The notes under the pieces are model-generated. The model was not told the origin of the DNA and ran no database searches. It saw nothing but the letters and a program-made list of their open reading frames with translations. The position numbers and the translations under genes were made by a program. A stretch of DNA of 59,297 nucleotides, taken from the IMG/VR virus record IMGVR_UViG_3300037313_002165, positions 1 to 59,297 of that record; one strand, written 5' to 3'. This stretch comes from a virus (lineage: Duplodnaviria; Caudoviricetes). This document shows positions 1 through 59,297 of this stretch, in pieces (positions within the stretch are counted from its first letter, which is position 1; every line of letters starts with the position of its first letter).

Positions 1-240
1 CCGCGGCGGCACGGCCTCATGCGCCCGCCGCGCCGATTGTCGGGCCGGTGTGGCTGAGCGCGACGTTCATCTTCGCGCGACCGAACTCGCACTTTGTGGC
101 GAACAATCCCGCGAGGCCTCTGCGCGCCGACGCGCCGTCGTGGCACACGAAAAAACCGGACCGGGACAATTGCGAGAAGTGCCTGCTCGATTGCCTGACC
201 CAGCTCGGCGGCTTCTGGCGCGACGATACGCAGGTGTGCG
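1..240 (+). repeat. Terminal direct repeat, copy 1 (circular overlap)
   Basis: 1-240 equals 59058-59297 except C128/T59185, a synonymous change (GCC/GCT Ala). Confidence 0.97.
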
Positions 241-338
241 CGGGCGAAATCCGGAAGATCTACGGGCCGGTGCCGGGCGTGGTCGTGAAAATCGAAGCGC
301 TGACGGTCCCTGCAGCGATCGAAGGGAGCGCTGCATGA
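1..338 (+). CDS. rusA: RusA-family Holliday junction resolvase, 3' part (gene starts at 58916)
   Basis: KPDRDNCEKCLLDCL...WRDDTQV is the RusA catalytic motif; the frame is continuous across the repeat. Confidence 0.9.
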   Translation, partial: AAARPHAPAAPIVGPVWLSATFIFARPNSHFVANNPARPLRADAPSWHTKKPDRDNCEKCLLDCLTQLGGFWRDDTQVCAGEIRKIYGPVPGVVVKIEALTVPAAIEGSAA

Positions 339-1351
339 AGTTCACCGGCATCCAGTGGACGCACTCCACCATCAATCCGACCAGCGGTTGCGACGGCTGC
401 GAACTCTATCAGCGGCCGCCGGCGCGGCTGACGACGGTTGAAGAGCTGAAGGAATGGCTCAGCCGGCAGCCGTGCTACGCGGCACAGGTGCATGAGAACC
501 GTTGGGCGAAGAGCCTGGCGGTGACGCACCCCGAGTTTTACGCGAAGCACTTCTACGAGCTTCGGACGATTCCCGGCCGCATGGCGGAAGCGGCGGCGTG
601 GGGGCCGGTGACCGACAAAGAGGCGAAGGACAAGCCGTGGTTCATCACGCGGCGGCGGCACATCTTTGTTTCCGACATGAGCGATGCTCTGTCGCGCGAC
701 GTGCCGTTCGAGTTTTTGAAGGCCGAGATTATCGACGTCGTGACGAGCGAGAAAGGCCGGCGGCATATCTGGCAGTGGCTCACGAAGCGGCCGCAACGCA
801 TGCGTGAGTTTGACTCCTGGCTCGCGGGGCAGGGCATCGCGTGGCCGGAGAATCTTTGGGCGGGAACCAGCGTGACGAGCCAGCGCACGGCCGATATACG
901 CGTGCCGGAGTTGCTGCATGTCCGGGCAGCCACGCGGTTCCTCTCGTGCGAGCCATTGTTTGAAGCGGTCGATTTGGAGCGCATCGAGTTTTGCAAGCAC
1001 ACCCGGCAATCGTGCCTGACCCCAACCTACATGGGTTCGCCGCATTCGCATGACGCGAAAATTGCGTGGGTGATTGTGGGCGGGGCGAGTGGTCGCGATG
1101 CCGCGCAATTCAATCTATGCTGGGCGCGATCGATCGTTGCCCACTGCAAGGCAGCGGGTGTGCCGTGCTTCGTGAAGCAGCTCGGAGCGCGGCCGGTGCA
1201 CCCGGTGCAGCGCGAGCGCACGCACACGAATTTCGCCTACTCGAATCCGCCGCATATCGACCCGCTGAAGTTGAAGGATTCCCACGGCGGCGATTGGTCG
1301 GAGTGGCCGGATGACCTGCGCGTGCGGCAGATGCCGGAGGTGCGCGCATGA
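335..1351 (+). CDS. DUF5131 / phage Gp37Gp68 family protein
   Basis: IQWTHSTINPTSGCDGC..CYA, FVSDMSD, LTKRPQR, RFLSCEPL, WVIVGG, FVKQLG; ATGA overlap with rusA. Confidence 0.88.
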   Translation: MKFTGIQWTHSTINPTSGCDGCELYQRPPARLTTVEELKEWLSRQPCYAAQVHENRWAKSLAVTHPEFYAKHFYELRTIPGRMAEAAAWGPVTDKEAKDKPWFITRRRHIFVSDMSDALSRDVPFEFLKAEIIDVVTSEKGRRHIWQWLTKRPQRMREFDSWLAGQGIAWPENLWAGTSVTSQRTADIRVPELLHVRAATRFLSCEPLFEAVDLERIEFCKHTRQSCLTPTYMGSPHSHDAKIAWVIVGGASGRDAAQFNLCWARSIVAHCKAAGVPCFVKQLGARPVHPVQRERTHTNFAYSNPPHIDPLKLKDSHGGDWSEWPDDLRVRQMPEVRA

Positions 1352-1740
1352 CTACGTCACCTGAAGTCCGTAGTGCAGCGGGTCGGGCAGGGGTTCTGGT
1401 GGGCGAATGCCGCTCGGACAGCCGCCCATGCCGTGCCACGGTTTCCAGCCAATCGGCGGCTCTCGGCGAGCCAGCCGGCGCGAGGCCCACAGGTCGTTAT
1501 CCCAGCCGCTGTTGGTGCGCGTCGCAAACGAGATCAGCCCGTCCGGCCAGATGGCGCGGACCTCGCGGTGCACGGGCGGCGCGAACTGACGGGTCAGAAA
1601 CCACGGGCGGCCATCGTCCTCGTTTTTCAGACCGGCGGCCTTTTCGGCGCGTATTTTCGCAAAATCAATTTTCCGGCGTTGCATGTGTGCAAGCGTACAC
1701 GGTCGCGCGCCAAAGCAAGATCGAAGAGGTGCGCGCATGA
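1337..1740 (+). repeat. 15-bp direct repeat GAGGTGCGCGCATGA (1337-1351 and 1726-1740) flanking a small cassette
   Basis: Exact copies, each containing RBS plus stop/start overlap. Confidence 0.85.
1352..1684 (-). CDS. Hypothetical protein (MQRRKIDFAK...), antisense
   Basis: 110-aa ORF with a protein-like composition, lying between the direct repeats; the competing + ORF 1348..1740 is R/S/A-rich. Confidence 0.5.
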   Translation of the reverse strand: MQRRKIDFAKIRAEKAAGLKNEDDGRPWFLTRQFAPPVHREVRAIWPDGLISFATRTNSGWDNDLWASRRLARREPPIGWKPWHGMGGCPSGIRPPEPLPDPLHYGLQVT

Positions 1741-2474
1741 AAGGCCTGTCGTTCATCCCTGAGATGGCGCGTGCCGCGCTGGCGGGCACGAAGACGAACA
1801 CGCGGCGGGTGATAGTGCCGCAGCCCGACACGAGGAAGTTTCAATATGACCGCGTCGAGCAGGTCGGAAAGTGGTTTCACATTCTCGCGGACAAGCCGCA
1901 AACCGTGATGCACACCGTCACGTGCGACTACCAAGCTGGCGAGCGGCGCTGCCTGATCACGACGTGGGCGGTCGCGAACGGATGGGACGGCCTGAAGCCA
2001 TCAGAGGTGCCGGCGAACATCATCCTGTTTTGGCATGCCGGAATGGGTGAGAAGCCGCCCGGCTTCGGAAAGAGTCGGCCAGGCCGCTTCCTCCCGAATC
2101 ATCTGCGGCACCTGATGCCGGTGTTTGAAATCGTCAATGTGCGCGCGGAGCGGGTGCAGGCGATTTCAACGGCCGATATCGAGGCTGAAGGCGTAACGTA
2201 CCCGGTCGCGGCTAAGGGTTGTCCGCCCGGCAAGGTGAAGCCTCTGCTGCGCATCACGGGCAAATTTCCGCCTGGTGACTACATGCCCTGCATCGCCGGA
2301 AGCAAGCACATGGACATGGAGCAGATGAATCACGACACGCTGCTGCGCGCTCACTGGGCCAGCCTGTGGGACACCATCAACGCGAATCGCGGGCCCGGGA
2401 AAGCAAAGAAGGGCTACGGCTGGTCGTTCAATCCGTGGGTCTGGCGCGTGGAATTTCGAAAGATAACAACATGA
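1737..2474 (+). CDS. ASCH-like phage protein
   Basis: EMARAALAGTKTNTRR, VRAERVQAIS..DIEAEG, LWDTIN, NPWVWRVEF. Confidence 0.75.
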   Translation: MKGLSFIPEMARAALAGTKTNTRRVIVPQPDTRKFQYDRVEQVGKWFHILADKPQTVMHTVTCDYQAGERRCLITTWAVANGWDGLKPSEVPANIILFWHAGMGEKPPGFGKSRPGRFLPNHLRHLMPVFEIVNVRAERVQAISTADIEAEGVTYPVAAKGCPPGKVKPLLRITGKFPPGDYMPCIAGSKHMDMEQMNHDTLLRAHWASLWDTINANRGPGKAKKGYGWSFNPWVWRVEFRKITT

Positions 2475-2920
2475 GCACTATTCAAAAACTGCGCATCGCG
2501 CGGATCACAGTCGGTCGTTTGTATAATCTCGGCAACTACGAGCATGTGCGCTACGAGTTGACCGTCGAAGTGCCGGAGGGCGCGAGTGCGGCGTCGGCAA
2601 TCCGCGGCGTCGAGAAGATTCTCGCGGGGCTCAAGCCGCTGAAGATGCAATGCATCGACACGGAAATAGAACTCACCCGCAAGGAGCGAGAGATTGAGGA
2701 AATGCGGAAGATGCCGGTCGCCGAATGGGAGCGCCGGTATGGCCACTGCAAAGGCACGCCGAGCGAGGTCATCGCGCGTTACGAGGAGCAGTTCAACGAG
2801 TCGAAGCAGAAGCGCGAACACGCGTTGCTCGTAGCGCAGACTGCGCGGCACCTGTTCGACGACCTTGGCGGCGCGGAGCAGTGGAAAGACGCGACGCTTG
2901 ATTGGCAGGACGAGGAATAA
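2471..2920 (+). CDS. Hypothetical phage protein
   Basis: ATGA-coupled ORF with a YNLGNYE motif. Confidence 0.7.
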   Translation: MSTIQKLRIARITVGRLYNLGNYEHVRYELTVEVPEGASAASAIRGVEKILAGLKPLKMQCIDTEIELTRKEREIEEMRKMPVAEWERRYGHCKGTPSEVIARYEEQFNESKQKREHALLVAQTARHLFDDLGGAEQWKDATLDWQDEE

Positions 2921-2922
2921 AA

Positions 2923-5511
2923 ATGACCGACACCTACAAAGACTTCCTGAAATCGAAGGTCCGGCTCGCGGAGTCGTGGGGGTTTGACGATGTCACCGAG
3001 CTGGAAGTCAACCCGGTGCTCAAGCCGCATCAGCGGGCGACCGTCATCTGGAATATCCGGGGCGGCAGGCGGGCGGATTTCCTTTCGTTCGGGCTCGGGA
3101 AGACGCCGATTCAACTGGAGACGTTGCGGCTCATCCTGACGCGGGTGATCGGCCGCGCGCTCATCGTGTGCCCGCTCGGCGTGCGGCAGGAGTTCGCGCG
3201 CGATGCAGTGCAACTGCTCGGCTGGGCGGAGCCGCCGAAATTCATCCGGTCCATCGCAGAGGCGGGTCCCACGGGGATCTATCTCACCAACTATGAAACG
3301 GTGCGCGATGGGAAGCTCGACCCGGCGGAGTTCGTCGCGGTATCGCTCGACGAGGCGGCGATTCTGCGCGGCTTCGGCGGCAGCAAGACGTTTCGCGAGC
3401 TGATGCTGAAATGCACGGGCGAGGGCGGGCCGTGCTCAAAGGACCGGGCGGACGGCAAGCGCGTGACCTATCGCTTCGTCGCGACGGCGACGCCTTCGCC
3501 GAACGACTATATCGAGCTGCTGGCCTACGCGGAATTTCTCGGGGTGATGGACATCAGCCAGGCGAAGACGCGCTTCTTCAAGCGCGACTCGACCAAGGCG
3601 GACAACCTGACGATTCATCCGCACAAAGAGCGCGAGTTCTGGCTGTGGGTCGCATCGTGGGCCATCTTTGTGCAGCGGCCGTCGGACCTCGGCTTCGACG
3701 ACACGGGCTACGAGCTGCCGGCGATGACGGTGAACTGGCACGAGGTGGCGACCGACCACAGCGAGGCCGGGTTCGAGCGCAGCGGGCAGACCAAGATGTT
3801 TCGCGATGCGGCGATCGGTGTGCAGGACGCGGCGGCGGAGAAGCGCATCAGCCTGCCGGCGCGGATTGCGAAGCTGATGGAGATTCGCGCCGAGGACCCG
3901 GAGGCGCACCGCATCATCTGGCACGACCTCGAGGCGGAGCGGGAGGCCATCGAGGCGGCGATTCCCGGCATCGTGACGGTGCGCGGCGCCGATACGGATG
4001 ACCACAAAGAGAGCTCGATTCTCGGATTCAGCGACGGCGCGTTCCCGGAGCTGGCGGGCAAGCCGTGCATGCTGGGGGCGGGCGTAAATTTCCAGCGGCA
4101 TTGCTGGTGGTCGGTGTTCCTCGGCATCGGTTTCAAGTTTTCGGATTTCATCCAGGCGGTTCACCGGGTGCAGCGGTTCCTGCAAACGCACCCGGTGCGG
4201 ATCGACCTCATCTTCACGGAAGCCGAGCGCGAGGTGCGCAAGCAACTCGAGAGGAAGTGGCGGCAACATAACGAAATGGTGGCAAAAATGACTTCGATTA
4301 TTCGGGAGTTCGGGCTGTCGCACGCGGCGATGGCGCACACGCTGACGCGGAAGCTCGGGGTGGAGCGCGTCGAAATCACCGGAGCGGGCTATCGCCTGGT
4401 GAACAACGATTGCGTGGACGAGGCGCGGCGGACGCCGGACAACAGCGTGGGGCTCATCCTGACCTCGATTCCGTTTTCATCGCAGTACGAGTACTCCCCG
4501 AATTACGCGGACTTCGGCCACTCGGAGGGCAACGCGGAATTTTTCCAGCAGATGGATTTTCTCACGCCGGAGCTGCTCCGAGTACTCCAGCCAGGGCGCA
4601 TCGCGGCGGTGCACGTGAAGGACCGCGTCGTGCCGATGGGCATGACGGGCCTCGGCAGCCAGACGGTGTACCCGTTCCACTGCGAGACCATCCGCCACTA
4701 CGTGCGGCACGGCTTCGCCTACATGGGGATGAAGACGGTGGTGACGGACGTCGTGCGCGAGAACAACCAGACGTACCGGCTCGGGTGGACGGAGCAATGC
4801 AAGGACGGGACGAAGATGGGAGTGGGGATGCCGGAATACCTGTTGCTCTTCCGCAAGCCGCCGACGCAGACCCAGAACAGCTACGCGGACGTGCCGGTGG
4901 TGAAACAGAAAAGCCGATACACGCGCTCGCGCTGGCAGATTGATGCGCATGGGTTTGCCCGCAGCTCGGGCAACCGGCTGCTGACGCCGGAGGAATTGCG
5001 CGACCTGCCGCACGACGCGATTTTCCAGATTTTCCGCCAGCACTCGCTGACGCGGGTTTACGATTTCGAGCATCACGTGAAGCTCGGCGAGGCCTTGGAG
5101 CAGGATGGCCGGCTGCCGGTGACCTTCATGCTGCTGCAACCGCAGAGCTGGCACGACGACGTGTGGACCGACATCACGCGGATGCTGACGCTCAACAGCA
5201 CGCAGGCGGCGAAGGGGAAGGAAATGCACCTGTGCCCGATGCAGTTCGACCTGGCGGACCGCGTCATCGAGCAATTCTCGATGGAGGGCGAGACGGTGCT
5301 GGACCCGTTTGGCGGGCTGATGACGGTGCCATACCGGGCGATCCTGCAGCGCCGGGTAGGCCTCGGGTTCGAGCTGAACCCGGCGTATTTCGTGGACGGC
5401 GCGCACTACTGCCGGATGGCGGCGGAAGAGATGAGCACGCCGGCGTTGTTCGATGTGGCGGAGTTTGAGCCACGGGCGATGGCGGTGGCAGGGACGGGAG
5501 GTGGATCGTGA
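2923..5511 (+). CDS. SNF2-like helicase fused to an N6/N4 DNA methyltransferase
   Basis: GLGKT, LDEA, TATPSPND, QAVHRVQRF; C-terminal TSIPF (motif IV variant) and VLDPFGG (motif I). Confidence 0.88.
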   Translation: MTDTYKDFLKSKVRLAESWGFDDVTELEVNPVLKPHQRATVIWNIRGGRRADFLSFGLGKTPIQLETLRLILTRVIGRALIVCPLGVRQEFARDAVQLLGWAEPPKFIRSIAEAGPTGIYLTNYETVRDGKLDPAEFVAVSLDEAAILRGFGGSKTFRELMLKCTGEGGPCSKDRADGKRVTYRFVATATPSPNDYIELLAYAEFLGVMDISQAKTRFFKRDSTKADNLTIHPHKEREFWLWVASWAIFVQRPSDLGFDDTGYELPAMTVNWHEVATDHSEAGFERSGQTKMFRDAAIGVQDAAAEKRISLPARIAKLMEIRAEDPEAHRIIWHDLEAEREAIEAAIPGIVTVRGADTDDHKESSILGFSDGAFPELAGKPCMLGAGVNFQRHCWWSVFLGIGFKFSDFIQAVHRVQRFLQTHPVRIDLIFTEAEREVRKQLERKWRQHNEMVAKMTSIIREFGLSHAAMAHTLTRKLGVERVEITGAGYRLVNNDCVDEARRTPDNSVGLILTSIPFSSQYEYSPNYADFGHSEGNAEFFQQMDFLTPELLRVLQPGRIAAVHVKDRVVPMGMTGLGSQTVYPFHCETIRHYVRHGFAYMGMKTVVTDVVRENNQTYRLGWTEQCKDGTKMGVGMPEYLLLFRKPPTQTQNSYADVPVVKQKSRYTRSRWQIDAHGFARSSGNRLLTPEELRDLPHDAIFQIFRQHSLTRVYDFEHHVKLGEALEQDGRLPVTFMLLQPQSWHDDVWTDITRMLTLNSTQAAKGKEMHLCPMQFDLADRVIEQFSMEGETVLDPFGGLMTVPYRAILQRRVGLGFELNPAYFVDGAHYCRMAAEEMSTPALFDVAEFEPRAMAVAGTGGGS

Positions 5512-7808
5512 TTCGCCGGCAACTCAGTTTCCAGGTCTACGACGAGTTGTTCATCGACAACTTTGCGGGAGGCGGCGGAGCCAGCACGGGAATTGAGCGC
5601 GCGCTGGGTCGACCGATTGACCACGCGCTGAACCACGACCGCAAGGCGCTCGCGATGCACCGGATGAATCATCCGACCACGAAGCATCACCCGGAAGACA
5701 TCCGCCACGCGGACCCGCTGAAGATCGCCGGCGAGCGGCCGGTGGGCGGCATCTGGTTTTCGCCCGACTGCAAACACCACTCGAAGGCCCGAGGCGGCAA
5801 GCCGCGCGACAAGAAGATCCGCGGGCTGGCGTGGTCGGTCATTCATTGGGTCAACGTGCTGTCCAAGCGCAAGGCGAAGGGCCCGCGCGTCATCTACCTG
5901 GAGAACGTCGAAGAGTTCGCGCAATGGTGTCCGCTCGACTCGGACGATAATCCCAGCAAGTGGCGTAAGGCGTGGTATTTCATCTGCTTCACGGGCGCGC
6001 TGATGCGTCGCGGTTTCCACGACATCGAGTGGGCGCCGGGTGATGGGTTTGTCTATCGTCGGACGCGGACCGGCATCGAGCGCGTGGAGGGCGTCACGTT
6101 TAGCTCGCGCGCGTGCGACTACAGCACGCCGACGATTCGCAAACGGCTCTACCTGATTGCCCGCTGCGACGGCCGCCACATCACGTGGCCGGAGCAGACG
6201 CATGCGGAGCCGACCAAGGCGAAGAAGCTGAAACTGAAGCCGCACAAAATAACGGCGGACTACCTGAATTTTTCACTCCCGTGCCCGAGTATCTTTCTCA
6301 CGCGTGCGGAGGCTCGCGAGTTCAAGAAGCGGACGGGCATACAAATTCAACGGCCGCTCGCCCACGCCACAATGGCACGTATCGCGAAGGGCGTGAAGCG
6401 CTACGTGCTCGATGCGAAGAAACCCTTCATCGTCGAGCTCACGCATGAGGGCAACGACGGCGTGGCATCAGTCGACGATCCCATCAAAACCATCACTGCG
6501 GCGAATCGCGGGGAGAAATCGCTCGTCGTGCCGACCGTGGTCGGTTGTGGCGGCCGGGCTGCGCAGTCGCGGCCGCGAGGCGCGGATGAGGCGCACGCGA
6601 CCACGACATCGAAGGCCGATGCTTGTCTTACGCAGGCGACGCTCGCGCCGTTTGTCACGGAGCACGCCAATGCCTCGACCCAGCGTAATTTTCCCATCAA
6701 TGAACCAGCGCGCACCCAATGCGCGGAAGTGAAGGGCGGGCACTTCGCAGCCGTCGCGCCCTACCTCGTACCGCGCTACGGCGAGCGGAAGGGCCAGGAG
6801 CCGCGCACGCGATCGGTGGAGCAACCGGCGCCGGTAATCGTGCCGACTGGCAACGGCGGAAGCCTCGCGGCCGTTCATCTCACCAAATTTCAGGAGAACT
6901 CGATAGGCCAGACGCCTGCTGAGCCCATCGACACCATCATGGCCGGCGCGACACGGTTTGGGATGATAACGACCGGCATTGTGAAGATGCACGGCGATCC
7001 TGCTTCGCACGCTCCGGGCCACGCGGCCGACGAGCCGATTCACACTATCAACGCGGAGGGCAATCACCACGTGTTGTTCGAGGGGAAGCTGCATCGCGTA
7101 ACCGACATCCGCATACCGACGTTTGAGGAGTGGTTCGCCCTGACCAAGGCCCACGGCGGCACTCGCGAAGAATACGACGCCTTGTACTCGGCAGACGGGG
7201 AAGGGCAGCGGGAGTTCAATCGGCGTGTCGCCGCCTACATTGCACAGCACAATGGCGGGGCGGCGGGTCACCAAACGGTGGGGCATCCTTTGGACAAGCC
7301 TCTTAGCACGCTTAGTTCGAAGTGCTCTCAACAACAAGTAGTCGGCGCATCGCTCGTGCCGTATTACGGCTCGGAAGAAGATAGCGTCGGCCTCAACGAG
7401 CCATGCCGCACGGTCACCACGCGCGACCGCTTCGGGCTGACGCCGGCGTTCGGCGCCACGTCACCGCTGCCTCCTCATCTCGAGGCCGGCGCGCGGCGAG
7501 TCGCGGCCTTTCTGCGCGAGCACGGCATCGAGTTCGAAGGCGATTATGCGACCGTGGGCGACTACATCATCGTCGATATCGGCATGCGGATGCTGAAGCC
7601 GCGGGAGCTTTATTGCCTGCAAGGCTTCCCGGTAAATTACATCATCGACCGCGGGCTCGATGAAGATGACGACGGCCGGGTTTTCGAAATCAAGCTAAAC
7701 GGCACCGAACAGGTGCGGATGTGCGGCAACAGCGTTTGCCCACCGATGGCCGAAGTCCTGGTCGCCGCGAACAATCCCGAAATGCGCTTTGAGGAGCTGG
7801 CCGCATGA
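5508..7808 (+). CDS. DNA (cytosine-5) methyltransferase
   Basis: FAGGGG, SPDC, ENV, RKRLY, QGFP, GNSVCP motifs; long repetitive central region. Confidence 0.92.
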   Translation: MIRRQLSFQVYDELFIDNFAGGGGASTGIERALGRPIDHALNHDRKALAMHRMNHPTTKHHPEDIRHADPLKIAGERPVGGIWFSPDCKHHSKARGGKPRDKKIRGLAWSVIHWVNVLSKRKAKGPRVIYLENVEEFAQWCPLDSDDNPSKWRKAWYFICFTGALMRRGFHDIEWAPGDGFVYRRTRTGIERVEGVTFSSRACDYSTPTIRKRLYLIARCDGRHITWPEQTHAEPTKAKKLKLKPHKITADYLNFSLPCPSIFLTRAEAREFKKRTGIQIQRPLAHATMARIAKGVKRYVLDAKKPFIVELTHEGNDGVASVDDPIKTITAANRGEKSLVVPTVVGCGGRAAQSRPRGADEAHATTTSKADACLTQATLAPFVTEHANASTQRNFPINEPARTQCAEVKGGHFAAVAPYLVPRYGERKGQEPRTRSVEQPAPVIVPTGNGGSLAAVHLTKFQENSIGQTPAEPIDTIMAGATRFGMITTGIVKMHGDPASHAPGHAADEPIHTINAEGNHHVLFEGKLHRVTDIRIPTFEEWFALTKAHGGTREEYDALYSADGEGQREFNRRVAAYIAQHNGGAAGHQTVGHPLDKPLSTLSSKCSQQQVVGASLVPYYGSEEDSVGLNEPCRTVTTRDRFGLTPAFGATSPLPPHLEAGARRVAAFLREHGIEFEGDYATVGDYIIVDIGMRMLKPRELYCLQGFPVNYIIDRGLDEDDDGRVFEIKLNGTEQVRMCGNSVCPPMAEVLVAANNPEMRFEELAA

Positions 7809-8011
7809 AGACGATGTCGCCAGATGGCAGAATCGTCGGAGCGCAGGTGACGAGCCGGACGGCCGTGCGCGCGGCGCCTGCGCCGATTCCGGAGCGCACC
7901 GAGCCGCCGGGCGACGTGACGACCATCTGGCGCGACGGCATGGTGTGGCGGCAATCGCCGGGGAAGCGGGCCAAGATGCTGCCGTCGATTTCGCCGAGGG
8001 CGGAGAACTGA
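7805..8011 (+). CDS. Hypothetical protein
   Basis: ATGA-coupled short ORF. Confidence 0.5.
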   Translation: MKTMSPDGRIVGAQVTSRTAVRAAPAPIPERTEPPGDVTTIWRDGMVWRQSPGKRAKMLPSISPRAEN

Positions 8012-8317
8012 ATGACCATGCGAGACGAACACGACAAGAAGCCCCGTCGCCGCGTGCTGCTTACGCTCAAACTCGGCGCTGACAACCGCGAGGAAATGAT
8101 TCACGCCCTTGAGCAAATCGCGCTTGAGATGCGACGCGGCTACCTGATGGGTGAGGCGGCAGGGGGCGGATATAGTTCCGGCTATTGGCTCAAGGTCACG
8201 GAAGACGAGACGGTCACGCACGACACCTACTTCGCAGCCATCAACGCCATGATTGAAGCCGAGCAGGCAGACCGCGCACTCGACGACATTGGCACAACCG
8301 TCGCCTCCAAAGTGTGA
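8012..8317 (+). CDS. Hypothetical protein
   Basis: GGAG RBS; fits the operon. Confidence 0.65.
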   Translation: MTMRDEHDKKPRRRVLLTLKLGADNREEMIHALEQIALEMRRGYLMGEAAGGGYSSGYWLKVTEDETVTHDTYFAAINAMIEAEQADRALDDIGTTVASKV

Positions 8318-8325
8318 GAAACGAT

Positions 8326-9504
8326 ATGAGCCGCCTACAACCAACGCTTTTTGATGGTGCGCGGATGCAGTTACGTGACGCGTTCGATCTCACTTGCCAG
8401 AGCCTCACGGCCTACGGCGCGATGTATGACCATTGGGCAATCGCGTTCAGCGGCGGAAAGGATTCATCGGCCACCGTGACGGCGACGGTAAAGGCGATCC
8501 GAATGGGTTTGGTGCAGGCTCCAAAGACCTTGACGGTGCTGATGAGCGACACGCGGATGGAGCTGCCGCCGCTGTTCGGCACCGCGATGCAGATTCTTGC
8601 CGAGCTGCGCGCCATCGGCATTCGCACGCAAGTCGTGATGCCGAAGATGGAGGACAGGTTTTTCGTGTATATGCTCGGTCGCGGCGTGCCGCCGCCGTCG
8701 AACACGTTTCGCTGGTGCACGGCGCAACTCAAAATCGAGCCGATGATTTCGGCGTTGCAGGCGCTGCGCGATGAGCACGGGCAAAAGTTCCTGATGCTGA
8801 CTGGCGTGCGGCTCGGCGAGAGTGCGGCGCGCGACGCGCGGATTCAGCTTTCATGCGGAAAGAATAATTCCGAGTGCGGGCAAGGCTGGTTTCAGATCGC
8901 CACGCCCGAGGCCGTCGCGGATACGCTCGCGCCGCTGCTGCACTGGCGGCTCTGCCACGTCTGGGACTGGCTCACCGGCCTCGTGCCCGAGGAATTGGAA
9001 CACGGCTTTTCGACCAAGCTCATTGCCGCCGTTTACGGTCAGGATGAAGACCTCGAAACGCACGCGCGCACTGGATGTGTCGGTTGCAATCTCGCGAGCC
9101 GCGACTTCGCCCTAGAGTCGATAATCCAGCGCCCGCAGTGGTCGCATTTCTCTCCGTTACTTGAGCTTCGCCCGCTCTACGCCGAGCTGAAAAAGCCAGA
9201 GAATCGGCTGCGGAAAGATGGCACGGAAACGCGCAAGGACGGCTCGCTCGTGGCGAACCCCTGCCGGATGGGACCGCTGACGTTCGCCGCGCGCCGCTGG
9301 GCGCTGGGCCGCGTGAAAGACATCCAGGCGCGGGCCGGTGTGGACCTCATCAACGCCGAGGAAGAGGCGAAGATCATCGAGCTGATCGACGCCGGGACTT
9401 GGCCGCGCGGCTGGGATGGTTCTGAGCCGGTAGCCAACGTGCCTTTCGAGAACGTTCGCCCCGATGGCAGCGTTCAAACCGCTATGTTGGACCTCCTCCG
9501 CTGA
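8326..9504 (+). CDS. PAPS-reductase family (DndC-like) protein
   Basis: PP-loop SGGKDS, DTRME, RWCTAQLKI, GVRLGES, RTGCVGC; alternative start GTG 8314. Confidence 0.85.
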   Translation: MSRLQPTLFDGARMQLRDAFDLTCQSLTAYGAMYDHWAIAFSGGKDSSATVTATVKAIRMGLVQAPKTLTVLMSDTRMELPPLFGTAMQILAELRAIGIRTQVVMPKMEDRFFVYMLGRGVPPPSNTFRWCTAQLKIEPMISALQALRDEHGQKFLMLTGVRLGESAARDARIQLSCGKNNSECGQGWFQIATPEAVADTLAPLLHWRLCHVWDWLTGLVPEELEHGFSTKLIAAVYGQDEDLETHARTGCVGCNLASRDFALESIIQRPQWSHFSPLLELRPLYAELKKPENRLRKDGTETRKDGSLVANPCRMGPLTFAARRWALGRVKDIQARAGVDLINAEEEAKIIELIDAGTWPRGWDGSEPVANVPFENVRPDGSVQTAMLDLLR

Positions 9505-9524
9505 ACGCAAGGAAGCCCGCGAAA

Positions 9525-9920
9525 ATGAATACTCCTGCACCACTTGCAAAGATTGCCGAGGCCCTCGGTTGGATGAGGGCCGAGCGCAACGGCGTCGAAA
9601 TCTGGCGTGACCCGGAGGGCGGTTACGTCGTCTCGGCGCAGCTTCTTGAGCAGATGGGAGAGGTTGTGCCGCGAGCCATCGCGGAGATGAAGGACCAAAG
9701 CAAAATCGACTCGCTCGTTGTCGGGAAACTCCAAGCGCAGGTAGTCACGGCGACGGAAGACACGGCGTTGCTCAATCGCTGGGAGAAGGGGCAATGGCTC
9801 ATCGGCGTTTCCTCGACTGGCGAGTGGCAGGCGATGAGCCAAACACCGGGACTCATCGGCAAAGGCTTCGTCGGCAAATCCGTGCGCGACGTGCTGCGCC
9901 AGATTCGCGACCTCACCTAA
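9525..9920 (+). CDS. Hypothetical protein (array gene 1)
   Basis: ORF bounded by the heptamer motifs. Confidence 0.7.
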   Translation: MNTPAPLAKIAEALGWMRAERNGVEIWRDPEGGYVVSAQLLEQMGEVVPRAIAEMKDQSKIDSLVVGKLQAQVVTATEDTALLNRWEKGQWLIGVSSTGEWQAMSQTPGLIGKGFVGKSVRDVLRQIRDLT

Positions 9921-9933
9921 GAACGAAGGCCAC

Positions 9934-10236
9934 ATGGACCACTACGAAATAATGAAACAGCACTGGCTACATTGGCTGGTCGGATTCTTCGTGAAGAACC
10001 GCCGCCAGACATGGCTCCGGTGGCATTGTTTTCACGATCGATTTCACCGGCACCTGACTCCAACGATCACGTTTAAGCCGTGGGAGAAATCGTGCCTCGC
10101 TACGATCCCAGAGCTGGGGATCGTGACTCACTCCATCGGCATCGGCTTCGAGTTTTGGAGCTGGGCTTGGATGCTTAGTTTCGGCGTCTCCACTCAATCG
10201 CCAGAGGACGCCGCGAAAATGGCGTGCAACCGCTGA
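9934..10236 (+). CDS. Hypothetical Trp-rich protein (array gene 2)
   Basis: ORF bounded by GAACGAA spacers. Confidence 0.65.
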   Translation: MDHYEIMKQHWLHWLVGFFVKNRRQTWLRWHCFHDRFHRHLTPTITFKPWEKSCLATIPELGIVTHSIGIGFEFWSWAWMLSFGVSTQSPEDAAKMACNR

Positions 10237-10249
10237 GAACGAAAATCCA

Positions 10250-10624
10250 ATGAGCGCCGAGGATAACGAGAAAGACTTAGAGAACACGCGGGAGCTGTTT
10301 GATTTCCTGCGCGGAAACGTGCCGGAGGGCTACGAGATCGACGCGGGCCACGTACCGAAGCTGACGGCCGATCAAGCCGCGACCGTCATTTGGTTTCTCG
10401 GCAACATGTATTGGAAGGTCACTGATCACGTTGAACGGTGCGACGTGTGCGGTGAGTGGTATAACACGTGGTGTGAGGGCGAGTGTGTTGATTGCCCGCC
10501 CGCGCCATACTTTTTCTGCGGCAACTGCATGGACGGCGAGGAAGCGCAGCGAAAACGCCGCATCGAGCGCGGACTAGAACGCGCCAAGAAACGCCAACCG
10601 CGCTGCGCCGTAATCCCCTCCTGA
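10250..10624 (+). CDS. Hypothetical protein, putative Zn-binding (array gene 3)
   Basis: CDVC, CVDC, CGNC. Confidence 0.7.
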   Translation: MSAEDNEKDLENTRELFDFLRGNVPEGYEIDAGHVPKLTADQAATVIWFLGNMYWKVTDHVERCDVCGEWYNTWCEGECVDCPPAPYFFCGNCMDGEEAQRKRRIERGLERAKKRQPRCAVIPS

Positions 10625-10636
10625 GAACGAAGACCT

Positions 10637-10873
10637 ATGAACGACAAGCAACGCATCGAATTTCTCTCCGGGCTCGTGAAGAACTGCCCGACCGCCAGCT
10701 TTCACCACAACGAGGACGTGGGCATGACGTTCCCGGACGGCAGTTCGATGCCGGTCGGATTTACGATTCTCGTCGAAGGCGTCTGCGATCCGGTGCGCGT
10801 CACCGCTTCAACCTTCCGCAAGTGCGTCGATGCACTACGCCGCGAGATGGGCGACAGCGGCGAAATCTTTTGA
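10637..10873 (+). CDS. Hypothetical protein (array gene 4)
   Basis: ORF bounded by GAACGAA spacers. Confidence 0.7.
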   Translation: MNDKQRIEFLSGLVKNCPTASFHHNEDVGMTFPDGSSMPVGFTILVEGVCDPVRVTASTFRKCVDALRREMGDSGEIF

Positions 10874-10886
10874 GAGGAACGAATCC

Positions 10887-11174
10887 ATGATACCGAAAAC
10901 CACTCCGAAATTCGAAGAACTGCCGCAGTACAGGGCCAGAGAGCAGGGACGCGTTTACCTCGAAGTGTTGGTGACACCAACAATCGCCGGATGGCGCGGG
11001 GTGTGCAATGAGTGTAAGTTCAAGATTCCGGGAAAAGACGATCCAGTGCGCGCCGCTTGGGGCGCTGCCGAGGTGGCGTTCACCGAATATTTCGACCGCA
11101 ACGTATCGTGGACGGAAATCCGACTGGAGCGAGAGACTCCATGGGAGTTCGTCGCGAGCATGCCCAACGAGTGA
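10887..11174 (+). CDS. Hypothetical protein (array gene 5)
   Basis: ATG 3 nt after the heptamer; CNEC. Confidence 0.7.
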   Translation: MIPKTTPKFEELPQYRAREQGRVYLEVLVTPTIAGWRGVCNECKFKIPGKDDPVRAAWGAAEVAFTEYFDRNVSWTEIRLERETPWEFVASMPNE

Positions 11175-11188
11175 GAGAACGAACAATT

Positions 11189-11410
11189 ATGGCTACCTCA
11201 CTCAAGGCGCTCCGTAAGCGCATCAACTCAGCGAAATCAGACCGCGGCTTGAAGAAGCTCGTGACGGAGGCGCTCGCTCAAGGCGAGGCCACCTTCCGCT
11301 ACGCGCAACACTGCGATTGGCGCGATGCAGTTTTGGCCATCGGGGAGGCCCGTTGCTACGGCGCCTTGGCTCTCGATGCGATTAATAAGTGCCGCGCTGT
11401 GCCGGTCTGA
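11189..11410 (+). CDS. Hypothetical protein (array gene 6)
   Basis: ATG 5 nt after the heptamer (MATSLKALRK...). Confidence 0.7.
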   Translation: MATSLKALRKRINSAKSDRGLKKLVTEALAQGEATFRYAQHCDWRDAVLAIGEARCYGALALDAINKCRAVPV

Positions 11411-11435
11411 CCGAACGAATCAGGGATTTTGATAC

Positions 11436-12836
11436 GTGACCAAGACCGGCAAAAAATTACGTAACTCGCAGGGGCAATTCGTCGAAAGATGGATGCTCGA
11501 CGATGGCGCGTCTCACCGGTGTCCGACAGACCGGCCCATGCTCCCGGTGCTCGGTCCGCATTGGAAAGCCCTATGGGTTTACAAGCGCAACCGCAGGTAC
11601 TTCGGGGGAGAGTGGCGCGGGAGCGTCGGGGGCCGTCGCGTGCGTTACCAGGCCGAGACGGCTGAAAAACTCCTGCAAAAACTACGGGTCGCGGAGCGCG
11701 AGTTGCTGCAACATGGCGCACTGGCCCGCGCGCTCTCCACCGAGCAACGGTACATCGCCGCGCAATGCTTCATCATTTGCGAGCGGCTGGGGGTGACGTT
11801 GCTCGATGTGATTCGCGATTTTGAGCGGACGCATCCGCACGGCGCCAACGCCCGCACGCTCGACCAGGTGCGCCTCGAATTGATCGATGCAAAGCGGGAG
11901 ATGAAGCGCAGCGAGCGGCATGTGCTGTCGCTGGATTACCGGTTGCGCCGTCTCGTCGCCGCGATTGGGGACAAGAAAATCAGCGCCATCACCACGCGCG
12001 AGCTTGAGGAAGAACTGGCGCGCCATCGCGACTGGAACGCGACGACGGTGCACGGCGTGGTGCAGGGGTGGAAGATCGCCTTTAATTTTGCGGTGCGCCG
12101 CGGTTACCTGCTGAACAATCCCGCGGACCGGCTGGAGCTGCCGAAGATTATTCACGACGAGCCGAGCATCTTTTCGGTGGATGAGGCGCGGCGGCTGATG
12201 GCGGCGACGTTGTTTTGCGATCGCGACCCGATGCTGCCGCATTGCCGGGCATATCTGGCCATCGGGATGTTTGCGGGACTACGGCCGGATGAGATTGCGC
12301 GCCTGGAGTGGCAGCATGTCGATTTGACGACCGCAACGATTCGCGTGAAGGCCGCCAACGCCAAGGACCGCGACCGGCGCATCGTCGACATTCAGCCGAA
12401 TCTTGCGGCCTGGCTGCAACCGGTGGCGCGCACGCGGGGGCATGTGCTGACCAAGCCGCTCGCGGTGTTGCGCGTGGCCGCGCGCGCGGTGCTGGGGCTC
12501 GACGAGTGGCCGCACGACATCATGCGCCACTCGTTTGTCTCTTATTACTTCGCGCTGTGTGAGGATGAGGCGAAGACGAAGAAGCAGGTGGGGCACCGGG
12601 ATGACGGGCGCGTCTTCTACAATCATTACATGGTGCCGTGCTCGCGGGCGGACGGGCGGCGGTTCTTTGGGATTGTGCCGCCGGTGGGGCTGCTCATGAG
12701 CGGCGCGGAGGCGCGGCCGCGCTATGATGACGGGATGCAACCGCTGCGGGGTCTTAGCACCACGCCGGGGCCAGATGATGAGCTCACGGAGTCAGAGCTG
12801 GCGACATATCCGGTACATCCGGAGGAGAATCGATGA
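11436..12836 (+). CDS. Tyrosine recombinase (second integrase-family gene)
   Basis: GLRPDE (R), AKDR (K), HDIMRH, GH..FYNHY; catalytic set intact. Confidence 0.9.
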   Translation: MTKTGKKLRNSQGQFVERWMLDDGASHRCPTDRPMLPVLGPHWKALWVYKRNRRYFGGEWRGSVGGRRVRYQAETAEKLLQKLRVAERELLQHGALARALSTEQRYIAAQCFIICERLGVTLLDVIRDFERTHPHGANARTLDQVRLELIDAKREMKRSERHVLSLDYRLRRLVAAIGDKKISAITTRELEEELARHRDWNATTVHGVVQGWKIAFNFAVRRGYLLNNPADRLELPKIIHDEPSIFSVDEARRLMAATLFCDRDPMLPHCRAYLAIGMFAGLRPDEIARLEWQHVDLTTATIRVKAANAKDRDRRIVDIQPNLAAWLQPVARTRGHVLTKPLAVLRVAARAVLGLDEWPHDIMRHSFVSYYFALCEDEAKTKKQVGHRDDGRVFYNHYMVPCSRADGRRFFGIVPPVGLLMSGAEARPRYDDGMQPLRGLSTTPGPDDELTESELATYPVHPEENR

Positions 12837-13210
12837 ACGCGCGCGATATCGACTCACTCAGCGCGGCCATCGGGCGGCATCTTCGGGCGAACCGGAGCGC
12901 GGTCATGCAGGAGAAGGGCGTGCATAACGCCATCGCGGCGGCGTTCGCCGAGATTGGCATGAAGGTAGAGCGGGAGTATCGCCTCACGCCAGAATCACGG
13001 CTCGATTTCTTCCTGTCGGATTGCGGAACCGCAGTCGAGGTGAAGAAGGGTAACGCGGGACTGCCGGTCGTCAGCCAGATCGGCCGCTACTTCGAGTCCG
13101 AGAAGGTGACCGGCTGCATCCTGGTCGCAATGCGAATTGATCCTGCAGTGCCAAAAACATTTCGCGGCAAGCCTATCGCGCACCTGCCGCTCTGGAAATT
13201 TCTACTCTGA
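12833..13210 (+). CDS. PD-(D/E)xK restriction-endonuclease-like protein
   Basis: EREY..RLDF..AVEVK..QIGRY. Confidence 0.75.
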   Translation: MNARDIDSLSAAIGRHLRANRSAVMQEKGVHNAIAAAFAEIGMKVEREYRLTPESRLDFFLSDCGTAVEVKKGNAGLPVVSQIGRYFESEKVTGCILVAMRIDPAVPKTFRGKPIAHLPLWKFLL

Positions 13211-14898
13211 TGCGACCGCAAGGCCAACTCTACTACGTGCCCGCACCCGCGAAAGAATGGGTGTTCAAGGTAACACCATCGCTCGCGATGCGACTCAAGC
13301 GGATGTTTCCACGCATGGTGCAATCGCAGGCGACGCTGCTGCGGTTGAAGCACACGCCGGATATCGCGGCGGATATCGAGTGGGTGTTGCAGCGGTATCC
13401 GCTCACGATTGCCGCGGCGGAACTGGAATTTCTCAATCGGTCGGCGGATGCGTATCGCGAGCGGCAGGCGTTGCTCGAAAGCATCATGGCGGCTCCGCCA
13501 CCGCCATCCTCTTTCGAGATGGCACTCGCGCCGCGCGAGTATCAGGCGCAGGCCGCGGCGCTCTACCTCGCGCAAGGGCACTTGCTGCTCGCGGACGTGG
13601 TGGGTGCCGGAAAAACGGTGAGCGCGATCGCGTCGTTCACGGATAAGCGGGTCGTGCCGGTGTGCGTGGTCGTGAAGGCTCACCTCACGAAGCAGTGGAA
13701 GGATGAGATTGCGAAATTCCTGCCCGCAGTACGGACGCACATCGTCAAAAAAAGCACGCCTTACGAGCTGCCGGCGGCCGATGTCTATATCTGCACCTAC
13801 AACAAGCTGCACGGCTGGTGGGGCATATTTGCGGAAAAATGCCGGTCGGTCGTCTTCGACGAGATCCAAGAGGTGCGCGTCATCGGCTCGGGAAAATACG
13901 AGGCGGCGCGAAACCTTTGTGAGGTTGTGCCGTTTCGCCTGGGGCTGTCGGCGACGCCGATTCACAATTACGGAGGCGAGGCGTGGAACGTGTTCAACCT
14001 GCTTTGCCCGGACGTGCTCGGTGGGGGAGAAGAGTTTATGCGCGAATGGTGCACGCATGGGATGGTGAACAATCCGGAGGCGCTGGGCTCCTACCTGCGC
14101 GAGAACAAATTGATGCTGCGGCGCACGCGGAAGGAAATCGGCCGCGAGCTGCCGCCCATCGTGCGCTATGTGCAGGACATCGAGGTGGACCATGACGTTT
14201 ACCAGAAAGGATTGAGCGGCGCGGACGAGCTCGCGCGCCTCGTGTTGAGCGGAACTTTTCTCGAGCGCGGGCAGGCGGCGCGGCAATTCGACTTGGAGTT
14301 GCGCCAGGCGACCGGGTTAGCGAAGGCGCCCTACGTCGCGGAACTCATCCGGATGCTCGTCGAGTCGGGCGAGCAAGTCCTGGTCGGCGGCTGGCATCGC
14401 GCGGTGTACGACGTGTGGCTCGACCGGCTGAGCAATCTTTATCCCGTGATGTTCACCGGATCCGAGAGCCCAACGCAGAAAGAGGCCTCGCGCCAGGCTT
14501 TCATCGAAGGGCGTTCGAAGGTGATGCTGATGTCGCTGCGGTCGGGTTCGGGGCTGAACGGGTTGCAGGACGTGTGCTCGTGTTGCGTCATTGGGGAACT
14601 CGATTGGACGCCGGCGGTGCACGAGCAGTTCATCGGTCGGCTCGCGCGCGACGGGCAGACGGAATCGGTGCAGGTGTTCATCCCGGTCGCGCCGGTGGGA
14701 TGTGACCCGACGATGGCGAGCGTGTTGGGGCTGAAGCAGGCGCAGGCGACGGGGATCGTCGACCTCGGGAAGGAAATCACGGCGGATTTTGTCGAGACGG
14801 ACCCGCAGCGACTGAAGCAGCTAGCGATCGATTACCTGAAGGCGCGGAAGCTGCCCGTGCCGGAGGGCAGCGCTCCGCCGGGCGAGACGGCGGCGTAG
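13210..14898 (+). CDS. SNF2-family helicase
   Basis: ADVVGAGKT, FDEIQ, LSATP, GLNGLQ, QFIGRLARDGQ. Confidence 0.9.
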   Translation: MRPQGQLYYVPAPAKEWVFKVTPSLAMRLKRMFPRMVQSQATLLRLKHTPDIAADIEWVLQRYPLTIAAAELEFLNRSADAYRERQALLESIMAAPPPPSSFEMALAPREYQAQAAALYLAQGHLLLADVVGAGKTVSAIASFTDKRVVPVCVVVKAHLTKQWKDEIAKFLPAVRTHIVKKSTPYELPAADVYICTYNKLHGWWGIFAEKCRSVVFDEIQEVRVIGSGKYEAARNLCEVVPFRLGLSATPIHNYGGEAWNVFNLLCPDVLGGGEEFMREWCTHGMVNNPEALGSYLRENKLMLRRTRKEIGRELPPIVRYVQDIEVDHDVYQKGLSGADELARLVLSGTFLERGQAARQFDLELRQATGLAKAPYVAELIRMLVESGEQVLVGGWHRAVYDVWLDRLSNLYPVMFTGSESPTQKEASRQAFIEGRSKVMLMSLRSGSGLNGLQDVCSCCVIGELDWTPAVHEQFIGRLARDGQTESVQVFIPVAPVGCDPTMASVLGLKQAQATGIVDLGKEITADFVETDPQRLKQLAIDYLKARKLPVPEGSAPPGETAA

Positions 14899-14927
14899 AC
14901 TGGCGGGACACGATTCCAAACTTCAAC

Positions 14928-15665
14928 ATGCCAAGTCGTATCATCAGGGAGGGGTGGCTAGAATCGGAACGCATCAATACCCTTGACGCGGCGGCGGAGC
15001 GTTTCTTTCTCCGGCTGTGTTTGCGCGCTGACGACTATGGTCGTTTTCACGCGAACACGGTTCTTCTCAAATCAAGTCTCTTCCCGCTGAGCGAAGACGT
15101 TAGAGGCACCGACATACCCCGCTGGCTCGCTGCGTGCGAAAAGGCCGGATTGGTTCGCTGCTACGAGGTCGAAGCAAAGCGGTTTGTGGAGATTCACCGG
15201 TTCGACCAGCGGACGCGGGCTCAGCGGAGTAAATTCCCCGAGCCCCCGCCGCTTGTCGGTCAGATGCCTGACACGTGTCTGACAGGTGACGGGCCTCCGC
15301 GCACGGAGGCGAAGTCGGAGTCGGATGCGAATATCGGAGTCGGAGTCGGAGACGAAGGGGCGCCCGCTCCGGCGGGCAATTGCCCGGCACTCATCATCCC
15401 TATTCTGCTGAACGTACCTGAGTTCCTCGGACCTTGGGCGCAATGGCAGGACATCCGCCGCAAGGGCAAGAAGCCGAAGACGTCTTGGGAGGAATACTTC
15501 GCCAAGCAGCTTGCCTGGCTGGAGAGGTTCGGACTCGAGACGGCCATCAGCATCGTCGATACCTCGGCGCGCAACGAGTGGCAGGGGTTGTTTGAGCCCA
15601 AGGGCGGGAAGGCGCGCGGCGCTGCAGGATCGCAACGAAAGGGGGAGTTCGACCGTGCCTGGTGA
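14928..15665 (+). CDS. Phage replication initiator / replisome organizer
   Basis: MPSRIIRE..ADDYGRF N-terminus, low-complexity linker, WQGLF C-terminus; precedes a DnaC-like gene. Confidence 0.72.
   Translation: MPSRIIREGWLESERINTLDAAAERFFLRLCLRADDYGRFHANTVLLKSSLFPLSEDVRGTDIPRWLAACEKAGLVRCYEVEAKRFVEIHRFDQRTRAQRSKFPEPPPLVGQMPDTCLTGDGPPRTEAKSESDANIGVGVGDEGAPAPAGNCPALIIPILLNVPEFLGPWAQWQDIRRKGKKPKTSWEEYFAKQLAWLERFGLETAISIVDTSARNEWQGLFEPKGGKARGAAGSQRKGEFDRAW
15255..15352. other. Putative replication origin (iterons inside the initiator gene)
   Basis: CTGACA twice plus inverted GTCAG, then repeated (G)TCGGA units; lambda-ori-like position. Confidence 0.4.
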
Positions 15666-16398
15666 TGAGCAAGCGCAGCAGCTGGTGGGCGGGGCGATGG
15701 TCGGGAAGGTGCCGATGCCGCCGACCATCGGCCAACTCGCGGCGGAGTTTGCCGCGTCGTGGGGGCTCGACATGGCGGCGCCGCGGGGGCCGCTAGACCA
15801 CGATGCGATAGCGCAGGCCTATATCGCGGATGCGCGGCTGCGTGACGCGCGGATGAGGTGGGACGCGTTCGCGGCAGAGAACCCACAGCTCGTGGAGACG
15901 GAGTGGGAGAGGCCGCAATATGAGGCGAACCGTGAAGCGATCGCAAAGGTGTTGGGCTGGCAGTACGGCGCGAAGGGTTTGCTCGCGAGCGGGCCGACGG
16001 GTCGCGGGAAGACGCGGGCACTCGTCGAGTTGTTCAAGCGTCTGGCGTGCGACGAAGGGCGCGACGTGCGCTACTACTTCGCGGGCGACTGGTTCGCGGC
16101 GTTGCAGGCGCAGGTGAACTACGGGCGCGACGAGGCGCGCGGCTGGGTTGAGGCGTGTGCGCAGCGGAAGCTCATCATCATCGACGACCTCGGACAGGAG
16201 GCGATGCAGACGACGCGGGCGGATTGGGCGCAGGGCTGGCTGTTTCGCTTTCTCGACCTGCGCATCAGCCGCGGGTTGCCGCTCATCGTCTCGACGAATC
16301 TCTCGTCGCGCGAGATGGCAGGGCGCGCCAGCGATGTGCGAGGAGACCCATTGGTGCGGAGGTTCACCGACCTGTGCGAAATCGTGAAATTCAAATGA
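15655..16398 (+). CDS. DnaC/IstB-like AAA+ helicase loader
   Basis: Walker A GPTGRGKT, Walker B IIDDLG, STNL; GTG start after GGGGGAG. Confidence 0.87.
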   Translation: MPGDEQAQQLVGGAMVGKVPMPPTIGQLAAEFAASWGLDMAAPRGPLDHDAIAQAYIADARLRDARMRWDAFAAENPQLVETEWERPQYEANREAIAKVLGWQYGAKGLLASGPTGRGKTRALVELFKRLACDEGRDVRYYFAGDWFAALQAQVNYGRDEARGWVEACAQRKLIIIDDLGQEAMQTTRADWAQGWLFRFLDLRISRGLPLIVSTNLSSREMAGRASDVRGDPLVRRFTDLCEIVKFK

Positions 16399-16607
16399 TG
16401 CCAATGCTCAATCAACAGGTAAAGCACAGGTCTGGCGCGCAGAAGGTGGGTATCGTCACCGCCATCATCACGCGCTCAAGCGGGGTGCAGTACGGTGTCA
16501 CTTGGGATGACCTGACCGAGCGTTGGCACGCAGCCGACGAGATCGAACCTCACGACCAAGGCCAACGGGCCATAGGCCTGCCAACCCAATCCGACGAGGT
16601 GGTGTGA
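16395..16607 (+). CDS. Hypothetical protein
   Basis: ATGA-coupled 70-aa ORF. Confidence 0.65.
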   Translation: MMPMLNQQVKHRSGAQKVGIVTAIITRSSGVQYGVTWDDLTERWHAADEIEPHDQGQRAIGLPTQSDEVV

Positions 16608-16661
16608 TGTGACGTGTTGTTGCGTACACCAGATAAGGCTTGACCGAAACACCGAAGGAGC

Positions 16662-16925
16662 ATGACCGATATAATCCCAGATCCACGTAACCGAGGCCGA
16701 AGGCAGGCGCTCGCCACCACCGAGCCGCCAGCGCGAGACGCAAACGCGAAGCGAAAACGCGAGATTTCGCAAAACGCGGGCAACGGCCCTTCGACAATTT
16801 TTTTACAACCGGGGGTCGCAAGAAAACTCTTGGACGCCTCGCCGCGAGCTGGGTCCGCGTCGGCGCGGTCCTCGGCCATGACCGAGCTGAAAACTTCATT
16901 TCCTTTCCCCAATGGCGGACGGTGA
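16662..16925 (+). CDS. Hypothetical protein, possibly overlapping the packaging site
   Basis: AAGGAG RBS; low-complexity product directly before terS. Confidence 0.35.
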   Translation: MTDIIPDPRNRGRRQALATTEPPARDANAKRKREISQNAGNGPSTIFLQPGVARKLLDASPRAGSASARSSAMTELKTSFPFPNGGR

Positions 16926-17406
16926 CCAGACGGCCGATGCGCTGGAGCCCAAGTTCATGCCAAGCATGGCAGCGGCGGCCCGCGTCCTCAAAGTCACGGC
17001 TCGAACGCTGCGCAACTGGCGGACGGAAGGCTGCCCGGGATTTGAGCCTGACGGGCGGGTCGACGTCGCGCAGGTTGCCGCCTGGGCGGAGAAGAAGCTG
17101 GCGGACCGCCGCGGCACCGTGGACATCCGCGAGGAGAAGATCCTCGAGGAGATTCGTCGTCTGCGAATCGCGAACGACGCGAGGGAAGGGCGCCTGGTCG
17201 AGCGCGCGTGGGTGGGGGAGAAATTGTTGTTGGCTGCCGGCGACCTGAACAGCTACCGCGCGAAATCCGAGGCCGAACACGCGATGCTTTTCTCTGCCGC
17301 CGCGGGCGACCCGGTCGAGTGTCGCGTCGTGCTGTGCACCATCTGGGACGAAATTATGCGCGTGCACGCGGAACTCGCGAAACACTTTGAGGAGGACCCC
17401 AGATGA
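16912..17406 (+). CDS. Terminase small subunit (Nu1-like)
   Basis: wHTH ARVLKVTARTLRNWRTEGCP, coiled region EGRLV; upstream of a GpA-like terL. Confidence 0.78.
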   Translation: MADGDQTADALEPKFMPSMAAAARVLKVTARTLRNWRTEGCPGFEPDGRVDVAQVAAWAEKKLADRRGTVDIREEKILEEIRRLRIANDAREGRLVERAWVGEKLLLAAGDLNSYRAKSEAEHAMLFSAAAGDPVECRVVLCTIWDEIMRVHAELAKHFEEDPR

Positions 17407-17996
17407 ACCAATCGCTGTCTCGAATTGAACGCTACGAAATCGCCATCGCGCAGGACCGGCTTTCTGGCCACCCCCGTCAGCAAGAAGACGCCATCGCGGA
17501 GCACTATGCTTCGCTCATGAGCCAAAGCCGAGACCTTTACGAACTCGCCAGGCGGCGACGCTACGGGCCGCCAAACGCGGAAATCGACGCGTGCATTGCC
17601 CACCTCGTGGGAGTGGTGAAGCGGGCGCACTTGCGCGCGTTCGGCATCCCGCTCGAATGGTCGCATGAATCGACTTTTCAACCTTTCACTGAAAGGTCGA
17701 AATCGGCATTCGAGCCCGTCGGTCAAACTGACCCGCGATGCTTGACTTGGCAGCCGATGGCGATTGCGCCAAAAGACGGCTCGGAAATCCTCGTGCTGTT
17801 CGACTCGGCGACGGTCGACGTAGTGCGCCTCTGCTGGTGGGATGACGGCGCGCCGCGCGAATCTGACCGATTCCCGGCGCCGCGACCGGATGACGTGGGC
17901 TGGTGGTCCTATCGCCACAGCGTCACGCAGGAGCAAATCAACATCGGGAAGGCGGTCGGCTGGTTACCGATGCCGGCGAAAAGAGGCGACCGATGA
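17403..17996 (+). CDS. Hypothetical protein with a DUF551-like C-terminus
   Basis: WQPMAIAPKDGSEILV...WLPMP. Confidence 0.7.
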   Translation: MNQSLSRIERYEIAIAQDRLSGHPRQQEDAIAEHYASLMSQSRDLYELARRRRYGPPNAEIDACIAHLVGVVKRAHLRAFGIPLEWSHESTFQPFTERSKSAFEPVGQTDPRCLTWQPMAIAPKDGSEILVLFDSATVDVVRLCWWDDGAPRESDRFPAPRPDDVGWWSYRHSVTQEQINIGKAVGWLPMPAKRGDR

Positions 17997-18076
17997 GCGA
18001 CACGCTTAAAGTCCAAGTCACATATAAGGGAAATTCGTTCTCCATCGAAAATCTCGAGATGGTGAAGATGTCATGA
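17993..18076 (+). CDS. 27-aa mini-ORF coupled to terL
   Basis: MSDTLKVQVTYKGNSFSIENLEMVKMS; ATGA overlaps at both ends. Confidence 0.5.
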   Translation: MSDTLKVQVTYKGNSFSIENLEMVKMS

Positions 18077-19968
18077 GCTACGCCCTCAACGAAATCTGGG
18101 CGAAGGCCTTCGCGCCGCCGGACCGCCGCACGAACATCGAGTGGGCGCGGGAGAAAATTAAGCTCCCGCCGGTTCTCGCGAAATCGGGCACGTTCGACAT
18201 TTCGGGCTCGCGCCATTTCGAGGCGCCGCTCCTAGCCGTCGGTCACGTGCGGGTGCGCGGCGTGCGCATGCTCGCACCGGTCCGCGGCGGAAAAACCCTC
18301 GTGGTCGACGTCTCCGTGCCGAGCGCCGTCGTGCGCGATCATGCGTCCGTGCTCATCGTTTTTCAGGATGGCAAGATTGCCGAGGACCACGCCGAAACGC
18401 GCACGATGCCCATCCTCCAGTCAGTCCCGGAGATTCGGCCGATGCTCTCGGCCGATCGCCACAAGACGCGCAAGTCGAACATCCTTTTCGCCAACGGCCT
18501 TCCTCTCATCCTCACGGGCCCCGCTCTCGGACGTCTCCAATCGAAGGGCTTCAAGTGGGTCATCTGCGACGAGCCGTGGATGTATAAACCCGGCGTGCTC
18601 GCCAACGCGAAGGCCCGCATGGGCGATTTCGTGAAGATGGGAAATAACAAGTTCATCGCGCTCAGCCAGGGCGGCGAGGAAGAGGGCGAGTGGGACATCG
18701 AGTACCGCGCCGGTGTCGAGTTCGTGTGGCGGCCGCTCTGCGCCTCGCCCGCCTGCCGCCAGCCCATGCCCATCGAGTGGTCGCTCAACCGTCCCGATGG
18801 CCAGCGCGCCGGCGCCCTCTTCGATTCCGTCAAGCACGAGGACAACACCTACAACGTCGACGCCTGCTGCGGCACCATCCGCTTCGCCTGCCCGCACTGC
18901 GGTCACCAACATCCGAATACAGCGCGCACGCGCCGCGAGTGGAATACGACCGGCGGCTACTATAACGCCAAGACTGGCGAGCCTTTCGACCCCACCAATC
19001 CACCGCCCGAAATCTCCTTCCGCTGGCACGGCCTCATCGATTACCCGTGGGATTTCCTTCTCCGCAAATGGCTCGAGGCGCAGGACGCCAAACGCGTCGG
19101 CAACTTCAAGCCGCTTGTCATCTTCTTCCAGAAATACTGCGCTCTGATGCGCAGCGAGCGCACCGTTCACGACTCCGATCTTTCCTTCGCGCGCCTGAAG
19201 CTCGAGGTCACCGACCCGAAACTGAAACTCTGGCCCGATGAGCATATGCGCTTCCTCACGGCCGACCGGCAGGAAGAGCAGACTTATTGGGTGATGATTC
19301 GTGCCTGGTCGAAGACCGGTGAGAGCCGCCGCATTTTCTACGGCAAGGTCCACGGCGAGGCCGCCATCGAGGCGCTCCGCGTCCAGTACGCCGTTCCGAA
19401 GACCTGTACTGTCGTCGACTCCGGTCATTGGGCCAAGGGCGCCACCGGCGTTTACGCCGCGTGCTGCCGCTACGGTTGGATCGCCGCCAAGGGCGATGAT
19501 GCCGAGTTCTTCTGGCACTCGGTCAAGCGCAAGGACAAATCTGGCCGCGTCGTCACCGATCGCGTCCAGCGTCTCTGGGCCCCGCGCGCCTGGGGCGACC
19601 CTCACAGCGGCTCCGATGACCAAGGCAAATCCCGTTGCCCGCTCATCACTTTCTCCGCCCCCAAGATGGCTGACATGGTCGATGGGCTCATTGAGCGCGG
19701 CCTCTGGGTCGAACCGCTCGTCGACAGCGACCCCGACGAGACGGAGCGGGAGTTCCGCCGCCAGATGACCGCCGAGTTTAAGCGGCCGAAAATCGATAAG
19801 CTCACCGGCAAACGCAAAATGGTGCGGGTCTGCCCGAGCGGCAATAACCACGCCTACGACGACGCGAAGATGCAGGCACTCTCTGCGATGCAGGCCAAGC
19901 TCCTGCCCGGCGGTTTCGACGATAGCAACGAAGGCGAAGACGTCAATGAGGAGGACCCCGAAGAATGA
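18073..19968 (+). CDS. Terminase large subunit (lambda GpA family)
   Basis: PP...EWA, APVRGGKT, ICDE, CxxC pairs, TADRQ, VVDSG, NHAYD. Confidence 0.9.
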   Translation: MSYALNEIWAKAFAPPDRRTNIEWAREKIKLPPVLAKSGTFDISGSRHFEAPLLAVGHVRVRGVRMLAPVRGGKTLVVDVSVPSAVVRDHASVLIVFQDGKIAEDHAETRTMPILQSVPEIRPMLSADRHKTRKSNILFANGLPLILTGPALGRLQSKGFKWVICDEPWMYKPGVLANAKARMGDFVKMGNNKFIALSQGGEEEGEWDIEYRAGVEFVWRPLCASPACRQPMPIEWSLNRPDGQRAGALFDSVKHEDNTYNVDACCGTIRFACPHCGHQHPNTARTRREWNTTGGYYNAKTGEPFDPTNPPPEISFRWHGLIDYPWDFLLRKWLEAQDAKRVGNFKPLVIFFQKYCALMRSERTVHDSDLSFARLKLEVTDPKLKLWPDEHMRFLTADRQEEQTYWVMIRAWSKTGESRRIFYGKVHGEAAIEALRVQYAVPKTCTVVDSGHWAKGATGVYAACCRYGWIAAKGDDAEFFWHSVKRKDKSGRVVTDRVQRLWAPRAWGDPHSGSDDQGKSRCPLITFSAPKMADMVDGLIERGLWVEPLVDSDPDETEREFRRQMTAEFKRPKIDKLTGKRKMVRVCPSGNNHAYDDAKMQALSAMQAKLLPGGFDDSNEGEDVNEEDPEE

Positions 19969-20159
19969 GAATGCCCGACCCCATGCTTTCCATCAAGGAA
20001 CTCGCCGCCGCGCTCGGTCGCACCCGCGAATATATTTCGGCGATGAAGCGCCACGGCTTCATGATGCCGGGCGGCCGTGCGACGGTCGCTGAGGCGCGCG
20101 CCTGGCTCGCGCGCAACCCTCCGCCGCGGGCCCGCCGGCGCCTCGATGCCGCCGCCTGA
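19965..20159 (+). CDS. Small HTH DNA-binding protein
   Basis: LSIKELAAALGRTREYISAMK. Confidence 0.65.
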   Translation: MRMPDPMLSIKELAAALGRTREYISAMKRHGFMMPGGRATVAEARAWLARNPPPRARRRLDAAA

Positions 20160-20463
20160 AAAAAAGAAAAATCAGGCATGGTTGGGCCGGCCGTTGTCCC
20201 ACCCCTCCATGATAATCTGCCGCCCATGGACAATCACCACCCGCAACGACGCCGTCGCCGAGTACTTCGCCTTTATCCACACACTCCCGCCCGAGGAGGC
20301 TATTCGTGAGCTGCTTGGCGCCATCAGCGACCTTGTGCAATGGATGGACCTCCCGACCGTCCTTGCCCTCCGCGAAATGGTCGCCCGCGATTTCCCGGAA
20401 AGCGAAGGCCTCATCCTCATCGATGGTAACCTCGCGCTCCGCGAGATTCGCGACGCAGCCTAA
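20146..20463 (+). CDS. Hypothetical protein
   Basis: Helical C-terminal half looks coding; start uncertain. Confidence 0.45.
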   Translation: MPPPEKKKNQAWLGRPLSHPSMIICRPWTITTRNDAVAEYFAFIHTLPPEEAIRELLGAISDLVQWMDLPTVLALREMVARDFPESEGLILIDGNLALREIRDAA

Positions 20464-20702
20464 TCGAAAATCGCTTCGCGTGGGTCGCGCGGCTTCGGCT
20501 CTGTGGGCGCGACGTAGACCACGATTTGCCCGGCCTCATCGCGCACGACGGAGCAGCGCTGCGTCGTCTGCATTGTAGTGGTGACAAGGATACTCCTTCC
20601 ATCCTCGGACAATCGCGAGGTGCTCGTAACCTGACAGGGCACGCCTGCAGCGATCGCAATCACGGCTGCCGCGTCGCCTTCAATCCTGTGTGTTTTGCTC
20701 AT
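20460..20702 (-). CDS. Hypothetical protein (last gene of the leftward operon)
   Basis: ATGA-coupled to the upstream minus-strand gene. Confidence 0.6.
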   Translation of the reverse strand: MSKTHRIEGDAAAVIAIAAGVPCQVTSTSRLSEDGRSILVTTTMQTTQRCSVVRDEAGQIVVYVAPTEPKPRDPREAIFD

Positions 20703-21034
20703 TTGGATTTGGGCCGGTAAAAACCTTCTGGGGTGTATTCGAATAGGTCGGCGCGGTCAGGGGACACGTACGTCCGCAAATTTTCTTTGCCTGATAGGGG
20801 TTGTTTCAACCGCTCAAACGTCACGGTGCCTTTCTCGTGATTTTCCCTGAACCGGAACTTGTAGGCGCTACCGATGATATTCTCCATGATCCTTTCGGCG
20901 GGCGACCACACCGGCCCCAATGGGTGCGTGAGTGGCATGGCCGGCGCGGCGGCTTCAAGCGTGTGCCGGTCAAATGTGATCCATTGACCGGGCTCGATGA
21001 CCGAAACGCGGTCGGCGATTTGATACAGATTCAT
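20699..21034 (-). CDS. Hypothetical protein
   Basis: MNLYQIADRV...; GGAGG RBS, ATGA coupling. Confidence 0.7.
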   Translation of the reverse strand: MNLYQIADRVSVIEPGQWITFDRHTLEAAAPAMPLTHPLGPVWSPAERIMENIIGSAYKFRFRENHEKGTVTFERLKQPLSGKENLRTYVSPDRADLFEYTPEGFYRPKSK

Positions 21035-21363
21035 CCCACCCTCCGCTTCCTCGGCTTCGAATCCTTCGCGCCCTTCGGCCTTCCGCCGCGCTTTCCATTT
21101 GCGCGAGCTGCCGCTTTTTGCGCCGGCGTGTTGGCCGCCCGACCCAGCCGCCCGAGAGCGACGGCGGCGGGATTCTTTCCGTCGTTGTTCATGCGCTCGA
21201 TACTCGACCACTTCACATCGAGCCGGTCAACACTGCGGAGATTGGTCGCCGAAAATTTCACCTGATGCGCGGCGCCGGCATCAGGCTCGAGGGCGAACCG
21301 CGGCCGCTCGCCATCAGCCTCTGAAGTGAGCGTGTAACGCAGGGAGAGGGCGCACGCGGTCAT
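21031..21363 (-). CDS. Small basic protein with a KNPAAVALGRLG...GGRP motif
   Basis: Recurrent phage basic motif; ATGA coupling; alternative start 21192. Confidence 0.65.
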   Translation of the reverse strand: MTACALSLRYTLTSEADGERPRFALEPDAGAAHQVKFSATNLRSVDRLDVKWSSIERMNNDGKNPAAVALGRLGRAANTPAQKAAARANGKRGGRPKGAKDSKPRKRRVG

Positions 21364-21935
21364 TTTAGGATGCCTCCCGCGAGCCGCGCGCAAAACTCGG
21401 TCCACTCCCGTTCCACCGTCGCCAACTCATCATCCGAGTAAGAGCCGTCATTGCACCCCGCCGATTCCACCACGCCATCCGGGCGCAACAAATCGTATCC
21501 GTGGCCATCCGCTTCGCGGTAAAAACGAAGCTCCCATCCATCCGGGAGCGTCGGCGCGCCACGCACGATAACGAGTCGCCCCTCGGCTTGGGCAATAACC
21601 TCCCGCGCCTCGATGATGTTTCCGTCGCAGTCGTTGCCGACGCCATAGCGCTCGGCGAGGTCGGTGATCATTTTCAAGTTGGTCAGCAGCTTCGTGAAAA
21701 TATCGTCCGGCTGTGCCATCGCGTGATTCAGCGCCAGCGCTCGCGTCTCGGCAAGATTGCCCTGCCAGCGCTTCGCCTTCTGCCGCCAGTAGGCGCGCGT
21801 CGTTTCGTGGCTGCGCGTGTCATCAGCTTCGCGCCGCGCTTCGGTGATCGCTTCAAGCAGCCCGGCGCGCGCCGTCATGTTGTCGGCATCGGCCTGCCGG
21901 TATCCGGCGAGGTAGTTGGAATCGGTGGATTTCAT
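21360..21935 (-). CDS. Hypothetical protein
   Basis: 191-aa ORF directly downstream of the hammerhead. Confidence 0.7.
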   Translation of the reverse strand: MKSTDSNYLAGYRQADADNMTARAGLLEAITEARREADDTRSHETTRAYWRQKAKRWQGNLAETRALALNHAMAQPDDIFTKLLTNLKMITDLAERYGVGNDCDGNIIEAREVIAQAEGRLVIVRGAPTLPDGWELRFYREADGHGYDLLRPDGVVESAGCNDGSYSDDELATVEREWTEFCARLAGGILK

Positions 21936-21952
21936 GTTTGGGAATTTGTGGT

Positions 21953-22004
21953 GGACTCATCAGGCGCCGCGTGACGGCGCGACCGGCCTTCGCCGGTTTC
22001 GTCC
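21953..22004 (-). ncRNA. Type II hammerhead ribozyme
   Basis: Minus strand: GGAC-GAAA-CCGGC(GAAG)GCCGG-UC^-GCGCCG(UCACG)CGGCGC-CUGAUGA-GUCC; full core and three perfect stems. Confidence 0.93.
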
Positions 22005-22808
22005 TCACCCGGCGAACGACTCCGCCAGTTCCCACAGCCCGGTGTTGATTCGCTCCGAGGCCGACAGCCCGGTGATCTTCCGCACCGTCCGCGTCTCGCG
22101 GCTCAACGTGCCATCCTCGCGCTCGACGTTGAACGTCGCGTGAAACCCGCCGCGCACGAGCGATTCCTGCACCCGGTTGTAGGTCAGCCAGAGCGATCGC
22201 CCGTCATCCTGGCGGCGGAGCGCCCGGCCGTACCGCCAGCCCGCCTCGACCGGCGCATTCGTAGTCCAGCGCAGCGCCAGCGCCTGGCGCTTGAACGCGT
22301 TGATTTGCTCGTCGCTCAGCTCAATTTTATTCCACAGGTCGAACTTCTCGATGACCCGGTCGAAATTGGCCCGCAGTTCGCGCGCGCCGGCCACGATGCG
22401 ATTCTCCAACCCGCCGCCGCGGTGATGGAACACTCCGCCGACGACCTTCACACCGACATAGTTCTGGTTCAGGCAGGCCGCACGCAGGAACCCGCCGATG
22501 GTCCGGAAGGCCGACGTGCCGTCCGAGCTATTGCCGAGATACATCTGCGGGCGACCCTCCGCGTGCTCCGGCAATTCCGGGTGCCAGAGCGTCACGCGGT
22601 GCGTGTTGTGCTCCGCCGCGTCTTCCGAGCGGCTGCGCCGCTGGTCGGCGCCGACCACCTGCCAGCCGTCCTGTTGGAGCGCATCGACCACATTGGCCGT
22701 CGTGACATGCGCGTACTGGTCGGACAGGTGCCCGGCGCGGTGCGCGGTAAAGGCAGCCGGAGCGGCGGCGCGGAGTTGTTCGGTCGAGAGCGGGTAGTTG
22801 GAGATCAT
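22005..22808 (-). CDS. DUF932/DUF945 family protein
   Basis: LSDQYAHVTT, NSSDGTSAF, RAACLN, LWLTYNRVQE, INTGLWELAE. Confidence 0.85.
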   Translation of the reverse strand: MISNYPLSTEQLRAAAPAAFTAHRAGHLSDQYAHVTTANVVDALQQDGWQVVGADQRRSRSEDAAEHNTHRVTLWHPELPEHAEGRPQMYLGNSSDGTSAFRTIGGFLRAACLNQNYVGVKVVGGVFHHRGGGLENRIVAGARELRANFDRVIEKFDLWNKIELSDEQINAFKRQALALRWTTNAPVEAGWRYGRALRRQDDGRSLWLTYNRVQESLVRGGFHATFNVEREDGTLSRETRTVRKITGLSASERINTGLWELAESFAG

Positions 22809-22853
22809 GGGAGTAGGTTTGGTTTCGTTGATGGATTAATCTGACTCACCCAC

Positions 22854-22877
22854 TATAACCCAAGCGCTCGGGTTATA
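22854..22877. promoter_or_regulatory. 24-bp palindromic operator upstream of the leftward operon
   Basis: TATAACCC-AAGCGCTC-GGGTTATA (one mismatched pair), overlapping a minus-strand TATAGT -10-like hexamer. Confidence 0.6.
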
Positions 22878-22986
22878 CCATTACAAAACCGGGACTCCGT
22901 TTCCAACCGGGCAAAAAGAGGCTGCGTCACACTGCGTCACATCAGCGGCATTGCGCGGGTGTTCGCCCGCACACGTTCTCGTCATT

Positions 22987-23376
22987 GTGCGCGCCACCAG
23001 CGGTTTCATCCGGCTGTTTATTCGGGGGCTCGCGTGGGATGCCACCGAAGCCCAAGGGCTGTTCGTCGACACGCTCAAGGCCGCATCGCGCGCCAAGCTG
23101 ATCAAGGTCGGGGGCGCTACCTTCCTCTCTCTCGTTTCGCAGGGCGGCGCCGAGGTGCGTTATACGCTCCCGCCCACCGATGAGCTGACGCAGGGCGATA
23201 TTGCCGAGGTCTGCTCAGCCTTGCTCGACCGCGTCGACGCCATCAAGGCCGCCGATTCGTCCATCGCCGATTCCGCGCTCGTCACCGCGCTGCTCGCGGC
23301 GTTCCCCGCGCCGCCGCCCCCGCGCAGTGTCCGCATGCTCCGGCCTGATTTTTCGTTCGGTCTTCACCGCGCATGA
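22987..23376 (+). CDS. Putative head completion/adaptor protein (gpW position)
   Basis: Immediately precedes the portal with ATGA overlap; GTG start inferred. Confidence 0.5.
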   Translation: MRATSGFIRLFIRGLAWDATEAQGLFVDTLKAASRAKLIKVGGATFLSLVSQGGAEVRYTLPPTDELTQGDIAEVCSALLDRVDAIKAADSSIADSALVTALLAAFPAPPPPRSVRMLRPDFSFGLHRA

Positions 23377-25070
23377 CAGCGGCAACTACAGTCCAGACTG
23401 TTCCCGTTGCCGCGGCGAAGCCGTCGCTCGTCAACCGCGTCATCGATTACATCCGCCGCCCGGCGAAAATCGATCAACCGCGCCTCGCGGCCGCGAACTC
23501 TCGTCCGACCCGCCGCGAAGTTCTCTCCAACCGCGACAATCTCGCTGCGGCGATGGCCCGCTACGAGGCCGGCACGTTCGGCGGCATCGATCGCTCGTGG
23601 ATTCCGCACTACGTGCAGGACGCGCGGCAGGATATCGACCCCGGCCAGCGGCTCGAGATGGTCCGCAAGGCGCGCTACTTCGAGTGCAACAACGCGACGA
23701 TGCAGAAGATCCTCGACCTCATCGAGGTCAACGTCGTCGGCACCGGCGTCCACGCCACGCCCGCCTCATCCGATGAGAAGTGGAATGCCCGCGCGCTCGC
23801 CCGCTGGCAGGAATGGTGCAAGTTCGCCGACCTCTCGTCGCGGCAGAATTTCGCCACGCTTCAGGCGCTGATGGCCCGCGCCCAGGCGGTCGATGGGGAA
23901 ATCTTCGTCTGGCTCACCTATGGCGACCCGGATGAGACTGGCCGGCGCTTCCCGCGTATCCAGCTCATCGAGACGCACCGCGTCTGCGACGCGAAGCTCC
24001 CGCGCCAGTACGAGCAGGAGGGCTACCAGCAGTTCGATGGCATCCTGACCGACCGCCGCGGCCGCCCGGTCTTCTACATCGTCACCAACGATGCCGACGC
24101 CTTTTCGAAGTCCTCGCCCAAGTCGGTCGCGCTGATTCCCGCCGAGGAAATCGTCCACATCTACGAGCCGTCGCGCACTTCCCAGCCGCGCGGTCTCACC
24201 CTGTTTCACGCGTGCCTGCCCGACCTGCACGACCTCGACGATCTGCAGCGCTACGAGATGCTCGCATCGAAAGACGCCGCCTCGCGCGCCAACGTCGTCA
24301 AGACCGCGAGCGGCGAGGTGACCGACGATGGCAGCATCATCGGCCGCGAGGAAACGCAGCCGGCCGATAACAACACCACGGCGGAAAAGGTCACCTACTA
24401 CCAGACCGCGTTCGGCGCCCGCACGGTGGTTCTCCGGCACGGCGACGAGTGGGAGCAGGGCGAGGCGCTTCGCCCGACCACCGCGCAACAGGAGTTCTGG
24501 AAAATTCTCGAGCGGAAAGTCTGTCGCGGCACCGGCCTGTCCTACGCCGCGCTCTGCGATTACGAGGGCGGTTGGTCCGGCCCGGCGCTCCGCGGCGCGC
24601 TCGCTGCCGATAATCGCTTCTACGACGTTCGCACCCAGACGCTCTCGGTCGGTTTCCAGCGCATCTACGAGCACGTCATCGGCGCCGATGTGAAGCCGGG
24701 CGGCGCGCTGTTTGGAGGCGCGCCGAAAGACTGGCGCAACGTCATCTGGCAATCGCCGCGGCGTGCGACCGTCGATATCGGCCGCGAGTCCAAGTCGATC
24801 CTCGAAGAACTGAAGGCCGGCGTTCGCACCGAGCTCGACGTGCAGGGAGAGCTCGGTCTCGACCACAAATCCGTGCGTGACCAGCGCTTCTCCGAGGTGC
24901 GCGCCCGAATCCAGGAAGCGAAAGCCATCTCCGAGGAGTTCGGCCTGCCACTCCCGCTCGCCTGTTCGTTCGTCGGCCTGGCGCTTCCGCAAGGCATCAG
25001 CCTGCCACCCGAGCCCGCCGATCCCGCCGATCCCGCCGATCCCGCCGGATCAACCGAGCCAACCGACTGA
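23373..25070 (+). CDS. Portal protein, lambda family
   Basis: YEAG, ARYFECNN, DGEIF, QLIETHR, DGI..D..GRP, IVHIYEPSR..QPRG. Confidence 0.9.
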   Translation: MTAATTVQTVPVAAAKPSLVNRVIDYIRRPAKIDQPRLAAANSRPTRREVLSNRDNLAAAMARYEAGTFGGIDRSWIPHYVQDARQDIDPGQRLEMVRKARYFECNNATMQKILDLIEVNVVGTGVHATPASSDEKWNARALARWQEWCKFADLSSRQNFATLQALMARAQAVDGEIFVWLTYGDPDETGRRFPRIQLIETHRVCDAKLPRQYEQEGYQQFDGILTDRRGRPVFYIVTNDADAFSKSSPKSVALIPAEEIVHIYEPSRTSQPRGLTLFHACLPDLHDLDDLQRYEMLASKDAASRANVVKTASGEVTDDGSIIGREETQPADNNTTAEKVTYYQTAFGARTVVLRHGDEWEQGEALRPTTAQQEFWKILERKVCRGTGLSYAALCDYEGGWSGPALRGALAADNRFYDVRTQTLSVGFQRIYEHVIGADVKPGGALFGGAPKDWRNVIWQSPRRATVDIGRESKSILEELKAGVRTELDVQGELGLDHKSVRDQRFSEVRARIQEAKAISEEFGLPLPLACSFVGLALPQGISLPPEPADPADPADPAGSTEPTD

Positions 25071-25072
25071 CC

Positions 25073-27640
25073 ATGCCACTCATCAAATATCCCGAGCTGA
25101 AGTCGAAGAACGGTGCGAAGCGCAACCCGCTCTATGTCGTTTGGCAAAATATGCGGCTGCGATGCCGCTCGTCCGACGACAAAGCGCAGCGCTATCACGA
25201 CCGCGGCATCACGATATGCGCCGAATGGCTGAACTCTTGGCCCGCGTTTTCGCAATGGGCCACGGCGAACGGGTGGGAGCCCGGCCTCGAAATCGACCGG
25301 AGGGAGAACAACAAGGGCTACTGCCCGGATAATTGCCGATTTGTTCCACACCTCGTTAACGCTCGAAATCAGGAACGCGTTCGTCCTGTGCGGTGTGTGG
25401 ACACCGGTCGCGTGTATCCGTCCCAAGGCGACGCATTCAAGCAGACCGGCATCTGGAACATAAACGCCGCGCTGAATGGGAAACGAAGGGTCGCGGGTGG
25501 CATGGCTTGGGAGTTTGCTGACAACCTCGTTGCGGTCGCTGCCAACGCGAAGCCCAAACCCGGTGAGAAACTTATAGGCGTCGCTCCCTGCACGGTCGTG
25601 ATGGCTGCGGACTCGAAAAAAGATGCGCCATTGCCGGACTCCGTCGTCTGGATGCCGAAGGGCGACCACGATATCAGCGCGTCGACGATGGCCGGTTCCT
25701 ACTGGTCCGGCCTCGTGCGTTGCGACGAGCTCGGCGCGAGCGTCGTCGCCGCGAGCTACAACAAGATTATCGCAGCCGGTCTCCGCGTGTGGTTCGACAA
25801 GAATCACGACGATGGCGAGGCCACCGCTTGGATCCGCGGCTTCTCGTGGGACCCGTCGCGCGGCATCATCGCCGCGGTGGAGTGGACGCCGCTCGGCGAA
25901 CAGCTCCTGCGCGAGAAACGTTTTTATTCGTTCAGTCCCACGTTCTGGGTCGATTGGGAGTCGGGCCGCGTGTCCGGCCTCGTCGAGGGGCACGCCGCTG
26001 GCGGCCTCGTGAACGCACCTGCTTTCGGCGCTGCCATGCCAGCGCTAATCGCCGCTCGGTTGGGCGGCGCCGAATCAACCACCAACTCCGTGCCCGGCGG
26101 TTCCCCGGGTAACCATCAATCCAATACGTCCATGAATCGTGAGAAAATGCTCAAGGTTTTGGCGGCGCTGGCGGTTACCGTTCCCGCCGACTCCACCGAT
26201 GCCCAAGTCGCCGCGCTCTACGCGCAGCACGTCCCAACCACCGCGCCGGCCAACGCCGCGGCCGAAATCGCCGCGCTGCGCGAGCAACTGACCGCGCTCC
26301 AGTCCGCGGCCGCGAAGCCCGAGGAACACGCTGCCATCAAGGCGATGAAGGCGAATCTCGACGCGCTCGTCGCCGCCGCGAAGGTCGCGACCAAGAAACG
26401 CGCCGAGGCTGCCGTGCAAGCCGCCGTCGAACGCGGCGCGCTGAAAGCCGAAGACACCGCCCTCCAGGCGAAGTGGGTCGGCTTCATCGAGTCCGACGAG
26501 TCGCACCTCGAGCTTCTCGCCGCGCTCCCCGGCAAGCCGACCGCTCAGTCGGTCATCATCTCGCCGGATGTCACCCAGCGCAACGCCGTGCAGTCCGCCG
26601 AGGTCCTCCGCGTCGGCATCGTCGATGCGCTCAAGGCCTACAAAGCCGAGCGTGACCACAAGAAAGCGTCGGTCATCTACGCCTCGTCCATCGGCCCGGT
26701 CATGCGCGACCCGAATTTCCGCATGGGCCCCATCCTCGCGGCCAACGCGCTCGGCTCGCTCGCCGGCAATCTCGTCGTGCAGCGCGCTCTCACGCTGCTG
26801 AAGATTACCTTCCCCGCGCTCGACGCGTTCTCGACCGACTTCTCGGAAGAGGGGGCGAAATTCAACCAGCAGGTTGTCTCGCGGACGAAGGCAGTGCCCG
26901 CGTCGGCAAACTTCGTGGCCGGTACCGGCTACGCGCAGGCGGATGTCACGGCGACGGATGTGCCGGTGACCATCAGCAATCACAAAGGCATCCAAATCAA
27001 CCTCACGGCAAACGATCTCGCTTCCACCGACCGCGACATGTTCGCGGAAAACGTGGAGGGCGTTCACCAGCGGGTCGGCCTCGATCTCACGAGCGCGCTT
27101 TACGCACTCATCCTCAACGCCAACTTCGCCAACAACACCGTGCAGGCGGCGGGCGGTTTCGGTCGGCCCACGCTCAAGGATATCGCTGCCGCGCTCGACT
27201 TGCTCGGCGTTCCGCAGATCGGCCGCGTCGCATTGCTGAATGCCACCTACTTCAGCAACCTCGGTAACGATGCGTCGATTGTCAGCTTCGCCGCCTTCCA
27301 GCGGCCGGAACTGATTACGGAAAACGCGCTGCCGCGGGTCGCCGGCTTCCAGCCGCTGAATTGCCCGAACCTGCCGGCGAACGGCGAAAATCTCGCCGGC
27401 TTCTGCGGAACGCCGGACGCGCTCGTCATCGCGACGCGCACGCCCAACGACTACACGCAGGCGCTGCCTGGCGCGAACAACGGTTCGGTTTCCATCGTCA
27501 CAAATCCGGACACCGGCATCTCGGTGCAGCTCGTCCAGTTCGTGGACCACACCAAGGCACAGTCGAGCTACCGCGTCGCCTACATGTACGGCGTCGCCGT
27601 CGGCCAGGCCGCCAGCGGCCGCCGCATCCTCTCGGCCTAA
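25073..27640 (+). CDS. Polyprotein: HNH/NUMOD1 endonuclease + Mu-like prohead protease + scaffold + major capsid protein
   Basis: WQNMRLRC..RGITIC..IDRRENNKGYCPDNCRF; NUMOD1-like VRCVDTGRVYPS..AGGMAW; protease FDKNH..EWT..YSFSPTF..LVNAP; Ala-rich scaffold; capsid-like C-terminal half; probable internal start 26132. Confidence 0.85.
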   Translation: MPLIKYPELKSKNGAKRNPLYVVWQNMRLRCRSSDDKAQRYHDRGITICAEWLNSWPAFSQWATANGWEPGLEIDRRENNKGYCPDNCRFVPHLVNARNQERVRPVRCVDTGRVYPSQGDAFKQTGIWNINAALNGKRRVAGGMAWEFADNLVAVAANAKPKPGEKLIGVAPCTVVMAADSKKDAPLPDSVVWMPKGDHDISASTMAGSYWSGLVRCDELGASVVAASYNKIIAAGLRVWFDKNHDDGEATAWIRGFSWDPSRGIIAAVEWTPLGEQLLREKRFYSFSPTFWVDWESGRVSGLVEGHAAGGLVNAPAFGAAMPALIAARLGGAESTTNSVPGGSPGNHQSNTSMNREKMLKVLAALAVTVPADSTDAQVAALYAQHVPTTAPANAAAEIAALREQLTALQSAAAKPEEHAAIKAMKANLDALVAAAKVATKKRAEAAVQAAVERGALKAEDTALQAKWVGFIESDESHLELLAALPGKPTAQSVIISPDVTQRNAVQSAEVLRVGIVDALKAYKAERDHKKASVIYASSIGPVMRDPNFRMGPILAANALGSLAGNLVVQRALTLLKITFPALDAFSTDFSEEGAKFNQQVVSRTKAVPASANFVAGTGYAQADVTATDVPVTISNHKGIQINLTANDLASTDRDMFAENVEGVHQRVGLDLTSALYALILNANFANNTVQAAGGFGRPTLKDIAAALDLLGVPQIGRVALLNATYFSNLGNDASIVSFAAFQRPELITENALPRVAGFQPLNCPNLPANGENLAGFCGTPDALVIATRTPNDYTQALPGANNGSVSIVTNPDTGISVQLVQFVDHTKAQSSYRVAYMYGVAVGQAASGRRILSA

Positions 27641-27660
27641 TCCGCCTGAGCCACTGTAAC

Positions 27661-27692
27661 CCCGCGGGCGATACGGTTCGCCCGCGGGTTTT
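27661..27692 (+). terminator. Rho-independent terminator after the capsid gene
   Basis: CCCGCGGGCGA-TACGGT-TCGCCCGCGGG-TTTT. Confidence 0.8.
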
Positions 27693-27736
27693 CAGGGCAG
27701 GTCCAGTTTCACTCTCCACTGAAACACGCTCTCCCA

Positions 27737-28171
27737 ATGAAATCTTTCCGTTCCTTTTTCTTTTCCCTCGCGGTCCTCGCCACGTTCATCGCGTGCGTTC
27801 CCGCGCGCGCCCAATTCATCATGGGCAACTTCAAGGCCGCGCCGATGGTGGCCGCGACTGCCGTCACGCAGGCGACGAACCGCACGACCGGCGTCACGCT
27901 GAATGCCGCGGCTGGCAAAATCACCACGAGCACCGCATCGCTCGCGGCCGGCGCGTCGGCCTCGTTCACCGTCACGAACTCGTTTGTTGCGATCGGTGAT
28001 ATTCCAACCGTCGCGATTCGTTCCGGAGCTACCAACAAGGAAACATCCGTGCGCGTGACTGCCGTCGCCGCCGGCTCGTTCGAGATAACGGTCTTCAACC
28101 AGCACGCATCTACCGCGGAGGTTGGCGCCATTGTCATCAACGTCGGTGTGCAGAAGGCCGTCCTGAACTGA
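27737..28171 (+). CDS. Capsid decoration-like protein with a Sec-type signal peptide
   Basis: VTQATNRTTGVTLN..SFTVTNS..AVAAGSF; N-terminal MKSFRSFFFSLAVLATFIACVPARA. Confidence 0.65.
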   Translation: MKSFRSFFFSLAVLATFIACVPARAQFIMGNFKAAPMVAATAVTQATNRTTGVTLNAAAGKITTSTASLAAGASASFTVTNSFVAIGDIPTVAIRSGATNKETSVRVTAVAAGSFEITVFNQHASTAEVGAIVINVGVQKAVLN

Positions 28172-28176
28172 CGCCG

Positions 28177-28500
28177 ATGCGCAGCGCCGCACAGGAAGCC
28201 CTCGCGGAAGGCCTCGCCCAACTCGATACCGAGTTGGGCGAGACCTACACGCTTGCGGATTCCGGTGCGGCGTTTGTCGCGCGTTACGAGAGCAACATCC
28301 CGCAGCAGTTGCCCGACTACGCGGGCCAGATTCGCGAGACGAAGCTGCACGCGAAACGCGCGCAGGCCGCATTCGCCGGTGGCATGCCTCCCGCCGGCGC
28401 CGTCATCACCCGCCCCGATGGTGCATCCGCCCGCGTCGCGCGCATCGAGCCGGGCAACAACGGGTGGTTTGTCATCGTCCTCGCCGACGAGTTCTCCTGA
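28177..28500 (+). CDS. Putative head-tail connector/closure protein
   Basis: Size and position; beta-rich C-terminus. Confidence 0.5.
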   Translation: MRSAAQEALAEGLAQLDTELGETYTLADSGAAFVARYESNIPQQLPDYAGQIRETKLHAKRAQAAFAGGMPPAGAVITRPDGASARVARIEPGNNGWFVIVLADEFS

Positions 28501-29237
28501 TGCTCTCCGTCGGCCTCAACGCATCCGCGGGAAAAGAACTCGCCGCCCTGCAAGGCGTGTTGGAGCGCTACCACGCGGTTTCGAAGCGCGACGTCGCCGA
28601 TACGCTCGCACACAAGGCGAACGATATTCGCATCAAGCTGTTCCAAGGCTACTGGGAGCAGCGCTGGAAGGGTAGTCGCAAGGGCTCCGAGGGCGTCGCC
28701 TTTCGCCAGATGCGCGCGCGCGCGAAGGCCGGCCTCGGCATCCACCTGCGTGTCTTGGGGCCATCGCCCAGCGCCCCGACCATGTATTATCAGCGCCGGA
28801 CCCTCCGCGGAGCCCATGGCAGCGCGCGGCGGCTGCGCGTGCCGGTCAGGATGTCGGATTATCAGCGCCGCGTCTGGACCGAGCTGGCGCGCCGTCAGGC
28901 CGGCATCGGAGTGCTCGGCGTCGCCTTCCTCCTGCAACGCTGGCGCTACAACAGCCAGGGTCGCCGGCTCGCCGTCAACCGCACGACGCTCGCCGCGCTC
29001 GAGGTTCAGACGCAGGTGAGCAAGTTCTCCAAGGAAACGCTCGGCATCCTCACCCTCGCGCCGACGTTCGCGCGCATCGAGGGCTTCGTGCCCGGCCAGG
29101 CCGAGGTGGGCGATCGCCATAGCATTCTCGAAATCGCCCTGCGCGATGTTCGCGAAGACACCGAGCACTACCTCGCGATGAAGACCGCGGAATCCATCTT
29201 CGCCGAACTGGAGGCGGCTGGCTTCGCCGTATCATGA
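28500..29237 (+). CDS. Putative neck/tail-completion protein
   Basis: Basic protein in the neck module; TGATG coupling. Confidence 0.45.
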   Translation: MLSVGLNASAGKELAALQGVLERYHAVSKRDVADTLAHKANDIRIKLFQGYWEQRWKGSRKGSEGVAFRQMRARAKAGLGIHLRVLGPSPSAPTMYYQRRTLRGAHGSARRLRVPVRMSDYQRRVWTELARRQAGIGVLGVAFLLQRWRYNSQGRRLAVNRTTLAALEVQTQVSKFSKETLGILTLAPTFARIEGFVPGQAEVGDRHSILEIALRDVREDTEHYLAMKTAESIFAELEAAGFAVS

Positions 29238-29719
29238 GCCCGCTTACGCTCGACCAGTTGATCGCTGCAGCGAAGACCGCGCTGGAGGCGCACCCGCTCT
29301 TCACCGGCGGCCGCGTGCCGGTGCTCGTCAACTACGTCCCGCCCGGCGAGCGCAATACCGTCCGCGAGGGCGCGATTCGCGATAAGGGGGCATGCCTCGA
29401 AATCTCGCCCTTCCTCCGCGACAAGCTCGTCGCGTTCAAGGCACCGTCGTCCCTCACGCTCGACAGCACGCTCTCGGTTGCGATTCGGCTTTCGCCGACC
29501 ACGCCCGCGACGCCCGCCGGCAATCCCGACGCGCTTCCGCTCACGCTCAACACCGCGTTCATCGCGGTCGTTCTCGCGATGATGGATGTCGGCTTCACCG
29601 AGGCGCTGCCCGCCAACGGTTTCAAACCCGAGGCTGAACTTGGTCACCTCGTCGAGGATGCCGACGGGCTGCTTTCCAAGGCCGTGTTCTTCACCGCTCG
29701 CACGACTCACGCGAAATGA
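29234..29719 (+). CDS. Putative tail terminator
   Basis: Position before the tail tube gene; 161 aa. Confidence 0.45.
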   Translation: MSPLTLDQLIAAAKTALEAHPLFTGGRVPVLVNYVPPGERNTVREGAIRDKGACLEISPFLRDKLVAFKAPSSLTLDSTLSVAIRLSPTTPATPAGNPDALPLTLNTAFIAVVLAMMDVGFTEALPANGFKPEAELGHLVEDADGLLSKAVFFTARTTHAK

Positions 29720-29919
29720 ACTTACGCCCCGCAGACTTCCTCGCCGCTTCCGCTCCCGCCGGCGGCTCGGTCATCGCCACCAAAATCGCCGATCTCACGC
29801 TCGCCGACTGGAACAACCTCGCTGGCATCTGCGGCGCGGTGCTCGGCGGCGCATACCTCGTTTGGAAATGGCGCAAGGAAGCCCGGCGCGGCACGCGTCC
29901 GCCCATCGGCCGCGACTGA
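29716..29919 (+). CDS. Holin-like small membrane protein
   Basis: LADW..LAGICGAVLGGAYLVWKWRKE: TM segment with a basic tail. Confidence 0.6.
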   Translation: MNLRPADFLAASAPAGGSVIATKIADLTLADWNNLAGICGAVLGGAYLVWKWRKEARRGTRPPIGRD

Positions 29920-29959
29920 TTTTTTCTCCGCCTAGTCAACCAATCAACGTACCACCCTC

Positions 29960-30505
29960 ATGAATACCCGTCCGATTGTCGTCGGCACTCTCGTCCGCTT
30001 CGCGCGTGAGGGTGTCACCTCTGCCAGTCCCGCCGGCGCCGTCGCCGATACCCTCAAGCCCATCGTCAGCGACGCCGCGTGGATCTCGCTCGGCACCGTC
30101 GAGAGCGGCGAGACCCAGTACGACGAGCAGGTTCGCGAAATCCGCTCGCCCATCAACGGCGCGCGTCACCTCACCGACGCGCTCATCTATGGCCGCGACC
30201 TGAAGCTGAACTTCACGCTCGAGGATTACTCCGACGTCATCTCCGCCCTCCGCTTCGGCCACCTGCCGCTCGTCGGCGGCGCCGGCGGCCAGTTCAACCC
30301 GTTGGAGCGCGTGAAGGTGCTCAAGGGCTGGCTGAAGTTGCAGGAGACCGATGCGGCCACCGGCGACAACGTCACGGTGCTCGATGCGTGGGTGTTCCTG
30401 CAACTGCAAGGCGCGCTCCAGATGGGCGAGCAGGGGCCCAAGCCCCAAATCATGGCCCGCGTCCTCTACTCGGCCCTCAACACCGGCACGCTGTTGGTCG
30501 CCTGA
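29960..30505 (+). CDS. Major tail tube protein (putative)
   Basis: WISLGTVE, LNFTLE; beta-rich, 181 aa; position. Confidence 0.6.
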   Translation: MNTRPIVVGTLVRFAREGVTSASPAGAVADTLKPIVSDAAWISLGTVESGETQYDEQVREIRSPINGARHLTDALIYGRDLKLNFTLEDYSDVISALRFGHLPLVGGAGGQFNPLERVKVLKGWLKLQETDAATGDNVTVLDAWVFLQLQGALQMGEQGPKPQIMARVLYSALNTGTLLVA

Positions 30506-30509
30506 GCCA

Positions 30510-31340
30510 ATGCCTGAGTGGGACAACACGCCTCCGGTCGCGATTCCTCCGGCGGCCTCCATGAACAATGGAGCGCCGACCGCGGTATCGCCCGCGGCCG
30601 CGCCCGACAACACGGCGCCATCGGCCATTGCGGCTGCGGCGTCGATGAACAATGGCGCGCCCTCCGCCATCGCCGCCGCCTCGGCTCCGGACAATACGGC
30701 CCCCACCGCCATCGCGCCGGCCGCCGCTCCGGATAATACCGCGCCCGTCGCGATACCGGCGGTCGGCGCGATGGATAATGGCGCCCCGACCGCCATCCCC
30801 GCGGCCAGCTCGCCCGATAACACCGCGCCAACTGCAGTCCCGGCCGCGGCGGCGATGAATAACGGCGCGCCTGCCGCGATCGATGCCGCGAGTGCGGCGA
30901 CCGGCGACAGCCCATCCGCGGTTCCACCTTTCTCCACGCCGACCAACCAGCCGCCGCAATTCCTCGTCAACGGCCTGCCGGCTCCAATCGACAACACCGT
31001 GAACACTCCACAAATCGTCATCGGCGGCGCGCTCGTCGCCAACGCCATCCACGGGCAAACCCGTATCCCGCTCGATTCCGCGCTCACCCGTATCCAGGTG
31101 CAGCTCGACGACCCGCCGAACGGCGGCAACGCCGTGCTCGTGCTCGTCGATGGCAGTGGCACACCCATCTCCCCCCAAATCACCGTCCTCAACGGCGAAA
31201 CGCTCGGCGAGCTCGTCCTCACCGGCGGTGCCCAAATCGGGCTCTCCGCCGGGCAGGATGTGAAGGTCAAATGCGTCACGCCTGGCGCGACCAACCCCGG
31301 CGGCTTCGGCGCCGTCACGCTCTTTCTCCAACTCACGTGA
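30510..31340 (+). CDS. Repeat-containing virion-associated protein
   Basis: About 9 copies of a 14-aa (P/M)(D/N)N(T/G)APxAIxxAAx repeat, then a beta-sandwich-like domain. Confidence 0.7.
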   Translation: MPEWDNTPPVAIPPAASMNNGAPTAVSPAAAPDNTAPSAIAAAASMNNGAPSAIAAASAPDNTAPTAIAPAAAPDNTAPVAIPAVGAMDNGAPTAIPAASSPDNTAPTAVPAAAAMNNGAPAAIDAASAATGDSPSAVPPFSTPTNQPPQFLVNGLPAPIDNTVNTPQIVIGGALVANAIHGQTRIPLDSALTRIQVQLDDPPNGGNAVLVLVDGSGTPISPQITVLNGETLGELVLTGGAQIGLSAGQDVKVKCVTPGATNPGGFGAVTLFLQLT

Positions 31341-31354
31341 ACCTGCATCGCGCC

Positions 31355-32848
31355 ATGAAACGGTCATTCTTTTTTCTCGTCCTCGCACTCGCCGCGTTCC
31401 CGCACTGCGCGCCCGCCGCTGTTGTCGTGCCGTGGAGAAATATCACCGGCGTTCCCGACGCCAGCACGAGCGCGGCCGGTATCGTGGAACTCGCGACGAA
31501 CGCCGAGGCGAGCGATGTGCAGAACGCAAGCGCGTCGCTCGCACCGAGCGTGGCGAGCATGCAATCCGCGATCGCGCTGCGCGCTCCGGTGCCGCGGCAA
31601 GGGCTGGTGTTTGATGGCACGACGTATGCCACGCTCAACAACGTGAGCGGCATCGGCACCGGCGACTATACGGTCGTGATTTGGTCCGACGTTGCATCGG
31701 TCGCGAGCCAGAAATCCGTGCTCATCGGCACCGGCATCAACCTCGGGTTTCGCGTGGGGGGTAGTATTTTTTGCACCTCCGCCAGCGCCGATTTCAACGA
31801 CGCGCAGGTTACGACAGGCCCTTGCATGTGGGTGCTTTCGCGCGCCTCTGGCACGACGACGCCGTATATCAACGCCGTCGCAAAAACTCCCGTCGCCGAT
31901 CCGGGCAGCATCACGAACATTACTCAGGTCAGCGCTGCGCCCTATGCCTGGCGCTCGCTCGGTTTCCTGATTTACAACCGCGCGCTCTCCGCCGCCGAAA
32001 TTCTCGCGCTCTACGAGTCCGGCGCACCGGCTGCGGCGGATTATGGTTATCCGGGTGTGCCGGCGACAAGTTCGACCAGCCTGCTTACTGGCGATGATAG
32101 CACGTTTGCCACCGCGGGGAATTGGTCCCCGAACCCTCCGGCGACGGTTTCGGGTGGCAAGCTCAACTTGGTTGGAACCCATGCGAGCAACGGCGCCGTG
32201 ACGTTGCGGACGGGGCGTAAATACCGCCTGAGTATTACGGTCGATAGCAACACGGGGACGCTGCAATTTTTCGACGGCGCCACGTATCAAACGCTCACTA
32301 CAGGATCGGGAGCCATCATTGCGGAACTGGCGTGCGTGGTCGACACAGTGCTTTTCCTGAAATGTACGGGCGGCACTGCGGTTGTGGACAACGCGTTGCT
32401 TTATCCGCTGGGCCTCCTCTGCGCGCCCGAGCCCAACGCGCCGGGCAACGGGCTCGTGTGGAACGATCAATCCGGCAACGGCGCGCATATCGCGCTGCCG
32501 ACGAGCGGCGTCGCATGGGCTCTCCCGGATGATCGCAATAACATCGTCCGCGGCACGACCGCCACCAACGGCAATCAGCAGCTCCTCGGCGCAACGACCC
32601 TGCCGGGCAATACGCAAATCCTGCGCATCCGCGCCAAAGCCTCCACGGGCACGCCCGCCATAACGCTCGGCACCTCGAGCGGCGGCAGCGACATCGTCTC
32701 TTCCGTCACGCTCTCCACGAGCTGGAAAGACCTCACCATCGCACTCACCGGCGGCCTCATCAGCGGCAATTCCTCCGTATGGGTGGGCAGCAATACCACC
32801 GCCACCATCTCGACCAACCTCCTCCTCAGCCCGGTTTCTTCGCCATGA
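31355..32848 (+). CDS. LamG/ConA-like fibre protein with a signal peptide
   Basis: MKRSFFFLVLALAAFPHCAPA; ASTSAAGIVELAT fibre motif; IYNRALSAAEILALY; WNDQSGNG. Confidence 0.72.
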   Translation: MKRSFFFLVLALAAFPHCAPAAVVVPWRNITGVPDASTSAAGIVELATNAEASDVQNASASLAPSVASMQSAIALRAPVPRQGLVFDGTTYATLNNVSGIGTGDYTVVIWSDVASVASQKSVLIGTGINLGFRVGGSIFCTSASADFNDAQVTTGPCMWVLSRASGTTTPYINAVAKTPVADPGSITNITQVSAAPYAWRSLGFLIYNRALSAAEILALYESGAPAAADYGYPGVPATSSTSLLTGDDSTFATAGNWSPNPPATVSGGKLNLVGTHASNGAVTLRTGRKYRLSITVDSNTGTLQFFDGATYQTLTTGSGAIIAELACVVDTVLFLKCTGGTAVVDNALLYPLGLLCAPEPNAPGNGLVWNDQSGNGAHIALPTSGVAWALPDDRNNIVRGTTATNGNQQLLGATTLPGNTQILRIRAKASTGTPAITLGTSSGGSDIVSSVTLSTSWKDLTIALTGGLISGNSSVWVGSNTTATISTNLLLSPVSSP

Positions 32849-33138
32849 AAACGCTTATCGCTCTGTTCCTCGCGCTCACGCTTTGCGTGCGCGCCTTTGC
32901 GGCGCCGCTGGATTATGTCCAGGTCGCCACGATCAACGCGTCGACCTACACGGCCGGCGCCGCCGCCGTCAAAACCATCCGCGTGCTCAGCGTCGACTAC
33001 GAGCATGGCGTGGTGCGCTTCCAGTTGCTCGACGCCGGCGGCCTGCCCTATGGCAACGGCGGAGTCTTCGGCCTCACGGATGCCACGATTACGCCGGCCA
33101 ACATCGAAGCGAAAATCGTCGCGCTGATCTCGGGATGA
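32845..33138 (+). CDS. Small secreted protein
   Basis: MKTLIALFLALTLCVRAFA signal peptide. Confidence 0.7.
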   Translation: MKTLIALFLALTLCVRAFAAPLDYVQVATINASTYTAGAAAVKTIRVLSVDYEHGVVRFQLLDAGGLPYGNGGVFGLTDATITPANIEAKIVALISG

Positions 33139-33671
33139 CACTCAGCGCGGCACAACTCAGCGCTATCTTCGTCGCAGCCGGCGTCTCGGAATATATCTTT
33201 TATCCCGGCGCAGGCTTTAAGCTGTTGGATCGCAACTACGAGACCTGCAGCGAAGATTTCATCCTGCAGAGCTACGAGGACTGTCTCGATAGCCTGCCGC
33301 CCGAGTGCGTGACCACGCGCCAGGTGGGGGGCGGCAAAACGGTTCGCGTCATGCGTCACACCATGGCCGATGGCGACGATGAAAACGAGGCGGGCGATTG
33401 CGATGATCATACGTTAATCTTCTGGTCCCATTGCGTCACAGGGAACTGGAAGAAGGCCTGCCGCACCGGTATCCGGCGTGGCGGCCTCTGCATGGGCCCG
33501 CTCGAATACGTCGCCATCGCCAAGCCCAGCGACGTGCTACCCGGTGGCCACGATCGCAACTGGTTTATCGATCACGACCAGAAGCTGAAATTCTTCGATC
33601 CCGGCATGGCATCGATCGTCACTCTCGAACCCGTCGAGCTGCAGTCCATTTCCGGAGGGGAGGCCCGATGA
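33135..33671 (+). CDS. Papain/transglutaminase-like Cys hydrolase
   Basis: GDCDD...GHDRN..FFDP, a Cys-His-Asn triad pattern. Confidence 0.65.
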   Translation: MTLSAAQLSAIFVAAGVSEYIFYPGAGFKLLDRNYETCSEDFILQSYEDCLDSLPPECVTTRQVGGGKTVRVMRHTMADGDDENEAGDCDDHTLIFWSHCVTGNWKKACRTGIRRGGLCMGPLEYVAIAKPSDVLPGGHDRNWFIDHDQKLKFFDPGMASIVTLEPVELQSISGGEAR

Positions 33672-33799
33672 AGCCGCTCCTGGTCATCCTCCTTCTCGCC
33701 TTCGCCGGCTGTTCGTCCACCGCGCCCACGCCCGCTGGAGATTCCCGCGACCCCGACCGCTGGAAGCCGCGCAACCCGCCCGTCTACCCGATGCCCTGA
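33668..33799 (+). CDS. Small lipoprotein
   Basis: MKPLLVILLLAFAG|C lipobox. Confidence 0.65.
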   Translation: MKPLLVILLLAFAGCSSTAPTPAGDSRDPDRWKPRNPPVYPMP

Positions 33800-33801
33800 C
33801 C

Positions 33802-34191
33802 ATGCAGACCGGAATCACTCTCTCGCTCATCGGCGCGCTCTTCGCGCTCATCGGCTTTCGCCAGCGCGACGCCATCAAGCCCGAGCTGCGCGCGAAGCTG
33901 TCGCGGATGTGGTGGCATTATTGCTGGGGCGTTTTCTCCGCCGGCCTGAATGGCGCCGTTCTGGCCATCAAAGGCACGCTCGGCGTCGCGGCCGGCGCGG
34001 CCTTCAACCCCCAGACCATCCAGGCTCCGAATGTCGATATGGCATTCTACCTCTTCGGCGTCGCCTTCGCCCTGAACGGACTCGACTGGTTCACGAAAAA
34101 TCCGCTCCCGACGAATCTCGTCGAAACCACGACCACGACCGAGACCACCACGGAAACCAAAACCGAAACCGCTAAATCGCCCGCCCAATGA
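33802..34191 (+). CDS. Multi-TM membrane protein (holin-like)
   Basis: Three hydrophobic segments. Confidence 0.6.
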   Translation: MQTGITLSLIGALFALIGFRQRDAIKPELRAKLSRMWWHYCWGVFSAGLNGAVLAIKGTLGVAAGAAFNPQTIQAPNVDMAFYLFGVAFALNGLDWFTKNPLPTNLVETTTTTETTTETKTETAKSPAQ

Positions 34192-34715
34192 AAATCATGC
34201 ACCGTTATCTCCACGTCGTCTCCTGCATCGTCGGCTGCATCTTTGTGACCGCCTGCACGACCGTGCCGGTCGCGCCCACGTCGATTCAGCAACTCATCGC
34301 CAACGCCGTCGAGGATACCATCAGCGTCGGGCTCGTGCCGGTGCTGACGAAAAACTCCAGTTACGTGCCCGCCGCGCAATCCATCGCGCTCGCGCTCGGC
34401 ACCTTCAGCGGGACCGAACTCACGCCGGAAAATGTGCACGACTTCCTCGCCCGGACTCCGCTCACCGGCGACGATGCGCGCACGGTCGAGGCGCTGGTCA
34501 ACGCCGCCTGGCAGACGTTCACGCGCCGCTATCAGGCACAGGTCGGCGCCTCGCTCCGGCCCGATGTGAAGCTCTTCCTCGGCGCCGTTTCCTCCGGCAT
34601 CTCCAACGCCATCGCCGCGCTGCCGCGAACCACCGACCTCAAATCGCCGCCACCTGCCGTGCGCGACCGCCCGTTGTTCGGGGCGTGTGGCGTTCCTGCG
34701 ATCGGCCGCGCCTGA
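34188..34715 (+). CDS. Lipoprotein
   Basis: IFVTA|C lipobox; helical body. Confidence 0.65.
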   Translation: MKIMHRYLHVVSCIVGCIFVTACTTVPVAPTSIQQLIANAVEDTISVGLVPVLTKNSSYVPAAQSIALALGTFSGTELTPENVHDFLARTPLTGDDARTVEALVNAAWQTFTRRYQAQVGASLRPDVKLFLGAVSSGISNAIAALPRTTDLKSPPPAVRDRPLFGACGVPAIGRA

Positions 34716-34722
34716 ACCCGCG

Positions 34723-34920
34723 ATGTGGCAATTCATCAAAGACCTCGTCAGCGGCACTGCCGCGTTTCTCCGGCTGAAGGAGAAGCGCCAGGAGCTGGAC
34801 AACACGCCCGAGATGCAGGCGAACGGACAGGCGCGCGTGACCGCCGACATCGAGGCCGATGCGACGAAAGCCGTCGCGGATGGCAACCTCGACGAAATCC
34901 GCAAACAAGCCGCCGAATGA
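34723..34920 (+). CDS. Putative i-spanin-like coiled-coil protein
   Basis: Amphipathic N-terminus plus coiled coil, coupled to a lipoprotein gene. Confidence 0.45.
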   Translation: MWQFIKDLVSGTAAFLRLKEKRQELDNTPEMQANGQARVTADIEADATKAVADGNLDEIRKQAAE

Positions 34921-35276
34921 ACTACCTCGCACTATGCTTGCTCGGGTTGTGCCTCGCCGGCTGCAACAGCACGATTGTCCCCCAAGCCATCGAGCCGAAG
35001 CAGGCTTCCTTCGACGGCAACGACCTGAACAGCGGCATCATCGGCCAGGACCCGGCGGGCCGTGGCTACATCATCACCGCCCACGCGCGTGAACGGTACA
35101 ACCTGCTCGTCGATGCCTACGGCCGCGATTTCACGCCGCCGCTCGCGCGCGATGCCGGAATCTCCGCGCTCGCCGATGGCACCGCCCTTATCGACCGCGA
35201 GCACCTCGTGAAATTCCTCGAGATGGCCCGATGGAAGAAGGCCAACCTCGCGCCGACCCATCTCCCGAAATCGTAA
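34917..35276 (+). CDS. Lipoprotein (o-spanin-like)
   Basis: LCLAG|C lipobox. Confidence 0.6.
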   Translation: MNYLALCLLGLCLAGCNSTIVPQAIEPKQASFDGNDLNSGIIGQDPAGRGYIITAHARERYNLLVDAYGRDFTPPLARDAGISALADGTALIDREHLVKFLEMARWKKANLAPTHLPKS

Positions 35277-35302
35277 ATCCAAAACCGTAAATCTCACCCG
35301 CC

Positions 35303-35743
35303 ATGGCCTCATTCAACAAATTCAACGCCTTCGTCGAGGCGCTCGCGCAGAAGAAAATCAATCTCAACGCCGACTCGTTGAAGATTATGCTCACCAATAC
35401 GGCGCCGGTTGCGACGAACTCCGTCAAGACCGACCTCACCGACATCTCCGCGGGCAACGGTTACACGGCCGGCGGCACTGCGATTGGCAGCAACGCCGCC
35501 ACGCAATCGAGCGGCACGCTCAAGCTCACCGGCAACGCCGTCACGTTCACCGCGAGCGGCGGCACCATCGGCGCGTTCCGCTACGCCGCGCTCTACGACG
35601 ATACCGCGACCAACAAGGATCTCATCGGCTGGTGGGACTACGGCTCCAGCATCACCCTCAACGACGGTGAGTCCTTCAAGGTTGCGAAAGACACCTCCGG
35701 CAACAACTGGGACAGCACGACGCCGATCCTCAGCCTCGCGTGA
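35303..35743 (+). CDS. Conserved virion structural protein (fibre-associated)
   Basis: LKIMLTN..ISAGNGYTAGG..VTFTASGG..RYAALYDDT..LIGWWDYG. Confidence 0.7.
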   Translation: MASFNKFNAFVEALAQKKINLNADSLKIMLTNTAPVATNSVKTDLTDISAGNGYTAGGTAIGSNAATQSSGTLKLTGNAVTFTASGGTIGAFRYAALYDDTATNKDLIGWWDYGSSITLNDGESFKVAKDTSGNNWDSTTPILSLA

Positions 35744-35850
35744 CGGAGATTTATCACGACCCGCATTTTATCGAGGTGCGTCCGGCTCCGCCCAAAACGG
35801 CGGAGCCGCCGCTAAAAGACCGCGCGCCGTTCGCGAAACTCATCCGCTAA
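35740..35850 (+). CDS. Possible 36-aa mini-ORF containing a 10-bp hairpin (35783-35808)
   Basis: GTGA overlap; stops 1 nt before the next ATG. Confidence 0.35.
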   Translation: MTEIYHDPHFIEVRPAPPKTAEPPLKDRAPFAKLIR

Positions 35851-35851
35851 A

Positions 35852-38056
35852 ATGGCCACCAGATTCTATTGCCGAAAGAATACCGAAACGGTGGCGATCT
35901 CACCGACGCCTGATTCGGGGTGGGAGGACATCTCTAACTTTGGTCGCGCCAAGGCGCGGACGGCCAAGGATGGCGATGCTTCAAATTCCTACCTTTTCAC
36001 CGATTCCGATACGACGAATAAGGATGTAATCGCGCGGCAATATATTTCCGACGCGCTGACCGCCGGACAGACGATTACGGGTGGCCAGACGATCAAGGCT
36101 CAGGTGAAGGCACTCGAGTCGTCGACGGCCAATAATATGTTTTTGGCCCTCGCCGTTCGGGTGATTGCCTCGGATGGCACCACGGTCAGGAAGAATTTGT
36201 TGTCAGGTGTCTTTCGTTCGTCCTCGACCGAGTTCACCACTTCGGTGGAGACGAATCGCAGTATAAACACCACCTCGGCGACGGGCAATTACACCACGGT
36301 CGCCGGAGACAGGCTTGTGATTGAGCTTGGCGCCGGAGGTGATCCCACCAACAGCGGTCAGCATAACTATCAGCTACGGTTGGGCACCGACCACGGAGCG
36401 TCCGATTTGGCGGAGGATGAAACATCGACCGCATTAGCTGACCCATGGGTTCAGCTCAACGACAGCCTGACCTTCACGGGCGGCGCGACCACGCTCGATG
36501 GCGCGAGCGGGTCATTCACGCTCACCGGCAACGCGGCGACCTTCCTTCGCGCGCTGCGCCTCGCCGGTGCGAGCGGCAGCTTTACCCTCACCGGCGATGC
36601 GGCGGGTTTGCTGCGTCGATACCTTGTCGCGAGCGCGAGCGGCAGTTTCGCCCTCACGGGCGGCGCAGCGACCTTCCTGCGTAACCGTCTCATTACCGGC
36701 GCGACCGGCTCGCTCGCGCTTACGGGCAATGCAGCCGGCCTGTTGCGGTCGCGGCTATTCCTCGGTGGCGCGGGTTCCTTCACGCTGACGGGCGGCGATG
36801 TTGCCCTCTTCAAGTTCTACCCGCTCGCCGGTGCGGCCGGCTCGTTTGCCCTTACCGGCAGCGCGGCGGCTTTCGTGCGCTCGCTTCTCCTGCCCGGCAG
36901 CGCAGGCAGTTTCACGCTGGCCGGCAACGCCGCCGCGGTATTGCGCTCGAGGCTTTTCGTCGGCGGCACCGGCGCGTTTGCCTTGACCGGTAGTTCATCG
37001 GCGGTCCTGCGCTCCTGGCTGCTGACCTCGGGCACCGGCAGCTTTGCCCTCACGGGCAACGCGGCCGCGGTTCTCCGCTCGCGTCTCTTCCTTGGCGGGT
37101 CGGGTGGGTTTGCCCTGACGGGCAATAGCGCCGCGGTATTCAAATTCTACCCACTCGTCGGCGCGACGGGAGGTTTAACCCTCACCGGCGGTTCTGCGGC
37201 TGTGCTGCGCGGCCTGCGGCTCGCGGGCGGCAGCGGCAGCTTCGCGCTGAGTGGCAACACGGCTGGGTTGTTGCGTTCGCGCCTGGTCGTGGCCGGAAGC
37301 AGCAGCTTCACGGTCAGCGGCGGCAGCGCCACGTTCGTCCGTACGCGCGTCGTTCCGGCGAGCACGGGCAGCTTCACGGTCACCGGTGGCATGGCCGAGC
37401 TTAATATCCTGGCCGCGGATCGCCTCGTGGGCGGCACGGGTACGTTCACGGTCACGGGCAGCGCGGCCGGCACGATTCGCTCGAGGCTGGTTCCAGCCGC
37501 GGCCGCCAGCTTCAGCGTCACGGGCAACGCGGCGACCTTCCTGCGTTCGCGCACCTTTGCCGCCGCAGCGGGTGGCTTCACGCTGACGGGCAGCGCCGGC
37601 TCGCTGCTGCGCTCGCGCCTGGTCCCGGCCGCGGCGGGCAACTTCAGCGTCACCGGCCGGAGCGCGACCTTCCTCCGCTCGCACACGTTCGCGGCGGATA
37701 GCGCGGCCTTCGTTTTCACGAGTGGCGCGACCTCGCTGCGGATTCCGCTGCGCACCATCAGCGTGGGCAGCGGTGCATTCGTCTTCACCGGCGGCAATGC
37801 CGAGCTGAGTGTCCATCTCCCGGTGACGAACCTCGCCGGGGAAACCGGCGTGTTCGCATGGGCGGGCGGTGCGGCCGGGCCCGTGCGATACCGGATGCCC
37901 GCCGCGCTCGATGCCACCTCTCCGACTCGCGCACGCGCCACCGACATGGTCCCCGCCGGTGCCACGCGCAACGCCACCGCTTCCCGCGCGCGCTCCACCG
38001 GCACGGCGCCGGCAGCCTCGACGCATGATGCCACCCTTATCGCCACCGCCTCATGA
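35852..38056 (+). CDS. Long repeat fibre protein
   Basis: About 21 copies of a ~22-aa GxxGSFxLTGxAAxxLRxRL repeat after a globular N-terminal domain. Confidence 0.75.
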   Translation: MATRFYCRKNTETVAISPTPDSGWEDISNFGRAKARTAKDGDASNSYLFTDSDTTNKDVIARQYISDALTAGQTITGGQTIKAQVKALESSTANNMFLALAVRVIASDGTTVRKNLLSGVFRSSSTEFTTSVETNRSINTTSATGNYTTVAGDRLVIELGAGGDPTNSGQHNYQLRLGTDHGASDLAEDETSTALADPWVQLNDSLTFTGGATTLDGASGSFTLTGNAATFLRALRLAGASGSFTLTGDAAGLLRRYLVASASGSFALTGGAATFLRNRLITGATGSLALTGNAAGLLRSRLFLGGAGSFTLTGGDVALFKFYPLAGAAGSFALTGSAAAFVRSLLLPGSAGSFTLAGNAAAVLRSRLFVGGTGAFALTGSSSAVLRSWLLTSGTGSFALTGNAAAVLRSRLFLGGSGGFALTGNSAAVFKFYPLVGATGGLTLTGGSAAVLRGLRLAGGSGSFALSGNTAGLLRSRLVVAGSSSFTVSGGSATFVRTRVVPASTGSFTVTGGMAELNILAADRLVGGTGTFTVTGSAAGTIRSRLVPAAAASFSVTGNAATFLRSRTFAAAAGGFTLTGSAGSLLRSRLVPAAAGNFSVTGRSATFLRSHTFAADSAAFVFTSGATSLRIPLRTISVGSGAFVFTGGNAELSVHLPVTNLAGETGVFAWAGGAAGPVRYRMPAALDATSPTRARATDMVPAGATRNATASRARSTGTAPAASTHDATLIATAS

Positions 38057-38373
38057 TTGAGCTAAAACAATACGACCTCGCTCGCCCCATCGAGCAGACG
38101 CTGCTGCTCGGGGCTTCCGCTATCAATCTCACGGGTACGACCGTCATCCTGCTTTTCCGCCAGCTCCCGAAGGGCGCGGTGCAGTCGCGCGCTGCAGAGA
38201 TCGTCGACGCCGCGGCGGGCCGCGTGCGTTACCAACCGGTCGCCGACGATGTAGCCGCTGACGGCAAATTCGAACTGGAGTGGCGCATCATCTATCCGGG
38301 CAACCTGCCGCTCACCGTGCCCACCAACGCGCGCGAGACGATGACGATTTTCCCCTCTCTCGCCGCGCCGTGA
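38053..38373 (+). CDS. BppU-N-like adaptor protein
   Basis: LKQYD..INLTG..DAAAGRVRY..D..G.F.LEW..TVP. Confidence 0.68.
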   Translation: MIELKQYDLARPIEQTLLLGASAINLTGTTVILLFRQLPKGAVQSRAAEIVDAAAGRVRYQPVADDVAADGKFELEWRIIYPGNLPLTVPTNARETMTIFPSLAAP

Positions 38374-38386
38374 CCAATTTTCACCC

Positions 38387-38788
38387 ATGACACCCAACGC
38401 TCTTCTCTACGGCGGCACGACCGTCTCGTGCACTCTCCGCGACGGCTCGACCGTCTCGGTCAAGCTGCGCCTCATCAAAATCAGCGAGATTCCAGCTTAT
38501 CTCGACGTCTCCCTCGACGATGCGAAGGCGCTCGTTTTCTGCGTCGAATCGCCCACGCCGTTCGACCCGGACGCCCTGACCGACGATAGCTTTCTCGCGC
38601 TCGCCGCCGCGAACACCGAACTAAATTTTTCGAGGGCGCTGGCCATGAGCGACCAGCGCCTGAAAAGAGCGGAAAGCAACGGAGTCGGCCTCGCTCAACT
38701 CGCGGTCAATCTCGCATCAGTTTTGAATCGTTACTCGCCCAAGTCGCCCTCGCCGGAGGCTACACCCGCGAGCAACTCCTCGACATGA
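38387..38788 (+). CDS. Tail assembly chaperone (gpG-like)
   Basis: Upstream of the TMP; contains slippery heptamer A AAT TTT at 38623-38629. Confidence 0.75.
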   Translation: MTPNALLYGGTTVSCTLRDGSTVSVKLRLIKISEIPAYLDVSLDDAKALVFCVESPTPFDPDALTDDSFLALAAANTELNFSRALAMSDQRLKRAESNGVGLAQLAVNLASVLNRYSPKSPSPEATPASNSST

Positions 38789-38964
38789 CGCTCCCGTGGG
38801 CCCGGCACCTCTGGCGCGAACATCAGCGGGATAACGCCCGCGCCGAACTCGCCGCGCTCAACGCCGCCGCCCTTGGCAGTGCCGCGAAGTACGGCGGCGG
38901 CTCCGGCCGCTCCTACCGCAAGCGCGCCCAAGACCTCATCCAGATTATCGAAAAGCAAGACTGA
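38629..38964 (+). CDS. gpGT-like -1 frameshift extension
   Basis: -1 frame open from the slippery site to TGA 38964: ...AGGYTREQLLDMTLPWARHLW... Confidence 0.75.
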   Translation, partial: FEGAGHERPAPEKSGKQRSRPRSTRGQSRISFESLLAQVALAGGYTREQLLDMTLPWARHLWREHQRDNARAELAALNAAALGSAAKYGGGSGRSYRKRAQDLIQIIEKQD

Positions 38965-39172
38965 CCGCCCAAACGACCGCGAACAGCGCCACCACGATAA
39001 TCGCCAGCACGAAACTCGCGCCCAACCCGATGCTCACCGCCACACCCGCCGCCAACCCGCCGCCCGCCAACGCCAGTGGCAGCCGCGGATTCGCCCGCTG
39101 CTTCCAGGCGCCCCACAGCGCGAAGAGCGCGAGCGGTACGAGTGGCGCAAAAATCATCAGGTCAGACTTCAC
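38945..39172 (-). CDS. Small membrane protein (antisense moron)
   Basis: 75 aa with 2-3 TM segments; fills the gap between chaperone and TMP. Confidence 0.6.
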   Translation of the reverse strand: MKSDLMIFAPLVPLALFALWGAWKQRANPRLPLALAGGGLAAGVAVSIGLGASFVLAIIVVALFAVVWAVSLAFR

Positions 39173-39235
39173 GCGTTGACCTTACGCCCAATTGGCACCG
39201 GCGCAAATTAGAAACCGAGCCCTCTCTTTCCAACC

Positions 39236-42004
39236 ATGAGCCAGACAGCGCAGGTTAAAGTCGAACTCACCAGCGAGGCGAAGCTCGCGGCGATTGAGGA
39301 CTATTCACGGCGCACGGCCGAGGCGACCGAGCGCACGTCGAAGCTGCGCGGCGAGATGTCGAAGCTCGGCGAGATGGGCAAACTCGGCGCGGTGTTCGGC
39401 GCGGCCGGGCTTACGGTCGAAGCGCTTTCCGAGCGCTTCAACGAAGCGAAATCCGCGGCCGCGGTGATGGCGCAGGAGATTGCGCGCGCGTCCGGGCGCG
39501 TGGGTGTTTCCGCCGAAGCGTATCAGGTCCTCGGCATCACACTGAAGAATGCGGGTGGCGATGCCGCCGATCTCACCGTCGCACTCGGCCATCTGCGCAG
39601 CTCGCTCGGCGAGGCCATCAAGGATACCGATAGCGGTCCGGCCAAGGCGCTGCGCCAGCTCGGCATATCGGCTGCCGACCTGTCGAAACTTCGGCCCGAA
39701 CAGTCGCTCGAAAAACTTTCGAAGGCGCTCGATGCGATTGAAAATCCGGCGGTCCGCGCCTCGCTCGCGCAAGACCTGCTCGGGCGGGGCGCATCGACTG
39801 TCACTCCCATCCTCGACCGTCTGGCGACCGATGGCTACGGCAATCTCCGGGAAGAGATCTCGCGCACGGCCGGCATCATGTCGGGCGAGATGGCGCAGGC
39901 GCTCGATGAAACAGCCAGGCGCACGGAAGACGCCGGCCATCGGATGGCCGTGGCGTTCGCGCCGTTTCAACTGCGCGCCGCCGAGACGAAGGCGAGCATC
40001 GCCGAACTCTTTGCCGAAATCGCCGGCTCGCCGATTAGCAAGGTTGCCGGTGGCGTTGCGATCGGCGGCCTCGTCGCAGGTGGTGCTACCGCGGCGGCCG
40101 CCGCCGCTGGCGGCCTCGGCAGTGCATCCGCATGGGGCATCGTCGCCGGCGCGATGGTCGCCAAAGCGGCCGCGACCGCCGCACCGGCCTGGATGGGTAT
40201 CGGCCTGCTCATCGCCGCCGGTTTCGCCGGCGCTGCAGTGGTCAAAGGCATGGAACAAAAGGCGCTCGCCGAGCAGGAGTTGCGCGCGGATTTCCTCAAC
40301 CAGCCGATCGATCGGGCCAACAAGCTTCGCACCCAGCTTCAGGAGGTACGCGACCCCGAAATGGCCGCTCGTATTCAGCAGGAGGCTGCGCGCCGGGCCC
40401 GGATTACGTTCCAGCAGGCGGGAGAGACGCCCGACGCCGAAATGAAGGCCAATCTCGAAGTCGCCTCGCGCATTTACAGCAGCATCGCGAAATCCGCGCG
40501 CGAGCAAAGTCAGGCCATCGCGGCGGGCAACAAGCTGCTCGATGCCAATCTCGCCAGTCAGCGCGAGGCCGAAGAAACCGCGGCCGCGCTCGCCGCGCGC
40601 GACAAAGAGGCCTACGACTGGACCCGCAAGGAAGGCGAGGCGATGGCGAAGCAGACCGAGGAGGCGCAGCGCCGGCTCGACCTCTCCCGGCTCGACCCTG
40701 AGCAGCGCCGCCTCTTCCTCGAGACCGAGCGCACCGACCTGTTGCAGAAGCAGGCCGACTTTCAGGGCACCGCCTATGAAAAGGAAAAGCTCGGCATCGA
40801 GACCGCCGCGAAGCTTGTCGCCATCAATACCGAGCTCGAAGCCACGGGGAAGGAAATCGCGGCCAACAACGAGAAGTCGGCCAAGGCCAAGGCCGATGAA
40901 GCCGAAGCCGCCCAAAAAGGCTACGAGTGGCAGCTCAAGCAGCGCCTGCTGCAACAGGAAGCGGGCATCGATAAAGACGTGCGCGACATGGCTGGTCAGA
41001 ATGCACGCAATCAGGCCGACTTTCGCCTGACGGCCGAGGAGAAGCGCAAGCTCAATATCGCGGCGCTCGAAGCCGAGCGCGATTATCTGACCGGTTCGGC
41101 CAAAGACCTCCGGAAGAACGGTGGCGACGAGGAGAACCGGCGCGCCCAGCAATACGAAGATCGGGCCCTCGACCTCACCAAACAAATCGAGACCGAGAAG
41201 GCCGGCACCCCGCAGACCGCGATGGAAGGCCTCGAGGCGGGCCTGACCAAAATTCAGGACCGCTGGGGTACGCTCTCGCAACAAATCTCCAGTGGGGTGC
41301 AGAGCATTGGCGACGCCATCACCGGCTCGCTTGCCGGCGGCATGGAGCAGCTTCTCGGCACCACCGAGTACTGGTCGAAGCAACTCGGCAGCATCGCCGG
41401 CCCCATCATGGGCGCCGTCACGCAGGCGATTTCGAAAATGTTCGCCGAATGGATTGTCGGTCGCGCGGCCGCGGCGGTGAAAAACATCCTCTTCTCCACC
41501 CAAGAAGGCGAGGCCGACACCGCGGCGAAAGCCCCGGGCGCAATGTTCAGCAGCATTTCATCCTTCGGCGTGGCCGCCGCGCTCGGCATCGCCGGCTTCC
41601 TCGCCGCGAAAGCCCTCACCGGCGGATTCTTCGAGGGTGGTTTCACCGGCCTCGGCAACCCGCGCGACCCCGCCGGCGTGGTCCACCGCGGCGAGTTCGT
41701 CATCCCGCACGATGTCACAAAGATGGTCGGCCCCGGCGCGCTCGCGTCGCTCGTCGAATCCGTCCGCAACCCGAGCCAGTCATTTGAAGTCCCCGCCGCG
41801 CTTGCGCCGCAGATGGTCAGCGTTCCGGCGCAATCCGCCGGACAGAAATCCGAAGACGATGCGTGGGTGCCAAAGGAGCGGACCCTCTTCGTCGATCATC
41901 GCGACCAGGACATGATTGACCGCCTCACCTCCGACCCGCGTTTCACCACGAAGGTTCGCCACATCGGCCGCAACAATCCCGGCGATTTCGGCAGCGCCAC
42001 CTGA
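39236..42004 (+). CDS. Tape measure protein
   Basis: 922 aa, Ala-rich and helical; GGFTG..PAGVVHRGEFVIP. Confidence 0.92.
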   Translation: MSQTAQVKVELTSEAKLAAIEDYSRRTAEATERTSKLRGEMSKLGEMGKLGAVFGAAGLTVEALSERFNEAKSAAAVMAQEIARASGRVGVSAEAYQVLGITLKNAGGDAADLTVALGHLRSSLGEAIKDTDSGPAKALRQLGISAADLSKLRPEQSLEKLSKALDAIENPAVRASLAQDLLGRGASTVTPILDRLATDGYGNLREEISRTAGIMSGEMAQALDETARRTEDAGHRMAVAFAPFQLRAAETKASIAELFAEIAGSPISKVAGGVAIGGLVAGGATAAAAAAGGLGSASAWGIVAGAMVAKAAATAAPAWMGIGLLIAAGFAGAAVVKGMEQKALAEQELRADFLNQPIDRANKLRTQLQEVRDPEMAARIQQEAARRARITFQQAGETPDAEMKANLEVASRIYSSIAKSAREQSQAIAAGNKLLDANLASQREAEETAAALAARDKEAYDWTRKEGEAMAKQTEEAQRRLDLSRLDPEQRRLFLETERTDLLQKQADFQGTAYEKEKLGIETAAKLVAINTELEATGKEIAANNEKSAKAKADEAEAAQKGYEWQLKQRLLQQEAGIDKDVRDMAGQNARNQADFRLTAEEKRKLNIAALEAERDYLTGSAKDLRKNGGDEENRRAQQYEDRALDLTKQIETEKAGTPQTAMEGLEAGLTKIQDRWGTLSQQISSGVQSIGDAITGSLAGGMEQLLGTTEYWSKQLGSIAGPIMGAVTQAISKMFAEWIVGRAAAAVKNILFSTQEGEADTAAKAPGAMFSSISSFGVAAALGIAGFLAAKALTGGFFEGGFTGLGNPRDPAGVVHRGEFVIPHDVTKMVGPGALASLVESVRNPSQSFEVPAALAPQMVSVPAQSAGQKSEDDAWVPKERTLFVDHRDQDMIDRLTSDPRFTTKVRHIGRNNPGDFGSAT

Positions 42005-42010
42005 ACTGAC

Positions 42011-43774
42011 ATGCCCGTCCTCTCGCTCAGCTCAGACGGTCTCGATATCGCGGTCCTCGCCTTTCCGCACGAGTGGTCCGCCGCGCTCGCGCTGTCGCAT
42101 CGCCTGCCTTCAACCGTCACCTCCGGTCTGAGCGGCCGCGAAGCCAGGCGCCCGCGGGCCGAGGATCTCCGGCTCGTCGCCGGCATCCATCTCGTGCTGG
42201 CCGGGGCTGACGCGCAGGAATGCCGCCAGATGCTCGCCACGCTCTCCGATGGCTGGGTCGGCCTGCCTCTCTGGTGCGATGCCCATGCAGGAGCAGATTG
42301 GGCCAGCCGCATCTACGACGCGCAGCGGCTCATCGACCTCACCGTCGGAGCAATCATCCCGTCCGACGCCACGCTCGACGACGAGCACATCTACGCGCCG
42401 CTGCTCGTCGGCCATTTCGAGGGCGAGCTTCCGGCGCTTTCCGCTGAATCAGACCAGCTCGTCGATTTCTCGTTTACCATTTTCGAAGATTCGCCGTGGG
42501 AGTTTCGCATCGGTATTGCCGGCGCCGCGGGTGTGGCTGGCACGTTCCCCGCCGCGCTCGCTCCCGATTGGGCCGAGCAGACTGAGCAGCAGCCGAACTA
42601 CGGTCTCGAGTTCGGGCAAATCGGCGATCAGCGCGAGCGCACCATCGAGGGGCAGGAGAGGGCGTTTCGCTGGGCGCAATCCGCCGGGTTCAGCCTGGCT
42701 CGCGCGGAACTCCGCACCCTTCTCGCCTTCTTTGTAGCCTCGGAAGGCATGCGGCGGAAATTCACGTCACCGCTCTGGCTTGCGCCCGGCGACCCCACGG
42801 CCGAGGCGCCGCACTCCACGACCTGCCGCTTTGCCAGCGACATCCTTGCCGTCTCCTACCAGTCGCCGGATGTCGCGACGTGCAAGATCGATGTCGCGCA
42901 AATCCCGTGGGAAATCGAAGGCGTCGAAGACGAAACTCCGGAGCAGCCGCCACCGGTTTATTTCTACAAATTCGAGTACAAGCTCGCGGCCTCGCAGTTC
43001 TACCGATTCACCAACTGGGCCCGGCCGCTCGCCCGCACCGCCGATGGCACCTACGTGCCGGCGCCGATGAAGCACCAGCAGGTCTCCGAGTCGCTCGATG
43101 GTCGCGGCAATTCCATCGCGCTCGACTCCTTCAACTTCGCGGGCAACCCGCTCCAGCTCTGGCGCCCTGACATCATCGAGGCTCCGCTCCTGCTCACGGT
43201 GTACGAGACCGAATCCTGGCCGGTCGACCCCGATGCCGCGGTCATCATCTGGCAGGGAGAAATCAAGCGCCCGCGCTATGACGGGAAGAAAATCGAAGCG
43301 CCCGGCCTGTTCCTGCGCGGCTTTCTCGACCGGCAGATTCCGCGCGTGCTCGCCTCGCGCGAGTGCCAGGTGGAAATCTACTCCACGCCATGCGGCCTCA
43401 ACCGGGCGACCTTTGCCAAGGCCGGCACCTTCACCAGCGCCGCCGGGTGCGTCCTCGATATCGCGACCGCCGCGACCGATGCCGCCGACACGTTCGTCTA
43501 CGGCACGATTGAACTAGGCTCCGGGCTCGCCTGGGAGCAGCGCGGCATCGTCGCAAGTACGCCCATCACCGGTGGCCAGCGCATCACTGTCGATTGGCCA
43601 GTCCGACAGGCTGCCACTGGTCAGGCCGTGTCCTTCGCCCGCGGCTGTAACCGCGATTGGGATACCTGCGGCGCGCTGGGCAATCAGGGCCGGTTCCGCG
43701 GCATCCCGCATATGCCACAAGTCAATCTCGCTCTGCCCACCATGGCGCTGCCGACCGCGCCAGCCAAAAAATGA
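42011..43774 (+). CDS. Distal tail / baseplate hub fusion (DUF2460-like + DUF2163/BR0599-like)
   Basis: SGREAR; YRFTN; C..Y...CG; GCNRDWDTC..N..RFRGIPH. Confidence 0.75.
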   Translation: MPVLSLSSDGLDIAVLAFPHEWSAALALSHRLPSTVTSGLSGREARRPRAEDLRLVAGIHLVLAGADAQECRQMLATLSDGWVGLPLWCDAHAGADWASRIYDAQRLIDLTVGAIIPSDATLDDEHIYAPLLVGHFEGELPALSAESDQLVDFSFTIFEDSPWEFRIGIAGAAGVAGTFPAALAPDWAEQTEQQPNYGLEFGQIGDQRERTIEGQERAFRWAQSAGFSLARAELRTLLAFFVASEGMRRKFTSPLWLAPGDPTAEAPHSTTCRFASDILAVSYQSPDVATCKIDVAQIPWEIEGVEDETPEQPPPVYFYKFEYKLAASQFYRFTNWARPLARTADGTYVPAPMKHQQVSESLDGRGNSIALDSFNFAGNPLQLWRPDIIEAPLLLTVYETESWPVDPDAAVIIWQGEIKRPRYDGKKIEAPGLFLRGFLDRQIPRVLASRECQVEIYSTPCGLNRATFAKAGTFTSAAGCVLDIATAATDAADTFVYGTIELGSGLAWEQRGIVASTPITGGQRITVDWPVRQAATGQAVSFARGCNRDWDTCGALGNQGRFRGIPHMPQVNLALPTMALPTAPAKK

Positions 43775-44316
43775 CATCTCCTGCTCTCAGTTCTCAGACA
43801 CCAGCTATCGAATCGGCCGCCGTGCCGACGTGGTTCGACACGGCCGAACGGCGCTCGCTGCTCATGCAGGTCGCGCGCCTGTGGGATGGCACACCGTTCT
43901 TCGCCAACTCGTGCGCGCCCGGCCGCGATGGCGGCGTCGATTGCGTGAACCTGCTCAACGCCATCTATTCGACCTGTGGCTGCATCCCGCGCCAGCGCAT
44001 CCCGCGGCACGCGATGGATGCCAGCCACCACGACCGCGTCCGCAGTCCGCTCATCGAGGCGTTCGAGACCTGGCCCGACCTCGCGGAGCGCTTCGGCCGG
44101 CTGACCGACCTATCGCCTGATGCTCTTCTTCCCGGCGATGCGCTCTGCTTCCGTAACGGGCATGTGCCGTACCACGGCGCCGTGATGCTCATCGCCGGGG
44201 AGATTCTTCACGTCATCAACACGCCCGTCGGCGTCCACCGGATGCAGCTCCGCGCGACCATCCGGGGTCACAAGATTCTCGGCCGGCTCGAAGCGGTTTT
44301 CCGCCCGCACCCATGA
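43771..44316 (+). CDS. NlpC/P60 tail-associated peptidase
   Basis: ARLWDGTPF..GVDC..PGD..HGAV..ILH. Confidence 0.88.
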   Translation: MTSPALSSQTPAIESAAVPTWFDTAERRSLLMQVARLWDGTPFFANSCAPGRDGGVDCVNLLNAIYSTCGCIPRQRIPRHAMDASHHDRVRSPLIEAFETWPDLAERFGRLTDLSPDALLPGDALCFRNGHVPYHGAVMLIAGEILHVINTPVGVHRMQLRATIRGHKILGRLEAVFRPHP

Positions 44317-47300
44317 TGTCGTCGCCGAAAACCCCCGCGCCTGCCGCCGTGGTCGGCAATGTCGAGGCGAAGAAAATCGCCACGAACGAGCAGGCACAGC
44401 CCATCCCGTATTTCGCGGGACGCACCTGGCTCCCGCTGATTTGGGGGCAGTCGAACATCTATTTCCCGGAGACCACCGCCGTCACGACGAAGGTCGGAAA
44501 AACGAAGCAGATTACCGGATACGATTACTTCGGGTCGCTCGTCGGCATCGTCGCTCTCGGACCGCTGGACTTTCTCGAAACCATCGAGGTCGCCGGCAAA
44601 GCCGTGTGGTCCGGCTTCATCGAGCGCGATGTCACACACCCCCTCCATAGCGGCGACATCGTGGTCGATGACCTCGGCACGTTCCGGCTCTACTGGGGAA
44701 CGGAGGACCAGACCGTCGATGATCTCGTGCTCGCCACCTGCGGCGAGACTCATCCGCCGTATCTCGGTTTAGCCTACCTCGTCGTCAAGCGGTTGAAATT
44801 CGGCAACAACAACGCCACCCCGCCGACCATCCGCGTCCTTGTCGAACGCGCCGCCCGCTTCGATGGCCTGCCTTCCGATCGCTCGCGCGAGGGCACGAAT
44901 CCTGTGACAGTCATTGCCGAGCTCATCGGCAACGAACTCTACGGGCTCGGCATGCCGGAGGTCGTGCACGTCGCCAGCGCGGCCGCCCTCGCGGCGAATG
45001 TCCGCCGCGATACCCCGGTCGCCGTGCCGGGCGACCCCGACCACATCGCGGCCATGGGGTTCATCTCGCCGCTGCTCGACCGGCTGCAACCCGCGCAGAG
45101 TTTTCTCGCCCGTGTGATGGAGCACTACGATGGCTGGCTCCGGCCATTCGAGGATCAACTCTACTTCGGCCAGTTTCCGCACGATGGCGTCATACCCACC
45201 GGCTTGCCGGAGTTGTCCTATCACGAGTTCACGCGCCGCCCGCGCTTCGAACCGGCCGACCAGGGCGACCTCATTACCGAGGTGAACATCGCGCATCTCG
45301 ACCGCGACGACAACATGGAGAAGGCGGCAACGCCCGTGCCCAATCCCGGCGCGCGCCGCCGCCTCGGATTCGCCAACCCCAAGACCTTCCAACGGCCGTT
45401 TGTCTGCACGAAATATCAGGCGAGAGAGCAGGGGAACCAGCTCGCCCGCCATTACTCGCGCGATGAAGAGGCCTGTGAGGTCTCGGTCCGCCGCGAGAAA
45501 GTGGCCGGGCTCCATGCCGGTGACCTTTTCGTCCTCGTCGATGCGCCCTCCGCGTCGAGTCAGATTGTCCGCATTACCCAGCGCATCGATCCGGCCGATG
45601 GCGGCGAGGTGCAACTCTCGCTCGTGCTCGAGCGTGGGCTCGCGCCGCTGGCCTTCGTCGCCCCGCCCAACCCGCGGCCTTCGTTGCCCGACCCCGACCT
45701 TGTCGCGGTGGTCCACGCGCGCGCGGTCCAACTCCCCACGCAATACGATGTCGAGTCGCTCGGCGTCGATCCTGCAGTGGTCGTGCTCGCCGAGCGGCCG
45801 GGCGCGCACGTCGCGGGCTACCGGCTGAACTTCTCCAACGCCGGTCTCACCTACGATGAGCTGACCTCCGAAGGCCGCTGGGCCTTGCGCGCCACGCTCG
45901 CCGCCGGCGTCGATGCCGACGACACGGTGTTCACCATCAACGCCAGCGGTTTCGAACTCGCGCTGCTCGCCGCGCAGTCCGACGCCGCGCGCGATGACGA
46001 CACGCTCGTGCTTTTCATCGGCAACGAGCTATGCTCCATCGGCAACGTCGTGGCCATCGGCGGCGGCCAGTACAACGTCACGGTTGTCCGGGCTCGCCGC
46101 GGCTCGGTTGGCGATGTTCACGCGATCGCCGCGGAGATCTTCATTATGCCGCGGGCGGAGATGGCGATTTACCAGCACGCCGATTTTCCGCGCGATATCG
46201 AGACCCGCTATTTCAAGCTCGCGACTTACACCGTCAACAAAGCCGGAGGCGAAGAGCAGGAACTGGCCGACGCGCTCGAAATCTCCCTCACATTCGACGA
46301 CACATCAGTCACGGCGCCCGGCTCCTTCACTGCGACCGCCAAAGCCGAAGCCATCTTCCTCGCCTGGACGCTGCCCGCCCCGCCCGAGGACGCCACCATC
46401 GTCGCCACCGACATTTGGGAAATGGCCCCCGGCTCCAGCGCGCCGAACCCGCTGACCACGCCGCCCACCTGGTCCATCAGCGGGAACGGCTTCAACCGCG
46501 GCGGCCTCACCGCGGGCACGGCCAAACGTTATTATTGCCTCAACCGCGACACCCTCGGCAACCGCAGCACGATCTCCGGCCCAGCGGATGCCACAGCCCT
46601 CGCCGCCGCCACCGGCCCCGCCGGTCCAACTGGCCCGACAGGCCCCACGGGCGCGACGGGTGCGACTGGCGCAACGGGAGCGACCGGTCCTGCCGGTCTC
46701 GACGGGCCAGGTGTTCCGTACCGCGGCAACTACAACGCCAGCACCATCTATTATTACATCGCCGGCCTCCGCCGCGATGCGGTGTTTTATTCCGGGCAGT
46801 ACTGGGCAACGAACAACGCCGCGAAGAATGGCCTCGCCACGTGGGGCACGCCCGGTTCGTCAGGCGATTGGATCTCCTACGGCACGACCTATTCTGCGGT
46901 CGCCACGGCGCTGCTGCTCGCCGAGGACGCGACCATCGTACGATCGCTCACGCTCGGCACCGACGGCAGCACCAATGGCATCATTCAATCGGCAAACTAC
47001 GTCACCTCCGGCGGCGCATCCGGCTGGCAAATCAAGAACGACGGCACCGTGATTTTTAAGCTCGGGACAAGCGGCACGTTCGACGTGGCCACGGGAGATA
47101 ACCGGGTTCTCATCGATAGCAATGGCTCGGTTTTCGGCGACGCGTCTGGCGAGAACGTTCTCATCGCTGGGTTCAACGCTGGGTTCGGAAGCGCCTGTGG
47201 GATTCGTTTCCGCAACGGCACCACCGGGAAGGGGAGTCTACAATATGTCAACGGATTGGGACTGATTCTAAGTATGGGTGGCGTGGGTAATGGGGGCACG

Positions 47301-47612
47301 GTGCAAGATTGTGATTTGGTTTCATCGCGCACCCTAAATGCTGGCGGCACGTCGGACCCACGAAACTTTACGGCTCCGCTTTATTCTGCAGGTGGCGCAT
47401 ATATCGAGAAGACGCTCGATGTGCGCGGCCGCGGTTACTTCAACAGCCATCTTGATGTCGCCGGCACGCTAAACGTGCCCGGCGCGGTCGGCAGCGTTGG
47501 CGGCATCAAGTATGCCAACGGCACGACGAACTACATCGCGTTCTACTGGGACGGAACGAACGTCCGCGCCGTGGTCGACGGCACACTTCAAGGCACAATC
47601 CCTAATCCGTAA
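44313..47612 (+). CDS. Central tail tip / host-specificity protein
   Basis: YLGLAY, NPVTVIAE, FN3-like segment, collagen-like G-X-Y run, IQSANY..GWQI. Confidence 0.85.
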   Translation: MMSSPKTPAPAAVVGNVEAKKIATNEQAQPIPYFAGRTWLPLIWGQSNIYFPETTAVTTKVGKTKQITGYDYFGSLVGIVALGPLDFLETIEVAGKAVWSGFIERDVTHPLHSGDIVVDDLGTFRLYWGTEDQTVDDLVLATCGETHPPYLGLAYLVVKRLKFGNNNATPPTIRVLVERAARFDGLPSDRSREGTNPVTVIAELIGNELYGLGMPEVVHVASAAALAANVRRDTPVAVPGDPDHIAAMGFISPLLDRLQPAQSFLARVMEHYDGWLRPFEDQLYFGQFPHDGVIPTGLPELSYHEFTRRPRFEPADQGDLITEVNIAHLDRDDNMEKAATPVPNPGARRRLGFANPKTFQRPFVCTKYQAREQGNQLARHYSRDEEACEVSVRREKVAGLHAGDLFVLVDAPSASSQIVRITQRIDPADGGEVQLSLVLERGLAPLAFVAPPNPRPSLPDPDLVAVVHARAVQLPTQYDVESLGVDPAVVVLAERPGAHVAGYRLNFSNAGLTYDELTSEGRWALRATLAAGVDADDTVFTINASGFELALLAAQSDAARDDDTLVLFIGNELCSIGNVVAIGGGQYNVTVVRARRGSVGDVHAIAAEIFIMPRAEMAIYQHADFPRDIETRYFKLATYTVNKAGGEEQELADALEISLTFDDTSVTAPGSFTATAKAEAIFLAWTLPAPPEDATIVATDIWEMAPGSSAPNPLTTPPTWSISGNGFNRGGLTAGTAKRYYCLNRDTLGNRSTISGPADATALAAATGPAGPTGPTGPTGATGATGATGATGPAGLDGPGVPYRGNYNASTIYYYIAGLRRDAVFYSGQYWATNNAAKNGLATWGTPGSSGDWISYGTTYSAVATALLLAEDATIVRSLTLGTDGSTNGIIQSANYVTSGGASGWQIKNDGTVIFKLGTSGTFDVATGDNRVLIDSNGSVFGDASGENVLIAGFNAGFGSACGIRFRNGTTGKGSLQYVNGLGLILSMGGVGNGGTVQDCDLVSSRTLNAGGTSDPRNFTAPLYSAGGAYIEKTLDVRGRGYFNSHLDVAGTLNVPGAVGSVGGIKYANGTTNYIAFYWDGTNVRAVVDGTLQGTIPNP
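46614..46712 (+). repeat. Collagen-like Gly-X-Y repeat
   Basis: GPAGPTGPTGPTGATGATGATGATGPAGLDGPG. Confidence 0.9.
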
Positions 47613-47627
47613 AACGATTCGTTATCC

Positions 47628-47849
47628 ATGAATGTCCAGCCACTCATTAATCAGCTCATCATAAAGCAAAGGAATCTCGCGGCCAGCCTCGACCAAGCGG
47701 CAACTATGGTTCTCATCAAGGAACGAGAGTTGCGTGATGCCTTGGATGCAAGGGCGGCGTGCGATGGTGCGAAGCAGCAGATCGATGAAACACTTAATGC
47801 GTTGCTTGAGTTGCGTGACGCGCCCGCGGCCCAGCCGCCGCAGTCATGA
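47628..47849 (+). CDS. Small coiled-coil protein (possible fibre chaperone)
   Basis: Heptad pattern; follows the tail tip gene. Confidence 0.6.
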   Translation: MNVQPLINQLIIKQRNLAASLDQAATMVLIKERELRDALDARAACDGAKQQIDETLNALLELRDAPAAQPPQS

Positions 47850-48685
47850 GCGCGCGCCCCCGCCCGCGGCCCAGCCGCGGTGTAGAACTCGTCGTGGTCA
47901 TTTCTGACATCCATGCCGGCTCGACCGTCGCGCTGATGCCGCCGCGATTCGAACTGAGCGACGGGAATGTCATCGAGGCCAACGCCGTCCAACGCTGGTT
48001 CTGGAAATGCTGGTCGCATGCGCAGGGCTGGCTCAGTGAGATCGTCGACGGCTCGCCCTTCGCCCTCGTCCTCAACGGCGACCTCGTCGAAGGCGATCAT
48101 CACCGCACGGACCAAATCATTTCGAAGCGGCTCACCGACCATGTCGAGTGCGCGCGCGCGATCCTCGATCCGCTGGCGAAGAAGGCGGCGCGGATCTTCA
48201 TCACCAAAGGCACGGAGTGCCACACGGGCGACACCGAGGCGACAGTCGGCTACATGCTCCAGGCCGAGCGCGACCCTGAGACCGGTCGTCGCGTGTTCGA
48301 CCGCCTCACCCTCGATGTCTGCGGCTGCCGCTTCGTCGCTCGCCACCACGTCACCACCACCTCGCGGCCGTGGCTCGAGGCGAACGGTCTCGGCATGGAG
48401 CTGGCGAGCGAGCAACTCCACTCGGTCCGCAACGGCGAGCCGTTGCCGCAGGTCCTCGCCGTCGCGCACCGCCACGTCGGCGGCCACATCGCCACCAACG
48501 AGGGCCTCTGCCTTGCCACGCCTGCCTGGCAAGCGCTCACGCGCCACGGCCACAAGGTCGTCGGCGCTGCGCGCTGCAAGACCGGCCTCTACGTGCTCGA
48601 CTGGCGCGAAGTCGAGCGCGGGCATCTCCCGCGCGTCCACCGTCGCATCTATGAAGCCCCGCACCCACAAGCCATCCCACTCTGA
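47846..48685 (+). CDS. Calcineurin-like metallophosphoesterase
   Basis: SDIH, NGDLVEG, GTECH, HH, AHRH. Confidence 0.82.
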   Translation: MSARPRPRPSRGVELVVVISDIHAGSTVALMPPRFELSDGNVIEANAVQRWFWKCWSHAQGWLSEIVDGSPFALVLNGDLVEGDHHRTDQIISKRLTDHVECARAILDPLAKKAARIFITKGTECHTGDTEATVGYMLQAERDPETGRRVFDRLTLDVCGCRFVARHHVTTTSRPWLEANGLGMELASEQLHSVRNGEPLPQVLAVAHRHVGGHIATNEGLCLATPAWQALTRHGHKVVGAARCKTGLYVLDWREVERGHLPRVHRRIYEAPHPQAIPL

Positions 48686-49031
48686 AGACCAGCGAACGGT
48701 CGTCATACCGCAAGACGCAGGGTGGGGCGAGTTGCTAAGCGAAGCTTTGACACCTCGTGGCCGTCCACCCGGTGAAGGTTGGAAAACCATCACGGAAATT
48801 GCTGCCGATCTGCAATGCTCGCGCCAAATGGTGGACGCGCTGCTCATGAGATGGCGCCAGAGGTCCGCGGTCGAAGAGACCTACGGCACCGTCAACAATC
48901 GACGCACCCTATACCTCAGGCCGAAGCAGGCGGCAAAATCCCAAACCACGCCTCGCCGTCCTTCTCGCTCATTACTCCCTCGTAAATCTCGGTTGTGCTC
49001 GCATACCGGTGTTGCGAAAGCCGCGCCGTGA
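48651..49031 (+). CDS. Winged-HTH protein
   Basis: WKTITEIAADLQCSRQMVDALL; 3' end overlaps the integrase. Confidence 0.55.
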   Translation: MKPRTHKPSHSEDQRTVVIPQDAGWGELLSEALTPRGRPPGEGWKTITEIAADLQCSRQMVDALLMRWRQRSAVEETYGTVNNRRTLYLRPKQAAKSQTTPRRPSRSLLPRKSRLCSHTGVAKAAP

Positions 49032-50097
49032 GCGCCGGGTTTTTCAGCCATGCGAGGTGAGCGCTGATGCAGGTTTTCTTGAGTCGGTTTTGTGAGCCCT
49101 CTTCGATTTCCGCGAGTCGGAACGCCAGCGATTTCTCATTGCGGTACTGCCACCATTCCATGGCCCAAGTCGCATCGTTCGCGCCTGCGAGCCATGCCCA
49201 CAGATTGTCCGGGTGCCCCTGGCGGAATCGCGTCTTGCCGCTCTTGTGCACCGCACCGCGCAGCCGCAGGCCTCGTTTTTCGTAGTCGATATCTTCCTTG
49301 CGGATGCGCCCGGCCGAGCTTGGCCGGAGAAACCCAAAAGCCTCCAGCGCCATCCGCGGCGCAATGGGCTTGGCCGCGATCGCCGCGAACAATCTCCGCC
49401 CCTCCTCGACCGTCAGGAGTTTAACGTCCTCCTCGACAATCGCCGGCACCGGCACGCCATCGCAGGGATTGTGTGGAATCCACCGCTTCACCCGCACACA
49501 CCAATCCATGAATGTGTTCACGTCCTTCCGGTGATGCCGGAGCGTAACCGACTCCATGGGCTCATTGGTCCGGGGGTTTTTGAGGCCGGCCAGCCATTTT
49601 GAGATTTCCTCATCCGTAACATCCCGCAGCCGGCGGTCGCCAAAGTACTCGGCGAACCGCTGCTCCAAATGCTTCTCGAAATGTCGCCACGTATCCGGCG
49701 AAATGTTTTCTCCGCCCCGGAAGGCGAGGTATTTCGTTACGGCATCGCGTACCGTGACAGCATTGCTCGCCCCCTTCATCGCCAGCCACTCGCGAGCGAC
49801 CGTCACCGGATGGACCTCGCCGACCAGCTCGCGAAACTCGGTCCAAATCGCAACCTCCTTCGCGCCGACAAAGCGCGCCTGCGTCCCGTATTTTTCCCGC
49901 TGCGCCAACCAGTCCGCCGCAAATTTCCGGCGCGCATCTTCCGATTCGAAGGCCCTTCCTCGCTTCAAGCCGTCGCCTGCCCGCCATCTCGCCAGAAACG
50001 GCTTTGTCTTCCCGGGCCGAGACTCGAACCACATCCCCTCCGGGGCCGATTTGGTGGGCTCTGAGTGGGCGTTTTTAGGTGGGCGCTTGGTGGGCAT
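48916..50097 (-). CDS. int: Phage integrase (tyrosine recombinase) with an atypical box II
   Basis: GFLRPS (R), HKSG (K), QNRLKK in place of HxxLRH, QH..TTEIY; adjacent to the attP-like site. Confidence 0.85.
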   Translation of the reverse strand: MPTKRPPKNAHSEPTKSAPEGMWFESRPGKTKPFLARWRAGDGLKRGRAFESEDARRKFAADWLAQREKYGTQARFVGAKEVAIWTEFRELVGEVHPVTVAREWLAMKGASNAVTVRDAVTKYLAFRGGENISPDTWRHFEKHLEQRFAEYFGDRRLRDVTDEEISKWLAGLKNPRTNEPMESVTLRHHRKDVNTFMDWCVRVKRWIPHNPCDGVPVPAIVEEDVKLLTVEEGRRLFAAIAAKPIAPRMALEAFGFLRPSSAGRIRKEDIDYEKRGLRLRGAVHKSGKTRFRQGHPDNLWAWLAGANDATWAMEWWQYRNEKSLAFRLAEIEEGSQNRLKKTCISAHLAWLKNPALTARLSQHRYASTTEIYEGVMSEKDGEAWFGILPPASA

Positions 50098-50222
50098 TTT
50101 TATGCAAAATTCTGCAATTCACCTTTGCATGTTCCCTCTACCAGTTTTCGGCAGTCCTTCAATGGTCGGGCCGGTGAGGCGCGTATGCCTCAGGGGTAAA
50201 TCCGGGTGGGCGCTGGGTGGGC
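50053..50222. other. attP: tRNA-Pro-like core (50163-50178) flanked by arm-type repeats
   Basis: Minus strand CTCAC-CGGCCCG-A-CCA; RGTGGGC at 50053/50064, 50078/50089, 50205/50216, each pair 11 bp apart. Confidence 0.78.
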
Positions 50223-50232
50223 AATGCCGCCA

Positions 50233-50523
50233 TCATTTCGAGAACCACCTGATGGCGACGTAGAACGTTGCGAACAGCGCGATGAAGACGCCGAGCGCGG
50301 TCAGGCCGACCCACTTCGGCAAGTGTTTTGTCACCACGGTGGGCTCTGGTGGCTTCTCTGCTGCGGGCTGTTTTGAAAGGACTGAAGCGCCAACGATCGC
50401 CACAAGTCCGATAAGGAATAGGATGGCTGCGAGCAGTTGGTGAAAGACGGTGGCTGCACCGATGAAGATCCACGCGGCAGCACCCCAACTCGCCATCGCG
50501 ATGAACGTCAGGAAAGATTTCAC
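50233..50523 (-). CDS. Membrane protein (lysogeny module)
   Basis: Three TM segments. Confidence 0.7.
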   Translation of the reverse strand: MKSFLTFIAMASWGAAAWIFIGAATVFHQLLAAILFLIGLVAIVGASVLSKQPAAEKPPEPTVVTKHLPKWVGLTALGVFIALFATFYVAIRWFSK

Positions 50524-50786
50524 GGTTTTGGGAGCGCGCGCCGAAAAAGGAATGTTCGCGCCGCGTCGGCATTATCGATCGCCTGTTGTTGTCGACCTTG
50601 GAAATGCATTCGTGATTCCGGAAATTTTTCGGCAAGGTCTGCTGCAACCTTGGAGTTTGCTATGAACTCGTCGGCCAGTTCGTCGAGGATTTGCTGCGTT
50701 GTCGGCTGCTGGTTGCCGGTTTGTGCGGTGCTGAATGCACCAGCCGCGATTAAGAGCAAAAGCACTGTGGTTAGTTTTGATTTCAT
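50520..50786 (-). CDS. Small secreted protein
   Basis: MKSKLTTVLLLLIAAGAFSTA signal peptide; ATGA-type coupling. Confidence 0.65.
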   Translation of the reverse strand: MKSKLTTVLLLLIAAGAFSTAQTGNQQPTTQQILDELADEFIANSKVAADLAEKFPESRMHFQGRQQQAIDNADAARTFLFRRALPKP

Positions 50787-50905
50787 GGGAGGGTGGGACA
50801 AATAGTGTCTCAGATCGGATATTACGATGTGAATAACTTGGGCTTGTCAGGTACGTGTACGGACGAACACTTGCAGGAAATTCGGCCCGACGTCTCGGGA
50901 CTCCC

Positions 50906-51316
50906 ATGAATGATACTTCCCCTCTCGGCGAGCAGCCGACCTTCAAGCCCAGCGTTTTCTATTTCCGCCGCTCGTTGCGTGAATCTACGTCCTTGGAACG
51001 CGCTACGACCGTCGCCCTGATTGTGGCGGCCGAGCTGGAGCAATTGAAGCTCTGGACAGTCGAGCAAAACATGCTCCCTGCTGATGACAGCGTCGGCGGC
51101 GCATTCGAGCTGCTGAAGGAGGCATTGCGAAAATGTGAGTCGCACGGCCAGGCGATCCTGCTCGGGTTGTTTCTGTGCCACGAGTTGGAGCAATTGAAGG
51201 CGTTGGTGCGTTGGCATGGACTGATTCCGCCGAAGTGGATTATCGCGCCGGAGGAGGCTGGTGACAAAGGGTGGAATCTCGCGGCAGAGCCAACCGGAAC
51301 GACTGATGAAGCCTAG
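50906..51316 (+). CDS. Hypothetical protein with an internal duplication
   Basis: ELEQLK twice; GAGYTGGAGCAATTGAAG duplicated. Confidence 0.65.
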   Translation: MNDTSPLGEQPTFKPSVFYFRRSLRESTSLERATTVALIVAAELEQLKLWTVEQNMLPADDSVGGAFELLKEALRKCESHGQAILLGLFLCHELEQLKALVRWHGLIPPKWIIAPEEAGDKGWNLAAEPTGTTDEA

Positions 51317-51317
51317 C

Positions 51318-51632
51318 TTAACCCGTGCGCCTTTGTCCACTCTCCCCGTGTCCGGCGTGTTCAGGCCGGCGCTCGCCAGCGCGGATTTGTTGGGCGCGTT
51401 CTCCGGCAACAATGTGCCCCCCGGCTGCCAGGGCGGCTGGCCGAAGAACCACATCGCTCGTCACTGGATGCAGCGCTTTCTTCAGGGGAATTGCCGTATC
51501 AGCCTCGACGAGCGCCAGCAAATAATCATTGCGATCCATCCGGTGAAATTTCGCGCGGGCGAGAAGCTGCTCCATCTCATCATCGGTTAGGGAGAAGCTC
51601 CGGGCCTTTTTCTTCACCTGCGCGTTCGTCAT
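51318..51632 (-). CDS. Ribbon-helix-helix repressor (CI position)
   Basis: RSFSLTDDEMEQLLARAK..MDRNDYLLALV. Confidence 0.7.
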   Translation of the reverse strand: MTNAQVKKKARSFSLTDDEMEQLLARAKFHRMDRNDYLLALVEADTAIPLKKALHPVTSDVVLRPAALAAGGHIVAGERAQQIRAGERRPEHAGHGESGQRRTG

Positions 51633-51727
51633 TTTTCATGACTCTTGTGAAGCCTTGAGAAGTTTAGCGAAAAAAAAGCTTGCATCATTCTTAATAAGAT
51701 TTCATCAGACTTCGCCATATTCCCCCG

Positions 51728-51952
51728 ATGATTTCCCAGCCGAAAACCCTTACCCCGACCGTGGAAGAGGCCCCGAAGACTTCGGTTCCGATGTCCACCT
51801 ACGTTCTGGTCGAGGTGGAGCAATGCATCAAAGAAGACGCGGCGGCGGATGATCGCAGCGAGAGCTACATCATCGCGCGTATCTTGAAGGCATATTACGC
51901 GCGGCGCATCGCGAAGAAGTCGGCCCAACCCCAACAGCGGAGGGCTGCGTGA
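51728..51952 (+). CDS. Ribbon-helix-helix protein (Cro position)
   Basis: MSTYVLVEVEQCIKEDAAADDRSESYIIARIL. Confidence 0.72.
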   Translation: MISQPKTLTPTVEEAPKTSVPMSTYVLVEVEQCIKEDAAADDRSESYIIARILKAYYARRIAKKSAQPQQRRAA

Positions 51953-52296
51953 TGGCCACGAACGCTCTCGGCGCGGGCACTTGCAACCTTTCGGTCAACA
52001 TGCCGAAGAGCTGGCGACTGCGGCTTGGGCGGCTGGCGTTTCGTCACGACGTTTCATTGGGCGAGTTGATTCGCCGGATGCTCGCGCGGGCGGCCCATGT
52101 GTGGGCGGCGGCGAAACATGCGGCCACGGCGGAGCAGGCGGACTTGGAAGCCATCGCCGTGCTGCGCCGCGCGATTGAAGACGGTATCGGCCCGGAGGAT
52201 CGCCCGGCCATCGAGCGCGCGCTAAGCCTGATTCAGCAAAGCGCGGATTCGGACCATCAACTGGCGATTGGTCTCAATGTGGAGGCGGCGCGATGA
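51949..52296 (+). CDS. Ribbon-helix-helix protein
   Basis: NLSVNMPKSWRLRLGRLA..VSLGELIRRML. Confidence 0.72.
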   Translation: MMATNALGAGTCNLSVNMPKSWRLRLGRLAFRHDVSLGELIRRMLARAAHVWAAAKHAATAEQADLEAIAVLRRAIEDGIGPEDRPAIERALSLIQQSADSDHQLAIGLNVEAAR

Positions 52297-52436
52297 AGCG
52301 GGCGCGCCATCTTTTCGATTGGGCGTGCCTGGCGGCCATCGGCGCCAGCGTGCTGTGCGCCTGCCTGGCGGTTGCGTTGTGGGACACGGTCGTGATGGGC
52401 CGGCCGATTGAAGAACAACTGGGAGGGAGCCAATGA
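52293..52436 (+). CDS. 47-aa membrane peptide
   Basis: MKRARHLFDWACLAAIGASVLCACLAVALW...; ATGA-coupled at both ends. Confidence 0.6.
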   Translation: MKRARHLFDWACLAAIGASVLCACLAVALWDTVVMGRPIEEQLGGSQ

Positions 52437-52603
52437 TCGCCACGGCCGAGCCGCGCGTGAAGGCGCGCAACCCGTGGCTGGAGATGGCCATCGCGTGGCG
52501 CGAGGCGTCGCGGGTCTACACGTTGACGGATGCCGAACGAGCGCGCGCCCGGCGGCTGATGCGCCACAATGCGCTGCGGGCGCGGAATCGGAGGGACGCA
52601 TGA
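52433..52603 (+). CDS. Hypothetical protein
   Basis: MIATAEPRVKARNPWLEM...; GGAGGGAG RBS, coupled. Confidence 0.6.
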   Translation: MIATAEPRVKARNPWLEMAIAWREASRVYTLTDAERARARRLMRHNALRARNRRDA

Positions 52604-52794
52604 GCGATTCCGAAAAGCTCGATGTGATTTTGGGCAAGCTCGCCAAAATGGAGAGGCTGCATGATCGCATGCTGCTGAAGCGGCCTTCGCAAACGGAACT
52701 GGCGCGGAAGTCGGGTGTGAGCGTGACGACGCTCTGGCGTCGGCGGAAGCGTGAAGAAATGCGGCGGTTGGTCGCGGGAGGTTCCGCCGCATGA
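52600..52794 (+). CDS. HTH protein (possible excisionase)
   Basis: SQTELARKSGVSVTTLWRR. Confidence 0.65.
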   Translation: MSDSEKLDVILGKLAKMERLHDRMLLKRPSQTELARKSGVSVTTLWRRRKREEMRRLVAGGSAA

Positions 52795-53366
52795 GCGCGA
52801 CGATCTTCAACACCATCACCGGAGACGACTGGAGGCGCATGTTCGCGGCGCACCGGGCGCGCGGGCGGTTCGAGGGGAACTCGCTGCTGGCGCAGATTCG
52901 CGCGGTCGCGGCGAAGAAAAATTTATTGCAGCGTGGTGAAACGGTATCACGCCAGCCTCATAAGCTGGAGGGAGCTGGTTCAATTCCAGCCGCTGCACCC
53001 AGTTTCCCGGACGCGACCGCCACGAAGTCACTACAGCCGAAACCGGCCCACGCGGATAACCAACCAGAATGCAAGGTCATCGCGCCGGGAATCTCTTTCG
53101 CCGGCGTCAGCAGTGTGGCCCCGAAAAGGAGCGGCGTGCACGACCACGCGGAGGCCGGCGCCGGCGATTCTTTTTCGGGCGATGCGCCGCTGGGCGAAGC
53201 GTTGTTTGCCATCGGGCTCGCAGGCATCGCCCCCGGATTTGACTCGCAGAATGGCAGCGAAAGCCACGCGCGCCGTCCCCGCCATGACCTGCACCTGAGC
53301 GAAAGCAAAACGCGGCCGATATGCGCAGGGCCGACAGGGGACGGTGCGACTTTTCCGAAATCGTAA
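52791..53366 (+). CDS. Hypothetical ORF reading through the tRNA
   Basis: ATGA start; only the first ~45 codons look protein-like. Confidence 0.3.
   Translation: MSATIFNTITGDDWRRMFAAHRARGRFEGNSLLAQIRAVAAKKNLLQRGETVSRQPHKLEGAGSIPAAAPSFPDATATKSLQPKPAHADNQPECKVIAPGISFAGVSSVAPKRSGVHDHAEAGAGDSFSGDAPLGEALFAIGLAGIAPGFDSQNGSESHARRPRHDLHLSESKTRPICAGPTGDGATFPKS
52927..53001 (+). tRNA. tRNA with CAT anticodon (Met or Ile2)
   Basis: Acceptor TGCAGCG/CGCTGCA, D stem GTGA/TCAC, anticodon arm CCAGC-CTCATAA-GCTGG, T arm GCTGG-TTCAATT-CCAGC, encoded CCA. Confidence 0.9.
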
Positions 53367-53369
53367 CCC

Positions 53370-53903
53370 ATGAAAACCTACGACCAGGCACCCGACGAGG
53401 TGCGCGAAAGAGTAACGGTGCTGATGAAGCGCTTTCACCCCGACCTCGAGTTTGTGCAGCTCCGCGTCGACTTGCTGATGGCTTCGACCGATGCCGAGGA
53501 TGCGCACGCGGTCACGCTCGGCGGTTATCCGTGCCTTGCTGTCGTGAAGATTGTCGGGCCGAAGGAGCGCGCGAAGGGTTGCGGCGATGCGGAGATCGTC
53601 ATCGACCGCGATGCTTACGAGGCGATGACCGAGAAGCAGCGCGACGCCCTGCTCGACCACGAACTGTATCACCTCGAAATCACGCGCGACAAGCTGGGCC
53701 GCCCGAAGCGCGACGACCATCAGCGGCCGAAGCTGAAGATGCGGAAGCACGACTTCCAATTCGGCTGGTTTGCCGAGATTGCGCGGCGGCATCAGGAGAA
53801 CTCGTTTGAAGTGAAGCAGGCGCGAGCTTTCGCGGAAGAACACAGCCAGCTCTTTTTCGGATTCACCATCGAAGCGGCAGCGCCAGCAGCCGCCGCGGCC
53901 TGA
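53370..53903 (+). CDS. Putative phage metallopeptidase
   Basis: ALLDHELYH (HExxH)...RKHD. Confidence 0.8.
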   Translation: MKTYDQAPDEVRERVTVLMKRFHPDLEFVQLRVDLLMASTDAEDAHAVTLGGYPCLAVVKIVGPKERAKGCGDAEIVIDRDAYEAMTEKQRDALLDHELYHLEITRDKLGRPKRDDHQRPKLKMRKHDFQFGWFAEIARRHQENSFEVKQARAFAEEHSQLFFGFTIEAAAPAAAAA

Positions 53904-53929
53904 CCGCGCCCGTATTCACAAAAGCAGAA

Positions 53930-53952
53930 CGCCGCGGTTCACGGCCGCGGCG
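53930..53952. terminator. GC-rich intergenic hairpin (possible minus-strand terminator)
   Basis: CGCCGCGGT..GCCGCGGCG preceded by AAAAGCAGAA. Confidence 0.4.
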
Positions 53953-53973
53953 CTCGGAAACTTACACTTACTT

Positions 53974-54354
53974 ATGAACGACAACGATCAATCATCGTCA
54001 CCCGTCAAGCTGGTTATCACCGAGGCTGATGTGGTGGCCTTTATGCAGGCGAAGGCCGACGAGCTTTGCCAAATGACCGGCGGGCTGTTCTCGGCCGTGA
54101 AAATCGAGGCCAAGCGGCATGCTGATTTCAGGGGCGAGCGTGGCCCATCCGAGCATAATTTCACCAGCTACGTGGATGGCGATACGCATCGCAGTGCCTC
54201 GAAGCTGGCCGACGCCATGCAGGCATCCTTCCTCGCGATGGACCCGCTGCTTCGGGCGGCACAATTGAAACAGCGGGCTGCGGAACTGCTTGCCGAAGCG
54301 GCAACACTCGTACCCACGCCGGTTATCGCAGACAAGGAAGGAGCGGCGGCATGA
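53974..54354 (+). CDS. Hypothetical protein
   Basis: ORF coupled to recT. Confidence 0.65.
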   Translation: MNDNDQSSSPVKLVITEADVVAFMQAKADELCQMTGGLFSAVKIEAKRHADFRGERGPSEHNFTSYVDGDTHRSASKLADAMQASFLAMDPLLRAAQLKQRAAELLAEAATLVPTPVIADKEGAAA

Positions 54355-55037
54355 GTGCGGACGCCATCGACATCCACGCGACGCCTGCTCCCGGCGCCGA
54401 CAGCGCCAGTCTTGCGCCCATCGCGGGCGGCAAGCCCAAGTCGGCCCTCATCGCCTTTGCTGAAAAGGGCATCGCGCTGCGCTCCATGGAGGACGCGTTC
54501 ATTTTCGCGAAGGCCGTCATCGATTCCGGGCTCGCGCCCAAGTCGTTCACCACGCCGCAGGCGGTGCTCGTCGTGATTCAATTCGGGGCGGAGGTCGGTC
54601 TGCCGCCGATGGCTGCGCTGCAAAACATCGCCCTCATCAACGGGCGCCCGGCGATTTGGGGCGACGCCGTGCCTGGCGTATGCAACTCGACCGGTCTCGT
54701 CGAGGCCTACAAGGACGAGCAAGTCGGTGCCGACGATTCATACGGGTACCGCGTGACCATCATGCGCAAGGGCCGCGCCGACCCGATTGTCCGCACTTTC
54801 ACCGTCGCAATGGCGAAGAAGGCCGGCCTGTGGGGCAAGTCGGGCCCGTGGCAGCAATACCCCGAGCGGATGCTGCTGATGCGTGCGCGCACCTTTGCGT
54901 TTCGCGATGCCTTTCCCGATGCGTTGCGCGGTCTGCCGACCGCGGAGGAAATGCGCGACCACCCGCCCGGCCCGGAAAAGAACGTCACCCGCTCGCTCGA
55001 CGAGCTCGATGGCAAAACCGAGCCCGCCGCCGCATGA
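54351..55037 (+). CDS. recT: RecT-family single-strand annealing protein
   Basis: GAEVGLPPMAALQNIALINGRP..AKKAGLW..PWQQYPERML..RDAFPD. Confidence 0.8.
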   Translation: MSADAIDIHATPAPGADSASLAPIAGGKPKSALIAFAEKGIALRSMEDAFIFAKAVIDSGLAPKSFTTPQAVLVVIQFGAEVGLPPMAALQNIALINGRPAIWGDAVPGVCNSTGLVEAYKDEQVGADDSYGYRVTIMRKGRADPIVRTFTVAMAKKAGLWGKSGPWQQYPERMLLMRARTFAFRDAFPDALRGLPTAEEMRDHPPGPEKNVTRSLDELDGKTEPAAA

Positions 55038-55918
55038 AAACCGGCATCATCCCAGACGAGCCATTTGCCGACTACCTCGCGGCTGACGCGGTGGGGTCGG
55101 GCCGGCTCGAAGATCTCACGCCGCGGCCGCTCGTGTATTTCAAGCGCTGGGTGGCGCGCACCCTGCCGCCGAGGAAATCCACGCCAGCGTTCGATTTCGG
55201 GCGGCTGTTCCACTGCCTCGCGCTCGAGGGCGAGGACACGATGGCCGCGCGCTTCGTCGTGGTACCGGCGGATGCGCCGGATGACCTGAGGCGATTTCGC
55301 GATTCGAAGAAGAAATCGCCCGCGACCATCGAATCGATTGCGTGGTGGGACGCGTTCGAAGCGCAGACTGCCGGCAAGGAAGTCGTGACGCAGGCCGACA
55401 TCGACCTTGCGTGGAAGATGGTCGGCGCGATTCGCGAGAACCCGGAGGCGGTGGAAATCCTGTCGCGCGGCAAGCCCGAGGTGACGTTCCGGCACAAGCT
55501 GCCGGCGTTCGCGGTGCAGGCGCGCGTCGACTGGTTCGACAAGGATGATCCTGCAGGGCCGCTGCTCGTGAACGTGAAGACCATCGATTCGCTCGATGAC
55601 TTCGACAAGCAGTTCCACGACTTCGCCTACTACAAGGGCGACGCGTTTTACCGGCTGGTGGTCGCGAAGGTGCTCGGGGTCGAGCCGTTCGTGCCGCAAT
55701 GCCTCGACCTGGTGGTCGAGAAGAACGAGCCGTTCGAATGCGAGATTCGCGTGCCGGATGCCGAGGCCATCGCCATCGGGGCGGGCGAGGTGATGAAGGA
55801 TTTGCAACTGCTCGCGCGCTGCTACGAGAGCGGCGTGTGGCCCGGTGCCTCGCGCGCGCGCCGGGCGGTGTCGCTGCCCGAATGGAAAGTGCGGCAGGCG
55901 ATGAAGGAGGCCGCATGA
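55034..55918 (+). CDS. RecE/ExoVIII-like (DUF3799) PD-(D/E)xK exonuclease
   Basis: FGRLFHCLALE, PEVT, ARVDW, VNVKT, VVEKNEPF, WPG. Confidence 0.8.
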   Translation: MKTGIIPDEPFADYLAADAVGSGRLEDLTPRPLVYFKRWVARTLPPRKSTPAFDFGRLFHCLALEGEDTMAARFVVVPADAPDDLRRFRDSKKKSPATIESIAWWDAFEAQTAGKEVVTQADIDLAWKMVGAIRENPEAVEILSRGKPEVTFRHKLPAFAVQARVDWFDKDDPAGPLLVNVKTIDSLDDFDKQFHDFAYYKGDAFYRLVVAKVLGVEPFVPQCLDLVVEKNEPFECEIRVPDAEAIAIGAGEVMKDLQLLARCYESGVWPGASRARRAVSLPEWKVRQAMKEAA

Positions 55919-56238
55919 AGCGCTCCAACAATCCCAACGGCAACCCGCTCGGCGCTACTGCGTGGCGGCTCACGGACCGGGACATCGTGGAAATCCGGCT
56001 GCGCGTGGCCGCGGGCGAGAGCAAGGCGTCGCTGGCGCGCGAGTACAAGGTTTCGGCCTACACGGTCTATTACCACTGCAAGAGCGGCAAGGATGCGTTG
56101 CGCGAGCCCTATTCCACGGCGCTCCAAAACGCGTACCTTGCCCGGCGGAGGGGCGACCGCCTGGCGGCGGCGCAACATCTGCGCACCGCGGCGGACGTGC
56201 TCGATGGGACGATTCAACCGGGGAGGGTCGCCGCATGA
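55915..56238 (+). CDS. HTH protein
   Basis: LTDRDIVEIR..GESKASLAREYKVS..TV. Confidence 0.7.
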   Translation: MKRSNNPNGNPLGATAWRLTDRDIVEIRLRVAAGESKASLAREYKVSAYTVYYHCKSGKDALREPYSTALQNAYLARRRGDRLAAAQHLRTAADVLDGTIQPGRVAA

Positions 56239-56642
56239 GCAAGCCCGTCACATGGAAGGTGCTCACCGAAAAGCCACGCTACGAGCCATGCGAGGCGCGC
56301 GTGATGTTTTCGCGGCAGAACAAGGGCAACCCGCGGGTTTACTTCAACGTCAAGGCGTGCGCGCTGATGAAGCTCGGCAAGGGCGCGCGCATCGAATTGC
56401 TCGCGCCGGAGAATACCGCACCCGGCGCCGCGCCTCTGCTGGGTTTGCGCACGACCAGCGGCGAAGCCGGGGCGCAGCTCTGGTCGGCCGGGAAGACGAA
56501 ATCGCTGATGACGGCGACGTCGGCCCTGCCGCATCTGGTGAAGCTCTATCGCAAAATCCTTTTCCGGCCGAGGCTGGGTAAGGAAGGCGAGCCGCCGTGG
56601 GTGCTCGATGCGATTTCGTCGGAGAAAGGAGCGCAAGCATGA
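56235..56642 (+). CDS. Hypothetical protein
   Basis: ATGA-coupled. Confidence 0.65.
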   Translation: MSKPVTWKVLTEKPRYEPCEARVMFSRQNKGNPRVYFNVKACALMKLGKGARIELLAPENTAPGAAPLLGLRTTSGEAGAQLWSAGKTKSLMTATSALPHLVKLYRKILFRPRLGKEGEPPWVLDAISSEKGAQA

Positions 56643-56848
56643 GCGCGCAAGCTATTGTGATCCTCGTGGCGCTGGCGTTCGTGGTCGGTGGCGTGGTCGG
56701 CCACGCTCTCGGCTTCAGGCGCGGGCGGGATGCGCAGTGGTGCGAAAACTATTTCGCGAATCTCGAGCGCGAGCGGCGGCGGCATGGGCGGGATGGGAAG
56801 TTTGTCGCGATTAAACGGGCTCAACCGACGGGAGGGCCTGCATCGTGA
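56639..56848 (+). CDS. Small membrane-anchored protein
   Basis: N-terminal TM segment. Confidence 0.65.
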   Translation: MSAQAIVILVALAFVVGGVVGHALGFRRGRDAQWCENYFANLERERRRHGRDGKFVAIKRAQPTGGPAS

Positions 56849-57153
56849 AACTTCGTCACGTTGGATACTGCATTGGCGCTCTGATTGGTGCCGCGCTCTT
56901 TTTGCTGGCCCTCGAAGCTGCCTCGATGACGCCGCATTACGAGTCCGAGATGGCGACCGTGCGGATGGTCGAGCCGGATGCGGCCGGAATGGGCGGCTAT
57001 GTTGGCGAGCGCGAGCGCACATGGGTGCGATTCGATGATGGTTTCACGCGGCACTACGGCGGCAACCTCGGTGCGCCAGGTGACCGCGTGCGGGTTTATC
57101 GTCCATGCGGTACGGATACGATGTTCGGCATCCTTGCGAGGAGGGAACGATGA
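56845..57153 (+). CDS. Membrane-anchored hypothetical protein
   Basis: N-terminal TM segment; GTGA coupling. Confidence 0.6.
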   Translation: MKLRHVGYCIGALIGAALFLLALEAASMTPHYESEMATVRMVEPDAAGMGGYVGERERTWVRFDDGFTRHYGGNLGAPGDRVRVYRPCGTDTMFGILARRER

Positions 57154-58919
57154 GCCTGCTGAAACTTGGCACGGTCACGTCTTCGGGCGTCGTCTTCAAA
57201 CTGCCGCTGGAACTCGTCACGCAGTCGATTGCGATTCTGGCGAAGCGCGGGGTCGGCAAGACGTATACGGCGGCGGTGCTCTGTGAGGAGATCCATGACG
57301 CGGGCGTGCCGCCCATCATCATCGACCCGACCGGCGCGCAGGGGGGATTGAAGGCCAGCGCGGACGGCAAGCGGGCGGGGCTGCCGTTCGTCGTCTTCGG
57401 CGGCGAGCATGCGGATTTGCCGCTGGAGGAAGGTGCGGGCGAGGTCATCGCGCGAGCGATTGTCGACCAGCGGTTCCCGGCGATTCTCGACCTGTCGCTC
57501 TTCCGCAAGGCGGCAATGCACCGATTCCTCGTCGGGTTTTTCGAGACGCTATATCGGTTGAACCGGCAGGCGCTACACCTCGTGTGCGACGAGGCCGACG
57601 CCTACGCGCCGCAGAAGCCATTTGGCGAGGAAGCGCGCACGCTCGGCGCGATGCAGGATATCGTCCGCCGCGGGCGGATACGCGGCATCGGCTGCACGCT
57701 CATCACGCAGCGGCCGCAGGTGCTCAACAAAGATGTGCTCACGCAATGCGAAGTGCTGGTGACAATGCGCCTGGTGCATCCGAAGGACGTGGGCGCGATT
57801 CAGGACTGGATTGCAGTGCACGGCGACCCGGCGCTGGCGGACAAGCTCATCGCGAGCCTGCCGAGCCTGCCGGTCGGGCATGCATGGTTCTGGGCGCCTG
57901 GCTTTGGAGACCTTTTCGAGCGGGTGCATATTCGCCAGCGGCGGACGTTCGACAGCTCGGCGACGCCGAAACCGGGCGAGGTGCGAGTCGCGCCGGAAAA
58001 GTTCGCTGAAGTGGATTTGTCGAAGCTCGGCGGAGAAATCGCCGCGGCCGCGCAGCGTGCGAAAGAGAACGACCCGGCGGAGTTGAAGCGGCAGGTAGCG
58101 GAGTTGAAGAAGCAACTGGCGGCGATGCCTGCGGCGCCGGCAGAGCGATTCGAGGTGAAGGTGCCGGACGTCGAACGTCTGCGCGACATACGCATCATCT
58201 GCCGTGACCTCAGCTCGACCATCGAAGCGATGCAGACGCCCATGGTCGCTCAGCTCGAGACGCTTCGCAGCATTGGCGGGGTCCTCGCGGCGAATGTCGC
58301 AGCGATTGGCAACGCGCTTGGTGAATTTGCCGGCAGAGACGGAGCGACGCCAAGTGGCACCGATAGGGGACAGGCACCGCGCGAGACAGTCAGCGCGCGG
58401 CCGGTAGCACGCGACGCCCGTTCGCGAACCGCCTCTGCCGGCGATTCCGATTCCGACCTCGGTAAGGCAGAGCGGCGCGTGCTCGCGGTGCTGGCGCAAC
58501 ACGGCCCATGCGAGCGCGGCAAGCTCGCGCTCCTGGCTGGCTACAGCTACTCAGGTGGATTCCGCAATACGCTCAGCGCGCTGCGGTCGGCGGATTTTCT
58601 GGTCGGCGGCAACGAGGAAGTCATGGCCATCACCGACCTCGGTCGCGAGGCGCTCGGGTCATTTGACGAATTACCCACCGGCGCTGCGCTCGGCAAGTGG
58701 TGGCTGCAAAGCCCGCAGTTCGGGCAGGCGGAGCGCGTGGTGCTCGCGACGCTGCTCGACCATCCGGAAGGCTTTAGCGGATACGATCTCGCCAAGGCCT
58801 GCGGCTACGAGTTCAGCGGCGGATTCCGGAACGCTCTCTCAACCCTGCGCACGGCCGGCGTCATCGTCGGACGCAACAACGATGTCCTGCGCGCCAACCC
58901 CGAACTTTTCACAGCATGA
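57150..58919 (+). CDS. HerA/FtsK-like ATPase (DUF87-type) with tandem C-terminal winged-helix-like repeats
   Basis: AKRGVGKT, IDPTG, VCDEAD, GRIRG, TQRP; two GxAER.VL..GY..SGGFRN.LS.LR repeats. Confidence 0.82.
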   Translation: MSLLKLGTVTSSGVVFKLPLELVTQSIAILAKRGVGKTYTAAVLCEEIHDAGVPPIIIDPTGAQGGLKASADGKRAGLPFVVFGGEHADLPLEEGAGEVIARAIVDQRFPAILDLSLFRKAAMHRFLVGFFETLYRLNRQALHLVCDEADAYAPQKPFGEEARTLGAMQDIVRRGRIRGIGCTLITQRPQVLNKDVLTQCEVLVTMRLVHPKDVGAIQDWIAVHGDPALADKLIASLPSLPVGHAWFWAPGFGDLFERVHIRQRRTFDSSATPKPGEVRVAPEKFAEVDLSKLGGEIAAAAQRAKENDPAELKRQVAELKKQLAAMPAAPAERFEVKVPDVERLRDIRIICRDLSSTIEAMQTPMVAQLETLRSIGGVLAANVAAIGNALGEFAGRDGATPSGTDRGQAPRETVSARPVARDARSRTASAGDSDSDLGKAERRVLAVLAQHGPCERGKLALLAGYSYSGGFRNTLSALRSADFLVGGNEEVMAITDLGREALGSFDELPTGAALGKWWLQSPQFGQAERVVLATLLDHPEGFSGYDLAKACGYEFSGGFRNALSTLRTAGVIVGRNNDVLRANPELFTA

Positions 58920-59297
58920 GCCTCATCACTTTTCGAGTCACGGGCGAGCCGAAGGGGCAGCCTCGACCGCGCGCGTTTGCGATGAACATGGGGGGCGGGA
59001 AGTTTTCCGCGCGCGTGTTCGACGCGGGCACGGCTGAGGGTTGGAAGAGCCTGATTGCCGCGGCGGCACGGCCTCATGCGCCCGCCGCGCCGATTGTCGG
59101 GCCGGTGTGGCTGAGCGCGACGTTCATCTTCGCGCGACCGAACTCGCACTTTGTGGCGAACAATCCCGCGAGGCCTCTGCGCGCTGACGCGCCGTCGTGG
59201 CACACGAAAAAACCGGACCGGGACAATTGCGAGAAGTGCCTGCTCGATTGCCTGACCCAGCTCGGCGGCTTCTGGCGCGACGATACGCAGGTGTGCG
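58916..59297 (+). CDS. rusA: RusA-family resolvase, 5' part (continues to 338)
   Basis: MSLITFRVTGEPKGQPRPR...; ATGA overlap. Confidence 0.9.
   Translation, partial: MSLITFRVTGEPKGQPRPRAFAMNMGGGKFSARVFDAGTAEGWKSLIAAAARPHAPAAPIVGPVWLSATFIFARPNSHFVANNPARPLRADAPSWHTKKPDRDNCEKCLLDCLTQLGGFWRDDTQVC
59058..59297 (+). repeat. Terminal direct repeat, copy 2
   Basis: Matches 1-240. Confidence 0.97.

Follow-up and report, generated by a model that had tools for sequence, protein, structure and literature searches.

The heptamer GAACGAA, repeated between unrelated small genes of a phage, is best read as a start-associated leader that acts without a Shine-Dalgarno sequence. Judging from sequence comparisons, we give about an even chance to the proposal that this leader moves with exchangeable accessory genes and doubles as their point of exchange. 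The window is the whole stretch of viral DNA analysed here, 59,297 nucleotides long. The sequence-only reading had proposed a cassette system for its array and had listed a non-Shine-Dalgarno translation signal as the first alternative; that alternative is now the best fit. Most likely, integron-like capture has to give way to a start signal for protein synthesis common to related soil phages. Rather than building such arrays, the tyrosine recombinase at the 3' end of the window array most likely circulates in them as a cargo gene.

Results

A motif scan of the window located six plus-strand copies of GAACGAA in the array (Table 1). Over its full length the window has 14 copies, 7 per strand, for an expectation of 10.86 +/- 3.44, and at least 14 were reached in 17 of 100 shuffles. 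The total being near expectation, the clustering alone is unusual. The densest same-strand cluster per 1.5 kb contains 6 copies (Poisson P = 8e-9); a cluster of 6 appeared in 0 of 300 first-order Markov simulations and a cluster of 4 in 1 of 300.

The arrangement described earlier from the letters alone was reproduced by measurement. All six heptamers lie directly behind stop codons, with stop-to-heptamer gaps of 0, 0, 0, 3, 2 and 2 nt, and in five of the six the next ATG follows after 3-6 nt (6, 6, 5, 3 and 5 nt). The sixth is separated by 16 nt from the GTG at 11436, with an in-frame TGA between heptamer and start. Each unit of the window array runs from a heptamer across 3-6 nt to the ATG and on through the ORF to its stop, and the intergenic spacers are only 10-25 nt long. 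The genes behind the first five heptamers indeed lack the GGAG present at other early genes, and SD-like sequence was found at 12 of the 67 genes of the window. The variant GAACGCA, previously seen as opening the array, is also present and shares letters with the stop codon (TGA) of the PAPS-reductase gene. Ahead of that gene lies another variant, missing from the sequence-only reading (TGA-GAAACGA-T-ATG).

The PAPS-reductase / DndC-like gene is the first with a CGAA-type leader. Its leader, GAAACGATATG at 8318, is also found at two gene starts of phage G012 (ACCCGAAACGATATG twice in that genome). Matches to Pfam or PHROG were found for none of ORFs A-F (0/6). ORF A has 7 homologues elsewhere, in which the C-terminal half is conserved and the N-terminal halves vary; no relative of ORF C was found in viral_contigs.

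Table 1. Features of the array and the second integrase-like gene, in window positions
Feature	Position	Strand	Remarks
Variant GAAACGA	8318..8324	+	right behind TGA 8315-8317; 1 nt before PAPS-reductase ATG
PAPS-reductase / DndC-like gene	8326..9504	+	Pfam PF01507, E = 4e-9; phrog_12882, E = 4e-144
One-mismatch variant GAACGCA	9503..9509	+	overlaps stop TGA
ORF A, 131 aa	9525..9920	+	no match in Pfam or PHROG
Heptamer 1	9921..9927	+	TAA, GAACGAA, 6 nt, ATG
ORF B, 100 aa	9934..10236	+	no family match
Heptamer 2	10237..10243	+	TGA, GAACGAA, 6 nt, ATG
ORF C, 124 aa, Cys-rich	10250..10624	+	no family match
Heptamer 3	10625..10631	+	TGA, GAACGAA, 5 nt, ATG
ORF D, 78 aa	10637..10873	+	no family match
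Heptamer 4	10877..10883	+	TGA, 3 nt, GAACGAA, 3 nt, ATG
ORF E, 95 aa	10887..11174	+	from the ATG behind the heptamer; no family match
Heptamer 5	11177..11183	+	TGA, 2 nt, GAACGAA, 5 nt, ATG
ORF F, 73 aa	11189..11410	+	no family match
Heptamer 6	11413..11419	+	TGA, 2 nt, GAACGAA, 16 nt, GTG
Accessory tyrosine recombinase P0001	11436..12836	+	last gene behind a heptamer; Pfam, phrog_1
Other integrase-like gene	48916..50097	-	

The recombinase P0001 matches Pfam Phage_int_M (28.0 bits, cut-off 27), Phage_integrase (27.5 bits, cut-off 27.1) and phrog_1 (E = 1.4e-27). Its GTG start is backed by N-terminal homology to longer relatives; the recorded protein of this contig, P0002, is shorter, with only 398 aa. 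The catalytic set of the tyrosine recombinase superfamily is R...K...HxxR...H/W...Y. R283, K310, R364, H387 and Y398 are invariant across 29 members of the P0001 family, whose profile matches XerD (E = 2.2e-5) and the HP1 integrase (E = 9.3e-5). In the alignment with HP1, the invariant D361 of the family appears to occupy the position of the HxxR histidine. P0001 reaches no NCBIfam model, the best being Xer models at about 38 bits (38.5) for cut-offs of 220-371, and no integron-integrase model of that collection was matched. Close homologues of P0001 are encoded on about 45 contigs. In all three with readable upstream DNA (window, G001 and L091) the heptamer is at most 16 nt from the start, and in L091 it overlaps the ATG.

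Heptamer arrays also occur in other phages. The complete phage G001, unrelated to the window, carries 8 copies of GAACGAA at junctions of non-homologous small genes, and its array terminates at a recombinase 56% identical to P0001. The array ORFs of the two phages are unrelated (blastp E >= 0.16 throughout). G007 carries 3 copies and G008 carries 6, neither with a P0001-type recombinase, so that the link of arrays to the recombinase, as first proposed, did not hold in these two records, rated 54% and 50% complete. The sole integrase of G007 is distant and about 28 kb off the array, and G008 has none, each in a record about half complete. Window and G008 share no ORF match at E <= 1e-6. The exact heptamer is restricted to one array each in the window, G001, G007 and G008, and in all four phages the array lies upstream of the TerS and TerL genes in a single orientation. 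At all 21 distinct junction copies GAACGAA is exact. Since the motif is found in phages with no detectable protein in common, and also without the recombinase, it must be read either by the host or by the RNA that carries it.

The position of the heptamer within the junctions varies. It lies -1 to 4 nt before the start in 4 of the 8 copies of G001. Where heptamer and start are at least 11 nt apart (window 11413; G001 3979, 4167 and 4903; five junctions in G007/G008), the heptamer always keeps to the stop, at a distance of -2 to 7 nt, which leaves 11-52 nt to the start. The junctions of G007 and G008 share a longer sequence of about 16 nt (CCAACACC-TGAACGAA), and their unrelated ORFs end alike, in Asn-Thr-stop.

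The proposal that gene content changes at the motif stood for one pair, L249/L250 (G007/G008); the integron-like system placed behind the arrays was not supported. L249 and L250 share 94-95% identity as far as the heptamer at 6497-6503, and upstream the breakpoint is resolved to within about 20 nt. L250 then carries an insertion of 561 nt at the 3' end of the array, made of three units, among them a decayed duplicate, and bounded by heptamers at 6497 and 7058. A particular methyltransferase gene recurs, flanked by heptamers, in the arrays of phages that are otherwise unrelated, and its neighbours differ among them; between G001 and L249/L250 its homology opens with the start codon, a few nt past a heptamer or the relic of one. 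Logan contigs of 2 runs showed 0 joints at heptamers, contigs being unable to show rare forms. A RecT-family protein is encoded in the window.

A sister motif, ACCCGAA(ACGAA)ATG, was found genome-wide in G012, a phage of 95 kb that is related to that of the window and shares with it the PAPS reductase (61% identity), an SNF2 helicase (63%) and more genes. The pattern ACCCGAA-N0-30-ATG has 53 coding-strand matches in G012 and 0 on the opposite strand, and the reversed control pattern has 1 and 2. The motif stands at 39 gene starts spread along the whole genome, and at 23 of them the last CGAA directly adjoins the ATG. Its distance to the upstream stop ranges from -36 to 181 nt, which ties it to starts and not to stops. 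The G012 leaders open with a conserved CAGACACCCGAA block at a varying distance from the upstream gene. Crude gene calling gave 108 genes in G012, of which only 8 have an SD-like tetramer, and G012 gave no match to the recombinase ORF of the window. We infer that GAACGAA and the G012 motif, similar and not identical, form one family.

The absence of attC hairpins, noticed from the letters, was borne out when 14 junctions were folded as 140-nt ssDNA (z-scores -1.61 to +0.90). Most of these predicted folds leave the heptamer unpaired. Across 15 aligned sites no conservation extends beyond the 7 nt, and there are no flanking binding arms or inverted repeats. Within window positions 8000-13300, promoter-like sites number 1 for an expectation of 1.1 and terminator-like sites 6 for an expectation of 5.4; none of them coincides with a heptamer. 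No Rfam family matched, the one match being at chance level (E = 0.85).

The phage hosts are probably Verrucomicrobiota. The heptamer contains neither GGAG nor AGGA. The 16S rRNAs of three Verrucomicrobiota genomes, all with canonical 3' ends, contain no complement to it. In two Verrucomicrobiota genomes, which may not be the host's, GAACGAA-N0-7-ATG fell at plausible gene starts in 4 of 40 sampled sites, most sampled ATG-followed copies lying inside genes. No such repeated motif was seen at the Verrucomicrobiota gene starts sampled, again in genomes that may not be the host's. Over five Verrucomicrobiota genomes, the ratio of GAACGAA to its reversed control runs from 1.0 to 3.0.

Discussion

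Our hypothesis places GAACGAA at the core of a short leader that is made of CGAA units, keeps to one orientation and would be set by a mosaic pool of soil phages ahead of genes without Shine-Dalgarno sequence. A ribosome finishing one ORF could then, aided by the leader, restart 10-16 nt downstream. As each unit starts and ends with an identical short sequence, recombination in or beside it would swap, duplicate or delete whole genes, as shown once, for L249 and L250. Exchange at the leader would in this way give rise to an array of unrelated genes. Several observations count against the leader reading. A pure start signal is expected to behave opposite to the heptamer, which keeps to the stop side of long spacers. 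The exactness of the 21 junction copies is stricter than in usual ribosome-binding signals, and the exact heptamer is found in one array and not at all genes lacking a Shine-Dalgarno sequence. The lack of a 16S complement and the few plausible gene starts in the two Verrucomicrobiota genomes (4/40) weigh in the same direction.

The closest published parallel among those compared here may be the start-associated sequences (SAS) of Cluster K mycobacteriophages, described as a 13-mer, GGGATAGGAGCCC, with the Shine-Dalgarno core AGGAG (PMC3203893). According to that description, SAS are asymmetric, nearly always in one orientation, 3-7 bp before starts that are mostly ATG, and ahead of genes from different families, the upstream stop sometimes being inside the repeat; they are scattered over the non-structural half of the genome (PMC3203893). 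The heptamer resembles SAS, so described, in being short, asymmetric, in one orientation and a few nt before starts of different-family genes. It differs from them in that the heptamer and the CGAA leaders lack an SD core and any complement in the three 16S rRNAs, in that the exact heptamer is limited to one array in four phages (the sister motif being genome-wide in G012), and in that it stays stop-side when the spacer is long. PeSL (promoter / stem-loop) cassettes of T4-type phages (PMC2839356, PMC4122927) are presented as composites of a sigma-70 promoter and a terminator hairpin, long enough for homologous exchange (PMC2839356). As with PeSL in these accounts, a conserved intergenic motif lies in a variable region of small non-essential genes and bounds indels or replacements between close relatives (here L249/L250). 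In contrast to PeSL as presented there, conservation here is limited to 7 nt (to about 16 nt in G007/G008), hairpins are absent, and promoters and terminators do not exceed chance. A further mark of PeSL is circular DNA that arises when neighbouring motifs exchange. Some Verrucomicrobia are described as Shine-Dalgarno-scarce (PMC10783764), and SD-independent initiation is reported in SD-scarce bacteria such as Bacteroidia (PMC10783764, PMC10798248). The phages agree with these descriptions in their many genes without SD and in their A/C-rich leaders, predicted to be unpaired; a discrete, exactly repeated motif sets them apart from the bacteria as described.

Other readings have to be weighed against the leader. 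It is possible, if unlikely, that the motif is read in the transcript for a role other than initiation, either because the early polycistronic mRNA is cut behind each stop, by which each ORF would gain its own short-leader message, or because the motif is the operator of an RNA-binding regulator. T4 RegB and RegA are precedents. A strand-specific, intergenic, exact motif that is unpaired in predicted folds and stop-proximal in every long spacer would suit such a role, as would the CAGACACCCGAA block of G012, which resembles a defined 5' end, and a host enzyme could be the reader in phages without a common protein. Against it, no nuclease or RNA-binding protein is common to the phages, no Rfam family matched, and a last unit adjoining the ATG at 23 of 39 G012 starts points to initiation rather than cutting. 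We regard it as more doubtful still that the heptamer is a functionless scar or a stretch of microhomology, its uniformity maintained by illegitimate or RecT-type recombination recurring between junctions. Indels and gene homology do end at or near the junction element, the RecT-family protein is there, and the long shared junction and common Asn-Thr-stop ends of G007/G008 fit. Nevertheless, exactness across lineages with no more than 27-56% identity in their shared proteins needs selection, 7 bp is very short for homology-driven exchange, and the start-adjoining motif throughout G012 argues for function. Least credible of all is that a host enzyme recognises the heptamer in the DNA, for instance as a Chi-like site shielding the end that the terminase cut leaves. 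The co-oriented position of all four arrays upstream of TerS/TerL and the excess in Verrucomicrobiota genomes speak for it; this excess is small, the sampled ATG-followed copies are mostly inside genes, and such a site has no need of an exact stop-start position.

The integron-like reading, in which a P0001-type recombinase crosses over at the 7-bp heptamer and inserts or excises leader-ORF-stop units at the 3' end of the array, seems improbable to us, below the transcript-read motif and above the scar. Integron attC sites are imperfect inverted repeats (R''/L''...L'/R') forming single-stranded hairpins of about 57-141 nt, and the integrase is divergent from the array, with attI and the cassette promoter in between. 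The points of likeness are these: the arrays are co-oriented, their small genes unrelated and promoter-less, the site adjoins or overlaps each stop as attC does, two of the four arrays have a tyrosine recombinase at one end, and duplicate and decayed units exist. In addition, the heptamer is close to the start of all three close recombinase homologues with readable upstream DNA, and both full arrays (window and G001) end at the recombinase though these phages share almost nothing else, their array ORFs included. In both, the recombinase is an extra one beside another integrase. Exactness over 7 nt is what a crossover region requires, degenerate variants lie at the recombinase-distal end (window 8318 and 9503; G001 1959, 2689 and 2816), and the L250 insertion with its decayed duplicate is at the 3' end. 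On the other side, the arrays of G007 and G008, in records about half complete, do without the recombinase, and G012, with its 39 motif-bearing starts, gave no match to it. Inverted-repeat arms, other conserved flanks, and attC-type palindromes or folds are lacking at the heptamers, and 7 bp alone, present 14 times in the window, cannot confer specificity. The recombinase is downstream of the array and co-oriented with it, not divergent, and matched no integron-integrase model.

In summary, a non-Shine-Dalgarno leader travelling with accessory genes is our preferred account. There is also a slim chance of a minimal phage cassette system without attC hairpins, served by the P0001 family with its putative Asp in place of the HxxR histidine, in which the heptamer would be both crossover core and translation leader. 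If this were true, the leader of a captured gene would be the same sequence as the crossover core of the recombinase.

Results

Heptamer array in the window

The window record comprises 59,297 bp with a G+C content of about 63%. Between positions 9503 and 11419 lie six consecutive ORFs on the + strand (ORF A to ORF F, of 131, 100, 124, 78, 95 and 73 aa), each followed 0-3 nt past its stop codon by the heptamer GAACGAA, with the next ATG 3-6 nt beyond. Its overall frequency in the window is unremarkable (14 copies vs 10.9 expected). In none of 300 simulations did six copies fall on one strand within 1.5 kb. The array of stop-heptamer-start junctions described in the sequence-only reading is real.

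Features of the window referred to in the text
Feature	Position	Strand	Remark
TGA-GAAACGA-T-ATG variant	8318	+	5' of PAPS-reductase/DndC-like gene
GAACGCA variant	9503	+	overlaps stop of PAPS-reductase/DndC-like gene; opens array
ORF A	9525-9920	+	first array ORF
Accessory tyrosine recombinase (P0001)	11436-12836	+	3' of last heptamer
DNA-modification block	2923-7808, 8326-9504, 13210-14898
Second integrase-like gene	48916-50097
tRNA-Met gene (anticodon CAT)	52927-53001		inside ORF 52791-53366, a doubtful call because of it

None of the six array ORFs matched Pfam or PHROG. ORF A is taken as a real gene because seven homologues occur in other phage-sized contigs. These seven (P0069-P0075) are highly conserved in the C-terminal half (...EDTALLNRWEKGQWLIG...RQIRDLT) and unrelated in their N-terminal halves; this small family is mosaic. 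The DNA-modification block encodes an N6/N4 methylase (862 aa), a protein containing a C5 methylase (766 aa), a DndC-like PAPS reductase and an SNF2 helicase; the last two genes are adjacent in viral locus L004. Many late genes of the window (e.g. at 27737, 29960, 34188, 35303 and 39236) have no Shine-Dalgarno sequence and carry a C/A-rich stretch before the start, such as CCCAATG or CCAACCATG. CCAACC-ATG, found among these late starts, also stands before the gene of a small membrane protein in the array of phage G001.

The recombinase and its relatives

The gene following the last heptamer encodes a divergent tyrosine recombinase. Its close family has 47 members (P0002-P0048, 53-100% identity), among them the record's own protein P0002 (398 aa), whose start lies 68 codons downstream of a GTG supported by homology. 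R283, K310, R364, H387 and Y398 are invariant in the 29 members of alignment A1, and all 29 have an Asp (D361) where the HxxR histidine is usual. Because 30 of 35 distant relatives in genome contigs (23-36% identity) carry Verrucomicrobiota-type names, our guess, with these names as its sole basis, is that the hosts of these phages are Verrucomicrobiota. Distant relatives of 25-36% identity, at 9 loci from viruses, 78 from metagenomes and 35 from genomes, showed no junction arrays of the motif or of any 6-mer, and a scan of viral_contigs with the recombinase as single protein gave no relative.

Phage G001 (36.4 kb, complete, with terminal repeats) has a recombinase 56% identical to that of the window. 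It has eight forward and one reverse GAACGAA, and the forward copies all fall in the 2.8 kb immediately 5' of the recombinase gene, each at a stop/start junction; one-mismatch variants occupy three more junctions at the far end of the array. The two phages have almost nothing else in common, and their array ORFs show no homology (all E >= 0.16). The G001 array is flanked by an HNH endonuclease gene on one side and the recombinase-terminase genes on the other, and encodes two DNA methyltransferases along with small membrane proteins. Elsewhere G001 has a separate canonical integrase. L091, a 1.6-kb metagenome contig, encodes a recombinase with 60% identity and has TGAGAACGAATG at the start of that gene. 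Thus far the findings agreed with the idea first proposed for the window, namely a phage-borne system in which cassettes come and go at the heptamer.

Gene gain and loss at the heptamer

Phages G007 (locus L249, three heptamers) and G008 (locus L250, six heptamers) were reached through relatives of a methyltransferase from the G001 array. Their early regions are 94-95% identical as far as the heptamer at 6497-6503, after which L250 has 561 nt that are absent from L249; homology picks up directly after the heptamer at 7058. The insert contains a 57-aa ORF, a 19-codon methyltransferase remnant and a 92-aa Cys-rich ORF, each ending in TGAACGAA. This gain or loss between two heptamers bears out the earlier proposal that gene content varies at the motif. 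The remnant (L250 6677-6769), flanked by two heptamers, is a methyltransferase unit shortened by an internal deletion, with its leader, start and last four codons retained. The junction common to G007 and G008 is longer, about CCAACACC-TGAACGAA, and unrelated ORFs there terminate in Asn-Thr-stop. Between G001 and L249/L250 the methyltransferase unit is homologous from its start codon, which lies a few nt past the heptamer (relic TAAACGAC in L249/L250), to a point 12-26 nt short of the next heptamer.

Neither G007 nor G008, both rated about half complete, has a P0001-type recombinase; in these half-complete records G007 encodes only a distant integrase, at the record end, and G008 none. All four phages carry their arrays in the early operon. 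Those of the window and G007 are upstream of replication-initiator, DnaC-like, TerS and TerL genes, and that of G001 ends at the recombinase adjoining TerL. Structural genes are common to the window and G007 and to G001 and G008, and the early region to G007 and G008; since modules are shared crosswise, the four phages draw on one mosaic gene pool. The pairing of nearly identical early regions in G007 and G008 with different structural modules, G007's resembling the window's and G008's resembling G001's, looks like a recent half-genome exchange.

For the gene 5' of the G007 array, no relatives were found beyond G007 and G008, and of the 15 loci matched by the 17-mer junction element, 13 were single coding or chance matches and the other two G007 and G008. 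Among 80 viral loci with PAPS-reductase relatives (46-86% identity), none had more than one stop-heptamer-start junction, that of L051 being the only one, and tblastn of the six ORFs and the recombinase found no match. L004 is the closest in gene order, with a gap between the PAPS-reductase and SNF2 genes of about 0.8 kb vs 3.7 kb in the window. Scans with ORF C and with the ORF A family alignment gave no relative, and blastn against 'phages' had the PAPS-reductase gene as its sole match. Two sequencing runs (X1, perhaps the source run, and X2), both available as contigs, showed no joints at heptamers, though contigs cannot reveal rare excision products; X1 contigs span 7000-11318 and 11290-12960 unchanged.

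A sister motif in a related phage

G012 (L013), a 95,020-bp record, is kin to the window phage (PAPS reductase 61%, SNF2 helicase 63%, other genes in common); the recombinase ORF had no match in it. Its genes carry leaders of CGAA units, such as CAGACACCCGAAACGAATCCCGAA-ATG or ACCCGAAATG, and the one-strand consensus over the whole record (L343-L347) is about CAGACACCCGAA-ACGAA-TCCCGAA-ATG. ACCCGAA-N0-30-ATG occurs 53 times on the coding strand and never on the opposite one (reversed control, 1 and 2). The leader stands at 39 gene starts genome-wide, the last CGAA abutting ATG in 23 of them; over the 39 starts, the distance from the upstream stop is -36 to 181 nt. A Shine-Dalgarno-like tetramer precedes 8 of 108 genes by crude gene calls. 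The CGAA leader looks like a discrete non-Shine-Dalgarno start signal. In the window, GAAACGATATG at 8318 is identical to the leader at two G012 starts. The closest PAPS-reductase relative (L001, 86%) ends in TAACGACCAACGATG at about 5226-5245, with a stop-to-start spacer of two AACGA units; its locus has no exact GAACGAA.

Other signals considered

Promoter or terminator signals occurred only at chance level, and the three Verrucomicrobiota 16S rRNAs compared contained no complement of the heptamer. In each of five Verrucomicrobiota genomes there are 61-96 copies of GAACGAA-N0-7-ATG, vs 12-32 for the reversed control. A general host start signal was discarded; only 4 of 40 sites sampled in two of these genomes were plausible gene starts, the rest being intragenic. 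The motif was not among the 5-mers enriched at 163 confident starts in MAG loci.

Discussion

Based on the G012 data, we infer that GAACGAA, two CGAA units joined, belongs to the same leader family. It would be the leader form borne by the accessory genes that these phages exchange. Our best reading, to which we give an even chance, is that the heptamer is a start-associated non-Shine-Dalgarno leader that also marks points of accessory-gene exchange. In the first respect it is similar to the start-associated sequences of Cluster K phages, as outlined in PMC3203893, and in the second to the PeSLs of T4-type phages, as outlined in PMC2839356.

The integron-like mechanism proposed at the outset found no support, as there is no attC-like fold at 14 junctions (z -1.61 to +0.90), there is no conserved flank or inverted repeat around the heptamer, and arrays occur in G007 and G008 without the recombinase, an observation that the sequence-only reading had itself named as counting against it; the junctions matched no Rfam family either. 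We keep a recombinase-driven cassette model alive, as a quite improbable one, because of four features. The heptamer adjoins the stop in every junction with at least 11 nt before the start, its 21 distinct junction copies are free of mismatches over the 7 nt, degenerate variants lie at the 5' ends of arrays, and the additional recombinase stands last in the array in both phages having one (the window and G001). A role of the motif in transcript processing or as an operator is unlikely, and a Chi-like DNA site is a weak rival.

Should the CGAA-type leader truly direct initiation, it would amount to a discrete non-Shine-Dalgarno start signal, used genome-wide in G012 and module-wise in the other phages, and would give a handle on translation start in a Shine-Dalgarno-poor lineage. 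It would also be a practical gene-start marker for metagenomic phage contigs, where gene callers misplace starts (P0002 is 68 residues shorter than its homology-supported form). If the recombinase does act at the heptamer, it would represent a new kind of phage gene-capture device. In the arrays, complete accessory genes, DNA methyltransferases among them, can be seen to pass from one unrelated phage to another as units with their own expression signal.
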